Assembly: GCF_022045235.1 (NCBI RefSeq)
Contig: NW_027266266.1
Coordinates: 28,024,001-28,088,000, forward strand
Source of the DNA: Haliotis cracherodii
Lineage: Eukaryota
Reading direction: 5' to 3'
Length of the DNA stretch: 64,000 bases
In this document: positions 1-64,000 of the stretch, one piece after another
Layout: each line of letters opens with the position of its first letter
How positions within the stretch are numbered: the first letter of the stretch is position 1
Position numbers and translations under genes: made by a program
The notes under the pieces: model-generated
Told to the model about the DNA's origin: nothing
Seen by the model: only the letters and a program-made list of their open reading frames with translations
Databases searched by the model: none

Positions 1-1525
1 CATCACGATAAGGAAACCTTGGCCATGTTGGTTGTCACACCCACTACTTATCACGATAAGGAAACCTTGGACATGTTGGCTGTCACACCCACCTCTCATC
101 ACGATTAGGAAACCTTGGACATGTTGGCTGTCACACCCACCTCTCATCACGATTAGGAAACCTTGGCCATGTTGGCTGTCACACCCAACTCTCATCAGGA
201 TAAGAATACCTTAGCCATGTTGGCTGTCACACCCACCTCTCATCACGATTAGGAAACCTTAGCCATGTTGGCTGTCACACCCACCACTCATCACGATAAG
301 GAAACCTTGGCCATGTTGGCTGTCACACCCACATCTCATCACAATGAAGAAAGCTTGGACATATGGGCTGTCACACCCACCTCTCATCACGATAAGGATA
401 TCTTAGCCATGTTGGCTGTCACACCCACCTCTCATCACGATAAGGAAACCTTGGCCATGTTGGCTGTCACACCCACCACTCATCACGATAAGCAAACCTT
501 GGACATAATGGCTGTCACACAAACCACTCATCACGATAAGGAAACCTTGGCCATGTTGGCTGTCACACCCACATCTCATCACGATTAGGAAACCTTGGAC
601 ATGTTGGCTGTCACACCCACCTCTCATCACGATTAGGAAACCTTGGACATGTTGGCTGTCACTCCCACCACTCATCACGATAAGGAAACCCTGGCCATGT
701 TGGCTGTCACACCCTCACTCATCCACTAAGAAACCTTGGCCATGTTGGCTGTCACACCAACATCTCATCACGATTAGGAAACCTTGGCCCTGTTGGCTGT
801 CCCACCAACCAGTCATCACGATAAGAAAACCTTGGCCACGTTGGCTGTCACACCCACATCTCATAACGATTAGGAAACCTTGGACATCTTGGCTGTCACA
901 CCCACATCTCATCACGATAAGGAAACCTTGGCCATGTTGGCTGTCACACCAACATCTCATCACGATAAGGAAGCCTTGGCCATGATGGCTGTCACACCCA
1001 CCACTCATCATGATTAGGAAACCTTGGACATGTTCGCTGTCACACCCACCACTCATCACGATTAGGAAAGCTTGGCCATGTCGGCTGTCACACCCACCAC
1101 TCATCACAATAAGGAAACCTTGGCCATGTTGGCTGTCACACCAACCACTCATCACGATAAGGAAACCTTGGCCATGTTGGCTGTCACATTCACCAGTCAT
1201 CACGATAAGGAAACCTTGGCCATGTTGGTTGTCACACCCACTACTTATCACGATAAGGAAACCTTGGACATGTTGGCTGTCACACCCACCTCTCATCACG
1301 ATAAGGAAACCTTGGCCATGTTGGCTGTCACACTCACCAGTCATCACGATAAGGAAACCTTGGCCACGTTGGTTGTCACACCCACTACTTATCACGATAA
1401 GGAAACCTTGGCCATGTTGGCTGTCACACGCACCACTCATCACGATTAGGAAACCTTGGACATGTTGGCTGTCACACGCACAATTCATCACGATAAGGAA
1501 ACCTTGGACATGTTGGCTGTCACAC
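1..1525. repeat. 48-bp minisatellite array (runs off the left edge)
   Basis: Unit ~catcacgataaggaaaccttggccatgttggctgtcacacccaccact repeated about 32 times; overlapping ORFs show a 16-aa periodicity. Confidence 0.97.
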
Positions 1526-2116
1526 TTACTTTCCCAGTCATTGCTGCCTCCTCAATAACCTCATCTAACATGCTTCATAGGTCATCCGGCAGCATAATAT
1601 TTATACTACAATGAACATCTTTGACAAGTGATTTATGACATGAATGATAATGGAATTTATTAAATATGTCAACAAAAAATGTTACACAACTCGATACCAA
1701 AATTGCTATTTGTTTATCTTCAATACCAGCACTATAAGTAGCAATACTACTTCTACCATTATGTTAACATATCTCCAATGTCGAATACTAAAATCAAAAT
1801 ACTCCAATCTGCATTTACCAGCTAGCCAACTCCAGCCATTCCACCTGAGTTCTGATGGAGGGGACAGGGTTAAACTCATGCACAGGCAGCCCTTCATGTT
1901 AATACAGCTGCACAGGTAACTCTGCCCGTCTGAGTCCTGTAAACATTGGGCTGGGCAGACACTGGACATGCCATGAATTTATAAACAGTAGGTGTTTACT
2001 GTGTGCCAACATTGTCTGGGTGTCCACCAGTCTGTCACTCCCTTACACTGCTTAATTCACGACTGAGCAGATATAAAACGCATCCTAATGGTTTTTGATG
2101 CCGACTTTCCGTGAGC

Positions 2117-2760
2117 AGTATTAATACAAGCATTCACTTTCAGTGATCCATACCAATAGTATTCCCTTTCTGTAATCAGTATTAATACAAGCATTCACTT
2201 TAAGTGATCCATACCAATAGTATTCCCTTTCTGTAATCAGTAATAATACAGTATTCAATTCAGGTTATCAGTACTGGTAGTATTCAATTCACGTTATCAG
2301 TACGGTAGTATTCAATTCATGTTATCAGTACCGGTAGTATTCAATTCACATTATCAGTAATGGTCGTATTCAATTCATGTTATCAGTATCGGTAGTATTC
2401 AATTCATGTTATCAGTACCGGTAGTATTCAATTCATGTTATCAGTACTGGTAGTATTCAATTCACGTTATCAGTACGGTAGTATTCAATTCATGTTATCA
2501 GTACCGGTAGTATTCAATTCATGTTATCAGTACTGGTAGTATTCAATTCATGTTATCAGTACGGTAGTATTCAATTCATGTTATCAGTACTGGTAGTATT
2601 CAATTCACATTATCAGTAATGTTAGTATTCAATTCATGTTATCAGTACCGGTAGTATTCAATTCTTGTTATCAGTACCGGTAGTATTCAATTCTTGTGAT
2701 TAATACCAGGTGCAGTACTCAATTTATGATCAGTACTAGTAGTATTCAAATGATCAGTAC
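2117..2760. repeat. 29-bp tandem array preceded by a 61-bp duplication
   Basis: gtattcaattcatgttatcagtaccggta repeated about 15 times (2251-2700); related 61-bp unit occurs twice at 2117-2245. Confidence 0.9.
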
Positions 2761-3533
2761 TACATGTAGTAGAACTATTCTCTACGTGTGATCAGTAGTT
2801 GCTATTCACTTCATGGAAGGACTGATCAATGAGAGGGTCTACACTATCACAAACCCATCTCTGGGTGATAGATTTCCACACATGCTTAGTTAATGCCTTC
2901 GGTTTGTAGTGTTGACAGTTCCATCAAGCACTAACTGAATTTAGAAGGATTTATTTACCGACCGTTCAATATTATATAATTGAAACTTGCTTAATCGGGG
3001 GTATTTCTGAATTAGCCTAGAGCTATTCCCAACACCTGTAAGGAGATCGAGACTAGAATCAGTAATATTTTATGTCTATTCTTGGTTATTCCAATATTCA
3101 AAGGATAACCATGATAATGAGTGACTGGGCTAGACCATATGAAGTTATATCAATTTCCATAACTGGAGTTCAATATACAGTATGATTCTTCTAAAAAAAT
3201 GTCATTCTATCTCCTCAAGAGGTGTTCAGAGAAAAGTATCATTTAGATAGGAATCCTAAATCGATCCCTTGTCTGCATAGCAGTGGGCAATTGGCAGAAT
3301 TTCTCCATTTCTGTATATGCCATGATAACTTGACAGCAGCCGGGCAAATGACAAGTGTATGCTAGTATAAAATAACTTAATAATATTTCAAAATCAGAGT
3401 TAACATCCAAACCTCAATCAACTGCAGTGAATTACGTCTGCAGTCCGTTGGCACTGCAAATGTACACAATCCGGACAGTGCAACAAACAAAACATTTCTG
3501 GCGATAACACTGATAACAAGGACAGGGATTTTG

Positions 3534-3650
3534 ATACATCCTCAGTGGTCTAGTGGCTAGAGCATCTGGAAGGTTGGTGGCCTTATCTTACCCAAACATG
3601 CTAAAAGATGGTACTTGTTGTTACCCTGCCTCACCTGTGACACTAACGAG
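3534..3650 (+). mobile_element. Degraded fragment of the V-SINE-like family
   Basis: cctcagtggtctagtggctagagc...aaaagatggtacttgttgttaccctg matches the head and core of the intact copy at 32496-32854. Confidence 0.65.
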
Positions 3651-4007
3651 TGAATCAGAAACACTACACTACATAAAATGCATAAAACAAAATAATCTAT
3701 TAAACAGATCAGTATTACCATTAACAGCTAATTGGCAGTGAGTCTACTCACAATGTGGATGTGTTTACAGATAAAGCAATTGAGAAGATCAAAACTACTG
3801 AATAGCTCTTGACTGTGTTTACAGTTGCAGTGAGTCTACTCACAGTGCAGATGTGTTTACAGATAATCCGCTTGTTTTAGAAGATCAAACTTACTGAAAA
3901 CCTTACTTCAAAAGTGTACGTGATGAAATTACGCCATGCCTTTCAACCTGTAAAGACAAGATCGGAGAACTGGCCCACACTCATCCTGCTGAACCATTAG
4001 AGGTGTA

Positions 4008-4272
4008 GACCCATGAATATCTGGGGTAGAATAGGTCTTCAGCAACCAATGCTTGCTGTAAAAGGCGACTATGCTTGTCGTAAGAGGTGACTAATGGGAT
4101 CGGGTGGTCAGGCTCACTGGCTTGGTTGATGCATGTCATCGTATCCCAATTATGTGGATTGATGCTCATGATATCAGTCACTGGATTGTCTGGTCCATAC
4201 ACAATTATTTACAGACCGCCATCATATAGCTGGAATATTGCTGAGTGCTGTGTTAAACAACAAACAATCAAA
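4008..4272 (+). mobile_element. SINE-like family B copy (no tRNA head), CpG-decayed
   Basis: Homologous to copies at 11060, 13156, 14447 and 30415; ends gctggaatattgctgagtg..gttaaacaacaaacaa. Confidence 0.85.
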
Positions 4273-6539
4273 TAACATTTGAAATGTAAGTAGCTGCATT
4301 CAAGACCAAGCTGATCTATCATGCGATACAGAATTGACACCGCTCCCTACCATCTATGAACATGAGGTGTCAACACTGAGACGTCACCATGAAGTTGTTT
4401 CAGAGGCGTTTCGGTATAGATCCTTATACCATTGTAAAGCAGACAACCGCTTGACAACGTTTTAAAGATCTATACCAAAAGGTCGCCTTTACAGTAATTA
4501 GAGAAGTTGTTATCCTCAAATTGTGTCTACTGTGACCCCATTATTAGCTGAGTTTACTTGACCAATCAGAATTATACTCAACTCGGGCTTTGGACTAGTG
4601 CCTTAAGTCTCAGAATGTGAACAGATTCCCATAAAATGTTTGGAACAATTAAACTCAGTGGACATTTGTGGTGCGTCTGACTACAGTTTTAGGTAAGTGT
4701 GTAGGTCCATGTCGTCAGTGCCTTTAATACTTCAATAAAGGATTACTTTAGTAATTGTTTCCACATGAGGGAAAGACATGATTAGATATTAAAATGTCAA
4801 TTATCAGTCTCACGCACATTTATGTATCTAGGGGCAGCCTCATACTAATGGTGGTCCATTGATTTCTTCCCAATAATGTACATGATGTAGCAGCCCTATT
4901 CATCATGTTCATGACAAACCAACCCTAAAAATAAGACCAATGTTAAATTCAGGAAAAGTATGATATGAGCTACATATTTTTTTAAATATTATACAGTACA
5001 TAAAAAACAATAAGCATTGTGCATGAAAGTGCAGATGTACTTGTCATTAGCCTCGGCCGTTAAAAGTTAAAACTAAAAGGGGTCTCTCAATTCAAATACC
5101 GAACCAACAAACATCAAGGACACCAGGACTCTACTTAAAAAGGAACATTGCCTCTGTGAATTCAAGATTCAGTAAGACACAATGGGAATAATTAATTAAA
5201 TAAAACATGTATATTAAATTATATTATAAAGAAACTACATGTAATGCCAATCCATTATTAAATTGTTCAAATAGCTAGAGGAATGAATCATCCGACTAGC
5301 ACCCTTGGGTGGTTCAATGTCACACAAAACTATCCTTGACGTCAGTGAAAACTGACAAGATGTGAGTGACAATAATTTCTCGTTGCAATATGCAGTTGCC
5401 TGACTTCCTGCACGGTTTATCCCTGACATAGGCAAGAACACTTACATCACTGTGCAGCCTCCACCATCAGGACACTCTACAGTAACACCTATAGTTCAAT
5501 GAGGAGCTCACTACCAAAGACAGGAAGTGAACAAACTGTTGGCTAACGCCTCCAATAAATGTAGATATAACAATATTTAATATCAATATATGATATTTAC
5601 CATATGGAAACACACTCAGCTAATAATCTCTACATCCAGGATTGAAAAAAAATGTGTTTTTTCATTATATTTACAAACATGAAACTGCTGAACTCATTTG
5701 TTTCTGAATAGCACCTTGCAATAATCTCACTAGAACATTCTTATGTAAGAATTGACTTTCACTCTGTGTGAGTTCATTGCAGTATCAACCTTCATTGAGT
5801 GAGGGCCAAACTGTAGGAACACCAGAGTTTGCACCAGATGACATGAGCATATGTATTTTCATACTGTTCCACAGCAAAAATGTTTGGTAGTTTGGTTGCA
5901 TCAAATATAAGTAAATAACATTGTCATTAGATGAGGAAAGTCTGAAAAGAACTACCACTGACTCAGTCATGGTGACAGAGCGTCATAATACACTTACCAT
6001 ATTCGATGTCATAAGCGCCCGCTCTAATAAGAGCCCACAGCAATATTTGCTAATATTGGCAAGTGAACAATCCCGATTAGCACCCCTTCCGATTGAACAA
6101 TGTACGCAAGACTTAAATTTATTTGTGTGTAATATGCACTCATGTGTTATATGCACCCTTAGTTATGGGCAATTACATTCTGGAAAAATATATCTGTCGT
6201 ATATAAACATTTCAGGCTGTCATTAAAACCACAAAATTTAAAATCTTTCAACTCTGTTTTTTTCACCAAACTAATAATCTAATAACAACCCCCCATTTCT
6301 AATTTTGACAGTGCCCTGATAGCTTATTATGTAGAATACGGTACTTCAAATACTGGACATCACAATGAGGATAGTGATGGGGGACATTTCTGGTGTTGTC
6401 AATGAACGTGTGGTGATAATGTGTCAGTCATCACTGATCCTTTTGCTGGTCATTCAGAAGTGATCATAAAGATGTGCCAATAGATACTGAACAGGCTGAA
6501 GTAAGTTCTACATTGATGTAGAATGTTGATGACTGTTAC

Positions 6540-6770
6540 CGTCCATAGTTTGGACGTGCATTTATTCCTTTTGTCCACTGGGATGGGTCGTAGCAAGGAT
6601 ATTTTCGCTCACAAGCCAACAGTTAAAAACTCTGACTCTTTCCACTATATGTGAAAATGCTGAGCTCAAGATTACAATGTCAAAATGATCAGAAACAATG
6701 CTTTTGTGTTTATTCATGATTGGGAATTCCCAGGGGCTTACCCAGGAATACAGAATGAACATCAGTTTTG
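6540..6770. repeat. Old dispersed repeat (family D), copy 1
   Basis: Collinear similarity to 20510-20740 (atagtttgga.gtgcattt...ggatggg.cgtagc.aggat...ttcccagggg). Confidence 0.7.
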
Positions 6771-6962
6771 TGATCATGTGACCAGCCTCTAATCCAAACA
6801 GCTATGTATAGTGTAAATTTGTTATTAAAAGATTATTGAATATACAACTGTAACATTTCACAAATATTGTGACTAAGTGTAACCCACATTGCCAACTCTT
6901 TCTTGCCTTGTGGTTGGGAAATAATTTTGAAATTGTAATGACAACACTGCACCAGTCTCCTA

Positions 6963-7897
6963 TGATGCTAGCTGCTGCAAGACTGGACTACCACTGATGC
7001 TAGCTGCTACAAGACTGGACTACCACTGATGCTAGCTGCTGCAAGACTGGACTACCACTGATGCTAGCTGCTGCAAGACTGGACTACCACTGATGCTAGC
7101 TGCTACAAGACTGGACTACCACTGATGATAGCTGCTACAAGACTGGACTACCACTGATGATAGCTGCTGCAAGACTGGACTACCACTGATGCTAGCTGCT
7201 ACAAGACTGGACTACCACTGATGCTAGCTGCTACAAGGCTGGACTACCACTGATGCTAACTGCTGCAAGACTGGACTACCACTGATGCTAGCTGCTACAA
7301 GACTGGACTACCACTGATGCTAGCAGCTACAAGACTGGACTACCACTGATGCTAGCTGCTGCAAGACTGGACTACCACTGATGCTAGCTGCTACAAGACT
7401 GGACTACCACTGATGCTAGCTGCTACAAGACTGGACTACCACTGATGCTAGCTGCTACAAGACTGGACTACAACTGATGCTAGCTGCTACAAGACTGGAC
7501 TACCACTGATGATAGCTGCTACAAGACTGGACTACCACTGATGCTAGCTGCTACAAGACTGGACTACCACTGATGCTAGCTGCTGCAAGACTGGACTACC
7601 ACTGATGCTAGCTGCTACAAGACTGGACTACCACTGATGCTAGCAGCTACAAGACTGGACTACCACTGATGCTAGCTGCTACAAGACTGGACTACCACTG
7701 ATGCTAGCTGCTACAAGACTGGACTACCACTGATGATAGCTGCTACAAGACTGGACTACCACTGATGCTAGCTGCTACAAGACTGGACTACCACTGATGC
7801 TAGCGACTTCAAGACTGGACTACCACTGATGCTAGCAGCTACAAGACTGGACTACCACTGATGCTAGCAACTTCAAGACTGGACTACCACTGATGCT
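6963..7897. repeat. 32-bp minisatellite
   Basis: actgatgctagctgctacaagactggactacc repeated about 29 times, highly homogeneous. Confidence 0.97.
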
Positions 7898-7917
7898 GCA
7901 CACACAGTACTCCTGCG

Positions 7918-8460
7918 ATTAGTCTTGTCTAGTCAAGTGACCTTCAACATCAGTTAATTTATCAGGATTTCTTTCGATTGATCTTGCTTTGTCTATACCA
8001 AGTATACCATGCAGGGTTTTATGCAACACACAAATGTGCAACAAGTCCACACAAATGTTGAGACTGGACACAGGAAAAGAATATACTGTATCCCAAGGTA
8101 TGCACAATAATATTCATTGAACCTACAGCACATCAAGAGCAGTGATGTTTGTCTGTCATTCCATCCATCAATCATGACTATGGTCAATGATCATTAAGTC
8201 ATTCCAAGGCTCTAAAGTAATTATCAAAACATACAGAACGCTACACCATTTCACATTTCAAATTATTTATTGGACCCCATTTCACATTTCAAATTATTTA
8301 TTGGACCCCAGTTTTGTAAGTCCAAGGTAACACTCTGGCCATGTTATAAGTGTAAACTTATCGGTTCTCAACACTACAATGTTATGTCACAATACTGTAC
8401 AGGGGTGATTGATTCGAGAGTAAAACAATGACCAGTCATTGGTCACTTGCCACTGTGATA
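7918..8460. repeat. Dispersed repeat family C, copy 1
   Basis: tgtctagtca.gtgaccttcaa.atca.ttaatt.atcaggatttcttt and agtaaaacaatg..ca.tca.tggtcacttgccac are both shared with 11605-11825. Confidence 0.7.
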
Positions 8461-9438
8461 AGGGCTTGACATATTGACTGATTCCCTCCACTGTCTTATG
8501 CTGTTCTCAATCCTATATCTAGTCCTGTTACATGCACTAGTGACACTTCCTATATTCCAGCTTGGAATCACTACACATTACACACAGTGACAAATTACAA
8601 TTCACACAGGTGAACCAAGGATCCAAATCAACAAAACTCTGCTAGTAAGACTTGTAAAATTTAAAAAGGTCCAGTGACATTTCCTTGTGGACTACCACTT
8701 TTACCAAAGTTTTTCCTACAGGCCCTGAACCAGAAATATCTGAAAACTTCCAATCAAGTCTACAAAACTTTGCCATGTCAATCTTTTCAGTGTCAGGAAA
8801 ACAATGAGATTCTCTTGGTTCCTTTCTATTATATATTTGGGCTCGTCATTTTTTTCATAGGGTTGCTGGGTCAGAAGTGTTTAATGTACTAAACATATTG
8901 ACCCTCCCCTAAAGCATATATAATTGGATGACCCTCCCCATGTCCATGTACATTTTGTCATGACCTTTCCTGAAAAAGACAAAATGCTAAAGCACTATAT
9001 ATAGTTTATTATAAAGTGTCCATTTTTTCATGACCCTCCAGAAATATGTGTATTGTGGGGGAACCCTTCCCTGATTCCCCCTGACAGACTTCACCTATAA
9101 TAAGAACCGGTCCCTTGAGGGACAATAACAGTACACAAAATGAAAACTTAAACTATTTCCTTTTAAGAGGCCAAATGTTGGTCTACTTTTACCATTACCA
9201 GGATTACAGTATCAGAAATTAAGGGGGTTCCTGTCTGGGGTCCTTGAGGTTTGCTCCTGGAATAGTATTGGAATCCAGGAACCACTCTAATCTTTAACTT
9301 TAATACTAACATGACTAAGGGTAGGTAACCTGGACATTCGTGCTTAATTTAGAACACTGCATTAGTCAAAATAATAAGGAATTCACAACACTGTGAACTG
9401 AATCATCATAGACCACAATTGACATTAATGACGATCTC

Positions 9439-9483
9439 CATGGGCGGATACAGAGGGGGGTCGCGGGGGTGTATCCACCTCTG
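9439..9483. mobile_element. 45-bp micro-MITE
   Basis: Imperfect 14-bp TIRs (catgggcggataca / tgtatccacctctg) flanked by a direct repeat atctc (9434-9438, 9484-9488). Confidence 0.55.
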
Positions 9484-10403
9484 ATCTCACTGACAAGGAA
9501 TCCTTGATTGACAATGTAACATGTTAAATAATTTCATACAATGAGAACTTCTTACAAATCATTTACAGAACCTCACCTAATACCCTGTAACCAATAACTC
9601 AAAACTGAAATCAAGCAAGGCTTAGGACTTGTTATAATCTTATCATCAATACCACACAACCAGCTGATTGCTCCAGCTGATTGCTAGAATGGTAAAGTCA
9701 TTCATGCAGAACAAATGCTCCTGATAAGCTATAACTGTTATGTATTGTGTTGTGTGCAGTCTCCCCTCATAACACGGCAAGTACAATTCGTGACGTCACT
9801 TGTGTTTATATCATAAAGTTAAGGCAAGTTTGTGAATACACAACAAATGCTAGTATTATTATTGTGTATGCCAGTGAAAGAGAGGTATCTTCTTCAGTCT
9901 GCATGTCTACATTCCACTGGTCTATTTTGAGTGTGGTGAAAACATGGAAAGGTGTTTAATTGCAAACGCAGATTGTTTGTGCAGGGGTGGATGGGAGCTG
10001 CAACAGCCACCTATGTGGGGTGATGGTACATTCACTGTCACAGCACTAGGACAACAGCTGATCAACAACTGCAGCTCCACGACTGTCGATGTCGCTTAGC
10101 TATGCATTTCACGCACATTCCCATCTCCATGAAAAGGGAAATTCCTCGACGGAAACGCAGCACTTTCCTCTGAAGCATGAGATATGATGATAGGCTATAC
10201 ACAACAAACACAAACATTGCTGAGTGTAATCTTTCAAACGTTTCTCCCAACTCACACATATCGATTTGGGAGGTGAATTCAACGCTGACGACGTAAGATC
10301 TGGGTCACATCGCGAAACATAATTTCGCGACAGTCACCAACTCACTGCCGGCAACTGTAGCTCATAGCAGCGACAGGCAAGACAATTAGACCCACCTACT
10401 TAC

Positions 10404-10432
10404 CCCGACTCTTGTCTTGGAAGTACATCCAT
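10404..10432 (-). CDS. Probable first coding exon (MDVLPRQESG...) of an unidentified gene running leftwards
   Basis: ATG at 10432 in AGCATGG context, 29 nt, then a strong donor GG|gtaagt; CpG-rich surroundings, CRE upstream, CpG decay downstream. Confidence 0.5.
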
Positions 10433-10539
10433 GCTAGACCGAGCTAGAGCGTATCCACATTGAATGGAAGGTGGTAGGCAGGACCATTTCACTACACACA
10501 GTTTGTGACTTGCAGACCATAACAAATCCGCTTCTCTTC

Positions 10540-10620
10540 CTCCCGCATTGGAGAGTTCCGAATTTCGCGCACTGGGCAGTCGAGCGTGACGTCATAGACT
10601 CGGGATTTGCACCAATATTT
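10540..10620 (-). promoter_or_regulatory. CpG-rich putative promoter with a palindromic CRE (TGACGTCA at 10587-10594)
   Basis: Perfect CRE about 155 bp upstream of the putative ATG; local CpG enrichment from about 10050 to 10610. Confidence 0.45.
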
Positions 10621-11059
10621 TCACATTAATTATGTAAATGTCCACTTTATCCATACAGTATCATGGCAGCACCAAAGCTAAAATGTGTCGTGGTCTCAGT
10701 CTTTTAAAATTCAGCAGGCACATCATTTATCAACCTCCCCTGGTTTCCAGACACTATCCAAACCTCTAGCTAGCTTTAATAGTTTGCTGTTACAACCCAA
10801 GATATATTCATGAAATTACATGTATTTCAAGATAAGGAACTCGAATAAGGCAAAAGTCACTTGTATTTTCTATGACCTTTTCATTGCGGGATTCTAAAAC
10901 TGTAATTCTAAAACTGTAAAAATGTTGTTGTTTTTAAAAGTAATATTCAACGAGCAGACGAGCACAATGAAGGTTACACCATTCACTAGCCTAATGCCTG
11001 GGGTAAGTGAGTTTAATTTTACGTCACTTTTAATATATACATGTCTTTTAAACATAATT

Positions 11060-11291
11060 CCCGTGAAGATCCGGGTTAAAATTGGTCTTCAGCATCCAAT
11101 GCTTGTCGGAAGAGGCGACTAACGGGATCGGATGGACAGGCTCGTTGAATTGGTTGATGCATGTCATTGTATCCCAAATGCTCATGATGTCAGTCACTGG
11201 TTTGTCTGGTCTAGACTCGATTATTTACAGACCGTCGTCATATAGCTGGAATATTGCTGAGTACGGCGTTTAACAACAAACAAACAACCAA
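11060..11291 (+). mobile_element. SINE-like family B copy
   Basis: cccgtgaagatccgggtt...gcttgtcggaagaggcgactaacgggatc...ggcgtttaacaacaaacaaac. Confidence 0.85.
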
Positions 11292-11604
11292 CGTTAAGAA
11301 ACGATCTCTTCATGAAGCCATATACCTCCGTATAAAAACACACAAACATTGTGTTATCTGAGCGTATGCATCTCTAATTTTACTAATACCTATGTCAATA
11401 ATTTTGTATTGAAATAAATGTTCACACCACGCGCGAGTCTGTGTATAAAACAATATAGTGCTCGTCAATGTACGTATAAAACACAATTAGTGTTTGCACT
11501 GCCATTGGTTCAATGTATAAAACAAGTGTTCTCACTGCGATTGGTTCAATGTAAATAAACAATTTAGTGTTCGTACTGCAAGTGGGTAAATGTATATAAA
11601 AAAC

Positions 11605-11825
11605 AGTCCATGTCTAGTCACGTGACCTTCAAGATCAATTAATTGATCAGGATTTCTTTTAACTGATCTTGTTTTAGCAATACCACACCCTGTTATAATA
11701 GTGAATTTACAGTACAAACGTTCAACAATTCTCAACATTCTACAATGTTTATTTTCAATATTGTATATGGTTGATGAATTCGGAAGTAAAACAATGGTCA
11801 ATCACTGGTCACTTGCCACACAGTG
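11605..11825. repeat. Dispersed repeat family C, copy 2
   Basis: Same-orientation homology to 7918-8460. Confidence 0.7.
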
Positions 11826-13155
11826 GCGAGAACACTATCCCGTTATCCCGGGGTGAGTATAAATACTTTCCAGCCAGTACAAATCTCCCAATTTCAATGT
11901 TGACTTAACGCGCTAGAATTGGCATCAGTATAATTATGTTTTAAACAGTCCCTTTTGGACTTTACTGCATGTATTCTGACGAGCATCGTATAGATGACGT
12001 CTGATTCGGTGAAGGTGAAGTGTATGGGATACAATTACCCAGCTGTAGTTGGCATCTTACTAGTTTGATGAATACGTTAAAAAACTATACTGTGATCTTT
12101 GCACAAATCCTCATAAAAAGCAATTATACATAACATTGTGAGAGCTATACTCTTGAAACAGGATCGACTCACGTTTAAACTCAAGCATAGTTCTTACAAT
12201 GGGAAGCGACCATTTATCGCCATTTTTCGTGATTTTACTGTAAAATTCCGTGTCTAAATTTGACTGTACTAATAACCTTGATTTTTGAGAAACTATGAGC
12301 AAATACGCATATTTTTTATCCGAGGAAAATGTTTGAGTAGATTTATGTTATAACGCGACAAGAGGGAATCGAACAGTGGAAATAAATAACTTTCCGATTG
12401 ACTAACTGTACCAGTTATCGCCATCGTTTAAACAACAGGTGCCCCGAGATCACGCGCAACGCTTCAGTTATACACATTGTTGTTGTTGTTACATCTGGTA
12501 TCGCACTCAGTTATTTTCTTCGTTACAAATACAAGAGATGTGTTTATCAATTTATCGTCTGCCAAAAGACGGAAACCAATATCCCCTGATTTCGATCTAC
12601 ACATCCATATCCATAACACAATGTATATATATGAATATTTACAGGTTTGGAAAAAAATAACTAAATTAGGTTTTAGAAATGTATTTTTGTTGAGAAATGA
12701 CAAACAGAAGGTAGGCAATGAACGAACTAAAATGTGCATCATCGTGTTTGGTTGATTTCTGTGTCTTTGAGCAAGGTGGTTATATATGGTGTGTGTTTTA
12801 ATATTTTCTAACAAGTGTAATTTTTGTTTATCATATTCGGATACATATTTATATTTTCTAATGAAAACGAGCAAAAGTGCCTGTGCCCTATAACGAGGGG
12901 TTTGGCGATATTTGGTCCTCAGCGATAACTAGACAACGGAAAACAAACTTAGAGTTCTTCCCCCAAGATCTAGTTTCATTCAGAAAATATCGTAACTATC
13001 CGGAGATAATGTATTCACATCGTTGGACGAGATGTCCAGCCTACATAAGGCTATACACGTTTGAACTTATTTACAATGAATGTAAACATTAAAACAAATA
13101 ATATGATATAATCACAGATTAAGATACTACCACTATTTACTGTATAAGTATAACC

Positions 13156-13384
13156 GACCCGGGAATAGGTCTCCGGAATAGGTGACTATATGCTTGTAAG
13201 AGGCTACTAAAGGGATCGAGTGCATGGTCAGGCTGGCTGACCATCTATCCCAACTACATAGATCGATTCTCATGTCAATCACTGGATTGTCTGGTCCAGT
13301 CTCTATTATTTACAGACCGCCGTCATATAGCTGGAATACTGCTGAGTGCGGCGTTAAACAACAAACAAACAAACAAACAAACAA
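13156..13384 (+). mobile_element. SINE-like family B copy
   Basis: Same body and (aaac)n tail; head partly rearranged. Confidence 0.8.
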
Positions 13385-13795
13385 GAAAACCAGCATCACA
13401 TTGTGTCACAGAGAAGTCATGTCAGAACCCTTAACCAAACAATCAAGTCACAAGGCAATATAGGGGCAATATAGGTGTTCAAACATTCAATACACGCCCA
13501 TGTAACGTCATTCTCGATCCCGACATCCTAGTTCTATACTCCTGTGTTTGGCGGACGGACTAAAGGTCGCCGACGTCGATCTATTTCGTCCCAATGGTCC
13601 GAGCGGACCAAGGCATCATATTCAGAGGTTTTGTTGCAAATGTTGCTGTGCGAATGTTGATTTAAGGGCGTTGTCGTGTTGAAACAAGACAAGTTGTCTG
13701 GAAGGGCGACAGTCTCAAAAGTCTCATCTCGGTGACGCACGACCTTGATCATTTTCTTCTCCACACGCACACAATCACGTATGCACGCTCGCACA

Positions 13796-13828
<33 letters not shown>

Positions 13829-14164
13829 CACACACACCGGGTCGCATTTGCAACCTCTCGTTGCCTGCACCACTTTTAACTGCTTTAAATGTCAAAATGT
13901 CCATGTAGCAGGTTGGGTTTATTAATACTCCCGACTTAATTCAAATATCCACAATTTTCACACAAAACTGTGGATGTGTTTAACATGCACACAGTGTCAT
14001 CCATACTATATAGTGTTAGTGCAATGTGCACAACTGAATGGTGTCACAATAACGTCTGTTGCTTTGTATATATGAATAACCGCACCTATACATCATATTT
14101 TATAAGATACGGTTGTATATTTCAGGAAAGTTACTCTACCTATAATTTCCATATTAGTCAGTTT

Positions 14165-14297
14165 TTAAAGCGTTCACTTATGACGCCGAAGGACCGGGTT
14201 CAATGGCCCACATACTCATAGGTACAATGTGTGAAGCCCGTTTCTGGTACCGCCCGTAGTGATATTGCTGGTGCTGAGTAAACCATACTCACACACG
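14165..14297 (+). mobile_element. tRNA-derived SINE family A, degenerate copy
   Basis: aaagcgttc..tgacgccgaaggaccgggttcaat...ggtacaatgtgtgaagccc...aaaccatactcac. Confidence 0.75.
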
Positions 14298-14446
14298 CTT
14301 CATTGAAACGTGTGTAAAATATAGTCAGCAATTTTCTTGCAAGTAGCTGTACGAAGAAAAATCTCCCTCTTATTGTAGCGAAATGCTGGAATTCAAAGCC
14401 TCTTTAAAATATACTTCAAGTTGATATATTTCCTAAAAAGACCAGT

Positions 14447-14660
14447 GCTCGTCGTAAGAAACGACTATATGGGTCTGGACATAAAGCGGAGATAAAGCGC
14501 CGTAGATTGTGTCATCGTATCCCGACAGCACGGGGCGTATATATATATGTATGTATCTCAAGCAATCACTGGTTTGTCTGGTCCAGAATCGATACTGATA
14601 CTATACAAACCGACGTCATTATAGCAGGTCTACTGTTGTGTGAGGCGTTAAACAACAAAC
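14447..14660 (+). mobile_element. SINE-like family B, degenerate copy
   Basis: gtcgtaagaaacgacta...atcactggtttgtctggtccag...ggcgttaaacaacaaac. Confidence 0.6.
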
Positions 14661-17377
14661 TGTAAATGTTTAATCGTGTACCTGATATATTTCATGCTCA
14701 TCATAAGTGTTTATGTCATCTTAAATCTTCGGAAGTAAAAGATAAGATTACATATGTATTGTGTTGCTATCATCAGCTGTACACATATATGTGTTTGAAG
14801 TCGACTGAAATATGAACTGTTAACAGCTATCTTAATGTTATAATAATAATTGTCACATATTTCACTCACTGTAAAGTGTTTTCATTTGGGACACCTTTAA
14901 CATTTATGTGTTTATGAGTTTAGTTATAAACACCTCAAGGGCGTTCTCGTTGTTACACTTTCAAAATACTTACAGGAATTTTGTTTGTATTTGGTGTTTC
15001 ATTTAAAAACGCTATTTTAGTACATTGTTTAAAGACAATACAGCGTTCACATCCCTAATAAATATATAAAGCTTTATATTTGCACTGGACAAAGGTTCTT
15101 GGTTATTTACTATATATAACAAGCATTTAGAGCTCAACCCAGAAAGTTTGATTTAAAGCTATGAAATGCTATATCCATATTAATCAGACAACAAAGAGCT
15201 ATGAGAAATTGGAAAATGCCTCAATCGTCCGATATAACTGTACCCAGCATAACTGATTGCACTGTATAGAATGCAGCTTATAGCTAGCATAGAGATGTGC
15301 TATGGACACATCAGAAGTTTAGAAACAACAGTTACTCAAAATTACCTAATCCAACAGTTTATAAATGACAATTCTACAGAAATAACGAGTCATCCAAAGT
15401 ATGTACCATTAAAACAAGTATTGTCTATATTTATCTTTACCAAAACAAGATGATGACAAATGAAAACATCCCTGAAAAGCTTTACGTTTGTACTGAATGC
15501 ATTTCTTAAAACGGAAGATACTTAACGTCTTTCTCACCCTCCTGATTAAGAATTTGAAATTATCAAATTATCGCTCTTATAAAAACCAGGGATAACCATG
15601 TTATTTCTATAAAGTAAAGACCTTTCTGAAATATATCCAAAGATTCTAAGGAATGTTTAAGTGTTATCTCTGCCTTTGTTTGTAAACTCTAAAAAACAAT
15701 CAATTTTGTCACTGCGCATGAATATTTTATACAGAATCGAAGGCGATATTGCATCATGTAGAAGTTTAATTTCCAGCAATACATTTCTTACATGCCTCAG
15801 ACAGGTTAGGAATTCTGCCCTATACAATTCCATATGTAATGTTACTTCGTGTGCTAAATCTCAAGACCTATGTCAAAAAGCGTCTTTAACGATCAACGTT
15901 AACGATCAAAGCACACATTGCCCCACTGAAGTACGTTACATGTTCCCCTGTGTATATAGTCCTTGTCTAACTGCTGCACACTGGGGGTCACGTCTTCTCA
16001 CGAAGCTGGCACACGTTGACATTGATTTTCAATGATGAATTTAATATGGTTGTGTCATTACGTTGTAGTTACGATGTAGCCATAAAATACCTCTTTGGTA
16101 GTTTCCATGGTGACGGTAGGAAACTATATAGGTCTAAGGATTTGTGATTGTGTGGTAAGGTTTTGTATGACTACATTCCATAACGTGCACACATGGGGAT
16201 GGGCATTAAACTATTTTTATGACTCCTAATATGATAAGTACACAATACTTGACGTACCAGGGAACTGTTGGCCATTCACACTTGTATATATGGCGTTTGT
16301 GTGACAATAGTTGTTTTTAAGCCAATATGCAAAAAATCTGACAGGGCAGAATAGAATATATAAACTTGCATAGTTTCGTTTCGTTCCCCGCTATGGCAAT
16401 ATGTATCGACACTATTTGCTATCACTATATCGATTCCTTTTATCATACATTCTCCACATGTCATACTGGTGTTGGCAGTTTGCCCCTCACATTGTACAGG
16501 TCACATTAGAAACATACCACTTTCAAAACAAGCCATTCTTTTCATACCGAGTTGTTTGACGGGAATAACAATCAATGGATTTTTTACTGGTGAATTTATG
16601 ATTGCAAATTACACTTCCAAATATTCGAGGATGTCCCCATTAGGCCATGGAGCAATATTTTAAGGTCAGATAACACGTTGACCAAATGCCGTCGGCGTGG
16701 GGGAATATTTGCAGAGGAGTTCTTGACTTTATCAAGAATAAATCAATCACTTCGGGTGTTCCTTTGACATTAGGTTGACACGTCGTGAAGTAACAAAAAA
16801 AAAACGGCGTATAAACCACCGGTGCCCGTGTGCAATAATATCGACTCTACACAACCGAGCAGACATAGCCCCACAATTGCAACAAGCTTTAGTTATTATA
16901 TGAGTGATTCACACACTAAGTCGTTCGTCCATCAGGCGTTACATGCTGAATGCATGACGATTAGGTTATTCACATGAATTTAACCAGTCTTACAAGTGTC
17001 TTAGCTGCATGGTGCTACTCACCTTGATCACATTGAACACAACTTGTTTTCCATACCCAGACATATTCGAGGCTGCCGTGATAGTCTTACTCTCTCATTC
17101 AAGGATGTAAAATATTCTAATGACATATTTCAAAAACATTTTATTGCATTTTTCTCATACTAAAGAGGAAATATTAACAAGTTGCAAACAGAACTGTAAC
17201 TTTGCGTATGCAAACCGGACACATATTGGTATGAATTAGTACTAACACCATGCACTTGAAACCTGCTACCGGACAAATCCGTTATCTTCACATATGATCA
17301 CTGTGCATGTGATTCAGTAGGAGAGCCTCACTATCCACCTCGATGTTACAGTGACCACAGATGTACAAGGATCTTGT

Positions 17378-19506
17378 TTAATGACTAGAATGGGACAAGT
17401 GGTTAGACCGAAGATCTGGGTCTACGTCGTACAACACAATTTCTTTTTCACAGTTTGCATTTGTAATTGCCTGAAGATTGATTTCATGCAACTTCAGTGG
17501 CGCATGTTGCATGTATGACATATTATGAGACATATCACCGCATCCAGGTTTGTGTACACATGACCCAGGAACCATCGATGCACCAACATGTTCGGTTGCC
17601 ATGGTTGTACCCTTTTCGTCGACAGGTTGCTCTGACTTACTGTCATTTGGGGATATCATGTATTTTCCTTGTTCATAACTGCTTTCTGTAGTCAGCGAAT
17701 CCCGGCACCATTCCCTGTGCGTCTACCTAGTGGAGCCACTACCTGGTTTCTGCCATCTGGTCCTACTACAGGGTCATCAATATGGCAATAATAGGGCAGA
17801 TTTTCACTGTGATAGTTCCTTACTTCTTCGCAAGGAAGTCGCGGTATGTAGGGTGGTACTGTAGATACTGCATCCATGTTTAACCGAGACCGGCCGCCTT
17901 CACTATGGTCAGTGTCTGTGTTGCATGATCTCTGTTGTAGTGTACTTGTGTATTCACACCTTGGTCCCGATTCTTCAAAAGACTTCCAATAGGTGGTAAC
18001 TTCGTATAGTTCTTCACAGGGACAATATTTTTATGACTTGTATGAGATGTGAATTCTTGGAGTATTTTACGCCCAACCACCGGTACAGTAGCTTTATATT
18101 TCTTTGCTTCAGTCACCCTTGACAGTTTCGTTGTAACTTTGGTGTCATGAGAAACAGGCACCATTTGCACACAGCCAGACGCCTGGTTGTAAAACACGTA
18201 TCCTTCATGTGGAGAAAAGGTGATCAGTGTGTTGGAAGCATGCAAAGCATGTGAATCTCCACAGTGTAACCCTTCACTCGGTGGTTTGAGACAACCGTTC
18301 TTGGACGAAGTATTTGATTCCGGAGACGGTAAATGAGGTGTCGACAAACAATTTCGACGAGACATCCCCGAGATGTGTCTCAAGGCTTTTGTCAGGCCGG
18401 ACATCAGTCACCATAGCAGCATCGGATGATGCGCTCAACCGGGTTGCTTTTGCACACGTGTCTGTCGTTTTCCTAACCCATCTGTCAAGGGCTTCCATTG
18501 ATAGCCACTCGCCTTTGTGACGTTGGGGTCACATTTATCCTACCCGAAGGTATAGACAGGGCGCTCATAGTATGGTAACCCTCTGTGGTACCATTACCTA
18601 CAGGATACACAAATGACCCATTTTGAAGTACATGTTCCAGAATTTGTGGCGCCTGGCTGATCTTACTGAGATACTGGTCATCCGCATGAAACGATTGGTC
18701 ACAATTGGTGTCTGGTGCCATTGAACCATTATCAGGTGTATGAGTGTGGTTACTGTGGATAAACCGAGCTCGAACAGAGGATGCTTTCGTTGCACCTTCA
18801 GTCGATGAATCTTTTGTTCTACTTGTGTGGTGTTCCCAAGCAAATTGAGATGGGTCTCTTAATACGGCTGAATGATGTTCATCTGGTTGTGGCGCACACA
18901 CTGACGCAATTGCAGATGTTGAGGCATGTCCTGCAAAACTTTGGACCAGTTCAGAGAAATTCATTCTACTATCCATAGGAGCTGATCCATCGCAGCTACT
19001 TTCTGACATATTGATGGAATTTTGAATGTGGTTGATATTAGCATTAAACCTGACATGCACGTCGACAATACCGCTTTTCCTTGCAATGCAAGACACGGGT
19101 TGAACGATTGATTGCTTCTGGGTATAACGACTCTTCAGAAGAGAAAAAACCGAAGTTTCAACAAATCTACGCAATTCAGACCTTTCAAAACCGGACGACT
19201 TGGCACCTCCAAGGCTATGTCTTCGCCTTTGCCGTCGTTCCTGAGACAACGTCTTTGATGGCGAATTTGAACATATTCTGGAATGTTGAAGTACTTCTTT
19301 TTTATGCTGATCTTCCATGACTGGCATCTCTTAAGACCCGTTCTCTCCAGATTTTAGTTCAATATTGTGTGATAGAATCTCTAATAAACAATTCAACGTT
19401 TCTTCAATATCACTAGAAACAATGTGATGCAAATTCAGAGTAATTCCTAGTTGTCCATGTTGTGATGATTCTCAACAAATAGGACATCGACATGACGCAT
19501 ATATAC
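17378..19506 (-). pseudogene. Long frameshifted coding-like exon (Ser/Thr/His-rich uncharacterised protein)
   Basis: Acceptor ctctttcattgcag| before 19506; ATG at 19327; abutting ORFs 19327-18485, 18498-18274, 18404-17880, 17877-17692 and 17659-17378 in shifting frames over about 1.95 kb; no recognisable domain. Confidence 0.5.
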
Positions 19507-19562
19507 CTGCAATGAAAGAGGGTAGTATAATTTATTCTTATATTTATTTATTCTATATATAA

Positions 19563-19771
19563 TAGTGATGTCGCGATTCACATTTCACATCGGTATTAGT
19601 CAGTTGTGCTTCTTTGTCTTTATGAGCGAGTCTTTTGACTCTATTCTCAGTAAAATGACTGGGTTTTCCGCACAAAATGTCAGATATGCAGTATCGAGAT
19701 GCATGGCGTACCGTGGGTTCTGTATCGAAATATGTATCGTATCGTGTGACACCTATATGGCGACATCCCTA
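19563..19771. mobile_element. hAT-type MITE
   Basis: TIRs tagtgatgtcgc / gcgacatcccta; 8-bp TSD atatataa / atacataa (7/8 match). Confidence 0.75.
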
Positions 19772-20509
19772 ATACATAACACTTTCAAAATGTGACATAA
19801 ATAATTACTTAGAATGAAACTGAAACCCTAATGGGTTTGTGCTCAAATAAAGAAGCCGACTATGTTGGACCAACCATCGTGCGAAACATAACTCCATCGA
19901 TGACCCTTGACATACAATATTTATTTTTAGGGTGTAAACAGATAAATATTTGTCAGTTTGGAACAAATACATCCGTATAAGGGATGGTTACATGTCATGG
20001 CCATGTACATCTCCATGACCCCATAGCATCAACTGCATGGCCGCTTGGTCTGTGAGTCATTTCAGAATTGACCTTCACTTTATGAACTCACACAAAGTGA
20101 AGGTCAATTCTCATAATTTTACCTCAAAGGATTTAGGCCAAGATCAAAACACAATTTTATTTTATACGTGTGACTTCATGTTTACACTTACAGCCATACA
20201 ACAACCAGCTATATCGCGGAATAAAATAGTTCCTCGAAAAGAGAGTTGACATAAGCGTATGGATGCATAACTTGCTCTTCAGAAACATCACGAAAACATG
20301 TACAAGTACAAGACGACAAAATGGCCGACACGATAAACGTGACGGGAGAGATTTCCGAAGTTGTTAATGAACCTGTGGCGGTTACAAGTCATCATTGATC
20401 AACTGGCCGATCATTGAAAGGTGATTAAAGATGCGTCAAACAGACACTAAGGTAAATTCGTAGATTGCTGGAGACGGTCACTGTCAGCCTAGACACAGAT
20501 CGAGTCGAT

Positions 20510-20740
20510 ACTACGATAGTTTGGATGTGCATTTCTTCGTTTGCTCATTAGGATGGGCCGTAGCGAGGATGTTCGTGAACAATCATGCAGTCAAGCTCTC
20601 TGACTTTTCTCAATGCATGCTGAAACGCTGAGACCAAGATTAAAGCATCTAAAAGATCAGAAAGAACGCTTATACATGTTTTCGTGCCAGGGGATTCCCA
20701 GGGGTTTCCCCGGGAATGTAGAAGAAGTCCGTCAGTGTTT
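20510..20740. repeat. Old dispersed repeat (family D), copy 2
   Basis: Homologous to 6540-6770. Confidence 0.7.
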
Positions 20741-22144
20741 ACGTCATTTCAAGAACACAGTCTCGTGAAAAACGTATGAACGTCAAATTGTGTCGTTCAT
20801 ACACTAATGAACGTCAATTTAGCGGTCATGTGACTGACCTCTCTCCCAATGTAAAAGCCGTATATCGTGTAAACTTCAAATTAAAAAAATATATCACAGT
20901 GTGTCTCTAATAATCGGACTTAGTTCACAACAGAGACACCCAGGTGAAGTAAGCCTTCAGGAACCTGTCCCAGACCAGTACTAGTGTTACAACTATAAGT
21001 GAACGTTTACGTAGCTAATATTAACTGGTTCAATTGTTTTTCGAACTTGACTTGTGCCTATATGATATCAAGGCTTCAAACTGAATCTGTTTCAGACTCG
21101 TTGGTGTATGTCCAAGGTACAATCATTAAACCAATCCCACATTTATGTGACTTCTGACTCCCGTATGTTTGGCCGATGTAGCTGTATATCGAATCTGACG
21201 TGTCTATGGTTCTATCAATACGATATCAATTTCGGTACAAATAAGTCGACGTGTCAAATACATCAAAAGCTGACCTTTTTTCATGCGAAAAAAACCCTTT
21301 TGACATACGTTCAACTTTTCGTCAAGAAACCAAAAGATTGTAGAAACTGTACTGGTGTATAATATATTACCAGTTGAACTGATAAAATAGAATTCACATT
21401 TGAAAATGGGAAAGAATTGTTGGAAGAGCCTGTAAAATTACACAACTCTACGCCGATGATTGAGCAAAACTGAACGAAATTCAAGACAGTTTTTTCCACT
21501 TCATAAAATGTCTATGGATTGCAATTACGCTTTATCGGAACGACAAGTCGTAGTTAAATTTACTCAAAGACAATATCATATGTATACAATATCATTTAAA
21601 TCAGCAATGTTTGTCGATTCCATTATCTCTGTGCTTCAAGATATGACAACCTTTCCGTGTGCCCATTTTTACCCCTCAATAAGAAATCGTGAGCCATTGA
21701 TGTCAGCTTTCTAAAAAGATTAATCCTCACTATATTTTTAATTTTATAACACAATCCGTGGCACTCAGAAACGAATTATTTGGAAGGCCCGTTTACATTT
21801 TCGTTTTCGCAATACGGAAATCTAATGCTGCTCCGATTGTTTCTCTGGTTCGTCAAGTATTTATCAAGTAGTAGCTGCAACTGAATAGATAGAATGCCTG
21901 GCATGACTTCTTATGGAGGGGTTGTCTGATTTTGAACAAATAAAAGTTATAAAAGAGTAATATGAAACTACATCAATATAGCAACAACTTAATCATTACA
22001 ATTTGTTTCGACCCTCAAAGACTCGGGATAAATTATATTGGATAATTAGATACGCTCCTCATTCGTATTTTTCGACATTCAATTTAACAGCATTCTCCAT
22101 AAAATGGTAATACATGTCTTGCGCCTGTCTTGGCCCAGGTTCAG

Positions 22145-23762
22145 CACTACTCAAAAGAAGTTAAAGAACACCAGATATATAATACACGATTTAGCAAATT
22201 GGTCATGGCATTATGTGTTATAACATTACTATCATCTAATGTTTGGAAACATGTTGCACCACGTCTGGGGTATTGCTGATCCTCCTGACACTTTCTGGAA
22301 ACACTTCTGGTAGTCATGCAAATGAATTGAAAACATGAGCAAAACACAGGAATATTGTCGCCCAAACACAACGCTGCACCTGTCCTTAGCAACAACCAAC
22401 ACAATTTTCATGCTCAGCATATGAAAGTGGTGATGTTCATGGTGCACGTGCATGCTTTCCCTTTAAGAAGGCGATGACGATGATCGTGTTATCACACTTT
22501 CCAAAACCATGCCACAGAGACGACATCTGACTGATGTTGATAGAGGACGAGCTATTGGTTGGCTCCAGGATGGTCTTTCTTTACGTGAGGTGGGCAGAAG
22601 ATTGCAGGTGTCCCCCTCTGTCATCCACACCCTTTGGCATCGTTTTGCTGCCACTGGCAGAGTCCAAGAGCAACATCGTTCTGGACGCCAAGGTGTACCT
22701 CACAACGTGATGACCGATACCTGGTTCTCCAAGCACTCAGGCAGCGTACATCAACAGCAATTAACCTCAGGTTACAGTTAAGGGCTGTCAATAACACTGT
22801 CGTTAGTGATCAGACGGTGCGAAACCGTTTACGAGCTGCGCACTTGAGAAGTCGACGACAAGCAGTGAGACCACCTTTACGTCCAGTTCACAGAACAGCA
22901 CGTCTGGCTTGGTGTCGACAACATGTGCGTTGGAACAGACAGCAATGGTCTCGTGTACTGTTTACAGACGAGTCGCGATTCTGTTTGTAGCTCAATGATG
23001 GAAGAATACGGGTGTGGCGTCGTACTGGAGAGAGATTCACCGATGCCACAGTACGTGAACGTGTCGCTTTTGGAGGGGGATCAGTGATGGTATGGGGAGG
23101 ATTCAGTTGGAATCACAGGACTCCTCTTACCATATTGTCGGGAATCTGAATGCTTCCAGGTACCGTGATGAGATTCTTGAACCCCTGGTATTGCCCACTC
23201 TTCGTCAGATTGGTCAAGGTGCTATCCTTCAGGACGACAATGCATGACCCCATCGCGCGCGGATTATCACTGACTATCACAGACAAAGGCAGATTACCGT
23301 TATGCAATGGCCTGCTTATTCGCCAGATCTGGCGCCCATTGAACATCTTTGGGATGCCTTTGGAAGAGCCGTTCAAGCTAACCACCCACCTCCTGTTAAT
23401 CTCCAGCAACTGTTAGGATTTCTTCATCAGGAATGGCAAGCAATTCCAAAGGCAACACTGCAGCAACTTGTCCGATCTATGCGCAGAAGATGTCAGGACT
23501 GTATTGCTTCCAGGGGTGGGCATACCCGCTATTGAAGGAACATGATTATCCTGAACTGTAGTGTGTGACTTTTGATTTATAGGGTACATGCAGTTCATAT
23601 TGTTTTGCTCTTGTCAGCTGTATGCCAGCGTTTCTTTCTTCAATGGAATGTCATGATTAAATACTTATCTTTTCCAATCAGTGTTGTTCCTGTGTCCACG
23701 ATTTATTGTTTGAGTGATTTTGATAACTTATTTTGGTGTTCTTTAACTTCTTTTGAGTAGTA
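22145..23762 (+). mobile_element. Tc1-family DNA transposon (DD34E), full length, inactive
   Basis: TIRs ctactcaaaagaagttaaagaacacca at both ends; TA present on the right flank but not on the left. Confidence 0.93.
22509..23535 (+). pseudogene. Tc1 transposase pseudogene
   Basis: N-terminal HTH region, FTDESRF, QDDNA and WPAYSPDLAPIEHLW with D34E spacing; frameshift near 22690 (GRPR motif), TAG at 22988-22990, TGA near 23245. Confidence 0.92.
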
Positions 23763-23925
23763 TATTATATGATATCAATAGTAATTATAAAATTAGGAAT
23801 ATTTCTTTTATGTATCATACTCAATTTAAGGATACAAAATCTTTAAAAATGATTTATGGATATTGATTAGTTTACCACAAGCAATATATTATGAACATTC
23901 ATACTGTACCTGTACTGTCGCATCT

Positions 23926-23985
23926 GGGCGGTGGGGTAGCCTAGTGGTTAAAGCGTTCGCTCGTCACGCCGAAGGCCCAGGTTTG
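23926..23985 (+). mobile_element. SINE family A, tRNA-like head only
   Basis: gggcggtggggtagcctagtggttaaagcgttcgctcgtcacgccgaag: A-box and GTC anticodon-like loop, truncated in the B-box. Confidence 0.75.
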
Positions 23986-25980
23986 AAAGTAACATATTAA
24001 CATACATGTCTGTCTTAATATTGAACCTCGGAAACTCGGGAAATGAACCGTCTAGTTTCCGTGGGATTGGTAGAAATTAATTTTTTTAGTCCACTACTGA
24101 CTAGTCCTTATGGTGATAACATATAGTAAAACCCTTTAAAATGGCAACTTTCTTCTAGTCCTTGTGATTCCTTAACTATTGGGCAGTTTGGCAAGGGCCA
24201 TAGATAGGCCTAGTGTCAATTTCTAACACCGCGTGGTCAATACGTGTTTTGATTAGATCGAGGGGTGTCTTTGTCACAATGTCACAAATAAAAATTATCT
24301 AGATGAAATCATGCGAAATAAATTAGGTTTGGGAACGAACGCTGTGCTCGGAAAGCTGTGCTTGTTTGAAATGTAAACAAAGCAAAATTCAGATTTACAC
24401 GGTGTAGCATTCTCTCCTATTCTGAGAGGGCCATTCGTTTAATTGTTTCATATATTGGCTGACGTGTTTGAGAATATTTATGGGAAGAGTTTCATAGCAC
24501 GAATTATGGAATTAAAAGTAATTATATATACGTCACAATGATCAGGTAAATTCGGCAGAAATCGTGAACGTCTCCGTCCTGTGTAACGCCATGACTGACG
24601 CTAAATCACGTTCATCAACGACGGTAGTTATCTGCATTTCCCGACTGATTCTCTTCAAGACTTGGTTTCAATGAAAAAAATATCAGATAGTCACAATGTT
24701 TCTGTTTACTGACATGTCACATTTATGTACATACGATCCCTGAATCAACGAAAGTCCCCTGTATAATCCCGCGTACTGTTGTCAGTGAACACGCCATTTT
24801 GTAAAAGTCGGTCACCGGTAGTGATGTAATACGGAAGTAAACATTGTTGTATATATTTGGTCATTTCTTTGAGGTGAAAATTATTAACTCGGAATCCAGC
24901 GGGTTCATTGATCTTTCTAGTTTGCATTATCATCATCGCCCTGATAGTCCACAGATATGGCGGAAACCTTTTTGTTTCGGGTCACATTGTTTACGAGAAG
25001 TAAGCAGTACGTACGTAGGGTGACGTCAATAATGACCGTTGTGTTATGTATAATGCGCCACTGCGATCATGAGCAAAATGCATCGAGTCGATGCTAAAAT
25101 GGTGCGATTTTAGGGTGTGTAAGAAACAGATTACTGCACTCGTGCCTGTCAGACACCATTTATCTAATACCTCGTTAGATACGTTTTGAAACAACTCGTT
25201 GTAAGATAAATGGTATCTGACAGACACTCGTGTAGGAATATCTAATAGTAGCCAGAGTATGCTCCATGGACAGGTGCCGTTGGAGTCTTGATCAATTTAA
25301 CTTGTTAATTGTTAAATAGCCTAATCAATTATGAACAGCCAAATATAATCATATTTAGCACATTTTACACATAACTGACAAAGGTCAATGCAGTCATGTT
25401 AGTCGTTTATTACCTCAGTTACCTTACCGTAAACTACCAATATACTATGGTATGTGTGTTAGACGTCTGCATGCATTTGTCCGACAAGAGTAGTCTTCCC
25501 TTTTATCCTATAAAATTTCAACGGGAATCATATCCGAATGCGGAATAGAATATTTAGTGTTATTTATTGTACATATCACATGGTATGTAATCCTAGGTAA
25601 TACAACCATGAACTAAGAAGAAATGTTAATACATAAAGCACTATTCTAGATCAACTACCTGTTGGGTTATAAGGCTTGCCGACATTCTTGACGTACGAAT
25701 ATTGAAACCGACATATTTGCAGCACCAACTACCAATAGATCTGGTAAAACAAAGCAATAGTTGCTCGATCGACTCATCCCAATATGAAAGATTTACTTTG
25801 TGGAACTTCTTTTATTTACAATTTTCATTTGCATCTATATTGTGATTGATAGGTCCTTAAGTTATAAGTCCTATAAAACACGCTATGGCGATATTTGGGG
25901 ATATTCTTCCACGCTTGTTTCAGATCTCTCAAATTGTCTTGAGAGAGCCCAGCCTAGTTATATTGAAAATCACATTTATC

Positions 25981-26075
25981 GGGTACAATGTGTGAAGCCC
26001 ATTTTCCGGTGTCCCCCACCGTGATATTGCTGAAGTATTGCTAAAAGCCGCGTAAAACCATACTCACTCGCTCAC
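25981..26075 (+). mobile_element. SINE family A, 3' part
   Basis: gggtacaatgtgtgaagcccatt...gcgtaaaaccatactcactc. Confidence 0.8.
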
Positions 26076-26723
26076 ATTTATCAACTGTACTCTTCAATTT
26101 TTGGAGGAAATAAACAATGTCTGTCTGGTAACCCACAACATGAAGCAGAACAATGACTAGTTGGTTCATTTGTCTGTCTGTCTGTCTGTCTGTCTTCATA
26201 TGGCTTAACTTATAATCGTAATAGAAAGCAACTGTAAGACGTGTAATCCACGTTATTATTGTAGTAGCTGTTGATTGTTGATATTATCATTATTATTATT
26301 ATTATTATTATTGGGCATCTTTACTGATGTAAACTGAAGCTGCAGATTGTGCTGATCAGTCCTACTCGGTTGTCACACAAAGATGTGATGTAATAAAAAC
26401 AACATGTCACTGAAGCCAGAGGATCCCGCCGGTGTGTCTATTCACCGAGAAGGAGCGGTAAGCTCCTGTCCACTGAAGCCAGGAGTCACCCACCGGTTTC
26501 CTGGGTGGCGATACAAACAGCTGTTGTGTGTTTAAGGACAGCTAATGCTGTAGTGTGTTCAGTTATCGCACAAGAGAATGATTGGATGGCCAAAGGCAAA
26601 AGTCTTCAATCAACTTCGTCGAAAGAGCGACTATGAAAACACGTCATTCAGCTACCCATATAAGCAGCCGGGTGAAAGGTGTTCCCAAAGTGGATGCTTT
26701 ACCCTCCTTCACAAACTATCAGA

Positions 26724-27042
26724 ATGGACTTCCTGGTCATAGGTCTAACAAGAAGACAGGTGTCGACTGCTGCACGCCGCATGACGTCCTCCTCAAGTAA
26801 AGTCCTATGGTGGCTGGAGAATAACATGGAGTGTACCGTCGTCACTGACGCTGACTGCAGCAAGTCGCCGGTAAACAGCTCTACCCATAACACCTCACCG
26901 TTGGCAGTGCGTAGTAAAATTCTAGAAGATCGTCTGCTGAGACTTAACACTCGCAGACGACAAATAGAAAAACGTGATAATATTCTTAAAGAAAGAAGGC
27001 GAACAGTCGAAGCCATGGCACTCAAGGTCCTCAATTCTTCCG
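26724..27042 (+). CDS. Uncharacterised 3-exon gene, coding exon 1 (basic coiled-coil-like segment)
   Basis: ATG at 26724 (alternatives 26694, 26781); TATA-like catataag near 26658; ORF open to donor G|gtgag (phase 1). Confidence 0.7.
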
Positions 27043-27098
27043 GTGAGAGTTTTGTACCGTTTAAGAATCGTCATATATTCCTTTATGAAACCCAAAAA

Positions 27099-27331
27099 AC
27101 ATACCTGTCTTTAACAATCCCGCCAATATTGCAAACTGTCAATTAACATACCTGTCTTAAGCAATCCCGCCAATATTGCAAACTGCCAATTAACATACCT
27201 GTCTTAAACAATCCCGCCAATATTGCAAGCTGCCAATTTACATACCTGTCTTAAACAATCCCGCCAATATTGCAAACTGCCAATTTACATATTTGTCTTA
27301 AACAATCCCGCCAATATTGCATACTGCCAAT
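27099..27331. repeat. 47-bp intronic minisatellite (5 copies)
   Basis: acatacctgtcttaaacaatcccgccaatattgcaaactgccaatt(a/t) repeated. Confidence 0.9.
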
Positions 27332-27430
27332 CCAAATGGTTCCTAATTCCAACCATTAACATATTAATAATTATCCAAAACTGATTGGAAGAAATCGTGA
27401 TTTTATTACTTCATCCTTTTTTTCTGGCAG

Positions 27431-27586
27431 GTCAAACCATAGATATGTCTGTGGGTTTGGATTACCAAGGAAACATTAGGACCCCGGAGTACAAGGCAAT
27501 GTCACTGGGTGCAGGGGGCGTCACAGCACAGACACAAAGGCAGCCCGTGAAGCAGGATCCGAACCTCTCTACCACTGTCTTCCCTG
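27431..27586 (+). CDS. Uncharacterised 3-exon gene, exon 2
   Basis: Polypyrimidine acceptor ttttttctggcag|, 156 nt open in phase 1, donor G|gtatgt. Confidence 0.75.
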
Positions 27587-27862
27587 GTATGTGCCCTCGT
27601 GTGGTCGGTGGATCTACGGTGACTGACTCGCGCCTCTACTGAGTCTTAATCAATGTATTTTCACTTGATGCAAGATTGTGTAAAATAATCATTTGCAGGC
27701 TTGGTACACTTTACACGACACCCTTTACATTTGTATTTGGTGCATGTAAACTGCGTCTTAGGTAAACCTACACATAGAAAACACCGTCCCCACTAAACTA
27801 TGCTTCTCCGCTATGGTTTCTCTTAATTTGTCAGTGTATGTATGACATTTGTCCTGTTGTAG

Positions 27863-28035
27863 TGTCCCACGGGCTCAGCCGGTCCCGCTCGGACAGACCA
27901 GACATGAGGACCGTCACTACCCAGACGTCTTCCAGCCTCCTCTGCAAGCCCCCCACGGCCCCACCCCCCACGGTCGCTCCCCTCGTGGAGCTGAAGGGAT
28001 ACTATAGGAATGGTCACAGATGTACATGGTGCTGA
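27863..28035 (+). CDS. Uncharacterised 3-exon gene, exon 3 (Pro-rich, ends HRCTWC*)
   Basis: Acceptor cctgttgtag|, phase 1 compatible, stop TGA at 28033-28035, AATAAA at 28142. Confidence 0.72.
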
Positions 28036-29123
28036 CACTGGCATGGAGACAGTGGCTTCTTGGTCATTGTTATAGTTGGGTTTTGTAAATATCATGGAAC
28101 ATGACGATCATTTTATTGTATATTCAAAACGCGTCAATGTGAATAAATCAACATACTTCAGAAGCATGTATTTATGTCACATATTTGTTTGTGTTGTTTA
28201 GGTGATCATGTTAAGGACTTCGCTGGTCAATGTTTTTAGAACAGATTCAGGATCAATATAATACATCGCATAAATTTATTAAACTCCCAGTATTCAACAT
28301 GTATTTACTTGAAGAATTTGATATATTTTTTTACTGGCGATAAGTAACATAAGAGACAAATATATGACTACACGACGCCTTTGCATTAAATACCTCGCAT
28401 ATCCGAACTGTTGACATTCTTTCAGCTTCTTCAGTGTTTACAAACGACTTCGTCAGTATACATAAAATCGCACAATGTAGAAACACGACGATGTTATATG
28501 TGTAAAAATGTTGGTTTCTCTACGTCATCTTCATGTACAACCCTTGGACCCCTACATATGGAACACGCATCCTCCCAATTCTATCGACATGAGTGTGTTA
28601 CACACGTACAAGAATAACATTAAAATTACCAGCGCTATAGTATCTGTGCTGTTTAAACTATTTGCCAGACCTTCGACTTCCACACCTGAAACTGTGAAAA
28701 TTGCAATTGTACAGTATTAAAACTGTTCTGGCTACAGGTTAATGCGCCGTGTTGCGTCCACCAAGTCACAAATGCCCACCTCTCTAGCAGAGAATTCTCC
28801 ATTAACACATGTTCATGACCAGATACAGAGGGATCGTCCATCCTAACGAGGAAGGCAGTGAGTGATTTGTAGGTAGCAAGGCAACCACAGAGCAGCCAGC
28901 GAATCGAACATGTACTCTATACTGGCACAACTTGTTATACTGCTCTGCATAACTTTATATGTTGAAGATACTTTTTTTTGACAGAAAAAGAATTCAGTAT
29001 ATCAACAATATCTAGGACACGCAAAGGCTATATAGCTATTAATACGATACACAAGCTCCTCCCGGTTACGTTTGTTATACCGCGATGTGTGTTTTTCTGC
29101 AACACGCTTCACACAATTACACA

Positions 29124-30050
29124 TTACATATCATCATCCACTTCCTTGACCTCTAGTTTTGTCACCTGGGCTGTCCCAACCGGGTGCTCCTCGCCAGTGC
29201 TGCCCCCGGCAGGCAGGGCGGTGGAGGGCTTGGTCGCGACATGGAACGTCTGCTTCTTGCGCAGCTCACGTGCACTGACGTTGGAGATATAGACGTTAAA
29301 ATTGGAGGCGATTATAGCAATAGGTAGAGATAGTATGAGGAGTCCTATTATCGCACTGATGGAACCCACCACTTGCCCAGGGACTGACTTGGGGACATAA
29401 TCGCCGTAACCCACCGTTGTCATGGTAATAAGTGCCCACCACAAGGCTTTGTGGATGCTGTCGAATGTGTGTGACATAAGTACCATCTCGGTGGTGAAAA
29501 CTAAAGTAGCAAAGATCAGGACCGCCATTGCCAGCCCAATCATCAGGACCGACAACTCTCTGGCACTTGACTTGAACGTGAGGATGAGAATTTTCATGGT
29601 TTGGGATCTTTTTCCGAAGTGTAGAACTCTAAAAATCCTCAACGAAAAACATAGTCGCAAGAAGGTTTCGACTCTCTTCACATCAGAGGAATCGTTGGAG
29701 ACTTCGGGGAATCGATCAATGATGAACACAGTCCACATTACAACGATAAGAAATATGTCGAGTATGTTCAGTGGATGTTTAAAGAACCGGAGCTTGTTGG
29801 GACATACCGTTAGACGAATCACAATCTCTAGAGTGAAGAAGACAAGGCAGATGTTGTCAATAACGTACAGGTAGGGATTGGGGAGCGTGTTCATCAACAT
29901 CCCCAACGTCGTAGTGTCGTCGTAAGTAGACTGATTGCTGGTAGAGCCATTGTTGTCCCTGTGGATCTTCACCCTAAACATCGGCTCATTGAAAAGACAG
30001 AAGACTACGATGGCCACGGAGATGAAGATGAGGTACATGATGTTCCATAC
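29124..30050 (-). CDS. Voltage-gated potassium channel, Shaw/Kv3-like, terminal exon (S1-S6 and short C-terminus)
   Basis: Acceptor cttcag|GTA TGG at 30050 (phase 0); six hydrophobic segments, S4 LRIFRV, pore WWALITMTTVGYGD, and S4-S5 KILILTFKSSAREL typical of the Shaw family. Confidence 0.93.
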   Translation of the reverse strand, partial: VWNIMYLIFISVAIVVFCLFNEPMFRVKIHRDNNGSTSNQSTYDDTTTLGMLMNTLPNPYLYVIDNICLVFFTLEIVIRLTVCPNKLRFFKHPLNILDIFLIVVMWTVFIIDRFPEVSNDSSDVKRVETFLRLCFSLRIFRVLHFGKRSQTMKILILTFKSSARELSVLMIGLAMAVLIFATLVFTTEMVLMSHTFDSIHKALWWALITMTTVGYGDYVPKSVPGQVVGSISAIIGLLILSLPIAIIASNFNVYISNVSARELRKKQTFHVATKPSTALPAGGSTGEEHPVGTAQVTKLEVKEVDDDM

Positions 30051-30414
30051 CTGAAGTCAGAAAGAATATACAGTCGTGAACGTTTAACTATCTGTGAAGT
30101 AAATGTTGTGAACATACATTGGTGAGACATTGTAATTGGATATATTGTGAAAAACAAATTGAAAGAAATAAACATTTGAAATAACCTAATGTGAAGTCAT
30201 GATAAAATATATCCTTGGAACTAAATATAGTAAATTGATTTCAAGAGAAATATACATTGTGAATTCAAGTGGTTGTAGCGCATCTGATTACAGGGGGCCT
30301 ACTTACGAAATGTGAATAAACGTCAGGTAAAACACGTGGGAGCCAGACGTTGTGAATGATCATCAGTAAACGCCGTAGATTTCAGTGATAAATCCTCTGA
30401 TTGATAATAGTGTG

Positions 30415-30685
30415 TGTGTTTGTTTGTTTGATGTTTTACGCCGCACTCAGCAATATTCAAGCTATAAGACGGTGGTCTGTAAATAATAGAGTCTGGACCA
30501 AACAATCCAGTGATTGACACCATGAGCATCGATCCACGCAATTGGGATCGATGACATGCATCAACCAAGCCAGCGAGCCTGACCACCCGATCCCGTTAGT
30601 CGCCTTTTACGACAAGCATAGTCGCCTTTTACGGCAAGCATGGGTTGCTGTAGACCTATTCTACCCCGGAATCTTCACCTGTCAC
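30415..30685 (-). mobile_element. SINE-like family B copy (well preserved), next to an assembly gap
   Basis: Reverse complement reads gtgaagattccggggtagaataggtct...ggcgactaacgggatcgggtggtcagg...gcggcgtaaaacatcaaacaaac. Confidence 0.88.
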
Positions 30686-30687
30686 CG

Positions 30688-30923
30688 NNNNNNNNNNNNN
30701 NNNNNNNNNNNNNNNNNNNNNNNNNNNNNNNNNNNNNNNNNNNNNNNNNNNNNNNNNNNNNNNNNNNNNNNNNNNNNNNNNNNNNNNNNNNNNNNNNNNN
30801 NNNNNNNNNNNNNNNNNNNNNNNNNNNNNNNNNNNNNNNNNNNNNNNNNNNNNNNNNNNNNNNNNNNNNNNNNNNNNNNNNNNNNNNNNNNNNNNNNNNN
30901 NNNNNNNNNNNNNNNNNNNNNNN
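30688..30923. other. Assembly gap (N run)
   Basis: Run of N. Confidence 1.
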
Positions 30924-31579
30924 CACAGCAAGATGCACTTCATATGATGGTGTAATTTCATAAAACCAGTTTCATAAATGCACAACAGGAAAAAAATGTC
31001 TGAACGTTTCAGGTGAACCAATAACACCCTGTAATAAAAACAGCTTGTCATGTAATACCGTATCAATATAGTCTACACTAAACGATAAATAAAGCAAAGT
31101 TAAGGGAAGTAAACATTCAATAAAATGCATATTTACATCACGATGAAAGCCGAGTGAGTGTATAGTCTCGACATTGTCGGCCTTTGTGTTGGACTGTGCA
31201 ATCGCGCAATTGCATCGTCAATTGTACATCTATGGCAGTACGTGTGTGCAGCATGTGTAACAATTGATATGGATCTCTCACTCCACCACTCTAACAATAG
31301 TCTGTTCTTGTGTACCACGATTATTTTCTGTTAACCCAGCATTCCAGAAACCAGATGTTCCTATATGTCAATTTAACACACATCATTGTGTTTATGAATT
31401 GATAGAAACATGCCACTTCTATGTCGTCATATAAATTATATTACCGCTTTCAATTGGTAGTTAAGCCGCTGATATTGGTCATTTGATGCTCCTGCCACCA
31501 CCCCTATAGGGCGAATATTCCTGTCACGTCTATCGCAACATGTGCGTGATATTCCTACTTAAAAATACTCCGTGTGTGT

Positions 31580-31980
31580 GATCACGTGAATCATATTCAT
31601 ACTTACAGTTACCAAGTCTATGTCATCACGTGAATGATATTCCTACATATACAATTACCACATCTATGTCATCACGTGAATCATATTGCTACATACAATT
31701 TTACGTCTTTGTCATCACCTGAATCATATTCCTGCATATAATTTTACGTCTTTGTCATCAACTGAATCATATTCCTACATACAACTTTACGTCTTTGTCA
31801 TCACCTGAATCATATTCCTACATACAACTTTACGTCTTTGTCATCAACTGAATCATATTCCTACATACAACTTGACGTCTTTGTCATCATCTGAATCATA
31901 TTCCAACATACAACTTTACGTCTTTGTCATCATCTGAATCATATTCCTACATACAATTACCACGTCGATGTCATCACGTT
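31580..31980. repeat. 43-bp minisatellite
   Basis: tcatcacctgaatcatattcctacatacaactttacgtctttg repeated about 9 times. Confidence 0.9.
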
Positions 31981-32480
31981 AGAAGCAGAGACCACATTCC
32001 ACGTGTAAGAACAACTCACGCAGTTTAAACACGGATAAAAAACCCATTCTGGTTAAGTTTTCAATTTTCTTCCACAAAAGAATGTATTCGAAAGTCTAAA
32101 AGTAGGGATGCATTAAAGACTTAGAAAGGTTGGATATGTTTTAAGTCAGAACATACTCGTCGGCTAGTGACGAGAAATCACCTCCCTCTGCATGTCCGGC
32201 GTCTCGCTGTCACCGGTGGGGTAGGCTAAGCTTGTAGCGACCAGAACTGGGATACGACCAGAACTGGGATAAACAGTCCACAATTTCGCAAAACCCCATT
32301 TACTGCGGTAATGCTTCTGTTAGCTCTAAAACACATGGCGATATATAAGAGAAATTCACTCGCTCGTGAAAAAATATATATTAGACATCGCTCGCTCAAT
32401 CAACTCTATATGAATATTCGTCAATAACATATAATGAATATTCGTTATGAGTATATACTAAATATTCGTTAAGTAGATTA

Positions 32481-33010
32481 AGTGAGTATGGTTTTGACCG
32501 CCTCCGTGGTCTAATGGTAGAGCGTCCGCCCGGAGAGCGGAAGGTCCGGGCTTCGATCCCCAGCCGCGTCATACCAAAAGACATTAAAAGATGGTACTTG
32601 TTGTTACCCTGTCTGGCGCACGGCATTAAGGGACTTAAACAAGGACTGGTCGGCTGGGAGTCAGTATACTGTGTCTGAGTGGGGTATTCATGTTAAACTG
32701 CGGCATGGTAACTCAGTGTGCTAGCACTATAAATCGGCATCAGTCCGGACTAGTACAAGCAGACACACACACACACATACACGTGCATGCACGTCGCTAT
32801 ATAAGTGCAATAATCTTGGACGCGACGTTAAACCCCATTTCACCTCACCTCACCGAGTATGGTTTTACGCCGCTTTTAGCAATATTCCAGCAATATCACG
32901 GCGGGGGATACCAGAAATGGGCTTCACACATTGTACCAATGTCGGGAATCGAACCCGGGAATTCGGCGTGACGAGCGAACGCTTTAACAACAAGGCTACA
33001 CAACCGCCCC
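32481..33010 (-). mobile_element. SINE family A, full copy, with its 3' tail interrupted by a V-SINE-like insertion
   Basis: Reverse complement of 33010-32855 gives tRNA head, body and aaaaccatactc tail; the tail continues at 32495-32481. Confidence 0.85.
32496..32854 (+). mobile_element. Intact tRNA-derived V-SINE-like element
   Basis: A-box tggtctaatgg, B-box-like gcttcgatccc, core gtcataccaaaagacattaaaagatggtac resembling the V domain, (cacct)n tail, 12-bp TSD gagtatggtttt. Confidence 0.85.
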
Positions 33011-34918
33011 GTTTAGTATATTGATCAATTCTAATCCATCATACAGTCTGATAACATTCCCAATGTTTTATCTGATTTATGTCACACTCCTGCAGACTTA
33101 CTGTGCAAGGACTGGCAGGAGTTCGATTCTAGCCCACAATGATAAACACTTGTGTTTGGAAACACAGTACATATATAACAGAGACAGTATTAACCTCAAT
33201 CTTCCCGGCCCTCAAAAAGAGCAGCGTGACATTGGGATCCGAGGCGTCACTGATGTGATTTATGCGGCGACTGAAATATACACTGGAATAATGCACGCAA
33301 TTTCTTCTGGGTCGAATGAATGTCTGCCTGTCACAAAATATACCACTTAACCGTGTTGATCTCAAATACGTCCACAATCCTTCCACTTCCGTGGTCTTTA
33401 AGTTGCCAATACAGGCATATTATCTTATTGAGTGTGTCCCACGTGCATTTCACTCATGAATATTTAAACAAAATGGACGACTGATCACGTCTTTTTATTA
33501 TGCACTACATGTAATTGTGCAGAGCGACAGTTAAGTCATCTTGGATGGCCGACCCTCTTTCGCCGGGCTCGTGTCATCTACATAAACACTTAATGATCTT
33601 GTTCCTCCGGCGCAAATGAATTGTACGCGTTGGCCATATCAAATCTGGTCAGTGAACCACTGCCAATAGTAGAGCTATCTTTGAGCAGTAGGAAATATAT
33701 ACTTTGATATAACAATAACAGTTCTTACTCTGAGCTGATAACTGGTCACAACATCTGAGTTTCATCTAAATCATCTTGCCCTTATTAGCAGTGCCTTGAA
33801 CATTGCGTCAAACTACCAGTATATCGTGGCCCGTATGCTCTAGAAAGGTATAAGTAAACACATACAGATCTAAATATGTTAAGGAATACAAACAAGAATA
33901 CGAATGTTCAATCTAAATACGTGTCATGTCACATGAAATTAGCTATCGTCTCACATCCTCACATCACTGAACCCCTATAATCTAAACATGTTTGCGACAA
34001 AGTGCAAATCATTGTGTATTATCCTTATACCCCAAACATATTTACGATGAAGTGTACATCAATGGGCATTACGTCAGATATCGATGATAATCGATCTGCA
34101 ATAAATCAGTCACAAATACATAAATACGTTTTACATTACCAAGTTATGAAATACCATATTCATAATTAAAAGTTGTTCTGCAATGAACAATAATTTAAAT
34201 GTCATTGTATGAGAACATAATATTCTGATGTCATTGTCGTATTGGCTGTTTCAAGTATGAACACAGAAGTTATCAAATGATTTAATTTAGCAAATTTATG
34301 TGTCACAGTCACACGGGCATAATACATATAATACATGTACACAATAATACATGTACACAATAATACATCTACACGGTCAACTCCACAAAAATATAATACT
34401 CAGTTACAATAGAGAAATCTCACGAGTTAAAGATATGTGTAGATCTATATAAATCTGACTAAGAGGAAATATCTTATGATTCGATCTTTCGTGGTTAAAC
34501 ATGGTGAACCAAAACTGTATAGTATAGTGGAAGCCGATCACTTACCTCCCCTCCCGGAAGTGACACCATACGGTCACAATTTAGTTAATAAACAAAGGCG
34601 GTCAATTTGCAATATGAATATGAACGAGAGGTTGTTCAGTTTTAACACAGACTAGTTTTTTCTGACAACATTGTCCAGATTATTGAAGGTAATGGTCCCA
34701 TTTGCGTCTTTGAATGTCAATATTTACATAAACCATGCAGCATGAAACTACAATGCATTTTCTATACTGCTCTTCACTCAAGCTATACATTGTCTAAATA
34801 TCGTTGATTTATTTCGCTGTACAGTGGTCATGTGTTATCAATATGTTGTACTCTAAGTTTATGTAAAGGATTAGTTTAATGTCTAACATTGATTACCCAG
34901 GGTATTAGCATTACATAC

Positions 34919-35063
34919 AGGGGCGTCGGGGTACCCTAGTGGTTAAAGCGTCTTCCCGTCGGACTGAAGCTCCGGGTTCGATTCCCCACATGTGTACAAT
35001 GTGTGAAACCAATTTTCTGTTTTCCCCGCCTTGATATTGGTAAAAAATATACTCACTCACTCA
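34919..35063 (+). mobile_element. SINE family A copy
   Basis: ggggcgtcggggtaccctagtggttaaagcg...gggttcgattccccac...tactcactcactc. Confidence 0.85.
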
Positions 35064-36229
35064 TTACATACACTTTGATCTGTTACATACCCAAGAGACA
35101 TCCAGAAAAGAAAGCTACAATTAACGGTGTCCTGCTTTTTCTTCATTCCGTATTCTAGATGTATTGGTAGTATTCAACAAAATGCATTGTATTATGATAC
35201 ACCCTGGATAACAGTGATTTGAAACACGATCCTCAACGCTGCACGCCTCAAAATTATGGGACAACTCGCTTAGGTTTGTGTTTGATGGAATACCTTATTT
35301 TGACTTGCACCATAATTATGTTCCCGTTTTTTATTCAGGTGAACAATTGACTTGCCGTTGCATGTGTTTGTGATGGAGCAAGAAACGCTCTCTTTTTCGC
35401 GAACACCTGGCATCATCACTATTTCATAGTGATTCTTAAACACATACTCATGATATAGTCGGAATCGTACAATCGACTATGTTTTGGTAGAGATTTCTTA
35501 TGGATATGGAAATGGTTTTGTGGCTTTTATCCTCAGGATCTATACGCATCTTGCTACAGTGTAAATAATCGAATATATGCCATCGAAAAAGGGGATGAAA
35601 TCACAAGTGACGACCCATGCCATCGGGTACGATGACATACAGTCAGTAAAATTCAAGCCCTGACACTCTGATACCCTGACAAGCATGAAGTTCCAGGAAC
35701 CCTCAATCTCAGGATATGGATCTACATAATTAATTGCTTTAGAATGGGGCCGTCTTTTATACTGAACACAACGTGCCTATTGACAATTGTGTTTGAACGC
35801 CATCATGGGTTTTATCTACAACTAATCTTATTCTCAGCGGCAAGACAGCATCATATTATATCATATTAGCATGGTATAAGTCTTGATTTAGTCTTGATAT
35901 CAAGAATATATTCCAGCGTTGATTGAAAACGAGTTACACGTTGTGCAACTTGAAAATAGCCCAGGTGTATGCTAACAATATCACATAAGTACACGGTGTT
36001 GCTGGTAGACTGGTTTAAATAGACTCAATAGAATTCGGTCAATACTGCGAAGCGAAGCGGAAATAGCGACAGCACCTGTAATCCAACTGATATGCACGTA
36101 ATCTTTATGAGCTCCACTACTTCTATGGCTGCTGGCTTGGACTGCCTGGATAACAACATGTCCCCGGAACCGTGTTGTGCCCGACATCTCGTGCGGCGTG
36201 CAGCAGATGAATGAATGAATGTACACAGG

Positions 36230-37080
36230 ACAGTGTAACGACAAAAGTGTGCTCATGTATACCACTACAAATGTCACCACTATAAAGGTGATTGTACAGA
36301 TACGTGTGACGTAACGCCAAAAGTGTGCTCATGTACGCCACTAGCCATGCCACCACAATATAGGTGATGGTACAGATACGTGTGACATAACGACAGTAGT
36401 GTGCTCATGTATACACCTATATAGGTGATGGTACAGATACGTGTGAGGTAACGACAGTAGTGTGCTCATGTATACACCTATATAGGTGATGGTACAGATA
36501 CGTGTGACATAACGACAGTAGTGTGCTCATGTATACCACAATATAGGTGATGGTACAGATACGTGTGACATAACGACAGTAGTGTGCTCATGTATACACC
36601 TATTTAGGTGATGGTACAGATACGTGTGACATAACGACAGTAGTGTGCTCATGTATACACCTATATAGGTGATGTTACAGATACGTGTGACATAACGACA
36701 GTACTGTGCTCATGTATACACCTATATAGGTGATGGTACAGATACGTGTGACATAACGACAGTAGTGTGCTCATGTATACCACAATATAGGTGATGGTAC
36801 AGATACGTGTGACATAACGACAGTAGTGTGCTCATGTATACACCTATATAGGTGATGGTACAGATACGTGTGACATAACGACAGTAGTGTGCTCATGTAT
36901 ACCACAATATAGGTGATGGTACAGATACGTGTGACATAACGACAGTAGTGTGCTCATGTATACACCTATATAGGTGATGGTACAGATACGTGTGACATAA
37001 CGACAGTAGTGTGCTCATGTATACCACAATATAGGTGATGGTACAGATACGTGTGACATAACGACAGTAGTGTGCTCATG
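36230..37080. repeat. 61-bp satellite, left block
   Basis: ataggtgatggtacagatacgtgtgacataacgacagtagtgtgctcatgtatacacctat repeated about 13 times. Confidence 0.97.
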
Positions 37081-37260
37081 AATGAATGAATGAATGAATA
37101 CTCTTTATTTCCCCCAATGATTTGGAGAGTAGTACATACAGTTACATTACATTATTTGACAATGGCAATGACAAAATACATGTAAATACAACAGATTGAG
37201 CTGGGTAAGCAGTAATGAAGTGATGCGTGAAACTATATTTACATGATGTGTGACATAGCT

Positions 37261-40200
37261 TCACAAATACAATATGGATGTTAAGTTCCATGAGCTGACA
37301 TGTTTAGCCACGATACTCATGAATGTTGCCCAGCTGTCAAGTGTCATGTCCTGGACCACATCTGTAATAGCACCGAGGTATGTCAGAATCTTGACGGCAT
37401 CACTAGACGTGTCTTCAAGTCTGAGATATGTTTTAAGGCTAACATTGTCAAATAGAGACTCACTAAGCACATTTCTCTGTTTCATTAGGCCATCACAGTA
37501 AAGCAATTGGTGCTTAACAATGTCATCACATTCACAGTTACAGATAAGACACAGTCCAGACGTTACAGGTAATATGCCGAGCTTTACAAGAGCATATACA
37601 GGGGGGGGGGGGGGGGGGGGGGGAAGCAATATCATACCATACACACAGAGACCAGAGACGATGTGGGGCAATGCGGGTGTGGATGGCACTAAACCTATGC
37701 ATGTCTGGACGTTGTTGCAAAGTATTTCTCCAATTCATATTTTCAGACTCACTAATAGCTCGTTGTACCATGCTCTTCCATACACTCTTAGATGGAAATT
37801 CCCCAGAGTTGATTAGTTTATCTAAGACGCCTGAGAATCCATACTTTTGAGCCACATTCAGTAGATCATGTGTTACGGACCTGACACTGTGTGAGATCGT
37901 GGTGACATACTGGGATAGTCTGAGATAGAAAATCGGCTTCACAATGGTTGTGCCTGCTGCTCTACAGAGTCTTCCCAGAAAGAGAAGCTTCATTTTCTCC
38001 ACCTTGCCCAGCATTGACCACAATCCTAGAACCTGGGTTGTAGCAGCTGTAGAGGATCTCCTGTGAAGGTTTTGGACTCGTCGTGCAAAGTAGCGCTGTA
38101 GGGTTTCCATCTCACTGATCTCACGGTTGTTGATATTAGGCCAGAGCTCACATGCATAGAAGGCAGTCGGGAAGATCACTCGTTGCCAGATATTCGATGA
38201 AGATACTGGGCTCAATCCTCCAGCTCTAAGACCAACATTTCTTAAGGAGTTGATTGTCTGTCGCGCCTTAGCACAAGCCCTAGTAGTTCGTTCACTTGCT
38301 TTTTCCGTGTGTATCAGAGAGCCGGCATAAATCGTACTGCTTTGGATCTTCATTGTCACATCTCCAATACTGAAAACAGGTCTATTACAATGTCTTCTGT
38401 TATTGCAAAAAGACAAGACACAGCTCTTATTGGCGTTATATGTCAGTCTCCAACGCCGAGCATACTGGTGGATAGTATCAAGAGACATGTTCAGTCCATG
38501 TACACTCGTACTCACAACAGTAGTGTCATCAGCCAGTACTACCGTTGGGATGTGCTCCTTACCAACAATTAGTCCACATTGTAGATTATCAAGCTGAGAT
38601 ATCAGGTCGTTAATATAGACTAGAAACATTCATGCTGAGAGCACGCGACCTTGTCCTACTCCTTGTTGAACATTGAACAAATCACCTGTGCTCCCATTGT
38701 ATTTAACACAAGCAATTGCTTCTTGGTAAGATTGACGGATAATGTGCCATGCACGGCCTTTCACACCAAGATTGTATAGTTTCAGTAGCAGCCCCTCATG
38801 CCATGTCCTGTCGAAGGCCTTTTCGTTATCAAGAAAGGCAACATATATATTTGAGTGTCTATCTTGATAGTATGAAATAGCCTCTTTTAACACATATGTA
38901 GCAACACTGGCGCCATGCTCTTTCCGGAAGCCGCATTGGAGACGATGTGGGAAATCGGGATTAATAGATTTGATGTAGGACTCCAGTCTGTCTAGCAACA
39001 GCCTCTCAAATACCTTCCCAATCACGGATGTTAGAGTGATACCGCGATAATTAGCTGGGTTGCATTTATCTTTATTATTCCCTTTGTAGATGGGAATAAT
39101 AGTTCCAGTTCTCATCATGGCAGGCGTGTAACAAGTACTGATCATCATATTGTAGAGGTGTGCCAGATGTTTAAACAGAAGATTGTCAGCATTACAGAGG
39201 TGTTCTACAGTAATACAGTCTGGTCCAGGAGACTTATTCTTTTTCAGCCTCTTATTGGTTGATTTCACTTCATTAGATGCAATACTTGTCGCCAGGATTG
39301 GATCGTTCTCAGATATGTTACTGTTTGCTATATCACAAACCTTTGATTTTGTTTCCTCATAAAAGTCCGTTTCAAACTCAGGCCTACCGAGAGGAGACAG
39401 CAGATCTCCGTAGTAATTAGTCCACATATTGCAGATGTCCTCGGGTGTGCTGGCCGTCTTGTCTTTATACTGTAGAGATGTACATGTTACATTAGTCTTC
39501 CTCTGTTTCCTGACAGTTCTATAAAATTCACCAATGTCCACTTCACAGGCAGAGTTCAGCTCTGTATATTTGTGTCTGTCCCATTGCCGTTCGGCTTTTC
39601 TTTTCTGTCGACGGAAGTTGCATTTAGCTGCTTTATACTGTTTATAAGAGCCATGTGCATCTCCTCTAGGTTTACCTTGAGATATCCATTGTCGTCTAGC
39701 ATGACGCATCTGGTAGTGGTAGTAGTCTAGACTAGATCCTCTCCAATAGGGTCGAAGGTATGGTCTGTAGTATCCTGTTGGGATGTACATTGCTGTTGAC
39801 GTGTGGAGAGAGCTCACTATAGCATCAAAGTAATATTCCACCATATCGCTGTCAGCATGTGTCACGTCTGGAAGGGTGTCACCAAGTATTTTGTTAACTT
39901 CAGATGAGTACATCTTCAGTTCAAGGCCATTCGCCTTCTGCCATTTGTAAGTTGGGGGAGTCCATAGCTTTTGCTCTGTTAAGAACGCATCGCTAAGGAA
40001 TGATACCACTACTGGTGAATGATCCGATATCTCGAAATCGATGTTGTTATTGACAGAGGTCGTCAGCACAGATGATTGAAGAGCATCTGGCAAGAAAATA
40101 TAATCAATCAGAGATGACTGTGTTCCAGCCTTGTTGCACCATGTCTTGAGATGACCTAGAGTGGCACCACAGTTGTATGATGGTATCATGTTTCTTGTAT

Positions 40201-40759
40201 CCAAGTATGACTGCAGTACAGTGGAGCGAGGGGATGCTGGGTAATTTACAAGATCTGTATTAAAATCTCCACAAAGAACAACATAACTGCTTTCTGATAG
40301 CTCATCAACCACGTCGAACACTTCCTTGACACTCTCCTCATACACTGCTGTGTTGTGATTAGTGGAGGGGAGCAGAGCACACACTACATACATATCAGCA
40401 CACTGGGGACGGGAGAGTCTCACAGCTACAACACTATCATACTCACATTCACATATATCAGTGTACCTGTACATATTTTTCTTAACTAAAATTGCCACAC
40501 CGCCTTCCCCTCTACATCCTCGCTGGTTAGCCTTAACCTTAGCCGCGACGTCAAACTTATCATTTAGACAGTCAAACCAGCTCCGCGATCTATCGTTCAA
40601 CCAGTGTTCACACACGGCATCACAGTCTCTCGCTAGTTTCTCTAAATACTGGCGACAATACAGTACACCTCTTACATTCCATGTTCCTATACTTAGCATG
40701 ATAATAAGTATTAGGCAAGTGTTCAATGCTATCATGTTAGATGAGTTAGCGTGCACCAT
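37261..40759 (-). pseudogene. LINE ORF2 (APE endonuclease, reverse transcriptase, C-terminal CCHC), disrupted
   Basis: TWNVRG, GDFN, IDYI, SDHSP (EN); KSPGPD, YRGITL, AFD, GVGQG, LADD (RT); CLIC..HQLLYC; in-frame TGA at 38630-38632 (likely from TGG) and a frameshift at the G23 run 37601-37623. Confidence 0.93.
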
Positions 40760-41689
40760 TGCTGTTTCTGTGTGACTGTGGTATCCATTCCCGACATCTT
40801 ACATTTGGCGGCCAGAAATCTTCATTCTCAGTAACTTGTTCTGCTGTCCTACTGTCAATGTTCACTCTCAGAGTGTAGGTGGGATTGTAGCCTTCCCAGT
40901 GCCTCAGCAAACGAACGTAACTCATATGGACGCCACGTTGTTTAGCATATTCACATATGGCATCTTGCACAGTCTTTAGTGGTTTATCCGCTCTAACATA
41001 CGATAGCACAAACCTTTTTGTTTTAAATTTTGGTGAAACACTTCTAAAAGCTCTGGACCATTCACTGTCGAATCTCAAAGATCTCTGACCATGGTCTTCG
41101 TGTTGTTTATGGCTAACGTCATCATATCCAACATCCCTGATATGGTCATCGCTGACTCTGTCATGTTGAGTAGCACTGTCGCCGCCCTCGTCGTTCTCGG
41201 TGTTGTCTCCAATAGTATTCCTCTCGTGGTTAATAGAAATGTCCACAACACTTGGAGTTTTTGTTTGGTTGGTCTCTGCTGTTCTGGTCAGAACACTGTC
41301 AGGTCATGTCCTGGTTGTGCGCTGGAGCTCACAGTTCTGAGCAGCGGGGGGCTTCTAATTGCCTCAGAGTACATAAGCTTGTTGCGAGTGTTTACTGTGT
41401 CTATTTTGCCGTCTATAGCATTGGTTTTTCGTGTTAAGTTACTAATATTGTCTTTCAGATCACTTTCAAGGTGGTGTATCCGTGAATCTTTCTCACGTAG
41501 TTGAGAGACTAGTATCCGTACGTCTCCACGTAGCTTGAGCTCTACGTTTTTAGACCTTTCTATCTCCATTGACGCTGTTATTAGATCGCTGTTCTTCTCT
41601 TCGATGGTCCGCTTCATATTCCTGAGTTCAGTGTCGAATTTGCTGTGTAATTCTTCAATTCTTCTGTCCAGACTGGCATTATGTTCGCT
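40746..41689 (-). pseudogene. LINE ORF1 remnant (coiled coil plus RRM-like C-terminus)
   Basis: Heptad-rich LDRRIEEL...KIDTV segment, frameshift near 41290, C-terminal FWPPNVRCREW; overlaps the ORF2 start by 14 nt. Confidence 0.8.
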
Positions 41690-42726
41690 CAGTAGTGTGC
41701 TCATGTATACACCTATATAGGTGATGGTACACATACGTGTGAAATAACGACAGTAGTGTGCTCATGTATACAACAATATAGGTGATGGTACAGATACGTG
41801 TGACATAACGACAGTAGTGTGCTCATGTATACCACAATATAGGTGATGGTACAGATACGTGTGACATAACGACAGTAGTGTGCTCATGTATACCACAATA
41901 TAGGTGATGGTACAGATACGTGTGACATAACGACAGTAGTGTGCTCATGTATACCACAATATAGGTAATGGTACAGATACGTGTGACATAACGACAGTAG
42001 TGTGCTCATGTATACACCTATATAGGTGATGGTACAGATACGTGTGAGGTAACGACAGTAGTGTGCTCATGTATACACCTATATAGGTGATGGTGCAGAT
42101 ACGTGTGACATGACAACAGTAGTGTGCTCATGTATACCACAATATAGGTGATGGTACAGATACGTGTGACATAACGACAGTAGTGTGCTCATGTATACCA
42201 CAATATAGGTGATGGTACAGATACGTGTGACATAACGACAGTAGTGTGTTCATGTATACCACAATATAGGTGATGGTACAGATACGTGTGACATAACGAC
42301 AGTAGTGTGCTCATGTATACCACAATATAGGTGATGGTACAGATACGTGTGACATAACGACAGTAGTGTGCTCATGTATACCACAATATAGGTGATGGTA
42401 CAGATACGTGTGACATAACGACAGTAGTGTGCTCATGTATACCACAATATAGGTGATGGTACAGATACGTGTGACATAACGACAGTAGTGTGCTTATGTA
42501 TACCACAATATAGGTGATGGTACAGATACGTGTGACATAACGACAGTAGTGTGCTCATGTATACACCCATATAGGTGATGGTACAGATACGTGTGAGGTA
42601 ACGACAGTAGTGTGCTCATGTATACACCTATATAGGTGATGGTACAGATACGTGTGACATAACGATAGTAGTGTGCTCATGTATAATACAATATAGGTGA
42701 TGGTGCAGATACGTGTGACATAACGA
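41690..42726. repeat. 61-bp satellite, right block
   Basis: Same unit as 36230-37080, about 17 copies. Confidence 0.97.
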
Positions 42727-45700
42727 TGTAGATGTACAGGTGTGACACACCATCAGAGGCATAGCATACAGCAATGACTCACACGACAGTTGGAAGTCGG
42801 CTTGGGAATAGTGACTGAGTGACTTTTCACCGTCGTCATCAGTATTAGTATGGACAGCGTGAACAAAATCCCGAGTATCGAGCAAGAATAACAGGGTCCA
42901 CCGGGGTACACACTGATCCTCGCTTTGGTCGGCCTTTACGAGAAGCATGGGTACTGGGAATACATCTCCCCGCAACCTCAAGGCTTCAGTTGGAGCAGTG
43001 GCTATGTATCAGCGAGGTACCTTATCGTGTATCGCCAGCTCGTGGGCAATGCCGTCATAACAAGGGCTTGATTCGCTGAGAAACGTTTTGCCGAACACAT
43101 CTTCAGTATCTATAGTTATAGTTATCGACCTTGTCTTTACATGGCACGCCCACCCTGCCTATTGTAGTCAAACAAGGCGAATCCCCCTATCACCCTAACA
43201 AATTCATGATGGATGTCGAGTGATGAACTCCTACCGGGAAAAGGTTGTGGCATACTTCGAACGAGGGCATTAACGTAAGCGTAGATGTGATAGTGTGATA
43301 CTCACGCAGCATTTAGACAAACACATTCTTGGTAGGCCTATCTAGATTACGACATCACACCTACGTATTCGTGAGGGCAAGTACCAAGGGTATTTCTCCT
43401 CTGCGGATTCCGTGTCTTATACTTGTAGTTAGAATCTAATGAATTTTAGGTCTGATGATTAGCTCTATCACATGACGTCGTGCATGTCTCCGTACCCGAT
43501 GTCGTGGATTTTTGCTGATGCGTTCAGTCACTGGTAGGCGGATGGGATGAAATAGCCTTGATTGATCAATTGTGTCTTCTGTATGGATATGGATAAGGAG
43601 GACAATTGAGCATGACTCTTGGATCGACCGTAATGCATCCAATCGGAGGTTTGAGCTGCTAACTGTCGCTGGTTGGTCGAGTTAGTATGTGGTGACGTGT
43701 TGGCTCCAAGCAGCCGGCGGGTGACATGCACACAGCCTTAACGTTGGATACCGTACTGAGGATGAACAGCGTGTTCCTAAGCGTCTATGGATGGTTGGCA
43801 ATGCTCCTATTATGACATACGTTCTCATTCAATTGCTAATAATCCTGTGGAAACTTAAAAAAATAGCCAATCGATTTGTTAAAGTAAGGATAAATTGTGT
43901 GATAAATCGATATTTGTATTCCCTAGGTGATAAATGAGCTAGGCAGTTTCAGCGCTAGCAACCTGCATACAACATTACTGGAATAAATAACAATACCACT
44001 TGGAACTCAGGGTCAAGATTGAAATTCGATATATTAGCATCCAGAGAGTTGGCCGTGAATGAGCCTTAGTCTACTAGAAGGTTTTCTCCAACACATCTTT
44101 AGTTTGAATATTAACAATGATCTGAACAAAAACATATGGTATATTCAATACAAGAGTGTGCATTCTAAGACCTAAATAGTATGGATATGAATAGAGGAGG
44201 ATTACAAACTGGCGGACAACATTTCGCGAAAAGAGAACTTGGGATATAACAGCCACATTCGTTATTCCCTTGGAGTTCTAGCAATGTTATATAATTACCG
44301 TATTATGGAACGCCCACACGCAGAATGGCTACTCATTAGCATTCAGTAACAAGTTTAATTGGCGACAGACAAGCTTAGATCGGGATTAAGGAGAGGCATA
44401 AGTTCTCCAAGCGAATTAATTATATTAGATTCAGAGGATGGGTTTGCGATAACATCCACCCGAAAATAACTCTACCCAGTTACAGCCAGGAACAAGTATA
44501 TCATGAGAATAGAGTTACACCACAGCGCCGGACACATAGGAACTTTTGTAGGCTCAAAGATATAGCGGAACTGTAAACGGGGAAGATGTGTAGACATGGC
44601 AACATGCGTTCGTATGTATCAGGGAGTCTATATCATTGTATAGTCTCCACTACACTCAGTTTTCCTAACGAGTTGACTTTCTATGGCATCTGGCAGAGCG
44701 ATAATGGGTGGGGCATTGTAAACGGTAAATATGTATTTAAAAGTAAATAAATAACAATTTGTTTTACCTTAAACAGACCAAACAAATTCCCGTTGCAAAT
44801 TCGGTTGTGCATGAATATTGATATATGCCCAAACATGGGCATTACCGACATTTCCATGTATACCGCCGGGTCAGTTGTCTCTGTGTTGTCTCGGGACTGA
44901 TCAGATGGAGTCGTGTACGTTCATTCAGGAAATTCCCCTTCAAAGGGAACAGTGGTCATGGCCGCACCATCCAACGTAAGGTTTGATATCAGTCCATATA
45001 TTTCTAAGGGACCTCTTGTCCCCAAGCTTACCTTTTGGCATTAATCAATGGAAAGTCGAAAGTTGTCGGGTGCATCACTTTCATAGGTTTTGACCAAGGT
45101 TGCTCATGCGGCGTTAAGCATTAATAACTGACTCACTCATTCACTCACCCACTCACTCATTTAACCTAGGTATACACGATCTATCTGATATACAGGTAGT
45201 CGTACAACTGGTTATAGTTCCAGTATCTGCAGTAGATCCATGTACAATACATAGCGCAATGCGACTTGAAGGGCGTTACGTGCTTGTTTAGTTGAGTAAA
45301 ATGTTAATCTCGATGAAGTTTCGTTCTTTTTTTTATGAATGAAAAATAATAGTTCCAGTGTGACCTTTCATGCATGACCTTAATGGGGGGAACGGTTATA
45401 CAATCAAAACTATTTGAACGAGGACAAAGGCCTTGTACGACACATGTGTGACGTACAGTAAGGATTTAGTGTCTCACCACCTGTCTCTTCACACCATGGG
45501 TAATATATAAATGACACTGCAATAAGTGGCAGGCGTCAAAACATAATTTAGTGTTTGTTCGTGTGGGATGGTCTCGCTTTGGCAGGATTTATTCTCATAT
45601 AAAACTCATCAGACCCACATAGTACATCGAACAGATGCTGACGCGTTTAAATCAACAGTGAAATTAACATTTCTTGCTGAATGTGAGAAGACGAATTATT

Positions 45701-46043
45701 CACAGAAAAGACAAGGGACCGCCCATTGGAAACAAAATATATATTTATCACCCAATTTTCTGATTGGCTTAAAACATTTCTCTCCTTTCAGTCCATTGGC
45801 TTAATAACACAGGACAATACCACTTTTGAACGCTGCACGACAGGGTTGGTCTTAGGGCTTTAAGGAAGGTCATGTGACCCTTTCTGAACCAATGAAACTA
45901 CAGATGTAGTTTGTAAATGTATTAAAACGATGTATGCATATGGACTTTGGTTTACCACAGGATATGACCACTTGTTAATTTGAGCTCTCTGCAGGTTTTC
46001 CCCAACCGATTTTGCTAAAGCCTAGAGTCACACTGGCGGATCC

Positions 46044-46104
46044 GGGGTGGCTGTGGGTGTGGGGTGTGGGGTGTGGGGTCGGGGTCGGGGTCGGGGTCGG
46101 GGTG
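46044..46104 (+). repeat. G-rich hexamer/heptamer repeat (G-quadruplex-prone)
   Basis: ggggtgt / ggggtc units with at least seven G4 runs. Confidence 0.7.
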
Positions 46105-46671
46105 TCATGTGTCATGTGTCATGTTCACGACCATGTGTCATGTTCACGTCGTGCGAGACTGAAGTAGTGTGCTGTGCCGTGCACCCCACTCTCTTTTTCC
46201 GCCGTCAGCTTGTATGCCAGTCATGTAGGAGGCCATGTTGTCACGGCATCAGACATTTAATCCGATAAGCCTGCATCTGTTGTGACACACTATCATGCAG
46301 ATCAGAGTATATTTCCTTTTAATGTACATGCAAACTACTGAAACTAGTGCAGCCTCTCTACATGTACACTCAACAATCAATCATGCAGGGAACAGTCGTA
46401 TTCTTGTGTACATAAACCAGGCAAATCTTTAACGGTTTGCTAAAGACGATTTCGTTTAGATTACAACATTTTGTTATAAAGATATATTGAACGACATATA
46501 ATGGTTCTCTCTGGAATTGAAGGACCAAACCTCAATGTCAGTTTGATCAATATATTATCAATGTTAGTGCATAAATCAATAAAACCCAACTCTTTTCATA
46601 ATACCTTCCCACAACAACACATTTAGTGGCATGGGTCATAAGATATTTAAACCATAGCAATTCGCACATGT

Positions 46672-47639
46672 TTATTACGAGATCACCCGTTTAATATACA
46701 TACAGCTGTATTACACATTATGTAATACCAAAAACGCACTGTCGGAACAAGTTTCCGAACAAATATAGAAAGCTCTCAACATGGCTTGGCTTATTCAACG
46801 ACATTGCGTGTGGAGATGATAAATACTGAGAGGAGCTTATGCACGCCCAATGACTCCAGCAACCTTGTTGCTAGGCTGACGTCACATGGCATTGTTTCGC
46901 CGATGGATCTTGCAACAAAATTCCACAAATTACGTCATCGGGTGTTGTGAAGTGATTGTAAACTTTGCGGTTCAGAGCCTCGTTCCACAAGAAGATCGTA
47001 CTGTAGTATGGGAAGCCGTTTTCACATTTATTAAGGAATAACAGATATCTTCAATTGTTTTAAAGATATCAATAATGTTTTTAAGATATCAAAACATAAT
47101 TAAAGATATCTTAAATTCATTTCTGATATCCATAATACAATTACTGATATCTTAACATGTTACGGTGATATCAACAAATTAGTTTGTGATATCTCTAAAT
47201 GTATTTAAGATATCATTAAACATTTACCATCCTACAGTACATAAATATATAAGAAAAAAATTCAAGATATCTTAAATTCAATTCAAGATATTTTGAAATA
47301 AGTTATCCATATCCACAAATGCATTACAGATATCTTTAATTCAATTAGAGATATCTTTAATTCAATTACAGATATCTTTAATTCAATTAGAGATATCTTT
47401 AATTCAATTCAAGATATCATTAATTCTGACCGTTACTAACATCAAAAATCCATTAAGTCCATGTTAAAGTATGTGAGGTGCGATACCCTTAGCACTACGA
47501 TAACTTTGTGGAACGGACGCCTGAATTCTGAAGGTGGACCGTTCTATAAGTACCTTTCAACGTGTTTGAAGTATTATTCTGTTATACTCAATATTATGCC
47601 GTGGATCGTGTAGGTGTAGGTGTCAGCCTATTCACACAC

Positions 47640-47640
<1 letters not shown>
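46672..47640 (-). mobile_element. Second, inverted copy of the hairpin-headed non-coding element, interrupted
   Basis: 46672-47020 and 47455-47640 are reverse-complement homologues of 61610-61975 and 61420-61600. Confidence 0.85.
47025..47455. repeat. GATATC-rich ~21-22-bp repeat insertion
   Basis: Periodic gatatc motifs (e.g. gatatctttaattcaattaca); absent from the other copy of the host element. Confidence 0.75.

Positions 47641-47642
<2 letters not shown>

Positions 47643-47718
<76 letters not shown>
47643..47718. repeat. (AT)n microsatellite
   Basis: About 38 AT units. Confidence 0.98.
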
Positions 47719-47720
<2 letters not shown>

Positions 47721-48478
47721 CACTTGGTTGTTCACGCGGATCATTCATTTGGCTGGAGTGGCATCGATCGTAACTGACACAATATTAAGTAATATCGTTG
47801 GTCGATAGGTTCAGCGGCGAACATGGCGATGTAATATGAATCCCATGACATTATTCTTCATCTATTATTCTTTTGTATTGCTGGTAATATATATATGTTA
47901 CAGGAAACAAGTATAATCAGTGATTAAGTCTAATGACTGAAAATTTCAGTAATTATGTCTAATAACTGATTCACTCGGTGGTTATGTCTAATTACTGAAA
48001 TCTTCAGTAATTAAACATAATCACTAAAATGAACCAAGGGATTTTATATTTGTTTACTGAAAGCATATCCCTGCCTTGTTTTTATAATGTGTGCTAGTTT
48101 TGAAATTAGATTAGCTATCAAAGTAAATACAACCTCCTGTAACCAGATACCTTACACAAAAATCACAGAAATAAGCTTAAACAGTTCAATCTTTTATTTC
48201 ATAAAATGGTATGACGTGAATGGTATGACATGTATGGTATGACAAACAGCAGTCAGATGGACATTCAGGAATGTTTGTTTGCACATGAAAGACTTGAATG
48301 ACATCTAGAATTACATTGCATCTCAGGTCTTGTATGAAAGTAACCAAGCTGCACGTCACTAACCCATGAGCCTACACTCTGCCGACCTATGTTTGAGGTG
48401 TCACACATCTATCTAAATTTATCTAATTATATTATGTCCACTTTTCCACATAGACGAACTTATTGGTCGTTCATTAGA

Positions 48479-48768
48479 GTGTGTGTGCGTGTGCGTGTGC
48501 GTGTGCGTGTATGCGTGTGCGTGTTGTGCGTGCGTGCGTGCGTGTGTACGTGCGTGCGTNNNNNNNNNNNNNNNNNNNNNNNNNNNNNNNNNNNNNNNNN
48601 NNNNNNNNNNNNNNNNNNNNNNNNNNNNNNNNNNNNNNNNNNNNNNNNNNNNNNNNNNNNNNNNNNNNNNNNNNNNNNNNNNNNNNNNNNNNNNNNNNNN
48701 NNNNNNNNNNNNNNNNNNNNNNNNNNNNNNNNNNNNNNNNNNNNNNNNNNNNNNNNNNNNNNNNNNNN
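48479..48768. other. (GT/GC) microsatellite followed by an assembly gap
   Basis: gtgtgc/gtgc repeats to 48559, N run 48560-48768. Confidence 0.95.
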
Positions 48769-49966
48769 GGGGGGTAACTTTAAGAAGTTAAGGGTCTATC
48801 GTAGTAATCAGATAAACTTTCATTGCCAGCTTCCGTTTCCTGTATGATGTGTATACTATTAGCCATACAGCAACAACATATTCATGAACACAACGCATCA
48901 GCGGGATGCGAACCTGCAACCTCCCGATCTTTACTACTCAACACAACCACCTGTGCTTCGGGGATTGTTAACGTCACAAATGGTAATTTTCACAGCCCCC
49001 GTGAGCTTGGTATATTTGTATATTTATATGTTGATATTGTATCAAGTCCTGGTGGTTTATATCTTATGCCAGTGTCTCTGAATCTGATTTGCACACCTAA
49101 CTTCAATATGTATTAGACATTTTATCCATATTTGACCCAGTGCCCAATGATATTTACTTTATTATTTATATTTAAACATGTTAAGATTACTAGGATAAGA
49201 CACAGTGATATGCATTTTGTCGTAAACATGTTTATGCTCAAAACATGTTTTAACGTGTTAAACGTGTTTAGTCTGTCATACGATAGCTCAGCTCATGTAT
49301 TTAGACCCTATGATACACAGTATGTTTATTCCGTTTAGGATTTAAACACATTAAAGTTGTTGCTAAGCGATGTTGTAATGGTATTACATTGTTTCTGTTA
49401 AGATTCGGAAGTTCATAGCATTTTGTTTTTACAATGGTTAGTTAGGGGCAAGGGCGTACCTCTCCCATCTCACATTACATCAAGACCAACGCCTGTTTGA
49501 AGATACATCACCCTGTATATCCAGCCTAGGTCTGTTTTGGAACCTTGACTACAGCTGCTGCTTGATAAATATTATTCGCAATGACTTTTAGCTATCACCA
49601 CTGCTATCATATTTTATACTGCCATTGTAATTGCACTGCCACGCTACTGTGTACTGCCATTGCCATTGAAGCTGAGCAATTTGTATTGATTTGCAAACCT
49701 AGTTAAGTTTATGAATCAATTGATAATTGTATACCATTTGTTTGCTAATTGTTGGTTTCATATTGAATTCTTTTAGGTATACATTTCTGGGTAACTTACG
49801 TTTTCAATATGAATTTACACTCCAATAAAAAATTTACAGTGTATTTCAGCCGTACATTACATTGAGAACACAATAACAGAATAACCTTCTTACTTATCCA
49901 AATAACGTATATACTCAAAACTATTTTCTACAGAACGAATACACTTACTGTGTAGTGTATATGCAC

Positions 49967-51184
49967 TGTGTTCGCCGTGTTTGTTTCACAGGCGTCCATG
50001 TGTTCGCCGTGTTTGTTCCACAGGCGTCCTTGTGTTGGCCGCATTTGTTTCACAGGCGTCCATGTGTTCGCCGTGTTTGTTTCACAAGCGTCCTTGTGTT
50101 CGCCGTGTTTGTTCCACAGGCGTCCATGTGTTCGCCGTGTTTGTTTCACAGGCGTCCTTGTGTTCCCCGTGTTTGTTTCATAGGCGTCCTTGTGTTCCCC
50201 ATGTTTGTTTCACAGGCGTCTTTGTGTTCGCCGTGTTTGTTCCACAGGCGTCTTTGTGTTCGCGGTGTTTGTTTCACATGAGCCCATGTGTTCGCCGTGT
50301 TTGTTTCACAGGCGTCCTTGTGTTCCCCGTGTTTGTTTCACAGGCGTCTTTGTGTTGGCCGCGTTTGTTTCACAGGCGTCCATGTGTTCGCCGTGTTTGT
50401 TTCACAGGCGTCCTTGTGTTCGCCGTGTTTGTTTCACAGGCGTCCTTGTGTTCCCCGTGTTTGTTTCATAGGCGTCCTTGTGTTCCCCGTGTTTGTTTCA
50501 CAGGCGTCCTTGTGTTCGCCGTGTTTGTTCCACAGGCGTCTTTGTGTTCGCGGTGTTTGTTTCACATGCGCCCATGTGTTCGCCGTGTTTGTTTCACAGG
50601 CGTCCTTGTGTTCCCCGTGTTTGTTTCACAGGCGTCTTTGTGTTGGCCGCGTTTGTTTCACAGGCGTCCATGTGTTCGCCGTGTTTGTTTCACAGGCGTC
50701 CTTGTGTTCCCCGTGTTTGTTTCACAGGCGTCTTTGTGTTCGCCGTGTTTGTTTCACAGGCGTCCTTGTGTTCCCCATGTTTGTTTCACAGGCGTCTTTG
50801 TGTTCGCCGTGTTTGTTCCACAGGCGTCTTTGTGTTCGCGGTGTTTGTTTCACCAGCGCCCATGTGTTCGCCGTGTTTGTTTCACAGGCGTCCTTGTGTT
50901 CCCCGTGTTTGTTTCACAGGTGTCTTTGTGTTCGCCGTGTTTGTTCCACAGGCGTCTTTGTGTTCGCCGTGTTTGTTTCACAGGCGTCTTTGTGTTCGCG
51001 GTATGTGTTTCACAAGCGTCTTTGTGTTCGCGGTGTTTGTTTCATGGGCGTCTTTGTGTTCGCGGTGTTTGTTTCACAGGCGTCTTTGTGTTCGCGGTGT
51101 TTGTTTCACAGGCGTCTTTGTGTTCGCGGTGTTTGTTCCACAGGCGTCTTTGTGTTCGCGGTGTTTGTTTCATGGGCGTCCTTG
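49967..51184. repeat. 32-bp minisatellite
   Basis: tgtgttcgccgtgtttgtttcacaggcgtcct repeated about 38 times; stop-free in all three plus frames. Confidence 0.97.
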
Positions 51185-52163
51185 ACTACATGCACGCAAA
51201 GACATTGCTTCCTTTCCAAAGGAAACAGTTACACTGAAGCACTTCAAATACATATAAGCGACTTTTATAACTGTTAGTTGATGCATAGTTTCTGAGCTCT
51301 GTGTAGCACACGAGCATCTTCCCGGTCTGCACGATGTAGCACAATGTTTGTATGCATAACGTCAATGTTCGAAATGTACATGGGAGGGCAAGCCAGACAG
51401 GAAGCACGCTGCTGTGGCCGCTAGGAGATTGTTCCAGTGTCTTGTAAGCTGTGCTCATAGCCCTGGCAGTAATGGGTGGGGGTAATGTTGTTCGCAGGAC
51501 ATGATGGTGCAGAGTTCATAATGCTGCTAATTAACTGTTCATTGTGTGTAATTATAACCCTGCTGACACCTGTTTTAAACAATATTTATTTCCAGTTGGT
51601 ACAATGAAAGGGGATTGATAAACAGACAGAGCCAAAATGAATACCTCTCCCGATCTGGGCCGCATCCTGTCTGTACACAGATTGTCTTTTAGTCTACGCT
51701 AAACGGAGTCAAATCCGCGTTTTCGACGTTAATCACCATCGTGACGCCTACCTTGGCAGTCCTTTACAACACACATGGTACATGCACATGTTAGAAAAAT
51801 GAATGACCTTAATAGGATGATTGTACAGGATATTTGGTAATTAATATACTATGTAAAGTATGTGTTTTATTCCCATATTGAATTATATCTGCTGTACATA
51901 TAACCTTCTTCAAAACTGTACATACAGTTAGTTTGGAATCTGGAAGATCTGATTAATCAATGTGGTCTTATATTTCAATTGTCTACTTACAATGTAATGA
52001 TTATACTATTGCTTAACTGATAGTATTGAATTAGTATCTGATGTTAGTAATACCTAGATATAAAATTCATTGACTAATTTAGGTATTGGAGCGGCACAAG
52101 TTTTGAAAAGGCAAATAGTTCAGTAAGAGCAGAAAAGTTATATATTTTCAACATACGTTTATA

Positions 52164-53628
52164 TACTGAGTCAAATTTAAAACTTCACATTCTTAAAAGT
52201 AATCCCATATATGATATACAACGGACAAATGTAATTTTTAATCATTAATGTCCAAAGAAGGATTTTAATTAACGGTGGTAACCATAATTTGTTTCAAGCA
52301 CCTACGGTATTCGGTAATAACATCAACAGTTTAAATCATAAGTACCAAGCACGAGAATCTGATGGCACACAAGTTCAGTAGCGTGTATGGCCACCATGTG
52401 CGTTGACAACTGCCACACAACGACTCCGCATGGACCTTGTGATGCTTGTGAACACATGATTGGGAAGACGCCGCCATTGTTGCTGCAAAATAGTGCCAAG
52501 ATCTTGCAAATTCTGTGGTTGGTTCTGGAGAGTGCGCAGACTTCTGCCAAGAGCATCCCAGACGTGTTCGATGGGATTGAGGTCGGGAGACCTTGACGGC
52601 CAGTCCATGACGTTGACTCCCGCATTCCGAAAGAAATTCCTTGTCAAAATTGCTGTTTGGGGTCTGGCATAGTCGTGTTGGAAGATCAAACCGGGCCCAT
52701 GTGCTGCCATAAAAGGCAGTAGTTCTGGTGCCAGAACCTGGTCGCGCTAAGCAGCAGCGTTGAGGTTGCCACGGGTGACAAGAAGCCTGAAACGTGCAGA
52801 ATGCACCCCACACCATGACACTTCCGCCTCGAAATCTGTCAACTTCCTGTACACAACACTGATAGTAACGTCCATGATGGCGTCTCCACACCCTCGCCCT
52901 ACCATCAGCAAATCGAAGATTAAATCGGGATTCATCACTGAAGACGACTTGATGGACGACTTGAGTCCATCATAAGTGTGGCTGTGCCCACAATTGACAT
53001 TGACGCCTGTGTAATTGAGTCAGAATTGGCATGCAATATGGCCGTCGTGCTTGAAGGTGAGCAATTCTCAGACGGTTTCGAACAGTTTGCGCACTCAGTC
53101 TACCTCTAAACAGTTCATTTCTGGTTGATGTAGCCGTCAAAAATCGGTTACGGAGGTGACGTGGTCGACCTTGACGAGGGCGATCAGCGGTGGTTCCCGT
53201 TTGCTGTAGACGCGTCTGCAAATCATAAACAGTCCGTCGAGTACAACCCATCCTCTTTGCGACTTCCTCTACGGACGTTCCCGTTTGCAACATGCCGATG
53301 GCACGTTCACGTTTGAAAGGCGTGGCATGACAAATGGCCGTAAAGACTTTTGTTTTGTTGTGTTTTTCTTTTTTTGTTAATGACTGCTAACAAGTATGGC
53401 TGAAAACACGTGCGGTATTATGGCCACGTGACCCGTTGCACATGAAAAACCACTTTTGCCACTATAGTGCGGTGCACATGATTTTGATCGATTCACCTGC
53501 ACAAAAACGGGTGTTATCTGAAGACAATACGTGGCCATTACTGTTTAAGCACACAATAAGGGCCAACAATGATAACTGGTCAAAATGTTAAAATTTTAAG
53601 ATTGTGAAGTTTTTAATTTGGTTCAGTT
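52164..53628 (-). mobile_element. Second Tc1-family transposon (DD34E), decayed
   Basis: Imperfect ~35-bp TIRs (tactgagtcaaatttaaaacttcacattcttaaaa / reverse complement aactgaaccaaattaaaaacttcacaatcttaaaa) with TA on both sides. Confidence 0.88.
52375..53328 (-). pseudogene. Tc1 transposase pseudogene
   Basis: GRPR, GGSVMVWG, FQHD...WPSRSPDLNPIEHVW (D34E), GGHTRY end; several frameshifts and deletions. Confidence 0.9.
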
Positions 53629-54324
53629 TATTTGATAATGAAAGCCAATTGCCTACGTTGAAAATATGTAACCTTTTTGGCTTCTTTGCCAAGCCATTTC
53701 ATGATCAAATATATAAAGAGTGGGGGTGCAATACCTACACCAGTACAGGGCGTGGTTGCCTTGGCAGCCATGAATACACTATTCTCTGAGATAACTGATG
53801 CCCTACTCATGAGCCCTCCTTTAACTTCCAACATTGCTACTTATTCCTTGTATGTCGGTCGCATATTAAGAAATGCTATGATTCATCATGGACACAACAG
53901 TGTATTAAATAACGACTAATAGCCACTCGGAATGTTGGGATTTTCTACAATGTTGGGGAAAAAAATCTCAAACAGTACTGTGTGAACTGCTTTCAGGTTG
54001 AGAAGAATTCAACCAACAATGCATATATCGCATTTGGTGAATACGCGATCGACGAAGAGCACATAGAATCAATTCCAAGACTGAAGTAACTATTTAATAT
54101 GCACTGACTTTTGTCTAATGTGTGAGAGACACTTCACCACAGTGTCAACACCATATCAGCGTGACAGAGTCTGTCATCGTCTGAATCCAATCCACATTGA
54201 AGTTTCACACAACTTTCAGCATTATTCCAATGACGTGGAGAATAGAAACTTGGTCGTCACAAACTGAAAGGAACTAAATTCACAGAGTGAAAGAATTTGA
54301 AATTTTCGACTCGTGTTTACATTT

Positions 54325-55620
54325 GATTGTTAACATAGTAGCAACCATCTCATTGTTTACACAGCAGCAACAATCTCATTTGTTTTCATAGTAGCAACTA
54401 TCTCATTGTTTACACAGTAGCAACCATCCCATTGTTTACATAGTAGCAACCATCCCATTGTTTACACAGTAGCAACCATCCCATTGTTTACATAGTAGCA
54501 ACCATCACATTGTTTACACAGCAGCAACAATCTCATTGTTTTCATAGTAGCAACCATCTCATTGTTTACACAGTAGCAACCATCCCATTGTTTACATAGT
54601 AGCAACCATCACATTGTTTACACAGCAGCAACAATCTCATTGTTTTCATAGTAGCAACCATCTCATTGTTTACACAGTAGCAACCACCCCATTGTTTACA
54701 TAGTAGCAACCATCACATTGTTTACACAGTAGCATCCATCCCATTGTTTACATAGTAGCAACCATCCCATTGTTTAAACAACAACAGCCATCTAATTGTT
54801 TTCATAGGAGCACCCATCTCATTGTTTTCATAGTAGCAAGCATATCTTTGTTTACATAGTAGCAAGCATCTCATTTTTTCATAGTAGCAACCATCACATT
54901 GTTTACACAGTAGCAACCATCCCATTGTTTACATAGTAGCAACCATCACATTTTTTAAACAACAACAGCCATCTAATTGTTTTCATAGGAGCACCCATCT
55001 CATTGTTTACATAGTAGCAAGCATCTCATTGTTTACATAGTAGCAACCATACTATCTCATTGTTTACATAGTAGCAGCCATCTCATAGTTTACATAGTAG
55101 CAACCATACACTCTCATTGTTTACCTAGCAACAACTATATCACTGTTTACATAGAAGCAACCATCTCATTGTTTACATAGTAGCAACCATCTCACTGTTT
55201 ACATAGTAGCAACCATCTCATTGTTTACATAGTAGCAAGCATCTCATTGTTTACATAGTAGCAACCATACTATCTCATTGTTTACATAGTAGCAACCATC
55301 TCATAGTTTACATAGTAGCAACCATACCATCTCATTGTTTACATAGTAGCACCCATCTCATTGTTTACATAGCAACATCCATCTCATTATTTAGCTAGCA
55401 ACAACCATGTTTACATAGAAGCAACCATCCCTTTTTTTACATAGTAGCACCCATCTCATTGTTTACATAGCAACATCCTTCTCATTGTTTACCTAGCAAC
55501 AACCATCTCATTGTTTACATAGTAGCACCCATTTCACTGTTTACATAGCAACATCCATCTCATTGTTTACCTAGCAACAACCACCTCATTGTTTACATAG
55601 TAGCAATCATCTCATTCTTT
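54325..55620. repeat. 26-bp minisatellite
   Basis: ttgtttacatagtagcaaccatctca repeated about 48 times, with variants. Confidence 0.96.
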
Positions 55621-56409
55621 ATTATTCGTACATCGGTTCTTGATAGTTCGATCACTTCAGGTAATCCTATATTACTGGTCTTAAACCCGTCCCTGTTATC
55701 GCCCTTGCTTCGTGCTTTTCAACTTAGTGCATACCATGTGCAAGTTTTCTCAGGAACTGCTGAAGTAACATGAATAGGAAAGTTTCGATGCTTATCTAAT
55801 TTATACTTGTGAAGATGCCGTAAATTATTTTTTCCCAGATTTACTTCCGTTTTGGATTTTAAACATACACAGTTATGATACGTGTTATTTTACAAAGTGC
55901 CTTGTTTCAGAAGTTATCTCAGAGATACTTGTCAAGACTGAGCTATTTTTTCCAGAGAATAGTCCTTTTGGGTGCATTAATTTCAAAGTTAATCTTTTTT
56001 CTGATCTTTTCTTAAGGTTTCTTTTTGCATAGATTACATTTACTATATGAACAAAGAAAACCTAATGTGCCCCATGGCGGGGGATAGTAATAACGCTTGC
56101 TGTTCTATCAACGAATCCCCGATTATTGTTCAATCGTTTCTCGATTGTCTGATTTCTTGAAGTGAAGACCACTGCACTGTACGTGACTGCGAGGAGATCA
56201 ATTCAGATTTATGCTGGACAACGCGGGCAACTTAAAACAGATGAATAATCAATATAGCCATTAAATATAAATCATTCGCAGTTCATAGCGATCAATACTG
56301 TATAACCAGGGTTATGTGTTCAGGCAGTTTCTGTCCATGAAGCGCCAAGCCATCAAGTGATCAATTCACGAGCTATTCTACCTGCAAGGCATCAGTCCAT
56401 AACCCATTC

Positions 56410-57172
56410 ATGTAGACATCAGTTCTTGAAGCAATGAGTCATCCAAACTGCTGTCCTTGATGAACGCAGTCACCCAAACATCAGTCCTTGAAGCAGCCAG
56501 TCATCCAGACATCAGTCCATGAAGCACCCAGTCATCCAAACACCAGTCCTTGAATCACCCGGCCATCCAGACATCAGTCCTTTGAGCACCCAGTCATCCA
56601 GACATAAGTCCTTGAAGCACTCAGTCATCCAGACACATGTCCTTGAAGCAGCCAGGCATCCAGACATCAGTCATTGAAGCACTCAGTCATCCAGACACAT
56701 GTCCTTGAAGCAGCCAGGCATCCAGACATCAGTCCTTGAAGCACTCAGTCATCCAGACACATGTCCTTGAAGCAGCCAGTCATCCAGACATCAGTCCTTG
56801 AAGCACCAAGTCGTCCAGACACATGTCCTTGAAGCAGCCAGGCATCCAGACATCAGTCCTTGAAGCACTCAGTCATCCAGACACATGTCCTTGAAGCAGC
56901 CAGTCATCCAGACATCAGTCCTTGAAGCACCAAGTCGTCCAGACACATGTCCTTGAAGCAGCCAGGCATCCAGACACGTGTCCTTGAAGCAGCCAGTCAT
57001 CCAGACATCAGTCCTTGAAGCACCAAGTCGTCCAGACATCAGTCTTTGAAGCACAGTCATCCAGACATCCGTCCTTGAGACACCCAGTCATCCAGACATC
57101 AGTCTAATAAGCAGCCAGTCATCCAAACATCAGTCCTTTAAGCACTCAATCATCCAGACGTCAGTCATTGAA
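56410..57172. repeat. 31-bp minisatellite with a 62-bp dimeric higher order
   Basis: cagacatcagtccttgaagcacccagtcatc; cagacacatgtcc and cagacatcagtcc variants alternate in the centre. Confidence 0.93.
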
Positions 57173-57199
57173 ACATTCTTTTCGACATGAGGTCAATGC

Positions 57200-58430
57200 T
57201 TCCCAGGGTGTTGTTGTGCTCCAACAGAATATCTTTGAGTATCTCCCCAGGGTGTTTCGGTGCCCCAAGAGGAGATTTCTGAGTATCTCCCCGGGGTGTT
57301 TCGGTGCCCCAACAGGAAATTTCTGAGTATCTCCCCAAGGGTGTTTCGGTGCTCCAAGAGGAGATTTCTGAGTATCTCCCCGGGGTGTTTCGGTGCTCCA
57401 ACAGGAGATCTCTGAGTGTCTCCCCAGGGCGTTATGGTGCTCCAAGAGGAGATCTCCGAGTGTCTCCCCAGGGTGTTTCGGTGCTCCAAGAGGAGATTTC
57501 TGAGTGTCTCCCAAGGGTGTTATGGTGCTCCAAGAGGAGATCTCTGAGTGTCTCCCCAGGGTGTTTCTGTGCTCCAAGAGGAGATTTCTGAGTGTCTCCC
57601 CGGGGTGTTTCGGTGCTCCAAGAGGAGATTTCTGAGTGTCTCCCCAAGGTGTTATGGTGCTTCAAGAGGAGATATCTGAGTGTCTCCCAAGGGTCTTATG
57701 GTGCTTAAAGAGGAGATCTCTGAGTGTCGCCCAAGGGCGTTATGGTGCTCCAAGAGGAGATCTCTGAGTATCGCCCAAGGGTGTTACGGTGCTACAATGG
57801 GTGATTTCTTAGTGTCTTCCAGGGTGTTACGGTGCTCCAAGAGGAGATTTCTGAGTGTCTCCCAAGGGTGTTTCGGTGCTACAATGGGATATTTCAGAGT
57901 GTCTCCCCAGGGTGTTTCGGTGCTCCAAGAGGAGATTTCTGAGTGTCTCCCAAGTGTTTCGAGGCTCCAAGATGAGATCTCTGACTGTCTCCCCAGGGTG
58001 TTTCGGTGCTCCAAGAGGAGATTTCTGAGTGTCTCCCAAGGGTGTTACGGTGCTACAAGGGGAGATTTCAGATTGTCTCCCAAGTGTGTTTCGAGGCTCC
58101 AAGATGACATCTCTGATTGTCTCACTAGGGTGTTATGGCGCTCCGAGAGGATATCTCTAAGTGTCTCCCAAGGGTGTTTCGGTGCTCCAAGAGGAATTTT
58201 CTGAGTGTCTCCCAAGGGTGTTTCGGTGCTCCAAGAGGACATTTCTGAGTGTCTCCCAAGGGTCTTATGGCGCTCCAAGCGGAGATCGCTGATTGTCTTC
58301 CCTGGGTGTTATGGCGCTCCGAGAGGCGATCTCTAAGTGTCTCCCAAGGGTGTTTCGGTGCTCCAAGAGGAAATTGTCTGAGTGTCTCCAAAGGGTGTTT
58401 CGGTGCTCCAAAAGAGATGTCTGAATGTCT
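57200..58430. repeat. 44-bp minisatellite
   Basis: ccccagggtgtttcggtgctccaagaggagatttctgagtgtct repeated about 28 times. Confidence 0.95.
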
Positions 58431-60043
58431 CCCTAGGGTGGTCTATTTGTCCAAGAAGAGATGTCTGAGCATCTCCCCAGGGTGGTCCAAGAGGAGATGT
58501 CTGAGTGTCTCCCTAGGGTGGTCTATTTGTCCAAGAAGGAGATGTCTGAGCATCTCCCCAGGGTGGTCCAAGAGGAGATGTCTGAGTGTCTCCCCAGGAT
58601 GGTCTATTTGTCCAAGAAGGAGATGTCTGAGCATCTCCCCAGGGTGGTCCAAGAGGAGATGTCTGCATGAGTGTCTCCCCAGGGTGGTCCAAGAGGAGAT
58701 GTCTGAGCATCTCCCCAGGGTGGTCCAAGTAGAGATGTCTGCATGAATGTCTCCCCAGGGTGGTCCAAGGGTAGATGTCTGAGTGTCTCCCCAGGGTGGT
58801 CCAAGGGTAGATGTCTGAGTGTCTCCCCAGGGTGGTCCAAGAGGAGGTGTCTGAGCATCTCCCCAGGGTGGTCCAAGAAGAGATGTCTTAGTGTCTCCCC
58901 AGGGTGGTCCAAGAGGAGATGTCTGCATGAGTGTCTCCCCAGGGTGGTCCGAGAGGAGATGTCTGAGTGTCTCCCCAGGGTGGTCCAAGAGGAGATGTCT
59001 GCATGAGTGTCTCCCCAGGGAGGTCCAAGAGGAGATGTCCGAGTGTCTCCCCAGGGTGGTCCAAGAGGAGATGTCTGCATGAGTGTCTCCCCAGGGTGGT
59101 CCAAGAGGAGATGTCTGAGTGTCTCCCCAGGGTGGTCCAAGAGGAGATGTCTGAGCAACCTCCCGAGGGTGGTCCAAGAGGAGATGTCTTAGTGTCTCCC
59201 CAGGGTGGTCCAAGAGGAGATGTCTGAGTGTCTCCCCAGGGTGGTCCAAGGGTTGATGTCTGAGTGTCTCCCCAGGGTGGTCCAAGAGGAGATGTCTGAG
59301 CGTCTCCCCAGGGTGGTCCGAGAGGAGATGTCTTAGTGTCTCCCCAGGGTGGTCTATTTGTCAAAGAGGAGATGTCTGATTCTCTCCCAAGGGGCTCCAA
59401 GATAAAATGTCTGAGTGTCTCCCCGGGTGGTCCAAGATTAGATGTCTGAGTGTCTCCCCAGAGTGGGGTGGTCTGAGAGGAGATGTCTGAGTGTCTCCCA
59501 AGGATGGGGTGGTCCGAGAGGAGATATCTTAGTGTCTCCCCAGGGTGGTCTATTTGTCCAAGAGGAGATGTCTGATTCTCTCCCAAGGGGCTCCAAGATG
59601 AAATGTCTGAGTGTCTCCCCAGGGTGGTCCAAGAGGAGATGTCTGAGTGTCTCCCCAGGGTGGTCCAAGAAGAGATGTCTGAGTGTCTCCCCAGGGTGGT
59701 TCAAGAGGAGATGTCTGAGTGTCTCCCCAGGGTGGTCCAAGGGTAGATGTCTGAGTGTCTCCCCAGGGTGGTCCAAGAGGAGATGTCTTAGTGTCTCCTC
59801 GGATGGTCCAAGAGGAGATGCCTGAGCGTCTCCCCAGGGTGGTCCAAGAGGAGATGTCTGAGTGTCTCCCCAGGGTGGGGTGGTCCAAGAGGAGATGTCT
59901 GAGTGTCTCCCCAGGGTGGTCCGAGAGGAGATGTCTGAGTGTCTCCCCAGGGTGGTCCAAGAGGAGATGCCTGAGCGTCTCCCCAGGGTGGTCCAAGAGG
60001 AGATGTCTGAGTGTCTCCCCAGGGTGGTCCAAGAAGAGATATC
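58431..60043. repeat. 36-bp minisatellite (related to the 44-mer)
   Basis: ccccagggtggtccaagaggagatgtctgagtgtct repeated about 42 times, with 40-46-bp insertion variants. Confidence 0.95.
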
Positions 60044-61229
60044 TATTTACAATGCATTAAGATGTCGTAAAAACATTCAACGTGTTGAGATTTTTCAGAC
60101 CTGTATATGTCTCTTGATTTCTATTATGAAAACACGTTGCAGTAACGTTGATACTGAGATATTGTATACAATGTTACCCCAGCCCCCAAAAAACAATTTT
60201 AACGGAAATTGCTGATTGAGATATGGTGGTAGATTATGTTAAAGTAGTGGATGAGTGGGATAACTGCAACAAGCATAAGGCAAGCGTGGGTTTCTCTACC
60301 CTGGTCTTCACGGGTTGTCATTGCTCACTGACCGTAAACTGCGGCTTATTTCCACCATTTCTATGTGGGGAAAAGCCGTGATAAAAAACTTTTGTCGTTA
60401 TAAGAGGATTTTAGCATGCGTGGTTGAGATATGCATTAGTAATTTAAAGACTGAGGACAATGTACAGTTCATTATTGACTGCCCTTAGAACTCTCATCAT
60501 ATTCATTAAATCCTCAGTATCATGTTGAGTATGAGAGAACCACTTGTGTAATTGCCATATCATAGCAGGCCGTAAGAGTAATAGCTATTCATTTATTTAT
60601 CTTCCTTCTATTCCCGTTTTTCAGTTCAGTTCTCAATGTGAGTAATAGAAACAGTAATTCCTTTCAAAACGATGCTTCAATAACGTTACTCGAACATTCA
60701 TCAAAATGTCTGCATTTAACACATATGTCATGCAGTATTGAACATTCGGATTGCTATTGCAAAGTGTTTTTATTTTATTAACAGTTCCAATATCTCGTAA
60801 CTGCATGTAGGTTCAAATCCTTCAATATTGCTACTGTATTGTATTTCACGATCCTAAATATATATACACGGTATACCATAGTGCACTTAATATATGTTTT
60901 CCGATCACCTGAACACATAGATGAACATGATCACAAGTCAAATAGGGAATTGCATCGGGCATGATAATGGTCATTTTTTTAATTAAATTTCCACTGCATA
61001 AAACATTTTGAAAGCTTTGTTAAGGCCTTGAATGTTGTAACCCTGGTCAAACAACTTTTGAGCAAGACTCGTATGACGCTCTTTGAAATATTCAAGAGAG
61101 ATTGGACCTGAGGAAGACTGGAGCTGCTGTAATATTGCTCCACATAAAGGGAGAGTTGACTATTGGAAAGTTACTTTGTCACTTTAATTTTTTTTTTTGC
61201 ATAAATCTAAATATGAATCAGATATATAG

Positions 61230-61976
61230 AATACTAAACGAGCTCCCGTGTAATACCAATTTTATGAAACGAGTGAATAGTTGTGGTATCTGACGAGCGA
61301 AAGCGAGTCAGATACCACAACTATTCACGAGTTTCATAAAATTGGTTTTACACGGGAGCGAGTTTAGTATTTTATTTATTACTTGCAATTTATAACGTTT
61401 TTTTAATTATACTGTTGAGTGTGAATAGGCTGATACCTATATGATCCATGACGTAGTCCAACTGAGTTTAACAGAATAATACTTCAAACACGTCAAAAGT
61501 TGAAACGTAATAATGTCATACCATACAACGGGTCTACCTTTAGAATTCACAAAATTATCGTAGGGCTAAGACTTTCGCATCTCACATACTTTAACTTAGA
61601 CCAACGACTGTCGTTGCGCTACAATACGATCGTCTTGTGGAACGGGCCTTGCACCTCCAAGTTTTCAATAACGTCACAATACCCGATGACGTAATTTGTG
61701 GAGTTTTGATGCAAGATCCATCGGCGAAACAATGCCATGTGACGTCAGCCTAGCAACAAGGTTGCTGGGGTCATCGAGTGTGCATAAGCTCCTCTCAGTG
61801 ATCTATCAACTCCACACGCAATGTCGTTGAATAAGCCAAGCGATGTTGAGAGCTTTCAATATTTGTTCGTGAAACGTGTTCCGAGAGTACATAAGCACAC
61901 GTTTTGGTATTACACAATGTGTAATAAAGCTGTATGTTTATTAAACGGGTGATCTCTTCACGGGCAAGTAATAAAA
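61230..61976 (+). mobile_element. Non-coding dispersed element headed by a 142-nt hairpin (unclassified non-autonomous DNA element)
   Basis: Hairpin 61230-61371; inverted repeat ttattacttgc (61376-61386) / gcaagtaataa (61965-61975); body homologous to 46672-47640. Confidence 0.8.
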
Positions 61977-62114
61977 GGCGGTATCTCTGGTCTCTCTATT
62001 ATTAGTTCAGGTGGGTAAATGTGTGTAGTATGCGACTATGTGAAATAAGTGGGAAATATATCCCCATACGTGCGGGAGAGCATACTTGTCTGACGACTTG
62101 TCCGCCAGTAATAT

Positions 62115-62200
62115 TACTTGTCACGGAGGAGGACACCAGAAATGGGCTTCACACATTGTACCCATGTCGGAAATCGAACCTGGGTAATCGGCGTGACGAA
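62115..62200 (-). mobile_element. SINE family A fragment
   Basis: ggacaccagaaatgggcttcacacattgtacccatgtcggaaatcgaacctggg. Confidence 0.8.
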
Positions 62201-62939
62201 GGAGAAGAAAGACTTTAGGGAGAGGACCTTGTCGTATTCCAAGCGATGTAAAGTATTTTTCTTACACTCTCCACGTAACTCCAGTAGGGTCTAATTCGTC
62301 GGCTGATCGGGGCTGGTGTGTTTATTGTGCATACATCGTATATGGTACAAACAGTTACCTCCTCTGTACCTATTGTTCTAATTATACTTCCATTAGCAGC
62401 TTATTTGTTTTTGCTGAGAAAACGTCTTTCCAGCCAACACAGTAATTACAATTGTTAAAACAGCAGGCCTTAAAAGTTCGTCTTTAATTTCGAAGTGTGT
62501 ATTGTGTAAAGATAGTCATGTAAAGACGAAACTGGAACAAACAGATCTACAGAGAATAAACAAAAAAATATATATTATTATTTCTGAAAACATCGTTCCA
62601 AACATCGAGAAGTGCATAAAAGCAACAAAACCCTTTCCATATTCATAAAAGATCTCTGCTAAAAGCAGAGTCAATTGTACTATTCCGACTATATGTTTAT
62701 GAAGCACCATCAAATAGTAATGATACCAGGTGTCCCCGAAAAGGTGTGAACACGTCTAAGTAGTGAGAATCATAGTGAAGAATAACTATGTATCATAACA
62801 TACATGACCATTGTGTAACCAAACGGTGTCATAAACAGTTTTTCATGGATGTCACCGTGTGTATATCCTTCAAGCAGTTGATGATGCCATAATTACAAAG
62901 ACGCTGCACCAGTCACCAACATGCTAATGGTAAGTTTGG

Positions 62940-63148
62940 TCGTTATCTGGTTCCATCAAACACCAAACATGGGATAAGTCCAGCTAGGACCCAAGTCTGA
63001 AAGATGACGTCATAGATGACGTCATAACAGCTGTGGAGAACCTTCTGGACAGCTACGAGAATGACTTCTACGAAACTGGGATACAATCTCCCCAATTCCG
63101 TTAACAAAGGTATGTAAATGAACGAGGAATTGGATTATGTTGAAAATT
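62940..63148 (+). pseudogene. mariner transposase C-terminal relic
   Basis: Translates as DDVITAVENLLDSYENDFYETGIQS...R*QRYVNERG..DYVE, matching the mariner C-terminal pattern (FY..GI..L..RW.K.....GDYVE). Confidence 0.7.
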
Positions 63149-63811
63149 TCAAAACGTTTCAATTTCCCTTGTATCTGAGCATTTTGGAAACATTCTATTA
63201 CGGAACAGAATATTCGTGTTTAAATGTTAGACATGTAGGTTAGCCATACTTGATTTGATTGGATGTGTTACTTTCTAAAGGATTGTGATTGTGTTCTGAC
63301 TGATGTTTGATACAACTGAATGTTTGCAGCAATGTATTACTTATGGGAGTATTAGTGTCTCTAGGGTATATCGTAATCTCTTGCCAATCTAATCTATTCA
63401 ATACAGTGGTCTTATCGCGTAAAGTTCCCTCGCATCTGTCTGTCGAACTTGTTCATGAAATATTTGTCCTGCACATGTGTATAATAAAGCATCTATATAT
63501 TTAAAAAAACATATTGGAAATAAGATATAATGCATAGTGGAAATGTTAATGTCTCTCAAAAGAGCACAGAAAAGTGACACATCATTACTATACAATACGA
63601 TAATACAAATGTTGATTTTGTTCACCACACAAACAGGCAAATTCATTTATGTGAAGCTGGTGTCAGTTATTAGTACATAAAGTTGATGAATGCATGGTTG
63701 TCTAAAAGATCCTATTTCTGTCCCTCTCGTGTCAGCTACCTGATTTGTATGTTATGTAGAAGCGTACAGAGTACATCAGTTGGTGCTTCATTAATCATGG
63801 TGTCAATGTAC

Positions 63812-64000
63812 ATAAAAGTTAGTAAGTGGGTCTTCCCACTGCGGTTAGCAATCAGCAAAGTGTACCACGACGGTAGAGTTAGTGAGTGGGTCTTAACACT
63901 GCGGTTAACAACTAGAAAAGTTTACCACGACGGTAGAGTTAGTGAGTGGGTCTTCACACTGCGATAAGGCAACTAGCAAAGTTTACCACGACGGTAGAGT
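63812..64000. repeat. ~60-bp tandem repeat (runs off the right edge)
   Basis: aaagtttaccacgacggtagagttagtgagtgggtcttcacactgcg... repeated 3 times. Confidence 0.9.

What the first reader, a model, noticed from the sequence alone, without database searches (positions are those of the whole stretch)
61230..61371. 142-nt hairpin built with three tandem sheared-GA motifs and a GCGAAAGC cap: a strand-specific single-stranded structure
Seen: 69-nt arms pair perfectly except for one T-T mismatch and three sites where both arms read 5'-CGAG-3' (61239-42/61359-62, 61270-73/61328-31, 61294-97/61304-07); the apex is GC-GAAA-GC. Known: CGAG/CGAG forms tandem sheared G.A pairs that are very stable in DNA, and d(GCGAAAGC) is an extraordinarily stable DNA mini-hairpin. 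The opposite strand would instead have destabilising TC/TC mismatches. Inference: three identical non-Watson-Crick motifs are unlikely to be random decay of a palindrome. This suggests selection for folding of one strand only, as expected for an element mobilised through a single-stranded or hairpin intermediate (tyrosine-recombinase Crypton-like, HUH/Helentron-like, or an unclassified mechanism). CGAG could alternatively be a repeated protein-binding site.
Basis: partly seen in the sequence, partly recalled or inferred. Interest (0 to 1): 0.75.

Follow-up and report, generated by a model that had tools for sequence, protein, structure and literature searches.

The report
Helentron transposon end hairpin with CGAG blocks
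The hairpin is the end signal of a short, protein-less rolling-circle transposon (Helentron type) present in hundreds of copies, and its three odd CGAG-opposite-CGAG spots are kept across related families, so they probably tell the transposon's enzyme which strand or arm is which.

Summary
The hairpin (61230-61371) is one end of a 752-bp non-coding repeat (61224-61975). The repeat has 12-nt inverted repeats, the long stem-loop outside one of them, no target-site duplication and tandem copies. That is the architecture of non-autonomous Helentron/HLE2 rolling-circle transposons.

The genome holds at least 31 Helitron-type Rep matches. One autonomous group carries a comparable 143-nt hairpin 8-9 kb downstream of Rep in 4 of 4 copies.

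The apex CGAGCGAAAGCGAG occurs 854 times, against 9 for a reversed control. Four hairpin families have stems only 32-82% alike, yet each pairs 86-100% internally and keeps CGAG opposite CGAG at 22 of 24 motif positions.

New here:
- Single-arm GA-to-TC conversions, whole-arm conversions and inverted apexes show that the arms template each other. Even so, 75 of 81 intact copies keep one polarity.
- By analogy with the autonomous copies, the G.A strand is the bottom strand, not the strand Helitrons are known to peel off.

"Helentron-like" is supported. No autonomous partner was found, and function is inferred.

This scan had already noted the same motif on other DNA of this genome (s1-826189).

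The parts
61224..61975 (-). One copy (752 bp) of a non-coding, high-copy repeat, read as a non-autonomous Helentron/HLE2 element. The top strand is inferred to be the window's minus strand, so the hairpin lies at the 3' end.
   Evidence: Similarity among 29 of 30 fetched copies starts just left of the hairpin and ends at ...GCAAGTAATAA(A), with lengths of 657-764 bp. Contigs of run X1 break off at 61220-61224 and at 61974-61975. No ORF or protein match was sought, because the body is short and varies between families.
61230..61371 (.). 142-nt terminal hairpin with 69-nt arms and a GAAA loop. The palindrome continues more loosely to 61222-61379.
61239..61242 (+). Outer CGAG on the left arm, opposite 61359-61362.
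   Evidence: This is the least constrained site. It is Watson-Crick (one arm CTCG) in 4 of 43 intact F1 copies and in the F2 family consensus.
61270..61273 (+). Middle CGAG on the left arm, opposite 61328-61331, in the extended context (A/C)ACGAGT(G/T).
   Evidence: It is kept in families F1, F2, F3 and F4.
61294..61297 (+). Inner CGAG on the left arm, opposite 61304-61307.
   Evidence: 854 exact apex matches in the genome against 9 for the control.
61297..61304 (+). GCGAAAGC cap (mini-hairpin sequence). It reads GCTTTCGC on the minus strand.
   Evidence: Stability data come from PMC13037366. Family F3 has GCTTGC here instead, so the cap is not universal.
61304..61307 (+). Inner CGAG on the right arm.
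61328..61331 (+). Middle CGAG on the right arm.
61359..61362 (+). Outer CGAG on the right arm.
61254..61254 (+). T of the T.T mismatch (partner 61347). It is specific to family F1 and is Watson-Crick in F2.
61375..61386 (+). Subterminal inverted repeat TTTATTACTTGC, immediately inside the hairpin.
   Evidence: I6: 12 nt, 100% complementary to 61964-61975.
61964..61975 (+). Terminal inverted repeat GCAAGTAATAAA, the other end of the element. It is the 5' end on the inferred top strand.
61224..61229 (+). Terminal ATATAG outside the paired stem. ATAT is kept in 34-36 of 36 unbiased F1 copies, and the base before it varies.
61908..61926 (.). Short internal palindrome TATTACAC-AAT-GTGTAATA near the other end. 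It repeats the start of the inverted repeat (TATTAC; the full TTTATTAC starts at 61906), like the 'IR complementary to the subTIR' of HINEs.
   Evidence: (I5). The HINE description is from PMC7492417. This resemblance was read by eye only.

Best explanation
The hairpin is the terminal stem-loop (right terminal sequence) of a non-autonomous Helentron/HLE2 rolling-circle transposon.

Shown:
- It is the end of a 752-bp repeat with 12-nt inverted repeats and the stem-loop outside one of them.
- The repeat has no target-site duplication and forms tandem and nested copies.
- The genome has hundreds of copies, and it also carries long-ORF Helitron-type Rep genes whose own 3' ends bear a hairpin of the same size.
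- The hairpin, not the body, is what different families share.
- The opposed CGAG/CGAG sites are kept while the stems between them are replaced by compensating changes.
- The arms sometimes copy or invert each other, yet one polarity dominates.

Inferred:
- The transposase (an HUH nuclease plus helicase supplied in trans) uses the stem-loop as its end or termination signal.
- The CGAG blocks, together with the non-palindromic cap, break the two-fold symmetry of an otherwise perfect palindrome. The two strands and the two arms therefore differ. One strand can fold with three sheared G.A blocks and a GCGAAAGC mini-hairpin. Its complement has three open T.C/C.T bubbles and a weak pyrimidine loop.
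- By analogy with this genome's autonomous copies and with Helraiser, the peeled-off top strand would carry the pyrimidine bubbles, and the bottom strand would carry the very stable G.A fold.

I think the marks most likely direct strand or arm choice at cleavage or termination. This could work, for example, through a locked bottom-strand hairpin that keeps the top-strand end single-stranded. I cannot show which fold is the functional one.
For: Architecture:
- The 12-nt TIRs are perfect, and the stem-loop lies beyond one of them.
- Boundaries come from 29 of 30 copies and from run X1 contigs.
- No TSD appears at any tested boundary: at most 5 of 29 copies for 2-mers and 0 of 29 for 4-mers.
- Tandem or nested copies occur in L017, L018, L022 and L030.
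- This matches the canonical HLE2 description: 12-16-nt TIRs with a stem-loop after the right repeat (PMC11417382 passages; HINE in PMC7492417 passages).

Genome context:
- There are 31 PF14214 matches, with open frames up to 3207 aa.
- The 143-nt hairpin of L063 with its flanks occurs full-length at exactly 4 places. Each lies 8.4-9 kb downstream of a Rep match on the same strand.
- That hairpin alone gives 3538 first-look candidates.

Copy number: 1979 first-look candidates, with all 40 scored copies 99-100% identical, and 854 exact apexes against 9 for the control.

Conservation with covariation:
- Stems are 86-100% paired within F1, F2, F3 and F4, but the stem segments are only 32-82% alike between families.
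- CGAG holds at 22 of 24 motif positions.
- In an unbiased sample, the hairpin is 98.1% (median) identical to the window copy, against 88.9% for the adjacent 36 nt of body (26 copies).

Arm-to-arm templating:
- GA-to-TC changes on one arm only occur in 4 of 43 intact F1 copies.
- Whole-arm replacement occurs in L160 and L165.
- Inverted apex or interior occurs in L113, L132, L078 and L151.
- Polarity is kept in 75 of 81 intact copies, and it is the same in F3.

Physical asymmetry in print: the CGAG block solved by NMR, and GCGAAAGC at 76.5 C against GCTTTTGC at 33 C.

A working precedent exists for a stem mismatch that lets an HUH nuclease use only one side of a palindrome: the MVM GA/GAA bubble (PMC1185569 passages).
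Against: - No autonomous element carrying a CGAG-type hairpin or this family's TIR was found. Held Rep loci do not match the element. No listed apex on contigs C1 or C2 lies within 12 kb of a Rep match. Two guessed 3' regions were empty.
- The one autonomous hairpin seen (L063) has no clean CGAG/CTCG pairs, and no TIR partner for it was found in 10 kb upstream.
- T^T insertion could not be proved. The pattern fits only if the terminal T's are assigned to the target.
- Orientation rests on analogy. An 'HLE2-reverse' layout with a 5' stem-loop exists in fungi and oomycetes.
- The families share a roughly 30-nt apex module, so part of the motif conservation could be common descent.
- Wobble-versus-A.C mismatches at family level favour neither strand (3 against 3 by my reading).
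- The DNA folding model gives nearly equal energies for the two strands.
- No experiment on any Helentron end was found in the papers I saw.
Confidence: 0.75

Rival explanations
1. The G.A strand itself is the single-stranded intermediate. The three sheared G.A blocks and the GCGAAAGC cap would be selected to make that one strand fold, for example as a landmark on the excised single strand or as a priming site for second-strand synthesis.
For: - Two independently known, very stable single-strand DNA motifs sit on the same strand, and both are in print.
- Mini-hairpin sequences are reported at single-strand phage origins (PMC13037366 passages).
- The polarity is the same in F1, F2, F3 and F4.
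Against: - In 4 of 4 autonomous copies the long hairpin is at the 3' end of the coding strand. On the corresponding strand of this element the motifs read CTCG.
- Helraiser uses the top strand.
- F3 lacks the GAAA cap.
- The folding model shows only a 1.5 kcal/mol difference.
Confidence: 0.25
2. CGAG, more fully (A/C)ACGAGT, is a double-strand binding site. Six same-direction iterons would load the Rep protein in one orientation, and the mismatches in the folded form would be a by-product.
For: - The motif context extends beyond 4 nt at the middle site in all four families.
- Spacing is regular: 24-26 and 25-32 nt.
- A second conserved block, GGTATCTGA/TCAGATACC, recurs in F1, F2 and F4.
- Rep proteins of the HUH class commonly bind direct repeats beside their nick site. 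That is my own knowledge and was not checked here.
Against: - Binding sites on duplex DNA would not need to sit exactly opposite each other on the two arms in every family.
- The outer site is dispensable as a mismatch (F2 consensus; 4 of 43 F1 copies).
- No protein data exist.
Confidence: 0.2
3. The motif has no function of its own. All families would descend from one hairpin that happened to have these mismatches, and the motif simply has not yet decayed.
For: - The families share the apex module and the terminal AGAAT/ATTTT flanks, so they are related.
- Inserted copies do decay at the CpG of CGAG, giving CAAG or TGAG variants.
Against: - Stem segments have turned over to 32-82% identity with compensation, while 22 of 24 motif positions are unchanged.
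- Unpaired sites that contain a CpG should change faster, not slower.
- Arm-to-arm conversion visibly erases the mismatches in single copies, yet family consensuses keep them.
Confidence: 0.1
4. The hairpin acts as RNA, as a long hairpin transcript processed into small RNAs, or it belongs to another transposon class (foldback or MITE of a cut-and-paste family, or Crypton).
For: - As RNA the fold is very stable.
- Rfam gives sub-threshold matches to generic long miRNA-precursor models on both strands (best 55.9 bits against a gathering score of 94).
Against: - No Rfam family reaches its threshold.
- In three small-RNA runs, 0 reads lay on the hairpin. X19 and X21 had 0 reads on the whole stretch, so they are no test. 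X20 had 12 reads, all in the body.
- No TSD argues against cut-and-paste families.
- A hairpin at one end only, plus TIRs, fits HLE2 and not the Crypton layout.
Confidence: 0.05

Closest known systems
HINE / non-autonomous Helentron (HLE2, Helitron2), e.g. Cg_HINE of the Pacific oyster and DINE-1 of Drosophila
   Same: Both have 11-12-nt (sub)terminal inverted repeats, a palindrome after the right repeat, no coding capacity, high copy number and tandem arrangements, and both occur in a mollusc-type repeat landscape (PMC7492417 and PMC11417382 passages; window data).
   Different: Published HINE palindromes are described as short, within a 60-bp right flank. This one is 142-158 nt and carries conserved CGAG/CGAG blocks. 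No microsatellite or satellite array lies in this copy. No autonomous partner was identified here.
Helitron (HLE1), with Helraiser as the tested example
   Same: Both are rolling-circle-type elements without a TSD. A 3' hairpin acts as terminator, and one (top) strand is active (PMC5876387 passages).
   Different: The ends here are not 5'-TC / CTRR-3' on either strand. TIRs are present. The hairpin is about ten times longer and sits at the very end.
Mismatched GA/GAA 'bubble' in the left-end hairpin of minute virus of mice
   Same: A small purine mismatch in the stem of a long palindrome makes the two arms unequal, so that an HUH nuclease-helicase (NS1) nicks only one side (PMC1185569 passages).
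   Different: That is a virus with rolling-hairpin replication, a single asymmetric doublet/triplet and a Y-shaped hairpin. Here there are three symmetric 2x2 blocks in a transposon, and the resemblance is in logic only.
'CGAG block' and GCGAAAGC mini-hairpin DNA motifs
   Same: The sequence requirement is identical: 5'-CGAG-3' opposite 5'-CGAG-3' between Watson-Crick pairs, and GCGAAAGC at the tip (PMC10085684 and PMC13037366 passages).
   Different: Those motifs were characterised in oligonucleotides from a human promoter and from phage origins. Their occurrence as spaced, conserved elements of a transposon end hairpin did not turn up in my searches.

Membership tests
Helentron / HLE2 (non-autonomous: HINE) | Short inverted repeats (about 11-18 nt), one terminal and one subterminal | tested here: met
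   61375-61386 against 61964-61975 is 12 nt and 100% complementary. The same ends appear in 29 of 30 copies.
Helentron / HLE2 (non-autonomous: HINE) | Stem-loop or palindrome after the right inverted repeat, at the 3' end | tested here: met
   The stem-loop lies directly outside one TIR at the element's end. That this end is the 3' end is inferred from autonomous copies. The length of 142 nt is far above the 'short palindrome' of the description.
Helentron / HLE2 (non-autonomous: HINE) | No target-site duplication | tested here: met
   At six boundary choices, at most 5 of 29 copies share a flanking 2-mer, at most 3 of 29 a 3-mer, and 0 of 29 a 4-mer.
Helentron / HLE2 (non-autonomous: HINE) | Insertion between T and T | tested here: inconclusive
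   On the inferred top strand, the base at the TIR end is T in 24 of 29 copies. The last base at the hairpin end is T in 35 of 36. This fits T^T only if both T's belong to the target. No empty site was available. The flank shows a longer preference, ATA-N before the end.
Helentron / HLE2 (non-autonomous: HINE) | An autonomous relative with Rep (HUH) and helicase that shares the ends | tested here: inconclusive
   Rep genes are present (31 PF14214 matches). One autonomous group has a 143-nt 3' hairpin that is shared with thousands of short elements. No autonomous copy with the CGAG-type hairpin or this TIR was found.
Helitron (HLE1) | 5'-TC start, CTRR-3' end, insertion between A and T | tested here: not met
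   The + strand starts ATATAG and ends AATAAA. The minus strand starts TTTATTAC and ends CTATAT.
Cut-and-paste MITE / foldback element | Target-site duplication of fixed length flanking terminal inverted repeats | tested here: not met
   There is no TSD. The long palindrome is at one end only.
CGAG block (tandem sheared G.A) and GCGAAAGC mini-hairpin | 5'-CGAG-3' facing 5'-CGAG-3' between Watson-Crick pairs; GCGAAAGC at the tip | tested here: met
   The sequence requirement is met three times and once respectively. Actual formation of sheared pairs in this context is not testable with these tools. The folding model treats the sites as plain 2x2 loops.
Known RNA families (Rfam 15) | Score at or above the family's gathering threshold | tested here: not met
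   The best match is 55.9 bits against 94 (MIR1435). All 12 listed matches are below threshold.

The most novel reading that the evidence does not exclude
The CGAG blocks and mini-hairpin cap are a built-in strand-choice device of a Helentron lineage. They lock the bottom strand into an ultra-stable fold, or mark the only strand that the enzyme may process. If so, either HLE2 elements handle the strand opposite to the one used by Helitrons, or termination works through an asymmetric cruciform in which one arm is locked and the other is left open for the HUH nuclease. The single-arm GA-to-TC conversions and the flips would then be natural loss-of-function variants of this device.
Probability: 0.22. 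Interest if true: 0.75.

Novelty: new variant of a known kind. Interest (0 to 1): 0.48.

Why it matters
Nothing I saw in the papers says how Helentron (HLE2) transposases recognise their ends or choose a strand. All mechanistic data I found are for one Helitron, Helraiser.

A long end hairpin carries a conserved, well-characterised non-Watson-Crick motif that makes the two strands physically different. That gives a concrete, cheap handle for experiments:
- Flip the hairpin.
- Make the sites Watson-Crick.
- Swap the cap.
- Then ask what happens to cleavage, termination and strand use.

The natural conversions and flips seen here also show that the arms of such palindromes pair with each other in vivo.

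If the motif turns out to be only a lineage quirk, the finding is an ordinary high-copy Helentron with an unusually long hairpin.

Tried and rejected
Autonomous partner. I blasted the 752-bp element and searched its motifs in 36 Rep-centred or Rep-flanking loci and found nothing. I compared the 100 listed apex places with Rep coordinates on C1 and C2, and none lay within 12 kb. The other 754 apex places were not listed, so contigs beyond C2:50 Mb stayed unchecked. I fetched guessed 3' regions of two other Rep groups (L127, L128). Neither had a hairpin or a CGAG pair. I looked for an inverted copy of the sequence upstream of the L063 hairpin in 10 kb upstream of five Rep copies and found none.

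Strand test by wobble pairs. Family-level G.T against A.C mismatches are balanced, 3 against 3 by my reading, so they are uninformative. Within-family changes are mostly post-insertion decay and cannot show selection.

Empty-site test. Three F1 copies share one left-flank repeat, but their right flanks differ (two are alike; the third is the start of an F3-like hairpin). No clean filled-versus-empty pair was obtained. The nested copy in L018 suggested a 4-nt overlap that I could not interpret.

Hammerhead ribozyme. CTGACGAG...GAAA recalled the hammerhead core (recalled, not from a call). However, the third conserved element reads GAG and not GAA, the arms pair with each other, and Rfam gave no such match. 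I rejected this.

Small RNAs. Two of three runs laid nothing on the stretch, so they are no test.

MAFFT alignment of the four family hairpins was not symmetric enough for the count of structure pairs. I used motif-anchored segments instead.

Searches for prior description listed nothing on conserved mismatches in Helitron or Helentron hairpins:
- 'Helentron, hairpin, inverted repeat'
- 'sheared, tandem, mismatch, Helitron' (its hits use 'sheared' for DNA shearing)
- 'Helentron, abalone'
- 'Helentron, non-autonomous, oyster, stem-loop'
- 'Helentron, mismatch, stem'

I saw listings only, except for the papers cited as passages. Supplementary files, which hold the HINE and HELIANO end sequences, were not seen and might show similar motifs. 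The species name 'abalone' comes only from an earlier AI note, and I did not check it.
Full report

The sequence at 61230-61371 is as described. It has 69-nt arms and a GAAA loop inside GCGAAAGC (61297-61304). There is one T.T (61254/61347) and three places where both arms read CGAG. A looser palindrome reaches 61222-61379.

Either strand folds into the same shape. As DNA the energies are -63.8 and -62.3 kcal/mol, with z about -21 and 0 of 200 shuffles as good. As RNA they are -102.6 and -95.0. The generic energy model therefore sees hardly any strand difference. It has no terms for sheared G.A blocks or for the mini-hairpin cap.

2. WHAT IT BELONGS TO

The window is part of a 1.18-Gb, 80-contig eukaryotic assembly. 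An earlier AI note calls it an abalone, which I did not verify.

The hairpin gave 1979 first-look candidates, and all 40 scored were 99-100% identical. Aligning 30 copies with flanks showed that similarity begins just left of the hairpin and runs about 750 bp to the right, ending in GCAAGTAATAA(A). Contigs of an independent run break off at 61220-61224 and at 61974-61975. The element is therefore 61224-61975.

The 12 nt directly inside the hairpin (61375-61386) are a perfect inverted repeat of the far end (61964-61975). No target-site duplication is present at any of six boundary choices. Whole copies occur in tandem, head to head and nested.

This is the published architecture of HLE2/Helentron elements and of their non-autonomous HINE forms:
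- short inverted repeats
- a stem-loop after the right repeat
- no TSD
- insertion between T and T

The description comes from PMC11417382 and PMC7492417 (passages only).

The T^T rule is compatible but unproved. The bases at the two junctions are T on the inferred top strand in 24 of 29 and 35 of 36 copies, but they could belong to the element. The flank at the hairpin end shows a longer preference, ATA-N before the end. It resembles the element's own other end.

Helitron (HLE1) ends, TC...CTRR, are absent.

3. AUTONOMOUS RELATIVES AND ORIENTATION

The genome has 31 matches to the Helitron Rep domain PF14214, many inside open frames of 2600-3200 codons.

Ten kilobases downstream of one of them (L063) lies a 143-nt hairpin. 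That hairpin with its flanks occurs full-length at exactly four places. Each is 8.4-9 kb downstream of a Rep match on the same strand. The hairpin alone, ending within a few bases of the last pair, gave 3538 first-look candidates.

So in this genome a hairpin of this size is the 3' end signal of autonomous Helentrons, and it is the part that short elements share with them.

By analogy, the hairpin end of the window's element is its 3' end. The top strand is then the window's minus strand, and on that strand the motifs read CTCG/CTCG.

I did not find the autonomous partner of the CGAG-type hairpin. The L063 hairpin has no such motif, and I could not find a TIR partner for it. A reversed layout is known in fungi and oomycetes. 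The strand assignment is therefore an inference, to which I give roughly 70%.

4. IS THE MOTIF SELECTED?

The apex CGAGCGAAAGCGAG occurs 854 times, against 9 for the reversed control.

I fetched 98 of the first 100 listed places. Adding L010 gave 99 hairpins, a sample that is unbiased except for the 14-nt apex. One listed place, C2:9761371, was left out. Eighteen hairpins were truncated or under 88% identical and were set aside. The remaining 81 were intact: 43 F1 (the window's family), 22 F2 and 16 F4. A fourth family, F3, with cap GCTTGC, lies in L017. Further ones appear in L098 and L157.

Within each of the F1-F4 representatives, the stem segments are 86-100% paired. Between families, the same segments are only 32-82% alike, from 7 of 22 to 9 of 11 aligned columns.

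CGAG stands at 22 of the 24 motif positions. The exceptions are F2's outer left arm, which is CTCG and so makes a Watson-Crick site, and F3's outer right arm, which is CAAG, a CpG decay.

The native six-site pattern is intact in 23 of 43 F1, 20 of 22 F2 and 8 of 16 F4 copies. Most departures are single changes, often CAAG or TGAG.

In 26 F1 copies, the hairpin is 98.1% (median) identical to the window copy, against 88.9% for 36 nt of adjacent body.

Unpaired, CpG-containing sites that stay fixed while the paired stems around them are rewritten point to selection. The outer site is looser.

5. THE ARMS TALK TO EACH OTHER

Four of 43 intact F1 copies have GA changed to TC on one arm only, at the outer site. 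These are L068 on one arm and L070, L083 and L164 on the other. Set-aside copies L162 and L158 show the same kind of change.

With single-base change at these positions running at about 2%, an exact two-base complement switch is expected in far fewer than one copy of this sample. That estimate is my own arithmetic.

Other copies show larger exchanges between the arms:
- L160 and L165 have a whole arm replaced by the complement of the other.
- L113, and the set-aside L155, have only the apex inverted relative to the flanks.
- L132 has the inner two-thirds inverted.
- L078 (F2) has the whole interior inverted.
- L151 (F4) is a mosaic.

All of these are read.

These are what intrastrand pairing with mismatch correction, or recombination between the arms, would produce. 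They show that the palindrome does fold or exchange in vivo.

Yet only 6 of 81 intact copies have a flipped apex. All four families share one polarity: the G.A strand has the element's terminus at its 5' side. Erasing forces exist, and the asymmetry persists in the lineages that amplify.

6. MECHANISM

What is shown is an end stem-loop with conserved symmetry-breaking marks.

What is known from print:
- 5'-CGAG-3' facing 5'-CGAG-3' forms a 'CGAG block' of two sheared G:A pairs between G:C pairs (NMR; PMC10085684 passages).
- GCGAAAGC melts at 76.5 C, while GCTTTTGC melts at 33 C (PMC13037366 passages).
- In Helraiser, the hairpin is the terminator and only the plus or top strand forms and cleaves junctions (PMC5876387 passages).
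- In minute virus of mice, a GA/GAA mismatch in the hairpin stem decides which copy of the palindrome NS1, an HUH nuclease-helicase, can nick (PMC1185569 passages).

My inference is that the marks let the Helentron enzyme tell strands or arms apart on a palindrome that would otherwise look the same from both sides.

If the orientation inference is right, the peeled-off strand shows three pyrimidine bubbles and a weak loop. Its complement can lock into a very stable G.A-studded hairpin. That could hold the top-strand end single-stranded for the nuclease, or stall the following polymerase. This last step is speculation.

The rival views cannot be excluded:
- The G.A strand is itself the intermediate.
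- CGAG acts as a same-direction binding site on duplex DNA.

An RNA role has no support. Rfam gives only sub-threshold generic hairpin matches. Three small-RNA runs gave no read on the hairpin. Two of them laid nothing at all and are no test, and the third laid 12 reads, all in the body.

7. NOVELTY AND VERDICT

The element is a new member of a known kind. The 142-nt end hairpin with spaced, conserved CGAG blocks is a variant that I did not find described (searches; listings and passages only; supplements not seen).

This scan had already reported the same motif on other DNA of the same genome (s1-826189) and long-hairpin Helentrons there (s1-826206, s1-829581). I reached the Helentron reading before seeing those notes, and I confirmed the conservation independently.

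This report adds:
- the link to autonomous copies and the resulting strand assignment
- the unbiased tally of copies
- the conversion and flip variants
- the literature anchors

Interest is moderate. It is a good experimental handle on an unstudied transposase, not a new kind of system.

Noticed in passing
window 62100-62137: TATTACTTGTCACGGAGGAGGACACC is a 73%-complementary inverted repeat of the F1 element's end at 61948-61973. It looks like the start of another, diverged Helentron-type element facing the first.
   Followed up: no
window 61468-61497, minus strand: In small-RNA run X20, 12 reads lay on the element body. Most of them form a roughly 30-nt species on the minus strand, with 10 molecules beginning at 61497. 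None lay on the hairpin. This may be a piRNA-like product of the repeat family.
   Followed up: no
window 47030-47730: Imperfect palindromes rich in GATATC recur at about 300-nt spacing (47043-47152 and 47343-47425), next to a pure (AT)n tract at 47643-47714.
   Followed up: no
window 50001-52000 and 58001-60000: There are two composition outliers: AT skew of -0.389 at 50-52 kb, and GC of 0.553 with GC skew of +0.197 at 58-60 kb.
   Followed up: no
L062, L064, L065 (10 kb upstream of Rep in three autonomous copies): Long arrays of a roughly 290-bp tandem repeat lie upstream of the Rep open frames and are shared between copies at 86-97% identity. This resembles the satellite arrays carried by oyster Helentrons.
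   Followed up: partly
L067, L074, L101, L112, L124 (left flanks): Two different families, F1 and F2, sit at exactly the same position of another repeat, ...TGGGAGCCAGTT(T/A)(T/G)GATGATAAAT. Its end resembles the inverted-repeat side of the F3 family. The elements seem to land on each other's ends.
   Followed up: partly
L157 (G000:C2:39820300-39820520): A further hairpin family has two copies of the CGAGCGAAAGCGAG apex module 63 nt apart and additional ACGAGT motifs.
   Followed up: no
L022 706-1085: There is a 183-nt-arm inverted repeat with a 14-nt spacer. It consists of two F1 copies joined head to head at their inverted-repeat ends.
   Followed up: no
F1 copies in L068-L124: A large F1 subfamily carries an extra C.C mismatch in the inner stem (TTCTGG against TTGTGG). 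Another subfamily has a G-to-A change that creates a fourth CGAG on the right arm (CACGAGAGCGAG). Amplifying lineages evidently tolerate extra mismatches.
   Followed up: partly
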